Source: a virus. Taken from it: a stretch of 35,928 nt of DNA. The DNA lies in the IMG/VR virus record IMGVR_UViG_3300025842_000306. One strand, written 5' to 3'. The notes under the pieces are model-generated. The model did not search any database. It was not told the origin of the DNA and saw only the letters and a program-made list of their open reading frames with translations. Below are positions 1-35,928 of the stretch, one piece after another. The translations under genes were made by a program, and so were the position numbers. Numbering within the stretch: position 1 is the stretch's first letter; each line of letters begins with the position of its first letter.

Positions 1-85
1 AGGCACAGCGCCGAGGAAGTTAGCGAGGACTATCGCCAAGACGGCGGGAAACTGGGGTGGCTGATGGGGCTCGAACCCACGACAA
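1..85. repeat. att direct repeat, left copy
   Basis: Nt 1-85 equal 35843-35928, except that the AA at 38-39 is AAA at 35880-35882 in the right copy. Confidence 0.9.
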
Positions 86-100
86 CTGGAATCACAATCC
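53..100 (-). pseudogene. tRNA-His 3' fragment (anticodon loop to CCA) lacking the 5' half
   Basis: The reverse complement reads GGATTGTGATTCCAG-TTGTC-GTGGGTTCGAGCCCCAT-CAGCCAC-C-CCA. That is an anticodon loop with GTG, a T-arm, the acceptor 3' strand, discriminator C and CCA. It is very close to the E. coli tRNA-His 3' half as I remember it. Sequence beyond 100 cannot pair with the acceptor strand. Confidence 0.8.
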
Positions 101-237
101 TACAGCGCAAGAAGAAAGCAGCGTGAATACAGATAGATGCAAATTTATAATGTGCCGAAAAGACGCCTCAAAACACAGCAAAGTCACGTAGCCGCCGCGC
201 AAAAATTGGCACAGTGGACGGACTGAAACTGCCGATA

Positions 238-267
238 AAACTATGCCACCCGAAGGTGGCATAGTTT
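238..267. terminator. 13-bp stem / CGAA-loop hairpin flanked by an A-run and a T-run (bidirectional terminator candidate)
   Basis: aaactatgccacc-cgaa-ggtggcatagttt is a perfect 13-bp stem. On the minus strand it is followed by TTTTAT. Confidence 0.45.
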
Positions 268-326
268 GGAGTTGACTCCCGTGGGCTAGGCCCGTGCGGA
301 TTGTATCACCTCACAACAAAAAGTTG

Positions 327-354
327 TTGACTATACGCGCAATGCGCGTATAGT
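327..354 (+). promoter_or_regulatory. Sigma70-like promoter TTGACT-N16-TATAGT with an embedded operator-like palindrome (332-352)
   Basis: TTGACT lies at 327-332 and TATAGT at 349-354. TATACGCGCA-a-TGCGCGTATA (332-352) is a perfect 10-bp inverted repeat filling the spacer and -10. The site is 58 nt upstream of the first plus-strand ORF. Confidence 0.55.
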
Positions 355-411
355 AAGAACCGTAGTCACCGAGTCCTAGCGGTTCTAGGCGTTCCAAAAG
401 GAGCAAATATC

Positions 412-678
412 ATGGCAACTTTCAAGTCCTGGACACATCCGACAACCGGCGAAGTCCGCATCTATATCACCGGCCTGCTTGGCCAAAAATCTTCCAAAGT
501 TTTTGTTGTTGCACAGCCTGCCGATTCTTTCGGCTTCGAGTACGACATCCGCGCACAAGTGCCGGAGGGCGTTTACACGAAGCGTGCTGATCTGGTCAAT
601 GCAGCCGAGGAAGCCATCTTCGATGCATGCGGCTCGCGCGTGAAAACATTCGATGCAGTTTTAACCTTGACCAAATAA
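412..678 (+). CDS. Hypothetical protein (88 aa), first gene of the attL-proximal accessory operon
   Basis: ATG with AGGAG 8 nt upstream. No family recognised. Confidence 0.6.
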   Translation: MATFKSWTHPTTGEVRIYITGLLGQKSSKVFVVAQPADSFGFEYDIRAQVPEGVYTKRADLVNAAEEAIFDACGSRVKTFDAVLTLTK

Positions 679-687
679 GGAGCCATC

Positions 688-1011
688 ATGAGCATGAGAA
701 TCTACACGGATAACTCGATCGAGATCGACGGCGTGAAGACTGGGCTGAAAGTCACCCAGACAGGAAAAGGGACGGTCGTTTACATTCCTGAGCGCCCTGC
801 AGGATGGCAGGGCGTCAGCAAGAGGGATGTTGGTCGGGACGAAAACGGGAAGATGGAATTTGTTGAAGAGGTGATTACTCTTGAGCCCCGTTCCTATTCA
901 GAGATCAAGATGCCACATCAAAGATACTCGCTTGCGCACGACGCGCCAGCTTCCGGGGCAGCAGGCCGCACTCAGTTCGAGAACGACATCCGAGCGGTGC
1001 TCGCGCAATGA
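688..1011 (+). CDS. Hypothetical protein (107 aa)
   Basis: AAGGAG 5 nt upstream of the ATG, 9 nt after the previous stop. No family recognised. Confidence 0.6.
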   Translation: MSMRIYTDNSIEIDGVKTGLKVTQTGKGTVVYIPERPAGWQGVSKRDVGRDENGKMEFVEEVITLEPRSYSEIKMPHQRYSLAHDAPASGAAGRTQFENDIRAVLAQ

Positions 1012-1199
1012 CAACGACCGAACACAACCCATCGCCGGCCGAGGTCCGTGAAGTGCGTGAGACGCTAGGGCTTTCTCAGACTGCGGCTGCACAAATCGTC
1101 CATACGACTTGCCGGACATGGCAACAATGGGAGGCTGGAGACAGGCGGATGCATCCGGCCTTTTGGGAACTGTTCGTGCTGAAGACTTACCACCGATAA
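1008..1199 (+). CDS. Small XRE/Cro-type helix-turn-helix protein (63 aa)
   Basis: ATGA overlap with the upstream ORF. The motif ETLGLSQTAAAQIV..TCRTWQQWEAG is a typical HTH_XRE signature. Confidence 0.7.
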   Translation: MTTTEHNPSPAEVREVRETLGLSQTAAAQIVHTTCRTWQQWEAGDRRMHPAFWELFVLKTYHR

Positions 1200-1768
1200 G
1201 CCACCCCTACCCCAGCGAACCACGCGCCGTCGGTGTCGATCGAGGCATTCATGCCGAGGTGCATGGCTTTGATCTGCAGCAGGTCTTCACGGATCAGGAT
1301 GCGGCCTACCCTATCGCCGCCGGGGGTGAGGCCGTAGCCGAGCCAGAGCTGGCCGCGCTGCTCGATCGCAAGCCACGGGTAGGCCAGACGCTGAGTTAGC
1401 ATGTCGGTGGTGCCGGTGGACTCATTGAAGATGCTGACGACGGATTGCGGTCGCTCGTTCGATGGAATGATGACGGCAGTTGTGACGTGCTTCTTGGGGT
1501 CGGCTTGGATCTCTGGCGGCAGGTCGAGCTTCTTCTTTGCGCCGGGCTTGGCGACGACGACGGCGCAGTCTTGCGGCTTGATAGTTTCGGTTCCGGTATC
1601 GGCGATGCGGCTGTCTTGCTTTGGCTTTGTCCACTCGCCGGACGGTTCTGGGTCTTTGTGGGCCAGCCATGAGCCGAGCGCGACACTGGCGAGGATCAGC
1701 GCCAGGAGAAGCACGACGTGGAACAGCGTGCGCTGGGCGGCGTTCAGGGCATCGAGGACGACCATCAT
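1187..1768 (-). CDS. N-terminally membrane-anchored protein, last gene of the lysis cassette (possible spanin-like function)
   Basis: ATGA overlap with the holin-like gene. One N-terminal TM segment (LFHVVLLLALILASVALGSWLA). No lipobox and no embedded o-spanin ORF seen. Confidence 0.55.
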   Translation of the reverse strand: MMVVLDALNAAQRTLFHVVLLLALILASVALGSWLAHKDPEPSGEWTKPKQDSRIADTGTETIKPQDCAVVVAKPGAKKKLDLPPEIQADPKKHVTTAVIIPSNERPQSVVSIFNESTGTTDMLTQRLAYPWLAIEQRGQLWLGYGLTPGGDRVGRILIREDLLQIKAMHLGMNASIDTDGAWFAGVGVAYRW

Positions 1769-2124
1769 TCACCCCCGCCTTTGTTGAGTGTGCTGTCGAA
1801 GGTGTAGCCGATGCCGACCAGCGCGATGAGGGTGTTGATGGTGGGGTCGTGGAGATGGCCTGCTTTGAGCAGCGCCCAGACCAGCTCGGGGTTGATGTTG
1901 TCTGCCGCGCCGGAGCTGACCGCCTGCCAGCTGGCCAGCAGGAGCAGCAGCAGGACGACGCCGCTGCGGTCGGGGCTTTCGGCCAGCAGGTAGTCTTTGA
2001 GCGAGCCGCGATGCCGTCCGGTCTTGCACACCTTGCGGTAGTGCACGTAGGCGCCGAGGGTGAGGAAGATGAAGGCGGCCGCGAAGGAGAGGATGCTGGT
2101 GGTGTGTTGGGCGTCGTCCATCAT
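1765..2124 (-). CDS. Putative holin (119 aa, about 3 TM segments)
   Basis: ATGA overlap with the endolysin stop. Hydrophobic stretches are SILSFAAAFIFLTLGAYV, GVVLLLLLLASWQAV and INTLIALVGIGYTF. Confidence 0.6.
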   Translation of the reverse strand: MMDDAQHTTSILSFAAAFIFLTLGAYVHYRKVCKTGRHRGSLKDYLLAESPDRSGVVLLLLLLASWQAVSSGAADNINPELVWALLKAGHLHDPTINTLIALVGIGYTFDSTLNKGGGE

Positions 2125-2663
2125 GCCACCCCGCTGCTGTAGCTGGGCACGCCAGCGGAATCAAATGTTGCGGTCATCACTTGGCCGCGCGGGTGGTTGG
2201 CGGTGCCGACGTGTACCCAGGTGCCTTCCATGATGATCTGGTCGATGCTGCGCATTAGGTGCGGCTGATGCGAGACGTGGCGGACGATCTGCAGCGGCGT
2301 GCCGAATGCGCGGGCGGTGATGTCTGCCACATCGCCGCGCGGGTGGCCTTTGCGCTTGTAGTAGGCCGCCCACCCCGCCTCGTCCGCCATCACGCCGTGG
2401 CGCGCACACCAGGCGATGAAATCTTTTTTGCACAGCACGCGCTCCAATGCTTCGCAGCGATAGCCGGAGTTGATGACGATATACACCGGCCTACCCGCCT
2501 CTTCGCGCAGGCTGGTGCGCATCGGTTCCAGCACGTCTTCGGCCAGCCGGCGCAGGTTGTTGATGACCTCTGGCGGCGGAGTGTTGTCGATACCCAGCCG
2601 GGTGGCGGTGTCGGACTGGCACAGTTCGTCCCGTGAGAAGTGTTCTGAAAGCATCATAGTCAT
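2121..2663 (-). CDS. Endolysin, peptidase M15 (VanY / L-Ala-D-Glu peptidase-like)
   Basis: LSEHFSRDELCQSDTATRLGIDNTPP and SGYRC...HPRGDVADI are typical of Peptidase_M15 phage lysins. The start is set at the ATG at 2663, preceded by AAAGGAGG. The tracked ORF begins further upstream at a TTG. Confidence 0.8.
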   Translation of the reverse strand: MTMMLSEHFSRDELCQSDTATRLGIDNTPPPEVINNLRRLAEDVLEPMRTSLREEAGRPVYIVINSGYRCEALERVLCKKDFIAWCARHGVMADEAGWAAYYKRKGHPRGDVADITARAFGTPLQIVRHVSHQPHLMRSIDQIIMEGTWVHVGTANHPRGQVMTATFDSAGVPSYSSGVA

Positions 2664-2665
2664 GG

Positions 2666-2950
2666 TCAACCTCCTTTGATTTTCGCCACGACGCCCGCCC
2701 AAAGTGCGGCAGCGAAGGCGGTGGTGACGATTGCGATGAAAACCAGCACGCCGTGGTCTGCGGCTTTGCGAAGACGCTTGCCGAAGCGCAGATCTTCGCG
2801 GAACTCTTCCACACTCTCCGGCTTGTCGATGTCAACGCCGAGGAGGGCGAACGCCTTCTTCACCGCGTGGTCAGCAGCTGCTGAGGCATCCGGGCACGGC
2901 CCCTCCGTATCGCTCGCCCTGCGCTTCATTTCGCGCACGGACATCAACAT
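2666..2950 (-). CDS. Small protein with a C-terminal TM helix (holin/antiholin-type membrane protein?)
   Basis: The C-terminal sequence HGVLVFIAIVTTAFAAALWAGVV is hydrophobic. The gene lies directly upstream of the endolysin. The start is uncertain (ATG at 2950 or 2944). The long Arg-rich N-terminal extension of the tracked ORF looks non-coding. Confidence 0.5.
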   Translation of the reverse strand: MLMSVREMKRRASDTEGPCPDASAAADHAVKKAFALLGVDIDKPESVEEFREDLRFGKRLRKAADHGVLVFIAIVTTAFAAALWAGVVAKIKGG

Positions 2951-3053
2951 CCACCCAATGTTTTTTCTCGGCACAACGCCGCGAATGGCGAGCTGTAACC
3001 TGCGCACATGAGGCCGATGACGACGCCGGAGGTGATGTGTGGGTCGGCCACTG

Positions 3054-3473
3054 TTATTCCCCTTTTGATAAAAATCTACACAACTCACCCAACCGCGCCG
3101 GGCTGTACATCTCTGCTGCTGGGATGCCTATCGCTTCGGCGCACCATTCGGAGCAGAAATACTTGCTACCGTTTCGCCCGCCTCGGTTGAAGAGCTGGCC
3201 GCGAAACAGGCCGAGCCAGTCGTATGCGCGGCCTTTAGTCTGCTCGAAGAATGCCAGCACCTGCGCGACATCTGCCCAGAGCAGATCGATCACATCCCAA
3301 TTGCCGTTGGTCAGGTCGATCTGCTTGGCGCGCACGCCGCTATCCATCAGGCTCGCCGAGAGGCACACGCCGCATACCACCAGCTCGCAATGCGAATAGA
3401 TCGAGCCCGTCCACCAGCGCGTGATGCGGTTGCCCAGCTTCCCGCGGCCTTTGTAGAGGGCGAGCTGGACCAT
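3054..3473 (-). CDS. Permuted papain-like (NlpC/P60, YaeF/YiiX-type) putative cell-wall amidase
   Basis: His (SIYSHCELVV) precedes Cys (KYFCSEWCAEA), as in permuted NlpC/P60 enzymes. TAATG overlap with the upstream gene. Confidence 0.5.
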   Translation of the reverse strand: MVQLALYKGRGKLGNRITRWWTGSIYSHCELVVCGVCLSASLMDSGVRAKQIDLTNGNWDVIDLLWADVAQVLAFFEQTKGRAYDWLGLFRGQLFNRGGRNGSKYFCSEWCAEAIGIPAAEMYSPARLGELCRFLSKGE

Positions 3474-4021
3474 TACAGCCCCAGCGAGGTGCGCACCTGG
3501 GCGATGAATACGCGCCACGCGGCCACCGCCGCATCCAGCTCGGCTTGCGTGGTTGCAGCACGCATGGTTGATTGCGCGGTAAAGCGGGTGGAGCGCATCG
3601 CCAGCACCGCCGCACGCAGGCCATTCGCGCGGGCGATGATGAGGTCGGCGGATTGCTGGTCGGTGATGCCTGCGGTGGCCGCGTAGTCCGCCACATAGGG
3701 CGATGCCGTGCCGGTGTAGCCCGCCGCCTGAAATGCCAGGGCGGCTTGTTCGGCCTGCTCGTATTCCGGTGCGCGGCCGCCGATGGCGGCGGCATAGATG
3801 GCGTCCACATCGGCGTAGGTTTTATTGATAGCGGAGGTGCGAGCATCCTCCTGTGGAGGCTGTTCAGCGGGCGTCACAACGACCCATGCTCCGTCTTTCC
3901 AAAAGCACCCCTCTATAGTGGGGTTGTATTCTGGCACGGCGAATCCCGCCCTCAGCATCCAGTCCGCTGGGGTGTCGGTTGGGATGTGCTCAAGTGTGTC
4001 CGGATGGTATGCGTCTCTCAT
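3473..4021 (-). CDS. Hypothetical protein, tail-fibre assembly/chaperone-like (182 aa)
   Basis: AGGAG 7 nt upstream of the ATG at 4021. ATGA overlap with the RT stop. The function is inferred mainly from its position after the fibre/DGR genes. Confidence 0.4.
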   Translation of the reverse strand: MRDAYHPDTLEHIPTDTPADWMLRAGFAVPEYNPTIEGCFWKDGAWVVVTPAEQPPQEDARTSAINKTYADVDAIYAAAIGGRAPEYEQAEQAALAFQAAGYTGTASPYVADYAATAGITDQQSADLIIARANGLRAAVLAMRSTRFTAQSTMRAATTQAELDAAVAAWRVFIAQVRTSLGL

Positions 4022-4986
4022 GCTGTGACTCCTATTTTGTTGAGAAGGTTGTATGAATCCGCCCACTGGGCGTGGCCGCGCCAGGATGCGATAAAGCGGC
4101 CAAGCGATAGCTCATCGCCGCGCGCTCGGAATTTGAATATCTTGCGTTTGGCTGCAACCACCGATTGTTTTCGCAGCAGCTTATGCGTCGGCCAGATGCG
4201 ATAGCCAAGCCAGTCCAGCCCTTGCGTGATCTTGCCGATGCTCCACTTTGAGAAGCGCAGGCCGAGCTGTACATCGGAGAACCACTTCAAGCCTTGCTGC
4301 AACACGGCCAACGCCTCGCGGCTGTGAGCGAAAACAACCGTGTCGTCCATGTAGCGCAGCCAAGCCTTGATGCGCAGGGTATGCGTCAGATAGCGGTCGA
4401 GCACATGGCCGTAGACGTTGGCGAAGAGCTGACTGGTGAGGTTTCCGATGGGCAGGCCGCGCCCCGTCTCGGGCAGAAAGGTGGTTATCAGTTCCAGCGT
4501 GGCCGTGCAGCTCACCTTGCGCTTGATCTCGCCATACAGAACCACGCGATCGATGCTGGCGAAATACTTGGAGAAGTCCATCTTGAGCCAGTGCGTGTAT
4601 CCCCGTCGCATAATGGCCTGCGCCTCGATGGCAGCGGTGTGCGTTCCGCGCCCTTTGCGGCAGGCGTAGCTGTTGGGCAGGAAGGTGCGGTCAAATATCG
4701 GCTCGATGACTGCACACAGGGCGTGCTGCACCACGCGGTCGCCGAACGGCAGCGCCGAAATCTCTCGCCGTTTTGGCTCGTTCACAAAAAACAGCGTCGG
4801 CTCAGATGGGCAATAGGTTCCGTTCTTCAGCGCCTCAGAGAGTGCGCGCAGGTTCGCCGCCAGATGCTGCTTGAATTGCAGATGGCCACAGCTATAGCGC
4901 TTGCCCTTCGCTGCCTTCTCGTAGGCGCGATACAGGTTCGGCATGCTAGCGATCTTGCCGATCAGGTTCTTGTGCTTCTTACCCAT
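4018..4986 (-). CDS. DGR-type reverse transcriptase (322 aa)
   Basis: RT motifs are present, including LPIGNLTSQLFANVY (the DGR-typical xGNxxSQ motif) and YMDD. Size and position next to a TR match DGR RTs. Confidence 0.9.
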   Translation of the reverse strand: MGKKHKNLIGKIASMPNLYRAYEKAAKGKRYSCGHLQFKQHLAANLRALSEALKNGTYCPSEPTLFFVNEPKRREISALPFGDRVVQHALCAVIEPIFDRTFLPNSYACRKGRGTHTAAIEAQAIMRRGYTHWLKMDFSKYFASIDRVVLYGEIKRKVSCTATLELITTFLPETGRGLPIGNLTSQLFANVYGHVLDRYLTHTLRIKAWLRYMDDTVVFAHSREALAVLQQGLKWFSDVQLGLRFSKWSIGKITQGLDWLGYRIWPTHKLLRKQSVVAAKRKIFKFRARGDELSLGRFIASWRGHAQWADSYNLLNKIGVTA

Positions 4987-5152
4987 GCTGCCCTCTATGG
5001 TTGTTCAGTTGCAAGTGCGTCTTTCGAGGCTTCCTACTCGACGTTCCCTTGACCGCGTAATGTGTTCGCCGAAGCGGGATGGCGTGGCTGACCATAAAAA
5101 CTGCATGATCTGCATCGGCGGCCTTAACCATCCGAAGCGGGTGAAACTTATC

Positions 5153-5256
5153 GTCACAGGCGGCACGCAACCCAATGTTCCAGTTCGAGTTCCACGGGTA
5201 GTTGTTCCAATTGGAAGCCCGCGAACCGGAGTTCGCGCCGTTCGTGCGCGTGCCGC
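5153..5256 (-). repeat. DGR template repeat (TR), non-coding
   Basis: 104 nt align without gaps to 5673-5776. Eight mismatches, all at plus-strand T, which is A on the transcribed minus strand. The boundary could extend to 5260. Confidence 0.9.
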
Positions 5257-5258
5257 TT

Positions 5259-5639
5259 TTATCCACGTTCACCCCTTGCGGCTCTGGCCTTAATCCAAGC
5301 GCCGAGCATCTTTCCGGTTTCAGCGAGGTGGATACTTGCCACCTCGGCCTGATGCCGACTGATCAACTTGCGCTTGCCGTCCGCCAAAAACCGCACCATG
5401 TATCTCAGATCGGATAAGCCTGCATCAGCCAGATACAGCTTAGAGACTTGTCCAGACTTGCCCGCCTGAGAAAACATTCCTACTTGCTCAAACATCGCGC
5501 CAATGAATCGATCACGTGCCACGTGATGTGTGCGGCGGATGTTGAGCACAATCGGATACATATAATTGATGAAGCCCTCGAAGCGCTCGACGATGGCGAG
5601 CTGCCTCTGGCTGGCGAATTCATCACTTAAAGTCTCCAC
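5259..5639 (-). CDS. avd: DGR accessory variability determinant (Avd-like, 126 aa)
   Basis: A small basic helical protein between the target gene and the TR. GTG start at 5639. Size and position match bAvd. Confidence 0.75.
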   Translation of the reverse strand: METLSDEFASQRQLAIVERFEGFINYMYPIVLNIRRTHHVARDRFIGAMFEQVGMFSQAGKSGQVSKLYLADAGLSDLRYMVRFLADGKRKLISRHQAEVASIHLAETGKMLGAWIKARAARGERG

Positions 5640-5654
5640 GGTCGCTTTCGCTCC

Positions 5655-6965
5655 CTATACAGATTGCAAGTGGTCACAGGCGGCACGCAACCCAAGGCTC
5701 CAGTCCGAGTACCACGGGTAGTTGGCCCAATTGGAAGCCCGCGAACCGGAGCCCGCGCCGTTCGTGCGCGTGCCGCCTAGCAGCACCCGCGCCAGACCGT
5801 ATGTGCCGAAGGTGTAAGTCTCGCCGCGCTGCGAACCTGCTGCACCTGTATTGCCGTTGACTTGCTTCCATGACCCTGCTGGGCTGGCCGCTTCGCGGTA
5901 GAAATTGGAGTCTTGACCCCATACCCAATGGTGGCCTGATGCCTGCTCGATACCGTACTTGCTGGTGTAGCCTGCATTGCGCTGCGTGGTCGGGTAGGTC
6001 GCGGCAGTGGCGTCGATGGACTGATTTTCGGTCACGCCATAAGCGGCCTCTACAAACTCGCTCTCCCACATCAGGCGCTTCTTATTAGCTCTTGCAAGCT
6101 CGTTCGCCACCCACCAGTTCAGCGATGGGTAGGTAGTCACGCCGTTGCCGCCAAACGCGGCCGGAATCTTCGGCAAGACGGTGTGCGACGCGATGTTCGT
6201 GCCTGATTTGCTGGTGCCGTTAGTGGCGGTATCGGTTGAGCACAGGTAGATGTCCACCCATACCTGCCCGCCCACCAAAGCCATACCGCGCGGGTCGGAT
6301 GCCGCTGGGCGGAACTTTAAGTCCCAGATGGAATACTTGTTGATACCAGCGATGTCATCTACATCGCCCTGCACCCATATCTTGCCGTTGCCCGTGGTGG
6401 CGAACGAGCCGCCTGCCACCGTCGTGCCCGCAGCGACTAGGCCGTAGTGAAAGCCGCCGATCTTGCGCCAATTGCCCGCGCCTGGCGCATTGACGAAATC
6501 GGTTGTGGCTTGAATCGTTGCATCGTCCTTCACCCAGATGGCGTAATCCGTGCCGCCTGTGAGGGCTGGCATGGTGACGGGTGTATTCGATGTGTAGGAT
6601 ACAACAGTGCCAACCACCTCCACCTTTGTTCCGGCCTTGATCGAAAGTGTATCCGCAGCTGTTTTGGCGAAGGCGGGGTTTAGGTGGTCTGTTTTATAAT
6701 ATAAACCAGCGGAGCTTATTTGAGTTGATAGCTCTGCCGCGATCACGTCGCCCATCTCTTCCCAGGCATCGTTCGCCATGTTGCGCCGCCATCGCGTGCC
6801 GTCGGTCAGCGTCACTTCCATACCGGCGACGAGGTTGGTGGCGGGCAGTGATGCGCCGCTGAATTTGCTTTGCAACGCAAGCAGCGCTGCCTTGGTTATT
6901 GTCCCAAGCCCAGCAGGCGTCGTAACGGCTGTATCTATCGTGTTGGTATCCCATATCTGTGACAT
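5655..6965 (-). CDS. Tail fibre / receptor-binding protein, DGR target (Mtd-like, C-terminal C-type-lectin-type VR)
   Basis: 436 aa. AGGAGG RBS directly after the J-like stop. The C-terminal VR matches the TR. The WxxYPW...GLR.ACD pattern is typical of CLec-fold DGR targets. Confidence 0.85.
   Translation of the reverse strand: MSQIWDTNTIDTAVTTPAGLGTITKAALLALQSKFSGASLPATNLVAGMEVTLTDGTRWRRNMANDAWEEMGDVIAAELSTQISSAGLYYKTDHLNPAFAKTAADTLSIKAGTKVEVVGTVVSYTSNTPVTMPALTGGTDYAIWVKDDATIQATTDFVNAPGAGNWRKIGGFHYGLVAAGTTVAGGSFATTGNGKIWVQGDVDDIAGINKYSIWDLKFRPAASDPRGMALVGGQVWVDIYLCSTDTATNGTSKSGTNIASHTVLPKIPAAFGGNGVTTYPSLNWWVANELARANKKRLMWESEFVEAAYGVTENQSIDATAATYPTTQRNAGYTSKYGIEQASGHHWVWGQDSNFYREAASPAGSWKQVNGNTGAAGSQRGETYTFGTYGLARVLLGGTRTNGAGSGSRASNWANYPWYSDWSLGLRAACDHLQSV
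5673..5776 (-). repeat. DGR variable repeat (VR), encoding the last ~40 codons of the target gene
   Basis: Counterpart of the TR. It encodes ...GTRTNGAGSGSRASNWANYPWYSDWSLGLRAACD, followed by HLQSV and the stop. Confidence 0.9.
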
Positions 6966-6974
6966 TTTTCCTCC

Positions 6975-9900
6975 TTAATATCCAAAAACTTCCACGTCCA
7001 CCATGCCAGCTTTGGCAGCCAGCACATCGTCGTAGACATCGATATCCACGCCGTTTATGGTTTTGTTTGAAATGGTGAAGCGGTCGCCTGCGAGCCCATT
7101 CAGTAGATTGACTTTTATGGTATTGACTGCAATGAGCGGCGGGTCAAAAGCCAGCGACAGGCCGCCAGATGGCACGATTTTGTTTGCGAAGCGCAATACT
7201 TTGTCCGGCACATCGATAGTCACAATGAAATGATCGAGTTTTATCTGATAGCCCGGTTGAGCAACAAAACTGGCGCGCAATTTGTAATGACGTAGCGTAC
7301 GCAGGCCTGCCGCGAAGGGCTGCCATCCAGTCCAGGTGATTCCATCGATCGAGGTGTTAATCTCGTATAAAGATGCCACCACGCCGACCGGCCCTTCAAG
7401 CGTCCAATTGTTAGAATAATTAATAAGCGGCAGCACCAACGAATCCAGCGATTGGCCAAGCGTTAAGATAAATATCTTCGGCAATATAAATAGATTGCAA
7501 TTAAGCACCCCCCCAATGTCATGCGGGTCGGTGATGTAGCTGCCCGACGAGATGATCCCGCCTTCGCTCATAAGGCTGCTCGGATAGGTATCGAGAGAAA
7601 GAGGTAGGTCGTCCAGCACATTGGAGTAACCCAGCGTCAGCGCCGCCCCATCAATCACCATATCAGTCAGCGTGCCGCCCCATCCATAGGTGGCGTCGTC
7701 GTCGGTCAGCACCACGTTGATGTTGCTGTTCGCGGCGATGATGCTTTGTGCGGCCGTGGTTGAGTAATTCGGCACAGGGGCGACGGTGTCGAATGCCTTA
7801 ATAAGGTATGTGCCGCCTTGTGGAGAGCGGATGGACAGCGCGGTGCGCGGGGTGTTGCCGACCGCTACGGCAGTGTCCCAGCTGCTCCCCAAGCGGATCT
7901 CGTAACCCGCCACGTCCAGCTCATCATTACCGTGCCAGCTGAAGTACAAATCGCTTCCGTTGCGCGTAGCCGTAAAACCTTTCACAGTCTGCGGCGGCGC
8001 TAGCTTGCCGGTGACTGTATGGTTGATGTATTGCCAAATAGATGACGGCGAGACGCCGAGGTTGGAATAGGGTTTGAGCGTTAAGGCGTAAGCCTGCCCG
8101 CTGACAACGCGCTCGCGCGTGAAGGTACCACTGGTCGATGAGCCTATTAATGTGCCGCCCTCGACTACATCAACCCGCTCCGTATTGATGGTGTCGAAAA
8201 TGATGTCCAGGTTCACCTCGATGTTGCCGCCCGCGGCCAGCACCATCTGCTCTTCGACGGCGAAGCGGGTGATGCGCGGCAGCGGCGCGGCCGCCGATAC
8301 ATCCTGCGTCTCCAGCGCGGGAAGGCCGCTATCCAGCCCGTACAAGCTGGCGTTGTATTCGATGAGCGAGAGTTTGGCGCGCTGATCGCCATCCCGCTGT
8401 ACATCCAGTACTAAAAATTCTTTTATTGCCTTGCCTGTCTCGCCGAGCGCCCACACGTCATAGATCGACGGCGCGGAGGGAAATGCCTCGGAAACATCCA
8501 CCGCCGAGACGGTGCCGGCAGTGGTGGTGATGGTGCGCGTGACCAACGTATCGTCAGCCAGGCGCAGCTTCAGCTCGTAGGCGATGCCTGATTCGAGTGA
8601 CACGCTCTGGTCGAGCTGCAAGCGGGTGGTAGTGCTGCCTGATGCGGCGCGGCCGCCGACCCCCCATCGGGTGATATCGTTCTGCACCCAAATCAAGTCG
8701 CCCGCTGTGCAGGCGAGTGCGTCAATATCCACACCAAGGATGGCAGTGCGCTTGAGCAGCTCGTTGCGCTTGAGTCGGTAAAACGCTTCGCGCCATGCTT
8801 GCGAGGCGCGAGTGATACCGCGCAGGCCGATCTGTATGCGCTGGGCAGCGGTTTCGCTAATGGCGGCGTTAACCACGGTCAGTGTGTCGCGCGCGTAATC
8901 CTGCGCGGCGTTCGTGTATCCAACTTCGATGCTGGCGGCGCGGTCCTGCATGGGCAAGAAAGTCTCATTGAAGCTGTTGACGTTTGTGTTCCCGACTGTA
9001 AAAAGCTGCGCGGGTGTCGCGCGCGCATCGTCCACTACAATAAATATTTTAGTGCCACGCATGACGAGCTGCGCGCGGGCGATGGCGCAGACTTCCAGCG
9101 CGGCTTCCCACAGGCTGGTGGCCGTGTCGAACACGCCGTCGAAATAACAGCGCGCCTCGGCGCCACCATGCCCGTCCGTGACTAAGGTGTCGCAGAAATC
9201 CGCCCAATTCATAAAACTGGACAGATCGAGCCGCGAGGGGTCGAGCCCATCGTAGCGCACCACCGCATGGCTGTTGTTCAGCACTGGTTGGGTCAGAATG
9301 TCCCAGCAGATCCACGCCGGGTTGCGGCTAAACTGGCTGACCCATGCTGAGCCGTTCCAGACGCGCACGATGGCGCAATCTGCCAAACAACTAAAATTCA
9401 TTGATCCTGATATCTGGTCTGTGGCTAGCGCATCCACCGCCGCTAAAACGGTGCGAGGATATTGGAAGTCGTCGTACATCACTTCGTTTATTTCGGCCAG
9501 ATACAGGTCGTCGCCGTAGCGCGTGTCGGTCTGGTCTGCGCTGAGGTTGGTGCAGCGCACTTTGTAGCGGGTGCCACGGTCGAGATTATCGATGCGCAGC
9601 GTGCGGCGGATGGGTTGCTGGCTTTTCCCCGTAATGGTGATGGAATCGTACACCTCGCTGGTCACTTCGACGTTCCCGGATAGCCAACGCCACCTATATA
9701 TCCCGGACACATCGCCGTCTATATGATCTGTTCGTATCACCGATCCGGCGCTAGCCTCTTGCCAGACAGAAATATTTTCACGGCTAACACGTTTGTATAT
9801 AAAGCGCCCTAGCGACCACCTGCCGGGATATGAGGTGATAACAGAGCGCGCCTCAATCTCTACGAATTGCCAACTGCTGCCACCGTCCGCAGAGATTTCG

Positions 9901-10817
9901 ACCGAGGTGTACACCGACACCGCATCCAGACCGCCCGCATCGTTGGCATACCAAAGCCCGCTCGGACAGACCAACACGATCTCCAGTGCGTTGTAATCGT
10001 CGCCCACGGTGTCGCGCGACACCGGACTGCCGGCGACCACCTTGGAGCCGATGTTTTGGTTCTGCCGGGTGTCGTTGAAGGCGGGGATGATGCTCTGATC
10101 CAGCTCGCCCATGCGGGCAGTGATGGTGACGCCCTGGTAATAGCCGACCGGCTGGTTATTGAGTTTGAAGTCGGACAGCGCGCTGTACGGGCCTTGACCA
10201 AGGTCGACCAACAGATGCGCGATTTGGCTGAAGCCGGTGTCGCCAGTGGATTCAATATATCCGGCAATGATATTTCCGAATAGTTTGTTGCGGCCGTAGG
10301 CGCGATGGATGGCCCCGCCCGGGGTTTGGGTGGTCGCTTGAGACCATGCGTAGGCCTGTGAGACATCGGACGACTGGCGGCCAGGGAGAGAGGGTTTGCT
10401 GGGGGCCAACAAAGCGCCGATAAGCGCAGATCCAAGTATCGAGTAGCCGGCGGTTAGCGCCAGCAGCCCAAAGCTACCTGCACCACCAAACGCACCGCCT
10501 GTCATGATGGTTGTGTATCCGGCTGCGTACGGCGCAAAGGCGATGACCGCAATCGTAAGGATCACACCCAGCGTCTCGCCATCATGCACCGCCGGCATCA
10601 CCACCATCTGCTCACCGGGTCGCAGCGCGCGCGATGCCCATGCGCCCGGCGCGATCATCTCGCCATCGATAGCGACTTGCAGCGCTGAGTGGCAAGGGAA
10701 ATGCGTGGAAATTAATTTTGAAACAGTGACATCGCCCAACAGAGATACCAGCCGTTCGTCGCGCTGGCGGCGGTCAAACGGGTTGCGCACGATGACTAAT
10801 GAGCTTTGTGGAGTCAT
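6975..10817 (-). CDS. Tail tip / host-specificity protein (lambda J-like) fused to an N-terminal lambda I-like module (1280 aa)
   Basis: The N-terminal ~200 aa show a ubiquitin-like start, a Gly/hydrophobic tract, LLAPSKP and AYGRNKLFGNIIAG, resembling lambda gpI. The rest is a long J-like beta-rich protein. ATGA overlap with the K-like gene. Confidence 0.8.
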   Translation of the reverse strand: MTPQSSLVIVRNPFDRRQRDERLVSLLGDVTVSKLISTHFPCHSALQVAIDGEMIAPGAWASRALRPGEQMVVMPAVHDGETLGVILTIAVIAFAPYAAGYTTIMTGGAFGGAGSFGLLALTAGYSILGSALIGALLAPSKPSLPGRQSSDVSQAYAWSQATTQTPGGAIHRAYGRNKLFGNIIAGYIESTGDTGFSQIAHLLVDLGQGPYSALSDFKLNNQPVGYYQGVTITARMGELDQSIIPAFNDTRQNQNIGSKVVAGSPVSRDTVGDDYNALEIVLVCPSGLWYANDAGGLDAVSVYTSVEISADGGSSWQFVEIEARSVITSYPGRWSLGRFIYKRVSRENISVWQEASAGSVIRTDHIDGDVSGIYRWRWLSGNVEVTSEVYDSITITGKSQQPIRRTLRIDNLDRGTRYKVRCTNLSADQTDTRYGDDLYLAEINEVMYDDFQYPRTVLAAVDALATDQISGSMNFSCLADCAIVRVWNGSAWVSQFSRNPAWICWDILTQPVLNNSHAVVRYDGLDPSRLDLSSFMNWADFCDTLVTDGHGGAEARCYFDGVFDTATSLWEAALEVCAIARAQLVMRGTKIFIVVDDARATPAQLFTVGNTNVNSFNETFLPMQDRAASIEVGYTNAAQDYARDTLTVVNAAISETAAQRIQIGLRGITRASQAWREAFYRLKRNELLKRTAILGVDIDALACTAGDLIWVQNDITRWGVGGRAASGSTTTRLQLDQSVSLESGIAYELKLRLADDTLVTRTITTTAGTVSAVDVSEAFPSAPSIYDVWALGETGKAIKEFLVLDVQRDGDQRAKLSLIEYNASLYGLDSGLPALETQDVSAAAPLPRITRFAVEEQMVLAAGGNIEVNLDIIFDTINTERVDVVEGGTLIGSSTSGTFTRERVVSGQAYALTLKPYSNLGVSPSSIWQYINHTVTGKLAPPQTVKGFTATRNGSDLYFSWHGNDELDVAGYEIRLGSSWDTAVAVGNTPRTALSIRSPQGGTYLIKAFDTVAPVPNYSTTAAQSIIAANSNINVVLTDDDATYGWGGTLTDMVIDGAALTLGYSNVLDDLPLSLDTYPSSLMSEGGIISSGSYITDPHDIGGVLNCNLFILPKIFILTLGQSLDSLVLPLINYSNNWTLEGPVGVVASLYEINTSIDGITWTGWQPFAAGLRTLRHYKLRASFVAQPGYQIKLDHFIVTIDVPDKVLRFANKIVPSGGLSLAFDPPLIAVNTIKVNLLNGLAGDRFTISNKTINGVDIDVYDDVLAAKAGMVDVEVFGY

Positions 10818-11203
10818 GTGCGCCGCCCCGTGTAGCGATAAAACCCAGCGATACGCTCCGCCCATTCAGGTGCATCCAGCCGCTGGACGGTAACGCCACG
10901 CCGCGAGCTCGTGTGAACGAAACGCCCACCTTCCAGCACCATGCCGATGTGCGACATCCATGGGCCGATGCGCAACACGACCGCGCAGCCGACCTCTGGT
11001 GTGGCAAGCGGCTGCCATTCTGCGGCAGCAGCGGCGTGGATGTCTGCCTCGCGCTGGGCCAGGTCGTCCGGTGTGGGATGGTTGGGGATGGGTGTGCCGC
11101 GCCGGCGACATAACTCGGCGAACAAACCGAAGCAATCGTACGCCTCAGGGCCGCGCGCACCGGCTTGATATCTAGCAGCCATCAGGTCGTTGAGTTTTAT
11201 CAT
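10814..11203 (-). CDS. Tail assembly NlpC/P60 peptidase (lambda K-like)
   Basis: AYDCFGLF (Cys) ... MSHIGMV (His) ... FVHTS. ATGA overlaps at both ends. Confidence 0.75.
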   Translation of the reverse strand: MIKLNDLMAARYQAGARGPEAYDCFGLFAELCRRRGTPIPNHPTPDDLAQREADIHAAAAAEWQPLATPEVGCAVVLRIGPWMSHIGMVLEGGRFVHTSSRRGVTVQRLDAPEWAERIAGFYRYTGRRT

Positions 11204-11808
11204 ATAAACCTGGGCGCCCCGGTGATGCCGGGGCGTCCGCCAAAACGGGCGGTGTTGTCCAGCACACGGCAGGCAAACAGGGTTCTGGCGCAAGTGGTCG
11301 CGCTGCCAGCGTAAGCACATTCCGCGCTTCTAAAACCCCAGTTGCAGGAATAAGGTATGGCGGCCTGCAGCGGAAAGCGGCGGCGCAAAGGGTTCTCGGC
11401 ACCGAGCGCGAAGGTGATCCATTCAGCCGTCGAATCAGCCGCCAGCACGGTGTAGTTCAGCGTCAACTCGGTGTAGTCCGATGCGAGATTGTCCGCATGT
11501 ACAACCGCCAACACAACCGCGCACCCAACCAACCCATCGTGCGCTTCCATGTACGGTTGCAGTGCGCGCTCTGGGTTGGCGACCTTAAGACTTACCCCCT
11601 GGATGCGACCGTCACCACCGTTGCGGATCTCGCCGATGTCAAATTCGAACGCGTAATACACATCTCCGGAGAAGGTGACATTTTCGTTGTTGCGCACCAG
11701 GCGGATCACCGAGGCATCAGGCAGCGTGACGGTGAGCAGCAGTAGCCAAGGTGCGGTGCTGATTAGCTTGTTCTTCTCGGTGCGCAGGGCGAGCGGGAGG
11801 TTGAGCAT
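11200..11808 (-). CDS. Minor tail protein L-like (distal tail hub, 4-Cys cluster)
   Basis: Sits between the M-like and K-like genes. The C-terminal YSCNWGFRSAECAYAGSATTCARTLFAC resembles the gpL Fe-S cysteine cluster. Confidence 0.7.
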   Translation of the reverse strand: MLNLPLALRTEKNKLISTAPWLLLLTVTLPDASVIRLVRNNENVTFSGDVYYAFEFDIGEIRNGGDGRIQGVSLKVANPERALQPYMEAHDGLVGCAVVLAVVHADNLASDYTELTLNYTVLAADSTAEWITFALGAENPLRRRFPLQAAIPYSCNWGFRSAECAYAGSATTCARTLFACRVLDNTARFGGRPGITGAPRFI

Positions 11809-12161
11809 CAGACCTCCTGCAGTGTGAAGGATGCACCGGTCAGCGAGCGGTGCTGGTCGGTGGAGAAGTCGATCTGGCCCGCCAGCCGCACGGTGTAGCT
11901 GGTGCCGGAGATGGGATGCGTCCAGCTGAACGAGTCGGCGCCATTGCGCAAGGTGGTGATCTCGAAGGCGCGCAGGGCGGCGGTGTCGGTGGCATCCAAC
12001 ACGGGATAGCGCACGCCCCAGCTACGGCGCGCGCGCGTGGTGCGCGGACGGGTTTGCAGATAGCCCGCCTCGGCAGACGAACGCAGGACCACGTCCTCGA
12101 TCTTGCCGTCTGGCGAGAGCGGCAGCGAGGGTGCTTTGCTGAGCGTGACGAAGGCGGTCAT
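11808..12161 (-). CDS. Minor tail protein M-like (distal tail protein)
   Basis: 117 aa, immediately after the tape measure gene, with coupled overlaps. Confidence 0.6.
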   Translation of the reverse strand: MTAFVTLSKAPSLPLSPDGKIEDVVLRSSAEAGYLQTRPRTTRARRSWGVRYPVLDATDTAALRAFEITTLRNGADSFSWTHPISGTSYTVRLAGQIDFSTDQHRSLTGASFTLQEV

Positions 12162-14143
12162 ACGCCGATCCCCATCGCGCTGCGGAACTGCGGATCACTG
12201 TCTGCCGCGTCCAACACGATGCCGAGCACCCAGTTGCGGCCGTCGAACTTGGGCTGGCCTTGTTGCTTGGCGTTTAGGTTGGTGCCGGATTGGTTGTTCA
12301 TCTGGATCACAACATTGGGTGCGGCATTCGAGCCGCTCTGCGCCTGCACGCCCAGCTTGCCGTTGATGCGCGTGAGCGGCAGGATCGCCTCGGGGCCCGC
12401 CTCACCCATCAACCCGATGCCGCGCGCGAACGGAAACACGGTCGGGCTGGATACCACGCTGCCGGAATAGGCGCTGATGCCTGCGCCGGCATATACACCG
12501 CCGTTGGCATTGGGGGTTGGGCTGAATAAATTGTTCAGGAAATTAGTGCCGCCGCCGATCAATTGGTCGGTGATGTTCTTCTGTATCTGGATGCGCAGTA
12601 GGTCGGAGATGATGCTGTCGGCCAGATCGCCGAAGCTGCCCTTCCCTGTCAGCACCATATCAGCCAGCGTGTTGGTGAATGAACTCCCCCAGCCGCGCAC
12701 CGCCGCTTCCAGCGTGTCGAAGGTGGAGGTGCCTTCTTTTTCCACATCCTTGAACGTCTTGGCATATGCCTGACCGATCTGTTCGTCGGTGAGCAGCCCC
12801 TGCTCTTTGAGCGCGACCAGCTTCTCCCATTCGGCCGAGGCGCGGGCGATGGGGTCGATGTCGAAGATGATCTTCTGCGCTTCGGCGGATGCCTTGGCGT
12901 AGTCTTTCTCGGCTTGGATCTGCGCGTTGATCGCGCCGACAGAATCGGCCGCGGCTTGCGCCTGAGTGATCTGTGCTTCCGATGCGCCCTTGATCGCCAG
13001 CTCGTAGACTTTGGCCTGCTCTGCCGTGACGCCCAGCAGCTCAAGCTGCTTGCGGAATTCTTCGTTCTGGATGGCGGTGACGGCGGCGGCGTTGGTGTCG
13101 GCTTTGCTTGCGCCGCCGCCTAGCGCATCGAGCAGCTTCTTCCCTTTTTCGGCGGCGCCGGTCTTTTCGGCCGTTTCCTTTGCGATGGGTTTTTTCGCTG
13201 CCTCTTCCGCTTGCTTGCGGATGTCTTCCAGCTCTTGCTCCAGCTGGCCGCGCTCAAGGCGCAGTGGGATGGAGATCGGCGTGGCGATGCCGCGCGCGCC
13301 TTCTGATGATTGGATCTCTGTGTTGATGGACTTGAGCCGCTTCTCTATCTGGGCAGAGCGCTCCAGCATGTCGTCCGTGAAGATGGCCGTGCCCAAGCCC
13401 CCCAAGCCGACCCACACCGCCTCCAGAATCCCTGCTTCACGTGCCGCCTGTGCCATCGCGTCGCTGATCTGCGTGAGCTGCGGCAGCAGCTCGGTGGTCA
13501 TGGCCATGCCCGCCCCTGCGGCGGCGGCGCTCAGCTTGGCGGCGTTGTCGTTGAATTGCGCGGCGAGCGCGGCCTGCTCGGTGGTGACCTGGTTATATTC
13601 CCGCCCGACGGTAATGTTCTCGCGCATGGCGTTTGTTCCTTGATTGAGGAACAACACCATCTCGCCGCCGAGCTTGTCGCCGAACAGTTTGGTGGCCAGT
13701 GCGGATTTTTCGATGCCGTCTGGCATGGATGCGAACACATCGGCGAGTTGGATCATCGCCTCGGTTGAATCTGTTGCCGAGATGCCGAGCTTTTTGAACA
13801 GCGCTGGCTTATCAGACAGCATGGCAGACAGTTTCGCGCCGCCGCGCGCGACAGTCTCCAGCGATGCACCGTTCTGCTTGGCGGCATAGTCGAGACCAGC
13901 CAGCGCCTCGACCGATGTGCCGGTGATCTGGCTCAGCTCATCGAGCCGATCGGCTGCGTCGATGCTTTGCTTGATGATGCCAGCGAAAGCGGTGACGGTG
14001 AGTGCGCCGCCCAGCGTGCTGACGACCCCGGAGAGGTCGAACATCTTCCGCGACACTGCGCCGACGGAGTTGCCGAGCTTGCCCATTGCGGCTTCTGCCT
14101 GGGCGGTTGCCGCGGTGATGACGATCTTGGTTTCGTTAGCCAC
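12158..14143 (-). CDS. Tail tape measure protein (661 aa)
   Basis: Long Ala/Gln/Glu-rich helical protein downstream of the G/GT chaperones. The N-terminus is typical of TMPs. Confidence 0.85.
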   Translation of the reverse strand: MANETKIVITAATAQAEAAMGKLGNSVGAVSRKMFDLSGVVSTLGGALTVTAFAGIIKQSIDAADRLDELSQITGTSVEALAGLDYAAKQNGASLETVARGGAKLSAMLSDKPALFKKLGISATDSTEAMIQLADVFASMPDGIEKSALATKLFGDKLGGEMVLFLNQGTNAMRENITVGREYNQVTTEQAALAAQFNDNAAKLSAAAAGAGMAMTTELLPQLTQISDAMAQAAREAGILEAVWVGLGGLGTAIFTDDMLERSAQIEKRLKSINTEIQSSEGARGIATPISIPLRLERGQLEQELEDIRKQAEEAAKKPIAKETAEKTGAAEKGKKLLDALGGGASKADTNAAAVTAIQNEEFRKQLELLGVTAEQAKVYELAIKGASEAQITQAQAAADSVGAINAQIQAEKDYAKASAEAQKIIFDIDPIARASAEWEKLVALKEQGLLTDEQIGQAYAKTFKDVEKEGTSTFDTLEAAVRGWGSSFTNTLADMVLTGKGSFGDLADSIISDLLRIQIQKNITDQLIGGGTNFLNNLFSPTPNANGGVYAGAGISAYSGSVVSSPTVFPFARGIGLMGEAGPEAILPLTRINGKLGVQAQSGSNAAPNVVIQMNNQSGTNLNAKQQGQPKFDGRNWVLGIVLDAADSDPQFRSAMGIGV

Positions 14144-14782
14144 GGAGTACCTGCAAGGCTTCGTTTTCCATGATGCGCAGCGATTCCAACATCGCGGCGC
14201 GCTTCTTTTTCTTTACCCCGAAGGCTTCAAATACCAGCGGGATAGCCTCATACCGCAGACCGATGACGCCATTTATGCCGACGTTCCACTGGGTGTCGAG
14301 CGCTGCGAACACTTGCAGCGGCAGCCAGTTCTCTGGCCAGCATTCGACATCCGTCGGCGCATTCAGGCCCATCCTTGCCTCGATCTCATCGAGGACGCTT
14401 GGCGCTTGGTCCTGATCAGCGCCGCTCGCGTATAGCGCGCGGGCGACGCACCTCAGTTTTTTACCCGGCTCTCCGTCAGCCCGAGCTGCCAGGCACGCAC
14501 GATCTCGCGGGCAGCGGGCTGGTAGTTCTTCACCAGTGCCGCAAGGCTCTCTGGCGTGAATGGCAGCTCGGCACCGTCCTCGCCCATCACGCCGCACCAA
14601 CCGCACACAATGTCGGCCAGCGCTTCTGCACTAGGCTTCTCCTTGCTCGCCGCGAACCAATCGGCAGCTTGCTTGGCCGTCATGTGGCGGAAGGTCATCG
14701 GCACCTCTGCAGGCTCGCACTGGCCCGGCACGGTCATGCGCACCACGGTCTCGAATGTCGGGTCTGGAACGAGGCGGATCAT
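14136..14782 (-). CDS. Tail assembly chaperone GT-like, -1 frameshift fusion product
   Basis: After a -1 slip at 14456-14462, the reading continues as KKLRCVARALYASGADQDQAPS..., the frame of the tracked ORF 14136..14606. Confidence 0.7.
14453..14782 (-). CDS. Tail assembly chaperone (lambda G-like)
   Basis: 109 aa between the tube and tape measure genes. It ends with the slippery A_AAA_AAC followed by TGA. Confidence 0.8.
   Translation of the reverse strand: MIRLVPDPTFETVVRMTVPGQCEPAEVPMTFRHMTAKQAADWFAASKEKPSAEALADIVCGWCGVMGEDGAELPFTPESLAALVKNYQPAAREIVRAWQLGLTESRVKN
14456..14462 (-). other. Programmed -1 ribosomal frameshift heptamer A_AAA_AAC
   Basis: The minus strand reads cgg gtA AAA AAC tga. 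This is the canonical X_XXY_YYZ motif at the G/T overlap. Confidence 0.7.
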
Positions 14783-14785
14783 GGG

Positions 14786-15430
14786 TTAGCTCGCCAGATA
14801 GCTCGGTGTGCCATTCATGGTGATGACGGTGGACGTCGTCACCAGACCTTGTGCAGAGCCGCCGGGCAGCAGGTTCGCGCCGACATAGCCAGCGAACACC
14901 ATGATCTGGCCGCCCGTGCCGAAGGTGAACTTGAACGCGCGCTTGGCTTGTGCATCAGAGGCTGTCTTCATCGCCAATAAACCCGCATCGGCTACGTCCC
15001 AGATGTTTTCGAAGCTGAAAGTCGCGGCGGCAGGCAAGCCCGGAATTTGCGTCTTCGCGTTGCTGTGGATGGTGGTCGTGTCGATGAAGTCGAAGCCGCC
15101 GCCAGATGCACTGACGCTAGTTGCGCTGGTGATGCTGGTACCGAAGGTGAGCGCCTCAGATGTGCCGCTGCTGAATGTGTCGAACAGCGTGGTGTCGATG
15201 CCTTCCAGCTCGAAGGTGTCGACTGTTTTGTTGGCGATACGCGCAACACGGTCATTCAGTTGATGCATACCCTGTATGGACAGGAGTACATAGTCGCCAT
15301 TATTCATTCCGTGCGCGACAGAGGTGGCAACGCCCGGGTTGGCTTTGGTGATGCTTGTGATGATGTCGGCTGCGGCCAGTGCAGATTGCATGGCGATGGC
15401 GACGTTGCTCCATTTGCGTACTGTGCTCAT
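14786..15430 (-). CDS. Major tail (tube) protein
   Basis: 214 aa directly upstream of the G/GT chaperones. Ser/Thr/Gly-rich beta protein. Confidence 0.75.
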   Translation of the reverse strand: MSTVRKWSNVAIAMQSALAAADIITSITKANPGVATSVAHGMNNGDYVLLSIQGMHQLNDRVARIANKTVDTFELEGIDTTLFDTFSSGTSEALTFGTSITSATSVSASGGGFDFIDTTTIHSNAKTQIPGLPAAATFSFENIWDVADAGLLAMKTASDAQAKRAFKFTFGTGGQIMVFAGYVGANLLPGGSAQGLVTTSTVITMNGTPSYLAS

Positions 15431-15442
15431 GTTGTTACTCCT

Positions 15443-15886
15443 TTAGGTTAAAACGTCCGGCGCATTGCTCATTGCCGTGTAGGTGATGAAGAACCGCAAC
15501 CGCTTAACGCCCACCGGCTTGTCAGCCAGCGCATCGTCGAACTGCATGCCTGCGTACACACAGGGCAACACCTTGCCACTGAGCGTGATACCGCCGGACA
15601 GCGCGGCCTCGACTTCTTTACTGCTGGCGTCTAGCGTGTCGTCCAAGGTGGTGATCGCCTTGGCGCAACACTCAACGATCATCGCAACGCGGCGGTCCTG
15701 CATATAGGGCGAGTGCATGGTCAGCGCATCGACCTCTTCCTCATCCAAGAACACCCGCAATCCAGGCAAGTTCGCATCGGCCATCGGCTGCAGACGGTTC
15801 GCGTAGACGCGCGTGCTGGTCGTCGTCAGCCCGGTAAGCAGGGTTTCCACTGCTTCACGGATCTGCCGGTGCAGGTGGTTGGCCAT
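15443..15886 (-). CDS. Head-tail connector / tail terminator-like protein
   Basis: 147 aa between the head-tail joining gene and the tube gene. The N-terminal IREAVETLLTGL...RVYANR pattern is typical of neck proteins. Confidence 0.55.
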   Translation of the reverse strand: MANHLHRQIREAVETLLTGLTTTSTRVYANRLQPMADANLPGLRVFLDEEEVDALTMHSPYMQDRRVAMIVECCAKAITTLDDTLDASSKEVEAALSGGITLSGKVLPCVYAGMQFDDALADKPVGVKRLRFFITYTAMSNAPDVLT

Positions 15887-15889
15887 TGC

Positions 15890-16159
15890 TTATGTCTCCT
15901 GCAGCAACAACCGCGTCATGCCGGTTCCGTCCGGCTGGATGCTGCCGACGGTGTAGCTCACCGAATTCACCACCACTGCTGTGCCTTGTGCTGCCGTGGA
16001 AACGTCTGCACTCGAACACAACAGCAAAGGCTGCGAACCAGCCATACCTAACGGATCTGTGTAGGCATCGTCAAAGATGCCGCGCACTGCGCTTCCATCC
16101 AGCGTCGCATCAACGCCAAAATCGTAGAACATCACCAAGGCGTCGGCGGAGGGATTCAC
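15890..16159 (-). CDS. Head-tail joining protein (FII / Phage_H_T_join-like)
   Basis: 89 aa. GTG start in a GTGA overlap. The ...SVSYTVGSIQPDGTGMTRLLL ending is typical of this family. Confidence 0.55.
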   Translation of the reverse strand: MNPSADALVMFYDFGVDATLDGSAVRGIFDDAYTDPLGMAGSQPLLLCSSADVSTAAQGTAVVVNSVSYTVGSIQPDGTGMTRLLLQET

Positions 16160-16338
16160 TTAACCTTCCCGCTTTTTTTTTCCGCAGGTTTTTCTTCCTG
16201 CGCTACCTCAACTGCTCGGCTCATACGCACCAGCTTGTCAGCTTCTTCCTGTGCGATGTCTTTGCCGACGACCAGCACATTGCCTGCATCTTGGTGTTCC
16301 CCCGCAGCCAAACATGGATTCGTGATCTTGATATTCAT
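16156..16338 (-). CDS. Small hypothetical head-module protein (60 aa)
   Basis: GAGGGA RBS 6 nt upstream of the ATG. Lys/Glu-rich tail. Confidence 0.5.
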   Translation of the reverse strand: MNIKITNPCLAAGEHQDAGNVLVVGKDIAQEEADKLVRMSRAVEVAQEEKPAEKKSGKVK

Positions 16339-16381
16339 GGTGATTCCCTCTGCTCAATACCCTCGGTGAAGGCACTTAGTA

Positions 16382-16404
16382 GAGGGAGGGCTCGCGCCCT
16401 CCTC
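16382..16404 (-). other. GC-rich stem-loop just after the capsid gene stop (attenuator or mRNA-stabilising hairpin)
   Basis: gagggagggc-tcgc-gccctcctc forms a stem of about 9 bp with one bulge. There is no U-tract, so it is not a canonical intrinsic terminator. Confidence 0.35.
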
Positions 16405-16419
16405 CTTTCGGCCTTAGGC

Positions 16420-18249
16420 TTACGCTGTCAGCGCATCCTTCATCGCTGCGAACGACTCAGCGTGACGAACTGCGATGTCCACGTCTTGCAACGCTACGAC
16501 ACGAACTGTTCCGCTGGTGCTGCCAGTGTATGGATCAACAGTCAGATCCAGTGCACCCCACTGACCGATGATCAGGTCGGCGAAGTTGCCGAACAGAATT
16601 GCCGAGCACACACCGGAGCTGGTGCCTTTTGTGAGGTTGCTTGGAACTTGGTTGGACACAGTTGCGTTGTAGCCGTTGACAATGCCGTCTTCCCACACGA
16701 AGTCATCACCATAGGTGGCGACTTTTTGTGTTGATTTCAGCTTGCCGCGCACTTTGGCGTTGGTCAGATAACCCATCGCGCCAACGTCTGCATTTGCCAC
16801 AGCGACCAATGTCTCAAGGTCGATCATGTTCTGGTAGGTTGGTGCCAAGCCGTTGGTGCCGCCTGCCACAGAGCCGATGCCTGATGTGTTCAAGATGCCG
16901 GTTGGTTGGTTGGATGCGCCAGAGCCATTCACGCCTGCCAAGTCGATCGCCAGAGCCAGCACAGTCGCCAAGTCGTTGCGAACGAAACCTTCCACATCGA
17001 TGCTGGACTGCAACAGCAACTTGCGGCTGATGTCAGTGAAAGCACCAACTGTGCGAGGTGTCATCGCTACTTGGTCGAAAGCTTGTTGGCTTTCTGTTGG
17101 TGCGCCAGACTCGGCAACCCAGTACGCTGTAGCGCCGCCAGTTGCACGTGGGATGGCGATGTTGCCGACCAAGCCAGTGAGGAACTGAGCGCCCAAGCCT
17201 GTGAGGGCCATCTTGTTGCGCAATAGGTCGATGAACGACGCTGCCAACAGGTTTGTGGCAACAGAGTGGCCGCCTGCTGTTGTAGTTGCGACGTTTAGAT
17301 CACGGCGTTGTACTTCGCTTGGAACGAAGAATCCAGATGCTGCACGGCCATGCTTACCAGCGAAAGCGTCAGACGCTTCACGCTCGAATGCAGCCAACTC
17401 TTGCGCCTTGCGGTCGCCAGGGTTTGCTAGTGCATTGATGGCGCGCAAGAACGAGTAGTTCTTCGCTTCTTTTTCAGACATGCCGATGTCGGCAGTCGGT
17501 ACGGGCGCAGTGCTGACCTTTTGCAGTACCACTGCACGGAACTGATCGACTGGCTGGCCGGAGCGCAATGCTTCGGATGCTAATTTATCAGCGCCATACT
17601 TGGCGAACTGTTCGCCGATGGCGATGATCTCTGCGATGCGTTTTTGCTCACCACCCAGCGCGTCTTTAACGGCGCGTTGTTGGTTTTCTTCGTGATTTAT
17701 TTCTGGCATTTTGTTCTCCTGAATTTGGATGACTGGATTGGGTTCGGTTGTTTCCATGCTGCGCCCGACGCCGACAGATGTGTCGGCAGGTACGGATACC
17801 AGAGAGACTTCGAACGGCTCCCAGTCGCTTACGCGATAGGTGTCTTTGTCTTCTTCAGTTGATTGCAGCACGGCTTTGTGGATGACATACCCCACGGATA
17901 CGTTGCGGCGGATACCGTCTTTCACATCGTTGAACACTTCCTCTGCGCGGGCGCTTTTCCCAAAGCGGACAACGGCGCGGCCTACCCGGTCAGCGCCGAT
18001 CTGCACAGACTCAATGACACCAACATGATCTCGGCTGTTGTGATCCATCAACAATGGGCCGCCAGATGTCATGCGGCCAAGGCGAACGGATTGTGGAGAG
18101 AGATCGAGTATCTCGACCCCCCAATATCTTTCGTATGGTGTTTCAGATGCGAAGGCAAGCTCGACTGTGCGAGCTTCTTCGTTGACGGCTGCGCGCTCAA
18201 CTTGGAATGAGCGATGCAGTTGTGATCCTTGCTTAAGTTCTTTTTTCAT
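16420..18249 (-). CDS. Prohead protease - scaffold/delta - HK97-fold major capsid protein fusion (609 aa)
   Basis: The N-terminal ~165 aa resemble a caudoviral prohead serine protease (GGPLLMDHNSRDHVGVIESV, VSVGY, SLVSVPAD). The central part is a helical linker. The C-terminal ~330 aa resemble HK97-type capsid (FIDLLRNKMALTGLGAQF...DISRKLLLQSS...). Confidence 0.8.
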   Translation of the reverse strand: MKKELKQGSQLHRSFQVERAAVNEEARTVELAFASETPYERYWGVEILDLSPQSVRLGRMTSGGPLLMDHNSRDHVGVIESVQIGADRVGRAVVRFGKSARAEEVFNDVKDGIRRNVSVGYVIHKAVLQSTEEDKDTYRVSDWEPFEVSLVSVPADTSVGVGRSMETTEPNPVIQIQENKMPEINHEENQQRAVKDALGGEQKRIAEIIAIGEQFAKYGADKLASEALRSGQPVDQFRAVVLQKVSTAPVPTADIGMSEKEAKNYSFLRAINALANPGDRKAQELAAFEREASDAFAGKHGRAASGFFVPSEVQRRDLNVATTTAGGHSVATNLLAASFIDLLRNKMALTGLGAQFLTGLVGNIAIPRATGGATAYWVAESGAPTESQQAFDQVAMTPRTVGAFTDISRKLLLQSSIDVEGFVRNDLATVLALAIDLAGVNGSGASNQPTGILNTSGIGSVAGGTNGLAPTYQNMIDLETLVAVANADVGAMGYLTNAKVRGKLKSTQKVATYGDDFVWEDGIVNGYNATVSNQVPSNLTKGTSSGVCSAILFGNFADLIIGQWGALDLTVDPYTGSTSGTVRVVALQDVDIAVRHAESFAAMKDALTA

Positions 18250-18271
18250 GTTGGCAGTTTCTCCATAAAAA

Positions 18272-18299
18272 GTGTCACCATTAAGGCAAAGCGGTTACA
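18272..18299. repeat. 28-bp conserved element, copy 1 (portal stop / upstream of the capsid gene)
   Basis: gtgtcaccattaaggcaaaGcggttaca matches 20348-20375 at 27 of 28 positions. Confidence 0.9.
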
Positions 18300-19777
18300 T
18301 CCGGTGCATCTGATTTGGTTGGCTGTTGTTGGTTTCCGCTTGCGTAACTGACGACGCTGACGTTCTTGTCTTTGACCATCTGCTCGAATGCAGAGATTGA
18401 GTCGAGCACATCCTCGATGTCCATACCCATCTGTGCTGCGATCTGTTGCGGGCTAGATACGCCGGATTGCACAGCCAAGCGTGCCGCCTCGATATCTTTC
18501 ATTGGATCTACCCATGCCCAGCGACGGCCTTGCCAGATGTGTTCGCGGAATTTGTCGAACTTGGCCAGCGGGATGGCGCTGCCATTTGGCATGACGACTT
18601 TCTGGTTAAGTAAAGCCAGCTTCAGCCACTCTTCGAACAGTGGGGTGAGGAACGCTTCAGCGAACCAGTTCTGCACGGTCATCCACTGGTCACGCTCTTC
18701 CAGTGCGCCAGAACGCAGGCTGGAATAGTTGACGCCTTCTAAGTCGTTAGCCAATGAGTTGTAGCTGATGTCCATGCCTGATGCGATACCTCGCAGGCAG
18801 GATTTGACGAATGCGCCGTATTGGTTCTGTGGGTAGTCTGGGTTGAAGCTTTGGAATTGATAACCTTGTGGCAATACGCCAAAGGTCCCGGCTTCTGCAT
18901 CAGCCATGAATTCACCTGCATCATCTTGTCCGTCTGCCAATCCAGCTGGTGATCCATCTGGTGTGGTGAAGAATCCCATCTTGGCTGCACCCACGCGGGA
19001 GGCAATGACAGCAGCTTCTTCGTAACCTTTTAGGTTATGTAAGCGCAGCATGGCGCTATGCGCCCAAGGGATGCCGCGCGTCTGCTCGGCGTGTTCGGGA
19101 AGGTAGAGGTGAACGATGTCATCGGCGGGGATGCGTAATATCTTGCCCTGCCCTTGCGATCCACCAGGTGCTTGCTCATGCAGGTGATAGGCGATAGGGC
19201 GATGGAATTCATTGATCTCGACGCCCATGATGATGGCGTTCTGGCCGTTGGTTGGATTGCGATTGACCATCGTGGCCAAGCGAGAGACATCGAGCAGTTG
19301 CAGTGCGAACCCGTAGTCGTTACCGGATTGGGTTCCGCGTACCTTGCGTACCAAGGCTTCGCCGTCACGGGCGATGGCTTTGCACAGGTTGCGCTGCACG
19401 TCGGCAAAGCCTAGCTTGCCAGACACCTCGCACGATCCTTTGCGCGCCCATAGATAGAACGCTTTTTCAATGGCTGCATTGGCGAGTGAATCTGGTTTGC
19501 CAAAGTCGTTGCTGCGGGCTTGTAGGATGAATCCAGAATGGCCTGCGACATTACGCTCTACCATCCGTAGGAATCGGCGGATGTAGTCGTTGTTGTTTGC
19601 CATATCGCGTGAGCGCGCGCGCAGTCTATCTAGGTCGGTGCGCAACTCCATATCGATGGTGTTGGCTGTACCGAGCCATGACCGGGTAAGACGATTGACC
19701 TTGGCCGCATCGAATGAGCGCTTGTGTTTAACAGGCTCGGCGCTGCGCTTGAACTCAAAACCAAGGAATCTCATCAA
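18281..19777 (-). CDS. Portal protein (lambda gpB family)
   Basis: 498 aa. The N-terminal ...SFDAAKVNRLTRSW...TDLDRLRARSRDMANNNDYIRRF is typical of lambda-type portals. Lies downstream of the terminase and W-like genes. Confidence 0.85.
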   Translation of the reverse strand: MMRFLGFEFKRSAEPVKHKRSFDAAKVNRLTRSWLGTANTIDMELRTDLDRLRARSRDMANNNDYIRRFLRMVERNVAGHSGFILQARSNDFGKPDSLANAAIEKAFYLWARKGSCEVSGKLGFADVQRNLCKAIARDGEALVRKVRGTQSGNDYGFALQLLDVSRLATMVNRNPTNGQNAIIMGVEINEFHRPIAYHLHEQAPGGSQGQGKILRIPADDIVHLYLPEHAEQTRGIPWAHSAMLRLHNLKGYEEAAVIASRVGAAKMGFFTTPDGSPAGLADGQDDAGEFMADAEAGTFGVLPQGYQFQSFNPDYPQNQYGAFVKSCLRGIASGMDISYNSLANDLEGVNYSSLRSGALEERDQWMTVQNWFAEAFLTPLFEEWLKLALLNQKVVMPNGSAIPLAKFDKFREHIWQGRRWAWVDPMKDIEAARLAVQSGVSSPQQIAAQMGMDIEDVLDSISAFEQMVKDKNVSVVSYASGNQQQPTKSDAPDVTALP

Positions 19778-20340
19778 AACCTCACGAGTAGTCGATTGCC
19801 AGCCGAGAGGCCGTTGTTGATACGATCTGCCGCTTCTTCTGCACGCACTTCATGCTGGTAGCGTGAGCGCAGGGCGATCAGTTCGTTCTTGGGGATGTAC
19901 TTCATCACACGACCGGCGATCTGGTATTCAGCCACGCCAGGGTCGCGGCTTTCCAGCCAAGTCTCGATAGCAGCCAGCATCTTTTTGGCATGACTGCGAG
20001 TATCTAGGCCGGAGGATTGAGCGGCGAGGTTTGGCTTGATGATGATGCTGCCGTTGGCTACGGTGAATCGCTGTGAGCCTGATGTGACATAGGCTTGCCA
20101 CGAGTATGTACCGGCGGCATAGGCCGCACTGGTGGCGGCATCTACGCTGATCAGATGGTCATCGCCGTCTGCAGCTGATGCGATGTCGTATTTTCCGCCA
20201 GAATTGATCAGGCGATAATTCAATACCCATCCGGCGCTAGATGGATAGTCTGCTAGAGAGATACGCCATTGAAGCGTATCGCCAGCCGTGACATTGACGG
20301 GGACGGTAGTTGGAATTTGATCCATGCTGACAGTCTGCAT
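19774..20340 (-). CDS. Head-tail joining gpW-like protein with a ~110-aa N-terminal extension
   Basis: The C-terminal HAKKMLAAIETWL...YQIAGRVMKYIPKNELIALRSRYQHEV resembles lambda gpW. ATGA overlap with the portal gene. Confidence 0.5.
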   Translation of the reverse strand: MQTVSMDQIPTTVPVNVTAGDTLQWRISLADYPSSAGWVLNYRLINSGGKYDIASAADGDDHLISVDAATSAAYAAGTYSWQAYVTSGSQRFTVANGSIIIKPNLAAQSSGLDTRSHAKKMLAAIETWLESRDPGVAEYQIAGRVMKYIPKNELIALRSRYQHEVRAEEAADRINNGLSAGNRLLVRF

Positions 20341-20347
20341 GGCATGG

Positions 20348-20375
20348 GTGTCACCATTAAGGCAAAACGGTTACA
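20348..20375. repeat. 28-bp conserved element, copy 2 (Mor-like stop / upstream of the W-like gene)
   Basis: gtgtcaccattaaggcaaaAcggttaca matches 18272-18299 at 27 of 28 positions. Confidence 0.9.
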
Positions 20376-20682
20376 CATATCTTCTGCGAGATTTTAAGTA
20401 TGAGTCCCAGATTTTATACACCATTGGCCTGCTTATCTTGTATCGGTTTGCCACCAACCCGACCCGCTCTCCATTATTCAAGTCGCGGATGATGGATTGG
20501 TTGCGCCGCGTCATCTCGATCTGCGCATCCTCGCCAGACTTGGCGATATATACGCGGTCTCCACCCCAGTCGTGACGAAGCTGCTGCTCTACTTCTCGTG
20601 CCAATGACTCAGAGAACCCGCCTTCACGCTGGACGGCTTCATTTAATCGGGTGAATAGGTCTTTAATGAAGTCGCAGCTCAT
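20371..20682 (-). CDS. Mor-family transcriptional activator-like protein (103 aa)
   Basis: WGGDRVYIAKS...RRNQSIIRDLNNGERVGLVANRYKISRPMVYKIW fits the Mu Mor/C-type pattern (GG.R.YIPK ... LA..Y.LS...VY.I). Confidence 0.6.
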   Translation of the reverse strand: MSCDFIKDLFTRLNEAVQREGGFSESLAREVEQQLRHDWGGDRVYIAKSGEDAQIEMTRRNQSIIRDLNNGERVGLVANRYKISRPMVYKIWDSYLKSRRRYV

Positions 20683-20756
20683 TCTGTCTCGCTTTTAAAG
20701 GTGGGTGTGTTTACGTCTGCACACTGGTTCGGCATGTGGTTGCAGGTGTAATGGCT

Positions 20757-20948
20757 TCACGGTAGGTGATGCTTGTCACGGCATGGCGCACAGGCACCCT
20801 CTACGATCCGGCCAGACCATTCACCACATAGGCCACATTCACCAGCGACGCCAACTGGTATCGCTTGCGCGACGCTGCGCGCTTGTTTCAAGGCGAACTC
20901 ACGGTCTGTCTGTTCGCGCTCTTGGCCTTTGTCTATCTCGTCACTCAT
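20757..20948 (-). CDS. TraR/DksA-family C4 zinc-finger protein
   Basis: CGLCGE...x15...CAPC. AAGGGG RBS. TGATG overlap with the TerL stop. Confidence 0.7.
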   Translation of the reverse strand: MSDEIDKGQEREQTDREFALKQARSVAQAIPVGVAGECGLCGEWSGRIVEGACAPCRDKHHLP

Positions 20949-22906
20949 CACCACCCCTTCACTGAATAACCACTACGTCGTTTTGCCGCAGGTCTCTGCG
21001 GTACAAGTTGTTCTTCTCGTTTGTCTTGATTAATTGGCTCCACCTTCACAATCATTGCATCGCCTTCCAGCGTGACGGCGAGACGCTCCCAATACTTCGG
21101 ATCCGGCCTGCCCGTCCGTCCACGCCCGATGTTGATGTCGCGGTGCTGGCCGATGGCCCAGGCATACACCATCGTGTCGAGCGGTTCGTTACGCTTGAAG
21201 CGCGCGCCGATGCGGGGGATGTAGCGTTTTTTCTCGGGGTCGTACACTTCAGAGAGCAGACCGTCGTAGTAGGTGTCTTCCAGCCTTTGTGGGAAGTTGA
21301 AGGTGCGCTCGGTCTGTTGGCGTTCTCCGTCGGCGGCGAGGTGGGCGAAGATGAAGTCCTTGCAGTGTTCGGTGCCGACGTTCCACACCATGTAGCCGTG
21401 GCGGATGACTTTGCCGGTGCGGGTTTTGGTGGGGCTGCTGCCGCTTTGGGCAATGGCGCGACCGATGCGGTTGGTGGCGCCCTGCACGGAATAGACGGGG
21501 ATGCGCAGGCTGGGGCGCATGACGAAGTTTTTCACCTCTTCAGTGCGGTGTCCCCGGCTGTCTATTCCGGCGGCGCGTATCTTCATTTCTTTGCCGTAGC
21601 TGTTGACCAGCGGGCGGTGCAGGAAGGCTTCCAGTTCGTTCCACACGTCTGCACCGGTGGTGTCGCCCTGTATCTCGGTGAAGTCGATCACCCACAGGCG
21701 CGCGGGGCCGTGTTCTTCGGCGGGTGCGCCCCAGCCCAGCAGGGTGATGGCTAGCCATTTGTCTTGAGTGTCGATGCCGACGGTGAGGGCCAGCACGCCG
21801 GGCGGGATGATGCCTTGCTGGTATTCGCCCGCGCGCGTGGCCAGCTCGTGCGTCTTGAGCTTTTCGGATTGGTCTTCCCACGCTTCGCCGAGGTTTTGGT
21901 TGATGAAGCTCTTGAGCTGCACCGGCTCTTTGTGGATGCGCTTGAAGTGGATCACCAGATCGAGCCAGGACGGGCCGAGGCCGATGGGCGCGTAGAGTGC
22001 GCTGATGTGGTAGCTGCGCACGCGGCGCTCGGGGTGTTCCGGGATCCAGATGCCGCCTTCGAGCATGGCGGGCTTGTGGTGCTCTTCTATGATGCAGCCC
22101 TGCTCGCAGATGTATTCGGCTGCGGTCAGCGTGATGTTGGCTTTGACGTGGCTCCATTGCAGCACCTGCCGCTCGCCGCAATGCGGGCAGGCGACGTGGT
22201 AGCGGCGCTGGTCGCCATCCTCAAAGCCGCGCTCGATCAGCGATGCACCCTTAAGCGTGGGTGTGCTGGCGAACAGCAGCTTGTGGCGCACAAAGGCTTT
22301 CACGCGCGAGCGCGCCAGCTCCACCGGGTCGCCTTCGTCGCCGATCTGCGCGGGGAAGCGGTCGAGATCATCCATCATCAGGCAGCGCACGGACTTTTGC
22401 GCGTAGCTGTTGGGCGAGTTGCCGCCGGCGAGGAACAGGATGCCGCCTGGGAAGTCGATCAGTTCTTTGCTGTGTGCCGCATCGCGGCTGCGCAGCCCGC
22501 CCAGCATGTCGCGGATGCACGGCGTATCGGTCAGCAGCGGGTTGAGCTTCTGCACCTTCCAGGTGTCGCGCGCTTCCAGCGTCGGCATGAGCACCATCGC
22601 AGGGCCCGGCGCGTAGTCCATGGTGTAGCCCAGCCAGTTCACCGACATCTCGGTGACGCCCACCTGCGACGACTTCATGATCCACACCTCGCGCACGGAC
22701 GAGTGCAACGACAGGCAATCCATGATCTCGCGCAGCATCGGGTTGCGCGCCGTGCGCCAGCGCCCCACCTCACCACTGCCCTTGCTCGACAACACGCGAT
22801 GGTTGTCCGCCCACTGCGACACCGTGAGCCGACCGCGCGGGCGCACTGCGCGGGCGGCAGCGGCGGACATGACTTGCATTGTGGATTGGGTTAGGGGGGG
22901 GTTCAT
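20948..22906 (-). CDS. terL: Terminase large subunit (lambda gpA family)
   Basis: ...LTVSQWADNHRVLSSKGSGEVGRWRTARNPMLREIMD...SSQVGVTE is typical of Terminase_GpA. The ATG at 22906 forms an ATGA overlap with the upstream gene. Confidence 0.9.
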   Translation of the reverse strand: MNPPLTQSTMQVMSAAAARAVRPRGRLTVSQWADNHRVLSSKGSGEVGRWRTARNPMLREIMDCLSLHSSVREVWIMKSSQVGVTEMSVNWLGYTMDYAPGPAMVLMPTLEARDTWKVQKLNPLLTDTPCIRDMLGGLRSRDAAHSKELIDFPGGILFLAGGNSPNSYAQKSVRCLMMDDLDRFPAQIGDEGDPVELARSRVKAFVRHKLLFASTPTLKGASLIERGFEDGDQRRYHVACPHCGERQVLQWSHVKANITLTAAEYICEQGCIIEEHHKPAMLEGGIWIPEHPERRVRSYHISALYAPIGLGPSWLDLVIHFKRIHKEPVQLKSFINQNLGEAWEDQSEKLKTHELATRAGEYQQGIIPPGVLALTVGIDTQDKWLAITLLGWGAPAEEHGPARLWVIDFTEIQGDTTGADVWNELEAFLHRPLVNSYGKEMKIRAAGIDSRGHRTEEVKNFVMRPSLRIPVYSVQGATNRIGRAIAQSGSSPTKTRTGKVIRHGYMVWNVGTEHCKDFIFAHLAADGERQQTERTFNFPQRLEDTYYDGLLSEVYDPEKKRYIPRIGARFKRNEPLDTMVYAWAIGQHRDINIGRGRTGRPDPKYWERLAVTLEGDAMIVKVEPINQDKREEQLVPQRPAAKRRSGYSVKGW

Positions 22907-23751
22907 TCGCACAGCCCGAACTTAGATTCGCAGCTCGGCCTTTCTTCCACGATCTTGATAAAGTCCTGTTGGCGACCACCGCGCGCAGTCGTGCACCATT
23001 CCAGCACATCATCCATAGTGTTGATCGCCATTCCAGGAACCATTGGCGCGAAATATGTGCGCCCGGTGTTGCGCTCATAGGCGCGTATCTTTTGGATTTC
23101 TTCGGGAAAGCGTTGCGACCAAAGCAGGATGTCTCCCTTCCCGCTATTGATGCACGGAGCGCAACCAACTCGACCAAACCCCAGCTTGTAGAGTGGGTTG
23201 TATTCCTCGCCGCGCGCTGTCACGTACTCGAAACACATCTTCTTGCTCCAGTCGGCCAGCGGATGGTTTACATAGCAATCAAAGAACTTATCGAACTCGC
23301 GGAAAGGCGTGTTTTTTCTGGCATCCGATTCGTCTCGGCGCAGCCCGGTGTATCTCTCGTAGTCGTCAGATACATTCTCATCAACCCAACGGCGAAGCGG
23401 ATTCAGTTTCAATATCTCAGTGCAGAATTGAGCCTTGCGTGATGGAGCTCTACCCTTGACCTTCATCATTCCCTCGAAGGTCAGTTCGTCTGTGCTGTTG
23501 AACCCCCTCGTCTCTGCAAACCGCTCCGTTTTCCAGAGATCGGCATAAGTGCCCATTACCTGTACCACAGGGAATACGTTTTCCGAATACCAGTTGATGA
23601 ACGCTTCGGTTATCGGGCTTTCGTTCTTCCCTGCCTTTGAGTTGAGCAGAATGATCTCGTCGCCCGGGTGCCGGTTTCGCACATGCAGTGCAGCCGCTTG
23701 CGAATCAATTCCCCCGGAAAAACCAACAATGCGGATCACGCTTTCCCCCAT
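22903..23751 (-). CDS. PP-loop ATP pyrophosphatase / PAPS-reductase-family protein (DndC/IbrA-like fold)
   Basis: The N-terminal IVGFSGGIDSQAAAL is the SGGxDS PP-loop. Cysteine pairs GCAPC and CESKFGLCE follow. An alternative GTG start at 23739 would form a GTGA overlap with TerS. Confidence 0.75.
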   Translation of the reverse strand: MGESVIRIVGFSGGIDSQAAALHVRNRHPGDEIILLNSKAGKNESPITEAFINWYSENVFPVVQVMGTYADLWKTERFAETRGFNSTDELTFEGMMKVKGRAPSRKAQFCTEILKLNPLRRWVDENVSDDYERYTGLRRDESDARKNTPFREFDKFFDCYVNHPLADWSKKMCFEYVTARGEEYNPLYKLGFGRVGCAPCINSGKGDILLWSQRFPEEIQKIRAYERNTGRTYFAPMVPGMAINTMDDVLEWCTTARGGRQQDFIKIVEERPSCESKFGLCE

Positions 23752-24257
23752 TTCGCGATCTTGTCCGCAATATCCGTCAACACCTGCTCGAACGATTCCA
23801 CCAGCACTGCGCGGACGGCTTCGGTGTCGTTGAGCGGCACCAGCTCAGGCGCGAGACGATCCGGCAACACTTCGAGCGAGCCGCGAAACGTGGCGGCCAG
23901 GTCGGCGGCGAACAGGCGGGCTTCTTCGGCATCGACAAGCTTGCCGCTGGCGCGCTCGTATTCCAGCTTGGCGGTGAGCGCCTTGTATTTTTCATTTACC
24001 GCTTTGGCTTGTTGGAAGCTGTTGCCGACCGCGTCGTTCTGCGGCGCGCGCGGCGGCGCGGATGCCTCGGGCTGGCGCGCTGCCACCGCGTCCGCGCGGC
24101 TGGGGTCGGCGGTCATGGCGATGAGGTTCTGGCTTTTCTCCACATCAACTAACCCATCCGCCGTGAGCACCAGCCGCCCGGCCTGCTTTAGGCGGGTGAC
24201 GTAGGACTTGTTCTTGCCTAGGATGGCGGCAAATTCTGATTGGGTGGCGGCGGTCAT
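23736..24257 (-). CDS. terS: Terminase small subunit (Nu1-like, N-terminal HTH)
   Basis: The N-terminal TQSEFAAILGKNKSYVTRLKQAGRL is an HTH, followed by a coiled-coil middle. Sits upstream of TerL. Confidence 0.65.
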   Translation of the reverse strand: MTAATQSEFAAILGKNKSYVTRLKQAGRLVLTADGLVDVEKSQNLIAMTADPSRADAVAARQPEASAPPRAPQNDAVGNSFQQAKAVNEKYKALTAKLEYERASGKLVDAEEARLFAADLAATFRGSLEVLPDRLAPELVPLNDTEAVRAVLVESFEQVLTDIADKIAKWGKA

Positions 24258-24265
24258 GGTTTAGC

Positions 24266-25642
24266 TCACCCAGGGAAGTGCTTGCCGGTTACCGCATGAA
24301 TCGCGCGCTGTCCGGTGTATTCCTGCCAGCGACGGATGATGACGTCGACGTAGTTCGGCGACAGCTCCGACAGGCGCGCTTTCATTTTTAGGCGCTCCGC
24401 TGCCATGAGCGTTGAACCCGAGCCGCCGAAGCAATCCAGCACGATGTCCCCGCTCTGCGCGCTGTTGCGCAGCATGCGCTCGATCAGCGCGACCGGCTTC
24501 ATGGTTGGATGGACGTCGTTGCGCCTTGGCTTGTCCTCGACGATCACTGAGGTCAGCAGCTCCTCGATTTCCGCCTTGCCCTCCACCACGAATATGCCCC
24601 CCCCCAGGTGCAATTCCCACTTTCCGTCTGCACGCTTGACGAACGGTGAGCCATCGCCCATGTGCTCGATGGTGGTTTTTTTACGCCCTCCGAACCAGCG
24701 GTGCGCGCCGCCAATCTTCCATCCGTACAGGATCGGCTCGTGGATCCACTGGTAATCCGACCGCCCGAGCACTAGCGTGTTCTTGCGCCAGATCACAACG
24801 CCGGACAGCTTGAATCCGTTGTTCAGCATTTCGCGGGTGAAGTTGGAGCGCTCGGTCTCGGCGTGGGCGACGTAGATGGCCGCTCCCGGCTTCATCACAG
24901 TGAAGGCGGCGCGGTAGAAGTCGCCGAGAAACTGTGCAAAGCTGGCGTCATCCATGTCGTCGTTGAGAATGCGCGAGGTGTTTCTCTGCGTGCGTCCGTT
25001 GTCTCCGTTATTCAGGAACTCTGCCTTGTCTCCATAGGCGACGTTGTACGGCGGATCAGTCCAGCAGACGTCTGCCATCTCGCTATCCATCAGCGCGGCC
25101 ATCGCGGTCGGCGTGGTGCAATCCCCGCAGATAAGGCGGTGCATCCCAAGATTCCAGACGTCACCCAGCACGCTGACCGGGTCGGTCACTGGGGGTGGAC
25201 AATCTTCCGGGTCTTTGCCTGACACTTCGTCGGCGATGCCGAGCATGGAATCCAAGTCCTCGTTGCTGAAACCGAGCAAGTCCAGCGCGAATCCATCCTG
25301 CTGCAGCTCCTTGATTTCGGCAGACAGGATGTCGTTATCCCACCCCGCCTGCAGCGCGAGCTGGTTGTCCGCGATCACGTAGGCCTTTTTCTGGGCCTCT
25401 GTCAGCCAATCGACCCGTAGGCATGGTACTGACCCCACCCCGATGCTTTGCGCGGCCAAAACGCGCCCGTGGCCAGCCACAATGCCGCCCTGCCCGTCAA
25501 TCAGCACCGGGTTGGTGAAGCCGAACTCCTGAATGCTGCGCGCGATCTGGGCGATCTGCTCTTTTGAGTGGGTGCGGCTGTTGCGGGCGTAAGGCACAAG
25601 CGCGGTGACGGCCAGCATTTCGATCTTGTCTTGCACTTTCAT
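24266..25642 (-). CDS. ParB-like nuclease domain fused to an N6-adenine/N4-cytosine DNA methyltransferase
   Basis: The ParB-N part reads LVPYARNSRTHSKEQIAQIARSIQEFGFTNPVLID..GIVAGHGRVLAA. The MTase has motif IV TDPPY before motif I LDCFGGSGST (beta-class order). AAGGAG RBS at the ATG at 25642; the longer tracked ORF looks like a spurious extension. Confidence 0.85.
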   Translation of the reverse strand: MKVQDKIEMLAVTALVPYARNSRTHSKEQIAQIARSIQEFGFTNPVLIDGQGGIVAGHGRVLAAQSIGVGSVPCLRVDWLTEAQKKAYVIADNQLALQAGWDNDILSAEIKELQQDGFALDLLGFSNEDLDSMLGIADEVSGKDPEDCPPPVTDPVSVLGDVWNLGMHRLICGDCTTPTAMAALMDSEMADVCWTDPPYNVAYGDKAEFLNNGDNGRTQRNTSRILNDDMDDASFAQFLGDFYRAAFTVMKPGAAIYVAHAETERSNFTREMLNNGFKLSGVVIWRKNTLVLGRSDYQWIHEPILYGWKIGGAHRWFGGRKKTTIEHMGDGSPFVKRADGKWELHLGGGIFVVEGKAEIEELLTSVIVEDKPRRNDVHPTMKPVALIERMLRNSAQSGDIVLDCFGGSGSTLMAAERLKMKARLSELSPNYVDVIIRRWQEYTGQRAIHAVTGKHFPG

Positions 25643-25905
25643 TTGATTCTCCTTTTCGATTCTTGTTCGCGTTCTGCTTTTGTGCGGATGACCATGTCGG
25701 CCAGGCTGATGCTGTTGGTGACGGGTTTGAATGGGGTGCCGACTTCGTGTTCGCCTTCGGTGGCGTGAAACCAGTCTGGGAAGCCTTGCATGCCGAGGCG
25801 GATGCTGTTGTTGATGCTCTCGGTGCCGAAGGCTTCGCGGAGCTGGTCTATCCAGGCGGCGGTGAGCGGCATGGCTTGGCGCATGGGTTTGGTTTTTTCG
25901 GTCAT
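25639..25905 (-). CDS. Hypothetical protein (88 aa)
   Basis: ATGA overlap with the methyltransferase start. The ATG at 25905 lies 5 nt after the last iteron. No SD sequence seen. Confidence 0.5.
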   Translation of the reverse strand: MTEKTKPMRQAMPLTAAWIDQLREAFGTESINNSIRLGMQGFPDWFHATEGEHEVGTPFKPVTNSISLADMVIRTKAEREQESKRRIK

Positions 25906-25910
25906 GATGG

Positions 25911-26169
25911 GTGTTCCGCAAGTGTTCCGCTTGTTCCGCTTCGTTAAAATCGCTGAACACCAATGGCGGCGGGGGTGTTCTGCTTGTTCCGTATGTTCCG
26001 CGAAAAAATGTACGCGTGAGAGAGGTGATTTATTTACTCTGCGGCTTTGTTTATGCGCGCGCGCGCGGGCGCGTTTCCACGGAACAAGCGGAACACAGAG
26101 AACACCCCCGCGCTTATTGGCTTGCGTGGCTTTTGGAGTTACGGAACAAGCGGAACACTTGCGGAACAC
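25911..26169. repeat. Iteron array: about 12 copies of (G)TGTTCCGC in two inverted clusters around an A/T-rich plus alternating-GC core
   Basis: 25911-25938 (gtgttccgcaagtgttccgcttgttccg) is the exact reverse complement of 26142-26169. An inner pair lies at 25971-25992 and 26079-26109. The core holds tgatttatttactc and gcgcgcgcgcgcgggcgcg. Confidence 0.85.
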
Positions 26170-26180
26170 TAGGGCCGAAG

Positions 26181-28622
26181 TCATGGTTTCGCCCGATCAT
26201 TAAGTGCGTCGCGGAAGGTTTGGATGCTGTCAGAGATCCACTTTGTCTCGGTGGCGTCCCCCGGCATGGTGGCTTTGTGCTGGATGAGCGCGGCGTCTGG
26301 CGGGATATAGACCCAAGCCGCTTCACGTTTTCCGTTTGGCATGTAGATCTGCGTTCGCTTTCTTTGCCATCCGGGCATGCGCGTCATCATTCCGCCGAAT
26401 TGGCGCAGCGATCTGGGGTTGCGTTCGTTGGTCTCGCGCACCCAACTCATGTACCCTTTGAAAAGGTCTTTGACCTCGACCGGGCAGACAGGGAATCCGG
26501 TGTCGCCTTCGAGGTATTGACCGACGAATTCGCGCTCGCCGCTGTTGCTGAGGGTGATTAGTTTGCGCTTGGCGTCGGTCATGGGCGGCCGCTTCTTGGG
26601 GTGGAAGTCGCCGAGATCGAGTGTCATCAGGTGGTGGTAGAAGGCTTGCACGCCGCCGTTGTCCAGCTCAAGATAAAGGGAATCGTAGAATTCTTCGCCG
26701 ACCTGCGGCGGAGTCCAGACCACGAGGTGGCGGCGGTCATCGTTTTCGATGGGCAGCGGCTGGTCGTCGTTAGAGAGGTAGACGATGTTGAGTTGGTTGC
26801 GCTGGCGATAGGCGGCGATGTTCTTGGGGTTTATGCGTATCCACTCGCCGGTGACGAGCTCTTTGAGTTCGTTCTTGATGTGCCACATCTCGGCGCGTGT
26901 GACGACTTCTTCGGCGAGGATGAAGAGTTTGGAGTCTGACCAGTCGCTGTTGAATTTGTCTTCCAGGCCGCGCTGGTTGAGTACGGTGGCGTAGTTGCCG
27001 TATATCTTGGCGAGCGTTTGGAAGACGGTGGATTTACCCGTGCCCTGCGGGCCGTGCATGATGACGGCGCTGGACATTTTGGCGCCCGGGTGCTGCAGCG
27101 GGTAGGCCATCCACCGCATGATCCAGGTGAATACTTCCTTGCCATTCTCTTCTTCGCTGCACAGGTATTCGATGGTTTCCAGCAGCATGTCGCAGCGCCC
27201 TTGCTTTGGCTCGATCGGCCATCCTTGCCAGGTGTTGAGCAGGCAGTTCTTGTCGCTCCCGGACGGGTCGAACCCGACCTGATCAAGATAGTACGCGCCC
27301 CGCTGCACCCACATCGGGTCGCGCTTGATGTCGTCCCAGCGCACCCCGGCGGGCAGCACGGAGAGCATGGCGTCCTTGAGCGCGAGCTTGTTCGTCCAGG
27401 TGTCGAACAGCGTCTTGCCGGTGCCGTCGTCGATCGGGATGAAGCGATTGATGGCGTCGTCCATCAGCATGACGGATTGCGCGCGCTTGCGCTTATCCCC
27501 TCCCCCTTGTGGATTTTCTCCCGCGACTACTGGTGCGCGCTCGTTCCATTTCAGCTCGTCGAGCTTTGTGTTGATCTGGTTCGCCAGCGTCAGGGTAATC
27601 CCTGTCATCACGGCGAGGTCGTTGTAGTCGGTGAGCTTCTTCCCGTCGCGCGGATCTGTGCCGTCGTCGGCGAGAAAGTTCGGCTTCGTCCAGGCGCAAA
27701 GATCGATTGCGGAGGCGGCTTGAGAGGCGGCGGTGCAGCCGGGGTTGCCTTCGGTCAGGTAGTCGTCATCGGCGCAGATGAGGATGCGCAGCGCGGGGTA
27801 GGATTTGCGCAGCGCCTTGGCGGCCTTGATCAGGTTGTTGGCGCTGAATGCGTATGCAACGGTCTGGCCGGTGGCGTCTGCCAGGCTGGCGCCGGTGGCG
27901 AATCCCTCGCAAAACAGCAGGATGCCGTTGCGCTTGATGTGACCGATCAGGCCGAAGGTGCCGGACATGGCCATGCCACTCGGCCAGAACTCTTTGTCGC
28001 GCCCGGTCTTGACGCGGCGCGGGTGTTCCTTTGGCAGGATGAACTGCAGGCCGCACACTTCGGCGTGCGTGTTGTGCATGGGGATGACCAGCGAGCCTTT
28101 CGCGCTGCTGATGCGGTATTCGTTCGCCTCATCCAGCCCGGTCAGCGTCATGCCTTCCAGTGACTGCAGCATGCGCGCGCCGTTCGGCTTGATCTGCTTG
28201 CGCGCCAGGTACTCGTGCTCGGTAGCCGGTGCGCAGTGCTCCCACACATTGGCAGCCCAACGCGCGGCTCGTTTGGCTTCTGCGGCGCGGTCTGCCTCGA
28301 CCTGCTTGTTGAGCAGCGCTTGCTTGGCTTTGATGGCGGCCAAATCCTCCTTGCTTAATCCGTTGCCGGTGCCGTCATCTTTCGGCAACTCGATCCTTTG
28401 TTTGCCATCGTCGTTGCCGTGCCAAACGCCGAACGCTCCGACCAGATAGGTGTTGCCCTTCGGTGATGTCCAATCCCCCAGCTTCGACCACCCGCGCTTC
28501 TCGCGGTCTTCACCATCCACCAGCCAGCGCTGGATGCGGCCGCTGGTGTCGAGCTGCTTGTCGATGATCAGCCCGAGCGCGAGCAGTTGCGCCCTGGCGT
28601 CGTCGTAGTTGGTGTAGTTCAT
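26181..28622 (-). CDS. Bifunctional primase-helicase (TOPRIM primase plus D5/P4-alpha-like SF3 helicase), 813 aa
   Basis: TOPRIM-like LLFCEGFATGASL ... ILICADDDY. The C-terminal half carries Walker A VIMHGPQGTGKST, a D5_N-like region and Walker B LFILAEE. Confidence 0.85.
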   Translation of the reverse strand: MNYTNYDDARAQLLALGLIIDKQLDTSGRIQRWLVDGEDREKRGWSKLGDWTSPKGNTYLVGAFGVWHGNDDGKQRIELPKDDGTGNGLSKEDLAAIKAKQALLNKQVEADRAAEAKRAARWAANVWEHCAPATEHEYLARKQIKPNGARMLQSLEGMTLTGLDEANEYRISSAKGSLVIPMHNTHAEVCGLQFILPKEHPRRVKTGRDKEFWPSGMAMSGTFGLIGHIKRNGILLFCEGFATGASLADATGQTVAYAFSANNLIKAAKALRKSYPALRILICADDDYLTEGNPGCTAASQAASAIDLCAWTKPNFLADDGTDPRDGKKLTDYNDLAVMTGITLTLANQINTKLDELKWNERAPVVAGENPQGGGDKRKRAQSVMLMDDAINRFIPIDDGTGKTLFDTWTNKLALKDAMLSVLPAGVRWDDIKRDPMWVQRGAYYLDQVGFDPSGSDKNCLLNTWQGWPIEPKQGRCDMLLETIEYLCSEEENGKEVFTWIMRWMAYPLQHPGAKMSSAVIMHGPQGTGKSTVFQTLAKIYGNYATVLNQRGLEDKFNSDWSDSKLFILAEEVVTRAEMWHIKNELKELVTGEWIRINPKNIAAYRQRNQLNIVYLSNDDQPLPIENDDRRHLVVWTPPQVGEEFYDSLYLELDNGGVQAFYHHLMTLDLGDFHPKKRPPMTDAKRKLITLSNSGEREFVGQYLEGDTGFPVCPVEVKDLFKGYMSWVRETNERNPRSLRQFGGMMTRMPGWQRKRTQIYMPNGKREAAWVYIPPDAALIQHKATMPGDATETKWISDSIQTFRDALNDRAKP

Positions 28623-29335
28623 CGCGCCGTCCTCATGGCATTGGCGAAGGCGGCATCGAAGTTCGTCTGAAACTCGGCGCGCACAATCTTATCAGCCGTG
28701 TGCTGCAGATCGAGAACCTTGCGGTAGTTGGCAGACTTCACGAAGATGAACATCGCGGCCAATGCGCCGCGCGCGACGCGCTTGTAGATGCCTGGAACAA
28801 GGTGCGACTGAGCGCCGACCGGGACGATGAAGTAACCAACCAGCGCGACCTTCTTGCCGCGCCCCTTGAACACCTGCATGCGCGAGCGCAGTGCGCCAAG
28901 CATCTCGCCGATCTCTTTGCGGTTTGGGTTGCCGTAGGCGTCCTTCTTGATTCCACCACCAGGTATCGCGCGCCAGCCTGACGGCATTCCACTCATCGCG
29001 ATGATGGCCTTCTCGTATGGCTTGTTCCCGCGCAGTCCGCCGGTGAAGTGTTCCTTGAGCAGCACCGCAGGAGCGGTTCCGCTGGACGGCTTTTGGTCTT
29101 TCAGTCCGATCGTTGCTTCCAGCTTTGCCTTCGTCGCCGATGTCGAGAACGTCGCGCGCTTCGTGTACGGGCTGGCCGACTTGAACGCGTCTGCCATGTC
29201 TGCCTGCAGTCGTTTCTCTACCGACTTCGCCGTCTTGGTGATCGCCTGCGCCGCCGCGAACGGAACCTGCTTCTGCCCCATCTCGCTCAGCATGCGCTTC
29301 AGCGCATCCATTCCTTCGATCTTGACCGTCAGCAT
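28619..29335 (-). CDS. Hypothetical protein (238 aa); the N-terminus is faintly HK97-gp10-like
   Basis: ATGA overlap with the primase start. MLTVKIEGMDALKRMLSEMGQKQVPFAAAQAITKTAKSV resembles the start of gp10-type neck proteins. This is a weak similarity judged by eye only. Confidence 0.5.
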   Translation of the reverse strand: MLTVKIEGMDALKRMLSEMGQKQVPFAAAQAITKTAKSVEKRLQADMADAFKSASPYTKRATFSTSATKAKLEATIGLKDQKPSSGTAPAVLLKEHFTGGLRGNKPYEKAIIAMSGMPSGWRAIPGGGIKKDAYGNPNRKEIGEMLGALRSRMQVFKGRGKKVALVGYFIVPVGAQSHLVPGIYKRVARGALAAMFIFVKSANYRKVLDLQHTADKIVRAEFQTNFDAAFANAMRTAR

Positions 29336-29622
29336 GAACCGCCCGCCGAGTTGACCAACTTTGGAAAGCCACACCCTAGACAAACATCGGGGTGCGGATT
29401 ACCCGCAAGGGATGAGGCCAGGGAGTACCTTTTACCTGGTGCACAAGGGCCCGTTGCAACTGTTGCAACGGGCGCGCAACTGTGTGTGCCACCGAGCCGC
29501 TTCTTGTTTCGCAGGGGGATGGGGATTGAAATGGGGGCAACCATGCGGCCAATGCTTGAGTTATGGCTACGCGCTGGGCGCGCTGGCTGCTGCGCTACAT
29601 GTTCGCAGAGGAGGTTGAACAT
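29329..29622 (-). CDS. Possible small ORF (97 aa) filling the CII-like to 28619 gap; doubtful
   Basis: TGATG coupling to the CII-like stop, and it ends 6 nt inside the next gene. However, the composition is odd, GC3 falls in the second half, and it contains a 25-nt palindrome. Confidence 0.25.
   Translation of the reverse strand: MFNLLCEHVAQQPARPARSHNSSIGRMVAPISIPIPLRNKKRLGGTHSCAPVATVATGPCAPGKRYSLASSLAGNPHPDVCLGCGFPKLVNSAGGSC
29449..29473. promoter_or_regulatory. Perfect 12-bp-arm palindrome containing two GTTGCAAC motifs
   Basis: GCCCGTTGCAAC-t-GTTGCAACGGGC. GTTGCAAC is itself palindromic. Confidence 0.5.
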
Positions 29623-30077
29623 CACTGGATTTCTTTGTGGGCGCGATGGGGTGTGTGCTGCACGGTAGAGTTCAACCGGTCAAGCGCCTGGTGCGCATCG
29701 TGTATCTGCTTTGCGATCGCGGCGCGCTCGGTCTCGGTGATCTTGCCGTCTGCCAGCGCCGCCTGAATCTCACGCGACACATCGCCATGCTCTGCATCAG
29801 CTGACAACACAGCCGCCACAATGCTCTCCGCATCCGGCAATTGCTTTCGCTCCAGCATATAGCCGCGCATCTCTGCCAACACAGCCAGGATGCGATCATC
29901 GTCGGTCGCATCCATCATCGCCAACGCCTCGCGTAGATTGAGGTGGAACGATTCCGTAGTCGGGCACACTTTATTGCGCAACACCTGCTCACGAACACCG
30001 ATGCGCCGAGCCAGCGCCGGCAATCCGCCCGGCGCATCATGCGCCGTCTGATGCACTGCAATATCCAATTGATCCAT
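29622..30077 (-). CDS. CII-like phage regulatory protein (CP76-type), N-terminal HTH
   Basis: GGLPALARRIGVREQVLRNKVCP is an HTH, followed by a helical C-terminal half. Position after cro as in lambdoid phages. Confidence 0.5.
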   Translation of the reverse strand: MDQLDIAVHQTAHDAPGGLPALARRIGVREQVLRNKVCPTTESFHLNLREALAMMDATDDDRILAVLAEMRGYMLERKQLPDAESIVAAVLSADAEHGDVSREIQAALADGKITETERAAIAKQIHDAHQALDRLNSTVQHTPHRAHKEIQ

Positions 30078-30154
30078 TATTTGAAATCCCCCCTGACAAT
30101 CATTGAACGAAACCAGCTACAGACCTACAGTGAAACTATGAACACACTCACCAG

Positions 30155-30189
30155 AAAAAAATGCCACCCGACCGCAAGGCCGGATGGCA
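30155..30189 (-). terminator. Rho-independent terminator between the cro-like and CII-like genes (tR1-like position)
   Basis: The minus strand reads TGCCATCCGGCC-ttgc-GGTCGGGTGGCA followed by TTTTTTT. The stem is 12 bp including two G-U pairs. Confidence 0.75.
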
Positions 30190-30193
30190 CCAA

Positions 30194-30209
30194 CCGCGCT
30201 TTCGCGCGG
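30194..30209 (-). other. CCGCGC-GAAA-GCGCGG hairpin (GNRA tetraloop) just upstream of the terminator
   Basis: Perfect 6-bp GC stem with a GAAA loop on the transcribed strand. Confidence 0.5.
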
Positions 30210-30249
30210 ACTTCGCTCAGGGAGGAGGAAGGCTGTATCGAGGCGCGCA

Positions 30250-30468
30250 TCATGCGGCCTCCTTTGTTCGTTCTTCTTCCGGGTAGTCGCCAAATATGTC
30301 TGGGCGCAAATCCTCTCTAGGAATACCAGTGAGCTTTGACACTGCAGCAACACGATCCAAAGGCACCTTTTCCCATTGCGACACTGCGCCGCGTGATAGG
30401 CCAAGCTGAGTTGACAAGGAAACAACCCCGCCAACCTTTGCTGCAATTTCTTTTATGGAGATAGTCAT
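30250..30468 (-). CDS. cro: Cro-like / YdaS-type HTH regulator (72 aa)
   Basis: GGVVSLSTQLGLSRGAVSQWEKVPLDRV...LRPDIF fits the Cro/YdaS pattern. Divergent from the cI-like gene. The start at the ATG at 30468 has no SD. Confidence 0.7.
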   Translation of the reverse strand: MTISIKEIAAKVGGVVSLSTQLGLSRGAVSQWEKVPLDRVAAVSKLTGIPREDLRPDIFGDYPEEERTKEAA

Positions 30469-30479
30469 GATGGAGCGCA

Positions 30480-30533
30480 GTTTAATACTACTAAACACAC
30501 AATGTCAAGCGTCACTAAACCATATTGATTTAG
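30480..30533. promoter_or_regulatory. Immunity switch region with two operator-like dyads and divergent promoters
   Basis: O1 is GTTTAatactacTAAAC (30480-30496). O2 is CTAAAccatattgaTTTAG (30515-30533). TTGACA lies on the minus strand at 30503-30508 and TACAAT on the plus strand at 30542-30547. Confidence 0.55.
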
Positions 30534-30553
30534 AACGGCTATACAATTCGAGA

Positions 30554-30862
30554 ATGACTATCGGCGCACGCTTAAAGGAACTAAGGGAACACAACAATCT
30601 CTCCGGTGAAAAGTTTGGGGAGTTGTGTGGCGTGTCGAAAGGAATGGTCTCTCAATGGGAGACCAATCTTGTCACCCCACCAGCAGACAGGTTGTTGTTA
30701 TTGCAAAAGACGCTGGATTTTTCTATCGACTGGATATACACAGGGAAAACATCCATCGCCGATGAAATCTCCAGACGCCTTGGCGTGAAAGAGAGGCAAG
30801 CCTGGTATCGGGCAGGGAATTCGCTTGCTGAACCAGAAGAAGGAACAAACGGTAAGCAATAA
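30554..30862 (+). CDS. cI-like repressor, XRE HTH only (102 aa, no S24 peptidase domain)
   Basis: IGARLKELREHNNLSGEKFGELCGVSKGMVSQWETN. The ATG lies about 7 nt after a TACAAT -10, so the mRNA may be leaderless. Confidence 0.7.
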   Translation: MTIGARLKELREHNNLSGEKFGELCGVSKGMVSQWETNLVTPPADRLLLLQKTLDFSIDWIYTGKTSIADEISRRLGVKERQAWYRAGNSLAEPEEGTNGKQ

Positions 30863-30912
30863 CATCCTTAAAATCCAAATCCAACTCAGCTTTGATTTCA
30901 CAGGGGAGAAAC

Positions 30913-31758
30913 ATGGCAATATCAAAGAAGGTCTCCGACCGCTTGGCTCAGCAGCTCAGGAAGTATCAGTCCATCCTTTCAGACGCAAAGGACCGTGATG
31001 TCAGCGAATCGGATACCGTGGTCATTATTGGCGATATGTTGGCCGATCTGCTTGGTTATAAGAAATACATCGAGATCACAACTGAATTCGCTATTCGCGG
31101 AACCTATGTTGATCTGGCTGTTAAAGTTGGTAGCGATGTGCGCTTCCTGCTGGAGGCCAAAGCTATCGGGCAAACGCTAAAAGATAACCACGTCAAACAA
31201 GCCATCGACTACGGGGCGAACCATGGCATCGAGTGGATCGTGCTCACCAATGGCGCGGTGTGGCAGGTATACAAAATCCACTTCCGCCAACCCATCGATA
31301 AATCACTAATTTTCGAAATCGACCTACTCCAAGCCAGCGCAAAGAATCCGCAATTCATTGAATGCTTCGGCAACCTCAGCCGCGAGGGGTTCACACAATC
31401 ATCTATGACCGCCTTCTTCCAGCAGCAACAAGCCACCAGCAAATTCTCCATTGCCGCCCTACTCACCAGCGAACCGATGCTGCAATCCCTGCGCAGGGAG
31501 CTGCGCAAGGTCAGCGGCAACATCAAGATCGAGAACGACCAACTGGTGCGCATCTTGCAAAACGACGTACTGAAACGCGAAACAGTTGACGGAGACGAGG
31601 CCAAACAGGCGCAGGACTTCCTGAAAAAATCACTAAAATCAGCCGAAAAATCCAAGGCAAAAGTAACAATGAAACCGGCGCCATCCTCATTGGCTGCGCC
31701 GTCTGGAGACGCAGCAGCCAATATCAATCACTCACCAGATGCGATGCGGCCGGAATAA
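30913..31758 (+). CDS. Stand-alone PD-(D/E)xK nuclease of the type I restriction HsdR N-terminal (HSDR_N) type, with a ~130-aa helical/charged C-terminal region
   Basis: SESDTVVIIGDMLADLLGY...YVDLAV...FLLEAKA...QAIDYG...IVLTNGAVWQVY matches the E..D..LGY / D-x-EAK / Q..Y / TNG..W..Y pattern. GGGGAG RBS. Visibly more A/T-rich than the rest of the phage. Confidence 0.7.
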   Translation: MAISKKVSDRLAQQLRKYQSILSDAKDRDVSESDTVVIIGDMLADLLGYKKYIEITTEFAIRGTYVDLAVKVGSDVRFLLEAKAIGQTLKDNHVKQAIDYGANHGIEWIVLTNGAVWQVYKIHFRQPIDKSLIFEIDLLQASAKNPQFIECFGNLSREGFTQSSMTAFFQQQQATSKFSIAALLTSEPMLQSLRRELRKVSGNIKIENDQLVRILQNDVLKRETVDGDEAKQAQDFLKKSLKSAEKSKAKVTMKPAPSSLAAPSGDAAANINHSPDAMRPE

Positions 31759-31897
31759 ATACTGCACCAAGTCGATGCGCGACATGATGCGCGTTAAAGA
31801 ATAATTGACCAACTGACTGCCGACCCACTCACACAAACCAGCCATATCCCGCCCAAGATAATTCTTAAGCTCTTTCAGCATCACACACCTCTAAATT

Positions 31898-31927
31898 AAG
31901 CCGCAGGAAACCCCTGCGGCTTTTTAT
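31898..31927 (+). terminator. Rho-independent terminator ending the cI-nuclease transcript
   Basis: AAGCCGCAGG-aaacc-CCTGCGGCTT followed by TTTATTAT. Confidence 0.8.
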
Positions 31928-31936
31928 TATGTTGCA

Positions 31937-31979
31937 GGTTTAGTTTTGCTTGACATTGTATGTTTAGCGGTTCTATGCT
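31937..31979 (+). promoter_or_regulatory. Early promoter (PL-like) TTGACA-N18-TATGCT with two GTTTAG repressor-type half-sites
   Basis: TTGACA at 31950-31955 and TATGCT at 31974-31979. GGTTTAGT (31937-31944) and TGTTTAG (31961-31967) also occur, reverse-complemented, in the cI/cro intergenic region. Confidence 0.55.
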
Positions 31980-32049
31980 TAACCAACTCGCCCCCAAAGC
32001 AAAACCCGCGAGCCGGGATGCACCGGGGCCAACAAATGGGGGTGATGGG

Positions 32050-32229
32050 ATGACCGATCTCGACAAAATCAAAGTTCCGGCTGCGTTCTGCGTCGCAGAC
32101 CAGGCGGACTTTTATAGGCGCGGATGGCGCGACGGAGAGCTGGGACGGGCGCCGGCAAACATGGACGGGTATCCAGCCGCACTCAAGTTGGCCTACATCG
32201 CCGGAGGGATGGATGCAAACACCAAATGA
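32050..32229 (+). CDS. Hypothetical protein (59 aa)
   Basis: ATG preceded by GGGGGTGATGGG. First ORF after the PL-like promoter. Confidence 0.45.
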   Translation: MTDLDKIKVPAAFCVADQADFYRRGWRDGELGRAPANMDGYPAALKLAYIAGGMDANTK

Positions 32230-32422
32230 CATCACGGCAGACGAACTTGCGTGGGCGTATCGGAGCGCGCGCCTGCGTTATGTGGGTGTAACACTCACCA
32301 CCGCGCTCACCAACCCGCTTATTTATAAATCGCTTTGCCTGCAAGTTTTGGCGAATCGAAACCACAACATGGTGACCGACTCTCGGATGCAGCAAGTTCA
32401 CAATCGAATGGAGGCGGCATGA
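32213..32422 (+). CDS. Hypothetical protein (69 aa)
   Basis: GGAGGG 6 nt upstream of the ATG. Overlaps the previous ORF by 17 nt. Confidence 0.5.
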   Translation: MQTPNDITADELAWAYRSARLRYVGVTLTTALTNPLIYKSLCLQVLANRNHNMVTDSRMQQVHNRMEAA

Positions 32423-32577
32423 ACCACTATTTGATCACCCTCATCCACGGCCGCACACGCACCGTGCGCAACGTCATCGCCGCCAGCGCCATGCAGGCCA
32501 CGCTGATCGGCATCCGAATGCTGCCAGATGCCAGCGCGCCGCTCGCGGTCATCTGTAAACCAAAAGGGATGGCGTGA
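32419..32577 (+). CDS. Hypothetical protein (52 aa)
   Basis: GGAGG RBS. ATGA overlap with the previous ORF. Confidence 0.45.
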   Translation: MNHYLITLIHGRTRTVRNVIAASAMQATLIGIRMLPDASAPLAVICKPKGMA

Positions 32578-32578
32578 A

Positions 32579-32902
32579 GTGCGGGCCGTTATTTTAATGG
32601 CGGCAATCATCGCCCCGCTCTCCGGGTGGGCCGCAGATGCCCGCACCATGCTGCGAGTGATCGCCTGCGAATCAGGTTGGCGGCACGACGCCGTGGGTGA
32701 CGACGGCTTATCAATGGGCATCGCGCAGTTTCGCAAAGAAACGTTCTACGAATTTTCGGAACTAGCAAAAAAAGACGGGGTATGGCCGAAGCGATGGCGA
32801 CCTGAATGGCTTAATCCGCAACAACAAATATTTTTGTTGGAATGGGGGTTGGATCATGGGTACGGAAAGCGCTGGACGTGCTGGCGAAAAATTGTTGACT
32901 AG
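32579..32902 (+). CDS. Secreted transglycosylase-like (lysozyme-fold, CESG-motif) protein
   Basis: Signal peptide VRAVILMAAIIAPLSGWA|AD (GTG start at 32579), then VIACESGWRHDAVGDDGLSMGIAQF. Confidence 0.55.
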   Translation: MRAVILMAAIIAPLSGWAADARTMLRVIACESGWRHDAVGDDGLSMGIAQFRKETFYEFSELAKKDGVWPKRWRPEWLNPQQQIFLLEWGLDHGYGKRWTCWRKIVD

Positions 32903-32912
32903 GAGATAAAGC

Positions 32913-33077
32913 ATGAACAAAAAACTACTTGTCCCGCGCCGCCGCAATCCGGGATGGATTCTTCGGTTGTGTCGCTGGATCGGACAAAAACGCCGCGAGC
33001 GCGACTTGTGCGCATTCTACCGGTCGCTTGGATGCTCCACCAAAGAGGCGCGCGAAAAAGCGGCGCGAACGCTATGA
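32913..33077 (+). CDS. Small Arg-rich protein (54 aa), below the ORF-track cutoff
   Basis: Strong AGGAG RBS 7 nt upstream of the ATG. ATGA overlap with the next ORF. Confidence 0.5.
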   Translation: MNKKLLVPRRRNPGWILRLCRWIGQKRRERDLCAFYRSLGCSTKEAREKAARTL

Positions 33078-33364
33078 CACTCGCCGAAATGCTCAACCAG
33101 AAAGTGACGCCATTGAGTGACTGGATCTGGATACCACCCAGGTATAAGTCTAATAACCAGAATGCTCCGCGCCCGAAAAAAATAAACAGCGCGATGAAAT
33201 TATTACCGCACCTCAAAGAACCGATCAGCGCGCACGACCCGGCAGAGATCGCCAGCACGCCATACAACACCGTGTACAGCCAGCTTATTTCCCTGCTGGA
33301 AAAAAACCGGGTCGTTGAGATAAAAACAAAAACGCGCACAAGGTTGTGGGTAGCGAAAGGCTGA
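33074..33364 (+). CDS. Hypothetical protein (96 aa), possibly winged-helix
   Basis: Internal ATG of tracked ORF 32954..33364, coupled by ATGA to the preceding small ORF. Confidence 0.5.
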   Translation: MTLAEMLNQKVTPLSDWIWIPPRYKSNNQNAPRPKKINSAMKLLPHLKEPISAHDPAEIASTPYNTVYSQLISLLEKNRVVEIKTKTRTRLWVAKG

Positions 33365-33412
33365 TGCCATGACCGAACTCGCTCAGGTAAGAACAGAAGA
33401 AAGGAAAGCAGC

Positions 33413-34102
33413 ATGACAAAAAGCCGTCACATCCATGCCCCGCGCATCAAGTGGACAGAAGAGCAAGACCGTGCCCTGCGCAATCGCTACCCGCACGAGC
33501 GCACAGCCGACATCGCGCGCGACATCGGCATTCCGCTCGCCAAGGTCTATGCCAAAGCCTCATGGCTCGGCCTGAAAAAGACTAAAGAATTCCTGGCATC
33601 ACCAGCATCTGGACGAACGAACGGCCGCCAAGGTGTCGGCTCGCGCTTCCAGAAAGGGCACCAGACATGGAACAAGGGCAAGCACTATGTCGCTGGCGGA
33701 CGATCTGCCGACACGCGATTCAAAAAAGGCGAGATGCGCGGCGCGGCCCAGCACAACTACGTCCCCATCGGAACTCTACGCATCAACGACGACGGCACCC
33801 TGCAACGCAAGATGAACGACGACCCTAACATCATGCCCGCACTGCGCTGGGTCGCCGTCCACCGGCAAATGTGGATCGATGCCAACGGCCCTGTTCCAGA
33901 TGGGCACATCGTCGCCTTCAAGCCAGGCATGCGCACCAACAAACTCGAAGAGATCACTCTCGACAAGATCGAATGCATCACCCGATCAGAAAACATGCGG
34001 CGCAACACCTACCACAACTACCCAAAAGAGATCGCCCAGGTCATCCAGCTACGCGGCGCGCTCACCAGACAGATCAACAAAAAGGAGCAATCCCATGAGT
34101 AA
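33413..34102 (+). CDS. HNH homing-type endonuclease with an N-terminal SANT/Myb-like motif
   Basis: WTEEQDRALRNRY at the N-terminus. The C-terminal DGHIVAFKPG..TNKLEEITLDKIECITRSENMRRN fits the HNH_3 pattern. Confidence 0.7.
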   Translation: MTKSRHIHAPRIKWTEEQDRALRNRYPHERTADIARDIGIPLAKVYAKASWLGLKKTKEFLASPASGRTNGRQGVGSRFQKGHQTWNKGKHYVAGGRSADTRFKKGEMRGAAQHNYVPIGTLRINDDGTLQRKMNDDPNIMPALRWVAVHRQMWIDANGPVPDGHIVAFKPGMRTNKLEEITLDKIECITRSENMRRNTYHNYPKEIAQVIQLRGALTRQINKKEQSHE

Positions 34103-34355
34103 CGAAAGCAACAACATTGTCGACTTGCGAGCCATTCTTTTTGAAACCATGCGCAAGCTAAAAGACGGAACCATCAACATCGAAAATGCCAAGGCAGTGA
34201 GCGACATCGGACAAGTCATCATCAACAGCGCCAAGGTAGAGGTGGATGCCATGCGCGGCGCGGGCATCGAAGGCAGCGGATTTATTCCGGGGGCAACAGA
34301 GGATAGGCCAGGCATCACCCGCCTGCCCGGCAAGACGATCCACAAGTGCAAGTAA
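34095..34355 (+). CDS. Hypothetical protein (86 aa)
   Basis: AAGGAG 6 nt upstream of the ATG. Overlaps the HNH stop. Confidence 0.55.
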   Translation: MSNESNNIVDLRAILFETMRKLKDGTINIENAKAVSDIGQVIINSAKVEVDAMRGAGIEGSGFIPGATEDRPGITRLPGKTIHKCK

Positions 34356-34621
34356 TGACCGAACTCACTCTCTTCTGCTCCAGCGCCCTCGTCGTGTTCG
34401 CCCTCGGCCTGCAGCAGCTCAACGTGCAGGGCAATCACTACGTGCTCGCCATCATCACCAGCTACGCCATCGGCGCGCTCAACCTGTTCATCTGGCACAC
34501 CGTGCCGCACATGAGCTGGTCCGAGATCTTCGCCACCCTCAACGGCGGCCCCGTCGGCATCATCGCCGCCATGTGGTCGCACCCGAAGCTTGTGAAGATC
34601 ATCCTGAGGCGTAAAGCATAA
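34355..34621 (+). CDS. Small integral membrane protein (88 aa, about 3 TM)
   Basis: TAATG overlap. Hydrophobic stretches are LTLFCSSALVVFALGL, HYVLAIITSYAIGALNLFIW and GGPVGIIAAMW. Confidence 0.55.
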   Translation: MTELTLFCSSALVVFALGLQQLNVQGNHYVLAIITSYAIGALNLFIWHTVPHMSWSEIFATLNGGPVGIIAAMWSHPKLVKIILRRKA

Positions 34622-34623
34622 CC

Positions 34624-34974
34624 ATGCGCACCCTAGACCTCAACGAAGCCGCCCAATTCCTGCGCCTGCACCCGCACACGCTGGAGGCGAAGGCGCGCGC
34701 CGGAGAGGTGCCGGGGGCCAAGCCGGGTAAATGTTGGGTCTTCCTTGACGTTGACCTGGCCGAATGGCTACGCGCACAATACCGTGATAAGACTCGGGGA
34801 GAAGCAGAATGTCGCTCTACAAGCGTGGCAGGATCTATTGGTGCAAATGGACGATCCGCAAAACAGAGATTAGAGAAACTACTGGCACAGCCGACCACCA
34901 AGCCGCGCAGGAATACCACGACCGCCGTCGTGCTGAAATTTGGCGAGAACAAAAACTTGGCGACGTCCGCATAG
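34624..34974 (+). CDS. xis: Excisionase (MerR/AlpA-type HTH) with a long C-terminal tail overlapping int
   Basis: LDLNEAAQFLRLHPHTLEAKARAGEVPGAKPGKCWVFLDVDLAEWL is a classic excisionase-family HTH. Confidence 0.75.
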   Translation: MRTLDLNEAAQFLRLHPHTLEAKARAGEVPGAKPGKCWVFLDVDLAEWLRAQYRDKTRGEAECRSTSVAGSIGANGRSAKQRLEKLLAQPTTKPRRNTTTAVVLKFGENKNLATSA

Positions 34975-35928
34975 CCAGCTGGGAAGAAGCCGCCCTGCAG
35001 TGGGTCGAAGAACACGCCATCCACAAGGCCAGCTACGAGACCGACCGCGTCCGCTTGATATGGCTCAACGAGAGACTGGCCGACAAGCCGATCACCCACA
35101 TCACCACCGACGCACTGCTCGCCATCCGCAAGGAATTGATGCAGACGCGCGCCGCCTCCACCGCCAACCGCTTCCTCGCCATCGTCTCCGCCGTGCTCAA
35201 CTACGCGCACGCCAAGGGGCTGCTGGCTGGCGTGCCGAAGATACCCTACCTGCCGGAGAACAACGACCGCTTCCTGTGGATCACCCGCGCACAGGCCGAC
35301 CGCTTCACCGCCGCCCTGCCTGATCACCTGTCCGCCATGACCAGACTCGCGCTGTGCACCGGCCTGCGCCGCGCCAACGTCACCGGCCTGATGTGGGAGA
35401 ACATCGACATCGAGCGCAAGATCGCATGGATCTGGCCAGACGAGGCCAAGGCAGGCAAAGCGATACCCGTCCCGCTCAACACAGACGCGATCGCGGTGCT
35501 AAAGGAACGATCCGAGCAAAAAAAGAAACTCAAGAAGATCACCATCGCCGATGCCCGCTATGTTTTTACGTTCCGAGGGAAGAAGATCGAGCGCACCACC
35601 ACCAAGGCGTGGTACACCGCCGCTACAGCCGCCGGCATCGATCCGGCATTTACCTTCCACGGCCTACGCCACACCTGGGCAAGCTGGCACGTAATGAGCG
35701 GGACGCCGCTGACGGTACTGAAGGAACTGGGCGGCTGGGCCAGCCTGGACATGGTGATGAAATACGCCCACCTCGCACCCGGCTACGTGGCCAACTACGC
35801 CGAGAACATCACCAGCGCCGCGCAGGCCCGTGGGTGCAATTCTAGGCACAGCGCCGAGGAAGTTAGCGAGGACTATCGCCAAGACGGCGGGAAACTGGGG
35901 TGGCTGATGGGGCTCGAACCCACGACAA
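34809..35928 (+). CDS. int: Tyrosine integrase; the 3' end is not reached within the window
   Basis: Absent from the ORF track because no stop codon occurs before the window ends. The N-terminus is MSLYKRGRIYWCKW...ETTGTAD. Catalytic-region motifs are TGLRRANVTGLMW, HGLRHTWASWHVMSG and LGGWASLDMVMKYAHL. The ORF reads through the att repeat, antisense to the tRNA. Confidence 0.9.
   Translation, partial: MSLYKRGRIYWCKWTIRKTEIRETTGTADHQAAQEYHDRRRAEIWREQKLGDVRIASWEEAALQWVEEHAIHKASYETDRVRLIWLNERLADKPITHITTDALLAIRKELMQTRAASTANRFLAIVSAVLNYAHAKGLLAGVPKIPYLPENNDRFLWITRAQADRFTAALPDHLSAMTRLALCTGLRRANVTGLMWENIDIERKIAWIWPDEAKAGKAIPVPLNTDAIAVLKERSEQKKKLKKITIADARYVFTFRGKKIERTTTKAWYTAATAAGIDPAFTFHGLRHTWASWHVMSGTPLTVLKELGGWASLDMVMKYAHLAPGYVANYAENITSAAQARGCNSRHSAEEVSEDYRQDGGKLGWLMGLEPTT
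35843..35928. repeat. att direct repeat, right copy
   Basis: Matches 1-85 with one extra A (AAA at 35880-35882). Confidence 0.9.
35896..35928 (-). tRNA. tRNA-His, 3' part only in the window (probably the intact copy continuing beyond the window)
   Basis: Same T-arm, acceptor and CCA sequence as 53-85. The left copy is demonstrably truncated, so the functional gene should be this one. The 5' half cannot be seen here. Confidence 0.6.

Follow-up and report, generated by a model that had tools for sequence, protein, structure and literature searches.

The diversity-generating retroelement (DGR) of BPP-1, a short-tailed phage, is the prototype of its kind and is arranged in the order mtd-avd/bbp7-TR-brt. 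The mechanism by which its cDNA synthesis is primed and initiated has been described (PMC6182149 and bioRxiv 10.1101/2023.10.23.563531), and in the cryo-EM structure residues R74 and I181 of its reverse transcriptase (bRT) contact the incoming nucleotide and the template base (bioRxiv 10.1101/2023.10.23.563531). DGR hairpins or cruciforms lie 4-34 bp downstream of the variable repeat (VR) and have a GC-rich stem of 7-10 bp with a 4-nt loop of the form 5'-GRNA; when the 8-bp stem of BPP-1 was cut by 2 bp, homing was crippled (Guo et al. 2011, PMC3240598). Mtd-type targets have already been catalogued in phage DGRs, where they account for 12 of 372 target genes (Wu et al. 2018, PMC5758913).

Here we analysed a viral stretch of 35,928 nucleotides (IMG/VR record IMGVR_UViG_3300025842_000306, hereafter the window), in which an earlier note, made from the letters of the sequence, had claimed a complete DGR in BPP-1 order on the minus strand. 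Our comparison agrees: every component has its BPP-1 namesake as a homologue, and the order mtd-avd-TR-spacer-brt and the strand logic are those of BPP-1. This cassette is very probably a functional BPP-1-type DGR that would diversify the C-type-lectin tip of an Mtd-like tail-fibre protein, carried by a temperate lambda-like siphovirus of ~35.8 kb. The host of this phage is probably a member of the Gallionellaceae; relatives were found in Gallionella and Gallionellaceae MAGs. The cassette is a fresh example of a well-known system and not a new type, a canonical member of a family already characterised in depth.

Genes and proteins of the cassette

The genes of the cassette and its two neighbours are as follows.

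6975-10865, minus strand: J-like central tail fibre or tip attachment gene, 1296 aa (Pfam FNIII-A_GpJ, 6.6e-19, and Phage-tail_3; PHROG 31 'central tail fiber J', 3e-136)
5655-6965, minus strand: DGR target, Mtd-like tail-fibre or putative receptor-binding protein, 436 aa (PDB Mtd 1yu4, E 1.1e-52; Pfam mtd_2nd, 1.2e-14; PHROG 11262 tail protein, 2e-88)
5259-5639, minus strand: avd (accessory variability determinant), 126 aa, GTG start (Pfam bAvd, 9.6e-27; PDB 4dwl Bbp7, E 3.6e-29, also 8ub7_B)
4018-4986, minus strand: DGR reverse transcriptase (RT), 322 aa (PDB 8ub7 bRT, E 4.2e-102 over the full length; Pfam RVT_1)
3473-4021, minus strand: tail-fibre assembly (tfa)-like gene, 182 aa, overlapping the RT stop codon by ATGA (PHROG 8258 'tail fiber assembly protein', 1.9e-12; PHROG 8983, 3.5e-17)

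The placement of the cassette directly after the J-like gene was correctly read in the earlier note, since this gene adjoins the target upstream, and so was its translational chaining, with TAAGGAGGAAAAATG after the J stop codon and, in GCATGA, an ATGA overlap of the RT stop codon with the tfa-like gene. With genes for J, the tape measure and the major tail protein, the backbone is that of a lambda-like siphovirus, whereas BPP-1 is a Rauchvirus.

The proposed 436-aa fibre-like target ending in a VR corresponds to the open reading frame listed above, in which VR covers residues 396-431. Residues 89-433 are homologous to the BPP-1 Mtd crystal-structure sequence, including the C-type-lectin domain and VR (E 1e-52; 39% identity), while the N-terminus is distinct from that of BPP-1, its first ~40 residues being peculiar to this phage backbone, and an N-terminal swap is seen among relatives. 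A structure model of the target had a mean pLDDT of 30, and the C-type-lectin fold is thus assigned from sequence homology alone; on that basis VR would encode the ligand-binding surface of this fold at the 3' end of the gene. Marinomonas phage P12026 and Synechococcus phages S-CBS1 and S-CBS3, all siphoviruses, also have Mtd-like tail proteins, which are 33-37% identical over about 80% of the target and stand farther from it than BPP-1, the best match to both RT and target among 50,697 phage records.

The 126-aa Avd-like gene likewise matches BPP-1 Avd (E 4e-29, about 45% identity), and its product passes the NCBIfam equivalog model NF033474 DivGenRetAVD with 95.5 bits against a cut-off of 80. 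The RT is 51% identical to bRT over its full length, and K29, F66, R74, I76, D137, I180, G181, Q186 and YMDD (212-215) are conserved, D137, I180, G181 and Q186 being the equivalents of bRT D138, I181, G182 and Q187. The DGR-typical motif IGNLTSQLFANVY and YMDD, both named in the earlier note, were found in the 322-aa protein, motif 4 ([LIV]GxxxSQ) being present as IGNLTSQ at residues 180-186. Examined against bRT, the catalytic residues are intact (D137 and D214-D215), and the residues of adenine mutagenesis, R74 and I180 (bRT R74 and I181), are conserved as well.

The protein groups with bRT (E 4e-102), as opposed to group II intron and retron-type RTs (E 1e-18 or worse; best group II match in the PDB, E 8.8e-19), and appears to belong to the DGR RT clade with bRT as its nearest member. 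It is true that the RT domain is weakly matched by models of group II introns, retrons and DRTs, and that several phage records label homologues as 'retron-type' or 'group II intron' RT, as one would expect if the enzyme came from another retroelement or a defence system (group II intron, retron, DRT/Abi) and the 104-nt repeat described below were an unrelated duplication. The match to bRT, however, is ~80 orders of magnitude better, Avd is present and the repeats mismatch exclusively at adenines, so that we give such an origin practically no credence. As to the individual candidates, the group II intron model TIGR04416 scored 123.5 bits against a cut-off of 300, the St85 retron model NF038233 38.8 against 235, and the DRT/Abi models Drt3a and Drt5 33.8 against 200 and 24 against 550, respectively, and the neighbours of the RT are Avd and tail genes. 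At the gathering threshold, Rfam reported no intron or retron RNA in the window, only Phage_DGR.

Template and variable repeats

5673-5780, minus strand: VR, target residues 396-431, 108 nt aligned to TR with 11 mismatches, all at TR adenines
5153-5260, minus strand: template repeat (TR), with 25 adenines and 8 in-frame AAY codons

The core of the repeat pair (TR 5153-5256, VR 5673-5776) is 104 nt long and holds 8 mismatches, every one of them at one of the 21 adenines of TR; when lengthened by four bases, AAAA in TR and CTAG in VR, the pair reaches 108 nt and all 11 mismatches fall at adenines, for which the chance is (25/108)^11 = 1e-7. TR had been placed at or just after the avd stop codon, and it begins in fact within this TAA codon, with the last two A's. 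In BPP-1, too, TR abuts the avd stop, and the scaffold of AAC codons is common to both TRs, although the homologous TR measures 108 nt here and 134 nt in BPP-1. The 8 AAY codons are unable to mutate into stop codons, and together with 5 other A-containing codons they would allow about 10^12 to 10^13 tip variants, so the phage could re-target its receptor-binding protein. A repeat search found no second VR in the window, which points to a single target.

Spacer RNA and initiation site

5011-5138, minus strand: DGR spacer RNA (Sp), five elements (Rfam RF03022 Phage_DGR, 75.3 bits, E 2.7e-11)
5112-5138, minus strand: predicted Avd-binding stem-loop, mapped from the BPP-1 RNP
5089-5098, minus strand: primer strand with the predicted priming adenosine at 5089 in GGTCAGCC, mapped from the BPP-1 RNP
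5076-5086, minus strand: predicted spacer strand of the stop duplex, pairing with avd 5264-5275
5065-5075, minus strand: GC-UUCG-GC plus AA, mapped from the BPP-1 RNP
5012-5051, minus strand: predicted RT-binding stem, mapped from the BPP-1 RNP
5264-5275, minus strand: avd-3' strand of the predicted 'cPRT Stop' duplex, GGGGUGAACGUG, mapped from BPP-1 avd369-379:Sp59-70
5147-5157, minus strand: predicted initiation site, from alignment with BPP-1 and covariation in helices 2 and 3

The spacer RNA matches RF03022 over the full length of the model (positions 1-127 of 127), above its gathering score of 50. The length of 166 nt given earlier for the spacer is correct as the distance from the end of the homology (5153) to the RT ATG (4986); by BPP-1 conventions the functional TR is ~6-17 nt longer and the spacer proper shorter. 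The TR defined by homology ends at 5153, and pairing of the RNA with the primer strand would run on to about 5147, 5147-5156 being the predicted TR strand of the template:primer duplex and G5157, the equivalent of BPP-1 TR G117, the first templated base.

We mapped the spacer structure by hand from the BPP-1 cryo-EM RNP and scored covariation in 30 distinct relatives. In the mapped structure 84% of cells were paired, against 28-43% when partners were slid, and double (compensatory) changes were seen in 27 of 38 pairs; none of 500 shuffles reached the observed values. The 'cPRT Stop' duplex showed compensatory changes in 8 of its 10 pairs in the 30 relatives and was partly recovered by RNAalifold, and the priming motif GGTCAGCC is conserved. 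Covariation thus supports a BPP-1-like architecture for priming in cis, with a predicted priming A, TR:Sp duplex, avd:Sp stop duplex and Avd- and RT-binding stems. The priming motif, the GC-UUCG-GC plus GAA element and the two protein-binding stems are shared with BPP-1, whereas the loop of the Avd-binding stem is G-G-U[UAAG]G-C-C-like here and UACG in BPP-1. The Mtd-domain phage DGRs ('category a', CLec1) of Wu et al. (2018, PMC5758913) likewise have an Mtd target, a VR in the C-terminal CLec region and phage genes on their flanks; we found no categorical difference from these or from RF03022 members, except that the origin of the window is environmental (JGI and ENA metagenome samples) rather than a cultured host.

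The 3' end of VR and the downstream hairpin

5658-5695, minus strand: IMH-like 3' end of VR, from alignment to the BPP-1 VR end and the divergence of TR and VR after GTGAC
5640-5655, minus strand: post-VR hairpin GGGAGC-GAAA-GCGACC, at the site equivalent to the BPP-1 hairpin GCGGGGCC-GAAA-GGCCCCGC

A 21-nt block free of A, TTGGGTTGCGTGCCGCCTGTG (5675-5695), is common to TR and VR and is followed in VR by CCACTTGCAATCTGTA, unlike TR. The two repeats diverge after GTGAC, and the VR side matches the IMH core of BPP-1, CTGTGACCAC(C/T)TG; beyond GTGAC, TR and VR are almost wholly unlike in the window, whereas IMH and IMH* of BPP-1 differ at few positions. A GC-rich, A-free 3' end common to both repeats, followed by distinguishing sequence, points to an IMH.

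The hairpin starts 17 nt beyond the end of the VR homology and spans exactly from the target stop codon, which it overlaps, to the GTG start of avd. As in BPP-1, it has a GAAA loop, of the GRNA type, and stands directly after the target stop codon, but its stem consists of 4 Watson-Crick pairs plus tandem G·A in place of 8 G:C pairs. By nearest-neighbour rules it is thermodynamically weak (-1.4 kcal/mol, z = -0.19), and much weaker than the BPP-1 hairpin. In 14 of 23 relatives its core, GAGC-GNAA-GCGA, is kept while the outer pairs covary, which speaks for a genuine element.

By homology to BPP-1, an RNA covering the avd 3' end, TR and spacer would be transcribed and would fold around RT and pentameric Avd, with the stem-loop at 5112-5138 binding Avd and the stem at 5012-5051 binding RT. 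Spacer 5089-5098 would then pair with TR 5147-5156, and adenosine 5089 would prime cDNA in cis, opposite G5157. RT would copy TR faithfully save opposite adenines, where any base may be inserted, and synthesis would halt where avd 5264-5275 and spacer 5076-5086 form their duplex, close to the avd stop codon. In the last step, the one whose footprint is seen in contigs, the mutagenised cDNA would replace VR (5673-5780), guided by the A-free IMH-like 3' homology and the GAAA hairpin at 5640-5655, with TR unchanged.

Natural variation of VR

The A-restricted heterogeneity that the earlier note expected of VR can be seen in metagenome contigs and protein clusters from public data, all VR alleles being consensus sequences of metagenome contigs. 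Among contigs carrying the exact RT, TR is 100% identical in all 11 independent metagenome or viral contigs, whereas at least 4 nucleotide alleles of VR occur, with 11-16 differences at A sites. Of the 46 mismatches to TR in three further alleles, 44 are at A. One contig (L003) is the same as the window over 11,874 nt but for 16 differences, all of them inside VR, and in another (L008) 13 of 14 differences fall there. Two full-length 436-aa proteins (P0004 and P0005) differ from that of the window by 7 and 9 residues, only in VR, and the 90% cluster of the target holds 13 distinct VR peptides among the 15 members listed, in which 8 of 8 AAY codons vary and the codons lacking A are almost invariant. 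Substitutions off A sites are few (TR position 11 in L002, position 96 in L008 and G425V in P0009). Such a pattern, in which VR changes and TR stays constant, looks like the footprint of mutagenic retrohoming in nature.

It could be argued that the cassette is frozen or was recently inactivated, with recognisable parts but retrohoming ceased, and that the publicly recorded VR alleles reflect standing variation which related phages have shuffled by recombination. Decay does occur in the clade, as RT-deleted remnants in three related prophages (L015, L017 and L012) attest, contigs of the two phage backbones share one VR allele, and the weak hairpin stem would fit this scenario as well. Nevertheless, all open reading frames are intact, the functional RT residues that were checked are all kept, the RNA elements are intact and show covariation, and TR is 100% conserved. 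Moreover, contigs matching the window over 5.9-11.9 kb differ only or almost only at A sites of VR, which implies very recent change, and 13 VR peptides on near-identical scaffolds are hard to obtain from recombination alone. We therefore consider cessation of retrohoming very improbable, and an active DGR remains our preferred interpretation.

Role of the target protein

Homology to Mtd and the position of the gene suggest that the target binds the receptor. In lambda, stf-tfa is the gene arrangement of the side fibre, and this phage has both a full-length homologue of lambda J and a tfa-like gene after its target, mirroring that layout. The tfa-like gene follows RT, where BPP-1 has no counterpart; the 182-aa product showed no similarity to BPP-1 Bbp4 or Bbp2, and its N-terminal ~50 aa are kept directly after RT throughout the clade, as judged by tblastn across relatives. 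In addition, relatives join the same target core to another tail protein (Big_2, 1011 aa). It is thus conceivable, if on balance unlikely, that the DGR is active but that the Mtd-like protein is an accessory side fibre, J making the essential contact, in which case diversification would tune adsorption or host range marginally rather than switch tropism. Mtd is, on the other hand, the tropism determinant in BPP-1 (PMC5758913), and strong diversification of VR in the population argues for selection on binding.

A possibly exchangeable DGR core

A 2.3-kb DGR core (window 4154-6479) runs from within the RT gene, most of which it includes, through the spacer, TR and avd to the C-terminal two thirds of the target. 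Save for VR, it is 100% identical in the J-type phage and in a phage with the 1011-aa Big_2 tail protein; different N-terminal adaptor segments connect it to the two, giving targets of 436 and 529/530 aa. Because the core is identical in two phage lineages, the linkage of a VR allele to a backbone may be an assembly artefact. Tentatively, and at somewhat less than even chances, we propose that co-occurring phages whose tail tips are non-homologous exchange this core as a plug-in module, and that the clade uses a non-canonical target-recognition hairpin with an invariant tandem G·A core. If this were true, the rule of a 7-10 bp GC stem derived from BPP-1 would not be general.

Results

Anatomy of the cassette and its coding logic

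Four consecutive open reading frames on the minus strand make up this part of the late region:

6975-10865, minus strand, lambda J-like gene, 1296 aa
5655-6965, minus strand, Mtd-like target gene, 436 aa
5259-5639, minus strand, avd, 126 aa, with a GTG start
4018-4986, minus strand, reverse transcriptase (RT) gene, 322 aa

A single direct repeat family was found in the stretch, linking 5153-5256 with 5673-5776 (104 nt, 92% identical), and at each of its 8 mismatches, read on the coding strand, the downstream copy carries A and the upstream copy G, C or T. The pair can be lengthened by four bases (AAAA in the template repeat, TR; CTAG in the variable repeat, VR) to 5153-5260 and 5673-5780, where TR adenines, which account for 25 of the 108 TR bases, take 11 of 11 mismatches (chance about 1e-7). 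Neither a second VR nor a remote target was seen across the window, and as no other TR copy is present in it, the element has a single target. The earlier note had proposed a complete diversity-generating retroelement (DGR) here, with the TR starting at the end of avd and the cassette chained to its neighbors. The sequence bears this out: the TR begins within the TAA stop codon of avd, the junction between J and the target gene reads TAAGGAGGAAAAATG, the RT stop is joined to the next ORF by GCATGA, and the RT motifs IGNLTSQLFANVY and YMDD are both present. Observation and interpretation alike proved correct, and all the defining features that could be tested here were found, with a reservation for the stem of the hairpin discussed below.

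Eight in-frame AAY codons in the TR (residues 402, 405, 412, 414, 415, 419, 421, and 423) can each yield 15 amino acids and never a stop codon. Together with five single-A codons (397, 399, 401, 416, and 424), they give a repertoire of approximately 15^8 x 4^5 = 2.6e12 peptides, or about 5e13 if the AAA at codon 396 is counted, which is of the same order as that of BPP-1 Mtd. No copying is expected for the A of the final GAC (5154), located 3' of the predicted initiation site.

Identity of the DGR proteins

The RT matched the RT of the prototype Bordetella phage BPP-1 (bRT, PDB 8ub7) over its full length with an E-value of 4.2e-102, the next matches being group II intron RTs (1e-18) and retron-type RTs (1e-15). 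Group II intron, retron and defence-RT identities were dropped, as the scores fell far under the curated group II, retron and Drt cut-offs. In a global alignment the RT is 51% identical to bRT, with the catalytic D137, D214 and D215 conserved and all the residues stressed in the bRT cryo-EM study retained (K29, F66, R74, I76, I180/G181, corresponding to I181/G182 of bRT, and Q186). Avd matched Bbp7/Avd (4dwl, 8ub7_B; E 4e-29) and Pfam bAvd, and passed NF033474, an equivalog model of NCBIfam, with 95.5 bits against a cut-off of 80. Residues 89-433 of the target, which was also matched by Pfam mtd_2nd, aligned to Mtd (1yu0-1yu4, 2iou; E of approximately 1e-52), and the alignment takes in the Mtd VR and reaches the C-terminal ...CDHL. 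Judged by these alignments, all three proteins are unambiguous homologues of BPP-1 DGR proteins, each of which has a solved structure. An AlphaFold2 model of the target, built on a 15-sequence cluster alignment, was unusable (mean pLDDT 30.2, pTM 0.20), so the CLec fold is assigned through sequence homology to crystallised Mtd. Protein searches of 50,697 phage records ranked BPP-1 and its siblings first for the RT (51%) and for the target (39%); relatives were found at the protein level only, as megablast of the cassette against the same records gave no match.

Spacer RNA and the predicted cis-priming structure

Alignment with the BPP-1 DGR (locus L018 in our alignments) showed that the core of the spacer (Sp) between TR and RT is conserved. 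In BPP-1 the priming adenosine is Sp A56 (Handa et al. 2018, PMC6182149), located in GGTCAGCC; the identical octamer is found in the window, which places the predicted priming A at 5089. All 38 related loci examined carry GGTCAG, or in two cases GGTCGG, at an equivalent distance from the RT start. Independently, the Rfam family RF03022 'Phage_DGR' matched 5011-5138 on the minus strand end to end with 75.3 bits (gathering score 50). RNA elements were carried over from the structure of the BPP-1 RNP (bioRxiv 10.1101/2023.10.23.563531) as follows:

5147-5156 (TR strand) with 5089-5098 (primer strand), predicted template:primer duplex
5264-5275 (avd strand) with 5076-5086 (spacer), predicted 'cPRT Stop' duplex
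5112-5138, predicted Avd-binding stem-loop
5065-5075, GC-UUCG-GC and two A's
5012-5051, predicted RT-binding stem

The cryo-EM-derived BPP-1 structure was used, and tested by pair counting, because RNAalifold on the 404-column alignment returned fragments only, with one helix (columns 269-272 with 288-291) clashing with the known template:primer duplex. MFE folds of single spacer sequences, which missed the cryo-EM architecture even for BPP-1, were also set aside. In 30 distinct relatives with an RT identity of 47-95%, the transferred structure gave standard pairs in 84.1% of cells, versus 28-43% when partners were slid by 1-3 columns, and these figures are conservative because the register between sub-clades is imperfect (bulges differ). 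Compensatory double changes were seen in 27 of 38 pairs, and none of 500 shuffles attained any of the five structure measures. The TR:Sp duplex of the window (ACGAUAAG with UUUUAUGGU) pairs in spite of a sequence unlike that of BPP-1 (CCCAUCACC with GGUGGU...), which is itself covariation.

The 3' end of the VR and the post-VR hairpin

At its end the VR has an A-free block of 21 nt in common with the TR, after which it continues with CCACTTG..., in agreement with the core of the BPP-1 IMH and unlike the TR. The gap between the stop codon of the target and the start of avd contains GGGAGC-GAAA-GCGACC (5640-5655), in a position matching that of the BPP-1 hairpin GCGGGGCC-GAAA-GGCCCCGC. By the definition of Guo et al. 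(2011, PMC3240598), such a hairpin has a GC stem of 7-10 bp and a GRNA loop of 4 nt; the loop of the window hairpin fits, but its stem is weak (-1.4 kcal/mol). An invariant GAGC-GNAA-GCGA core, with two Watson-Crick pairs and a tandem G·A, is found in 14 of 23 distinct relatives, surrounded by 2-4 covarying outer pairs (GG:CC, AC:GT, GC:GC, TC:GA, GCGG:CCGC, GGCG:CGCC); in the remaining relatives the stem is perfect and 6-8 bp long. In the window, positions 5643/5644 with 5651/5652 form the tandem G·A. Based on this comparison, we regard the hairpin as real, but of a variant form. A tandem duplication of the hairpin motif (CGAGCGCAAGCGAGCGCAAGCGAG) was seen in one relative, L023, around 3310-3350.

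VR variation in public data

That VR variation should be restricted to A sites was a check put forward in the earlier note, and such restriction is what contigs and proteins display, with few exceptions, in consensus sequences; we take this variation as evidence that the element has been active in nature. The exact RT protein was present on 16 public metagenome contigs, ten of which were fetched. Samples containing the phage are JGI 3300025845, 3300025007, 3300025875 and 3300005237, the ENA assemblies ERZ27293344, ERZ27293375, ERZ27293395, ERZ27293396 and ERZ27293414, and SRR6240786. Across these ten the 108-nt TR is 100% identical, and the VR, present on nine, together with that of the window forms four nucleotide alleles with 11-16 A-site differences from the TR and only two non-A-site differences overall. 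Contig L003 (JGI 3300025845) differs from the window at 16 positions over 11,874 nt, every one within 5673-5780, and L008 at 14 positions over 5.9 kb, of which 13 lie in the VR. The target belongs to a 90%-identity protein cluster of 34 members, and the VR peptides of 15 listed members include 13 distinct ones; two of these proteins (P0004 and P0005, 436 aa) depart from that of the window in the VR only, by 7 and 9 residues. Among the listed members each of the eight AAY codons varies, and A-less codons change in only four cases, of which three come from more divergent members. A-biased TR/VR mismatches also occur in relatives throughout the clade.

Non-A substitutions in or beside the VR (position 11, C to T, in L002; position 96, T to C, in L008; G425V and V436I in cluster member P0009) could be ordinary mutations or rare RT errors at sites other than A. 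Of the ten contigs, three have their start in the VR or no more than 125 nt away from it (L003 at window position 5891, L008 at 5903, and L007 at 5760, inside), a pattern expected if VR microdiversity fragments assemblies.

A second phage lineage and other relatives

In a second phage lineage (L001, L002, L004, L005, and L010) the cassette follows a 1011-aa Big_2 protein instead of J, and the target is 529 or 530 aa long. Comparison with L001, L002, L004, L005, L006, L009, and L010 showed the lineages to be identical, except for the VR, from window position 6479 to 4154 (2.3 kb), a core that contains the C-terminal two thirds of the target, avd, TR, spacer, and most of the RT. Over 6480-6844 the lineages diverge, and upstream of this they share no similarity, which suggests that the DGR may be exchanged as a module while N-terminal adaptors are swapped. 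Contig L003 matches the window at 100%, and for L001 the identity outside the core is 95%. One VR allele with 16 substitutions was found on both backbones (L001, L003, L004, L005, L006, L009, and L010); selection of this allele, recombination, or the assembly of chimeras through the identical core could each account for it. VR alleles are here consensus contig sequences and the core is common to both lineages, hence the linkage of allele to backbone can be chimeric.

Decayed cassettes were seen in Burkholderiales, Polaromonas, and Gallionellaceae MAGs (L015, 4554-6290; L017, 4392-6290; L012, 6001-6746), where target and avd are kept and the RT is cut to its last 30-40 codons. The TR is still present in L017, while L015 is without TR and the 3' end of avd, and L012 has RT residues 125-322 only. 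The tail-fibre-assembly (tfa)-like gene comes next in all three, and their VRs are frozen. L021 (IMGVR_UViG_3300038704_000019) contains a second, divergent RT gene at 7982-8818 (minus strand of the locus), approximately 3 kb downstream of the DGR; over residues 12-268 it is 29% identical to the window RT.

The phage and its host

An 85-nt exact direct repeat at the termini (1-85 and 35844-35928), along with contig L003, which crosses the junction, indicates that the window is a circularly assembled genome of approximately 35.8 kb. On the plus strand the integrase gene, 386 aa long in L003, runs from about 34809 past 35928 and so wraps across the artificial ends. PHROG and Pfam searches delineated a complete temperate siphovirus layout, comprising primase, ParB-methyltransferase, PAPS-reductase-like gene, large terminase, portal, protease-capsid fusion, tail terminator, major tail protein, tape measure, minor tail proteins, J, target-avd-TR-RT, tfa-like gene, endolysin, and integrase. 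Three genes look accessory:

22903-23751, minus strand, PAPS-reductase-like gene, beside the terminase
24266-25963, minus strand, ParB-nuclease/DNA-methyltransferase fusion, 565 aa
3054-3518, minus strand, 154-aa protein in the lysis region, PHROG 1128 ('enoyl-CoA hydratase-like' moron)

The DGR lies between a fibre gene and a fibre-assembly-like gene, which corresponds to the stf-tfa position of lambda. The tfa-like gene (3473-4021, minus strand; tail-fibre-assembly-like by PHROG) overlaps the RT stop, and its N-terminal region of about 50 aa is kept directly after the RT in L011, L013, and L020-L048, down to 54% RT identity, with the remainder varying. Its product could be a chaperone for the diversified fibre; it showed no similarity to Bbp4 and Bbp2 of BPP-1.

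For the RT, the closest genomic relatives come from two MAGs, one of a Gallionella sp. (86%) and one of a Gallionellaceae member (88%, partial), and in L002 a related prophage adjoins bacterial genes. The host is probably a Gallionellaceae iron-oxidiser. A search for tRNA genes in the window found none, and hence also no tRNA-linked att site; a literature search for DGRs in Gallionella turned up no paper.

Discussion

The DGR described here qualifies as a member of the BPP-1 family and, as we infer for the reaction itself, works like the BPP-1 element. In the catalogue of Wu et al. (2018, PMC5758913), 12 of the 372 target genes already belong to Mtd-type phage DGRs. An Rfam family already covers the RNA, and the known picture of DGRs is unchanged. 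The element adds an environmental relative of BPP-1 to a very small Mtd-type set, and direct comparison of its proteins with solved structures is possible. Furthermore, the compensatory changes seen in about 30 natural relatives provide comparative support for the cis-priming architecture of BPP-1, including the priming adenosine and the stop duplex. The occurrence in public metagenomes of many VR alleles on an otherwise identical genome makes these phages a convenient natural system for studying the rate of, and selection on, diversification of a receptor-binding tip.

Follow-up and report, generated by a model that had tools for sequence, protein, structure and literature searches.

We analysed a 35,928-nt stretch of viral DNA (IMG/VR record IMGVR_UViG_3300025842_000306), hereafter the window, which carries a siphovirus-like phage genome of ~35.8 kb. 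Directly downstream of the gene for the tail-tip protein J, the minus strand holds a compact cassette in the order mtd-VR-hairpin-avd-TR-Sp-RT, in which all ORFs are intact. No tRNA or tmRNA genes were found in the window. The features of the locus are as follows.

3473-4021, minus: tail-fibre-assembly-like ORF, overlapping the RT stop codon (ATGA)
4018-4986, minus: DGR reverse transcriptase (RT), 322 aa; Pfam RVT_1, PDB bRT 8ub7
5011-5138, minus: predicted spacer (Sp) RNA, Rfam RF03022 Phage_DGR, between TR and RT
5149-5157, minus: predicted cDNA start and TR/IMH*-side strand of the TR-Sp duplex, read directly against BPP-1
5153-5256, minus: TR, 104 nt with 21 adenines, opening 3 nt past the avd stop codon
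5259-5639, minus: avd, accessory variability determinant, 126 aa, GTG start; Pfam bAvd, NCBIfam NF033474
5640-5655, minus: DNA hairpin GGGAGC-GAAA-GCGACC, whose first base is the final base of the mtd stop codon
5655-6965, minus: target, 436 aa, Mtd-like receptor-binding protein of the tail fibre; the VR lies in the C-type-lectin region at its C terminus
5658-5672, minus: last five mtd codons (HLQSV), 3' of the repeat
5673-5776, minus: VR, target residues 397-431, matching the TR over 104 nt
6975-10865, minus: tail-tip attachment protein J (TipJ family), directly upstream of the target; Pfam FNIII-A_GpJ and Phage-tail_3, NCBIfam TipJ-related

The TR and VR form the single family of direct repeats in the window (92% identity, spacing 520). 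Re-alignment, which the initial annotation had proposed as a check, reproduced exactly the ungapped 104-nt pair at an offset of 520 nt that it had described. The copies differ at eight positions (plus-strand 5176, 5178, 5185, 5191, 5205, 5206, 5232 and 5233), every one of them a T on the plus strand and hence an A on the TR coding (minus) strand. As first counted, 8 of the 21 TR adenines are mismatched in the VR and all 83 non-A positions are identical, leaving zero non-adenine mismatches within the window pair; the hypergeometric probability that eight of eight mismatches land on the 21 adenines is p = 7.9e-7. Differences confined to the adenines of one copy of a near-repeat are a hallmark of DGRs. 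At the codon level, AAC is changed to GGC, GCC, TAC, GAC and AGC, and ATT to CTT; these changes and the seven AAC codons of the TR in the VR frame also agree with the earlier reading, to which we add one AAT codon. When TR-adenine positions were ignored, no third repeat copy or remote target was found in the whole window beyond the known pair.

The proteins encoded around the repeats resemble those of BPP-1. The target matched Pfam mtd_2nd (E 1.2e-14). Over residues 89-433, a span that takes in the conserved ending GLRAACDHL, it also matched the solved Mtd structures 1yu4/1yu0 (E ~1e-52), with homology extending through the VR; this puts the VR in the 3'-terminal part of the target ORF, within a predicted ligand-binding domain of C-type-lectin fold, a second DGR hallmark. 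The Avd scored 95.5 bits against the NCBIfam equivalog NF033474 DivGenRetAVD (cutoff 80) and matched PDB entries 4dwl (E 3.6e-29) and 8ub7 chain B (E 5.8e-28), and by this homology an Avd sits between target and TR, as in BPP-1-type elements. Over residues 1-315 the RT aligned with bRT in 8ub7 (E 4.2e-102) and carries R74, IGNLTSQ at 180 and YMDD at 212, with I180 aligned with bRT I181. Adenine mutagenesis has been tied to the residues equivalent to R74 and I181, the SQ motif and YMDD (PMC7826257), and the pattern [I/L/V]GxxxSQ plus YxDD assigns this RT, by its predicted protein, to the DGR clade. Downstream of the RT, the ORF at 3473-4021 had no match in a Pfam search; an N-terminal motif resembling that of tail-fibre assembly proteins gives it its tentative label, and a homologue directly follows mtd in relatives without the DGR module (L014, L016, L019, L023 and L025).

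Between TR and RT, a cmscan of the Sp against RF03022 scored 75.3 bits (gathering score 50) and matched the full model, 1-127. This RNA contains GGUCAGC, whose A (window 5089, Sp 64) aligns with Sp A56 of BPP-1, the adenosine from which cDNA is primed there (PMC6182149). By analogy, we infer the adenosine at 5089 to be the priming site and predict the G at 5157, the counterpart of BPP-1 TR G117, as the start of the cDNA. The end of the TR may form a duplex with the spacer: UGAC-GAUA (5156-5149) pairs at 7 of 8 positions with Sp 57-64, UAUGGUCA (5096-5089), and the duplex positions covary across related loci (U-A, C-G, U-G, A-U and C-G). An RF03022 spacer with a predicted priming adenosine and TR-Sp duplex is characteristic of BPP-1-type DGRs. 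Folded in full, the TR-Sp RNA did not do better than shuffled sequence (z +0.65); what was informative for this RNA was the Rfam covariance model.

The assignment of the IMH required refinement. The initial annotation had taken 5673-5693 as the likely IMH, and this segment does form the shared GC-rich part of an IMH-like end: GGGTTGCGTGCCGCCTGTGAC, interrupted by T, is identical in TR and VR. It is not, however, the discriminating sequence. Because similarity ends abruptly right after GAC, with none remaining past it, the sequence that distinguishes VR from TR must sit 3' of 5673. The last five mtd codons, which are VR-specific and have no counterpart after the TR, are the probable discriminating part, in analogy to the distinction between IMH and IMH* in BPP-1 (PMC5758913, PMC3240598). 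Neither a strict (G/C)14 run nor a partially matching IMH/IMH* pair as in BPP-1 is present at the TR and VR ends; identical IMH/IMH* pairs exist in some DGRs (Wu et al.).

The hairpin at 5640-5655 has 2 + 2 G-C pairs flanking a tandem G.A/A.G, and a GAAA loop. Its position and loop match those of the BPP-1 hairpin/cruciform target element, of which, by sequence, it is the predicted counterpart; a GC-rich inverted repeat with a GRNA loop downstream of the VR, typical of BPP-1-type DGRs, would thus occur here in a variant form with tandem G.A. The predicted thermodynamic stability is weak (-2.3 kcal/mol, z +0.7), and our first reading of a non-significant fold after the VR was that the hairpin was absent. 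We rejected that reading on finding the hairpin conserved and covarying in relatives: the outer positions are paired in every cell, variously as GC, CG or UA, and none of 500 shuffles scored as high as the real data. The core GAGC-GNNA-GCGA defines the subgroup of 15 loci to which the window belongs. Throughout this subgroup the stem is broken by a strictly conserved tandem G.A/A.G beside a two-pair GNNA mini-hairpin, which suggests a sequence- or shape-specific recognition element, unlike the BPP-1 stem, which is reportedly sequence-independent.

To place the VR in its natural population, we compared the window with siblings, that is, seven further copies of this phage from metagenomes of other samples, which are identical or nearly so to the window phage outside the VR. 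The part of mtd before the VR has 0-3 mismatches to the window in 1189 nt, the 416-nt interval between VR and TR is identical wherever a contig reaches it, and the TR is identical (104/104) in all siblings that extend to it (L009, L010, L011, L013, L015, L017 and L018). In contrast to this invariant TR, the VR occurs as eight distinct alleles, the window's included, with pairwise differences of 4-16 nt. Across these alleles, 72 of 75 differences from the TR fall at TR adenines (39 A>G, 22 A>T and 11 A>C); the other three are a C>G beside an A (L009) and a C>A and a G>T (L019). All TR adenines but one are variable (20/21), the sole constant A, at 5154, lying 3' of the predicted cDNA start. Near-identical 436-aa homologues likewise differ almost entirely at A-containing TR codons. 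A constant TR beside a varying VR is the DGR hallmark of unidirectional transfer, and, because the VR differences are also almost confined to adenines, mutagenic retrohoming appears to be ongoing in nature. Moreover, since the eight alleles sit on backbones identical over kilobases, diversification must have happened more recently than any ordinary point mutation of the flanking DNA. The initial annotation had proposed recent or ongoing mutagenic homing and a comparison of VRs among related copies; the eight alleles on near-identical phage contigs support that proposal.

The siblings also bear on the 5' boundary, which had been called ambiguous on account of four further TR adenines (5257-5260) facing CTAG in the VR. 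That ambiguity does not hold: because the CTAG upstream of the VR is unchanged in siblings whose VRs differ, these adenines lie outside the transferred region. An extension of the TR by the four adenines was accordingly rejected, the CTAG being invariant across all VR variants. At the stretch facing TR 5257-5260, related proteins retain LLGG or a close variant.

We considered whether these patterns could arise otherwise. It is very unlikely that the element is a decayed or inactive relic, now dead, whose TR/VR pair records past retrohoming. Such a relic would be expected neither to keep its ORFs, catalytic YMDD and SQ motif intact together with 83/83 non-A identity, nor to show eight VR alleles on backbones identical over kilobases, and the cross-sample comparison already strongly indicates new A-position alleles; on the other side, activity cannot be shown by one genome, and in one sibling (L012) a 1.3-kb deletion has taken away the TR, Sp and RT along with the 3' part of avd. 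Diversifying selection and mosaic recombination classically act on the tips of tail fibres, and mosaic junctions do occur immediately past the mtd stop codon, which lends some plausibility to ordinary duplication followed by positive selection or inter-strain recombination at receptor-binding residues, without reverse transcription. These processes, however, would not confine 72 of 75 differences to the A positions of a non-coding copy 520 nt away, would not keep the TR copy and all flanking DNA invariant, and do not account for an Avd, an Sp RNA and a DGR-type RT next to the repeats; the A-specific pattern (p ~8e-7 in the window alone) effectively refutes them, and we regard this origin as extremely improbable. 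Equally implausible is an assembly artefact from collapsed repeats or chimeric contigs, for although many contigs break at or near the VR or TR and ENA MEGAHIT contigs link known VR alleles to different downstream contexts, misassembly does not yield substitutions that single out the adenines of the template, and identical alleles were recovered from assemblers and sources that are independent of one another (JGI, Logan, ENA and IMG/VR).

We therefore hold with high confidence that the element is a complete, currently active BPP-1-type DGR whose carrier is a siphovirus-like phage infecting groundwater Proteobacteria, probably Gallionellaceae, a family for which a literature search on DGRs found nothing. 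The initial annotation had reached the same interpretation; every component is present and homologous to BPP-1, and only the IMH and the 5' boundary needed refinement. Comparison of natural populations indicates that mutagenic retrohoming is evidently active in this lineage.

How the cassette would work can be drawn from BPP-1 biochemistry. An RT-Avd complex would bind RNA covering avd, TR and spacer, in which the TR 3' end and the spacer would form a short duplex that positions the adenosine at 5089. The 2'-OH of this adenosine would prime cDNA, with the TR G at 5157 as the first templated base, and the RT would make an accurate copy of the TR apart from its adenines, opposite which any nucleotide could be inserted. 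At the 3' end of the mtd-like gene, the cDNA would then take the place of the VR, presumably guided by the common GC-rich 3' end, the VR-specific sequence past it and the GNNA-loop hairpin after the stop codon. With 20 variable adenines in 12 codons, up to 6.6e11 variants of the receptor-binding surface could be generated without stop codons, a repertoire that may let the phage follow changing host receptors.

A separate observation concerns the presence of the module itself. Among co-occurring phages, the 1.65-kb avd-TR-Sp-RT segment behaves as a cassette that some have and others lack, its place lying between mtd and the gene resembling a tail-fibre assembly protein. One VR allele occurs both with and without this module, some assemblies placing the same allele beside a DGR-less junction. 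If real, such presence and absence would mean either frequent loss and gain or diversification in trans within the phage population. Taken together, tandem-G.A hairpin recognition and the coming and going of avd-TR-Sp-RT could exceed the textbook picture, a possibility we raise tentatively and consider rather doubtful.

The element leaves general DGR knowledge unchanged. Its value lies in the correct annotation of the phage, namely that its receptor-binding protein is hypervariable, and in a clean natural case from groundwater samples, in which the phage backbone is identical but for eight alleles of the VR and the mutational footprint ends where BPP-1 biochemistry predicts that cDNA synthesis starts. 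It also shows a DGR correctly spotted by inspection of the sequence alone, and, as a compact BPP-1 relative with a 104-nt TR, it may serve engineering or comparative biochemistry.

Element type, mechanism and lineage are already catalogued, and this is a textbook example and not a novel one. A DGR cluster of 22 members in Roux et al. 2021 (Nat Commun 12:3076), with representative Meta_3300004107_Ga0065179_10219343, is labelled viral, Aquatic:Groundwater and Bacteria:Proteobacteria, with target Phage_struct:PC_00010, and includes Meta_3300007965_Ga0100401_100160919, a gene on contig Ga0100401_1001609. This contig is our sibling L011, identical to the window over mtd before the VR (1189/1189 nt), the VR-TR interval (416/416 nt) and the TR (104/104 nt); because the RT is the last gene there, we infer that the catalogued gene 19 is the RT. 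Beyond the catalogue entry, we found no individual description of the phage, its TR/VR, the hairpin variant or the VR alleles.

Among GenBank phages, a megablast of 4000-7000 returned no match; the Bordetella phages were recovered only by blastn, at ~68% DNA identity in short stretches only. Likeness to BPP-1 is nevertheless extensive: gene order is the same, Mtd (1e-52), Avd (4e-29) and bRT (4e-102) are homologous, the TRs can be aligned, with AAC codons at equivalent places, and both start right after the avd stop codon; the two also share the Rfam spacer RNA with GGUCAGC and a GAAA-loop hairpin directly after the mtd stop codon. They differ in that TR and VR span 104 nt here and 134 nt in BPP-1, with 21 and 23 adenines, respectively; in that similarity here stops after CTGTGAC, without an uninterrupted 14-nt G/C run, whereas BPP-1 has a 21-bp imperfect IMH/IMH* pair; and in a stem of 2 + 2 G-C pairs around tandem G.A as against eight G-C pairs. 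Moreover, the first ~90 target residues here are unrelated to Mtd, and the target comes after a lambda-like TipJ in a tail module of the siphovirus type; BPP-1, by contrast, is a Rauchvirus. The element belongs to a wider Mtd-type DGR family, with more than 900 Mtd-like proteins (E <= 1e-10) and at least 525 IMG/VR stretches encoding such relatives. In most of these, a hairpin with a GNNA loop comes immediately past the stop codon and avd-TR-Sp-RT lies downstream, while the N-terminal domains of the targets have been swapped among members, giving 436-aa, ~530-aa and chitin-binding-domain forms.

All parts of the cassette, together with the gene for a TipJ-family protein, lie on the minus strand in the order TipJ, target, avd (accessory variability determinant), template repeat (TR), spacer (Sp) and reverse transcriptase (RT).

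Features of the cassette and the adjoining TipJ gene
10865-6975, minus: TipJ-family tail-tip protein
6965-5655, minus: target, 436-aa ORF, residues 397-431 encoded by the variable repeat (VR); from Mtd structures and Pfam
5639-5259, minus: avd, 126-aa ORF; from the NCBIfam DGR-Avd equivalog and 4dwl
5256-5153, minus: TR, starting 3 nt past the stop codon of the 126-aa ORF
between TR and RT, minus: spacer, 166 nt, with an Rfam RF03022 match at 5138-5011
4986-4018, minus: reverse transcriptase, 322 aa; from bRT 8ub7

The target matched solved structures of Mtd, the tail-fibre protein diversified in Bordetella phage BPP-1 (E ~1e-52, residues 89-433, including the C-terminal GLRAACDHL), and also carried the Pfam Mtd second domain. 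Avd scored 95.5 bits on the NCBIfam DGR-Avd equivalog (cutoff 80) and matched 4dwl with an E value of 3.6e-29. The RT aligned over its whole length with BPP-1 bRT (8ub7, E 4.2e-102) and retained R74, IGNLTSQ and YMDD; R74 and the isoleucine of the IGNLTSQ-type motif have been implicated in adenine mutagenesis (PMC7826257). The spacer matched the full model of RF03022, 'Bacteriophage Diversity-Generating Retroelement RNA', at 75.3 bits (gathering score 50).

A repeat search of the window reported a single direct repeat, 5153-5256 and 5673-5776 (104 nt, 92% identity, spacing 520). The initial annotation had described this as a TR/VR pair differing only at TR adenines, and re-alignment reproduced both its coordinates and the eight mismatches (5176, 5178, 5185, 5191, 5205, 5206, 5232 and 5233 in the ungapped comparison). 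All eight are T on the plus strand of the 5153 copy, that is, A on the coding strand; the TR has 21 adenines, and the other 83 positions are all identical in TR and VR (hypergeometric p = 7.9e-7 for 8 of 8 differences on 21 adenines). The codon changes and seven AAC codons were recovered as originally given, plus one AAT; in theory the cassette can generate 4^20 DNA sequences encoding 6.6e11 protein sequences, and never a stop codon. No third copy was found within the window, even with TR-adenine positions ignored, and the TR can be aligned to that of BPP-1. The 5' boundary had been considered ambiguous, with four extra TR adenines (5257-5260) facing CTAG in the VR; as this CTAG is invariant among VRs of sibling contigs (near-identical metagenomic copies of the same phage), the boundary at 5256/5776 is real. 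The conserved 3' end common to TR and VR, GTGCCGCCTGTGA, recurs as an exact inverted 13-nt copy at 6550-6562 (plus strand) within the mtd gene, which could be chance in GC-rich DNA.

Comparison of sibling contig DNA from JGI, ENA, Logan and IMG/VR bore out the adenine-specific pattern; the initial annotation had proposed comparing VRs of related copies as a check. The 1,189 nt of mtd upstream of the VR showed 0 to 3 mismatches among siblings, the 416-nt interval between VR and TR was identical in every contig containing it, and the TR was identical at 104 of 104 positions. The eight VR alleles all differed from each other (pairwise distance 4 to 16 nt), and TR adenines accounted for 72 of the 75 VR-versus-TR differences (39 A>G, 22 A>T, 11 A>C). 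The remaining three were a C>G in contig L009 (TR index 6), directly 3' of a TR adenine, and a C>A and a G>T in L019 (TR indices 25 and 84); L019 additionally has V436I and a different stop codon. In total, 20 of 21 TR adenines were changed in at least one allele. The sole constant adenine, at 5154, is 3' of the base where cDNA synthesis is predicted to start and so should never be copied. At the protein level, the target is exactly P0124, a database Mtd-family protein, and the other 436-aa proteins of its 90% cluster differ almost only at residues 399, 401, 402, 405, 412, 414, 415, 419, 421, 423 and 424, precisely the A-containing TR codons. Several independent assemblies of the phage (contigs L011, L014, L015, L016, L019 and L020) end ~0.1 to 1.2 kb downstream of mtd, in or just past the cassette, as expected if a hypervariable repeat confuses assemblers.

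In BPP-1, the 2'-OH of spacer A56 serves as the primer for cDNA synthesis, which copies TR G117 first and is supported by a short TR-Sp duplex beside the priming site (PMC6182149). A56 is the A of GGUCAGC, a motif also found in the window, where its A is Sp 64 (5089). The counterpart of the BPP-1 CUG(117)UG is CTGTG at 5159-5155, and the first templated base is therefore predicted to be the G at 5157. The TR 3' end and the four bases that follow it (UGAC-GAUA, 5156-5149) could form 7 of 8 pairs with Sp 57-64 (UAUGGUCA), and related loci carry compensatory changes in this duplex, with one pair being U-A, C-G or U-G and the next A-U or C-G. By homology to BPP-1, Sp adenosine 5089 would be the priming nucleotide, with cDNA begun at G 5157.

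Efficient homing in BPP-1 also requires a GC-rich hairpin/cruciform with a GRNA loop just past the VR (PMC3240598). Energy folding at this site in the window was not significant (-2.3 kcal/mol, z +0.7, versus -13.3 kcal/mol, z -3.5 in BPP-1). Despite this weak folding energy, comparative sequence analysis shows that the element is present. The sequence at 5655-5640, which starts on the final base of the stop codon, is GGGAGC-GAAA-GCGACC: two G-C pairs, tandem G.A/A.G and two further G-C pairs, closed by a GAAA loop. At this site, most loci of the Mtd family have a perfect 6-8-bp stem of varied sequence, with a GAAA, GACA, GCAA or GGAA loop; 15 loci share the GAGC-GNNA-GCGA core of the window, with covarying outer pairs. 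Across nine distinct sequences of this subgroup, the four Watson-Crick pairs were paired in every case (one as CG, GC or UA), and none of 500 shuffles reached the observed covariation score. As TR/VR similarity ends abruptly right after CTGTGAC, we infer that the last five mtd codons and the hairpin must be what tells donor from recipient. The GC-rich 3' end proposed as the homing sequence (IMH) is there and identical in TR and VR, but only as a looser form of IMH, with no 21-bp imperfect IMH/IMH* pair like that of BPP-1. Identical IMH and IMH* have already been described in some DGRs (Wu et al.).

The remaining sequence of the window is that of a siphovirus-type phage, with genes for a large terminase, portal, major head protein, tape measure, primase, CII-like regulator and HNH endonuclease. 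Positions 1-85 and 35844-35928 are an identical 85 nt, so the window is probably a circularly closed, complete genome of ~35.8 kb, or else terminally redundant. Also notable are a fusion of a ParB-like domain with a DNA methyltransferase, a PAPS-reductase-domain protein adjoining the terminase, and the regulator itself, which is of the CII (CP76) type and suggests a temperate lifestyle; these three genes lie at 24266-25963, 22903-23751 and 29622-30077, all on the minus strand. MAGs of Gallionella and Gallionellaceae contain RT relatives with 86-88% identity, one of them inside an 892-kb contig beside a tRNA. For one sibling sample, 3300007965, the Roux et al. catalogue gives the label Aquatic:Groundwater.

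The avd-TR-Sp-RT module appears to vary in presence. In L014, L016 and L019 (ENA k141 assemblies) and L023 and L025 (IMG/VR), a tail-fibre-assembly-like gene (MYTYSPHTGEL...) directly follows the mtd stop codon, and hairpin, avd, TR and RT are absent after mtd. A homologous ORF (MRDAYHPDTLEHI...) lies at 3473-4021 in the window, immediately past the RT, so the module resembles a 1.65-kb cassette placed between mtd and this gene. L023 and L025 are not among RT-bearing IMG/VR contigs; L016 carries exactly the VR allele of the window and L014 that of L013, and this may reflect assembler bubble-merging or be real. In L012 (JGI 3300025150, Ga0210057_1002748), a ~1.3-kb deletion from window ~5381 down to ~4080, with GCG microhomology at the junction, takes the 3' part of avd, the TR, the spacer and nearly all of the RT. 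L013 has the same VR allele with the cassette intact, and L012 may be a naturally occurring DGR-dead variant whose VR is frozen, or else be misassembled. A related DGR in a Rhodoferax MAG (L004; RT 56% identical, Phage_DGR RNA match present) has repeats at 5526-5627 and 5771-5872, merely 245 nt apart and too close for avd in between, suggesting a different layout. IMGVR_UViG_3300043409_001923 (43,846 nt; L028 and L139) has an Mtd homologue at its extreme end and an RT at its extreme start, which suggests a circular genome with its DGR split at the linearization point.

Mtd-like proteins are numerous, with >900 at E <= 1e-10 and at least 525 IMG/VR stretches encoding relatives. Family members (P0002-P0012 and others) share a C-terminal Mtd/VR body at 75-90% identity and have swapped N-terminal modules, including ~94 extra residues in 530-aa forms, an internal duplication in P0003 and chitin-binding PF02839 in ~710-aa forms, a pattern indicating modular exchange of the virion-attachment part. 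The specific element studied here is already catalogued: L011 is identical to the window over all compared stretches outside the VR, and the same contig (Ga0100401_1001609) carries gene Ga0100401_100160919, which the supplementary data of Roux et al. 2021 place in a DGR cluster of 22 members labelled viral, groundwater and Proteobacteria, whose target is classed as phage structural.

Collectively, the cassette parts and sibling VR alleles support the initial interpretation of a DGR with recent or ongoing mutagenic homing. Two points of interest remain: the variant form of the hairpin, and the avd-TR-RT module, which seems to be present in some co-occurring phages and absent from others. The lineage is in a public DGR catalogue. 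The window shows every tested defining feature of the BPP-1-type group except the IMH, which takes a looser form. It differs from BPP-1 in its shorter TR, a hairpin interrupted by G.A, a tail context with a lambda-like TipJ and the unrelated first ~90 residues of its target. We conclude with high confidence that its mechanism is that of BPP-1.
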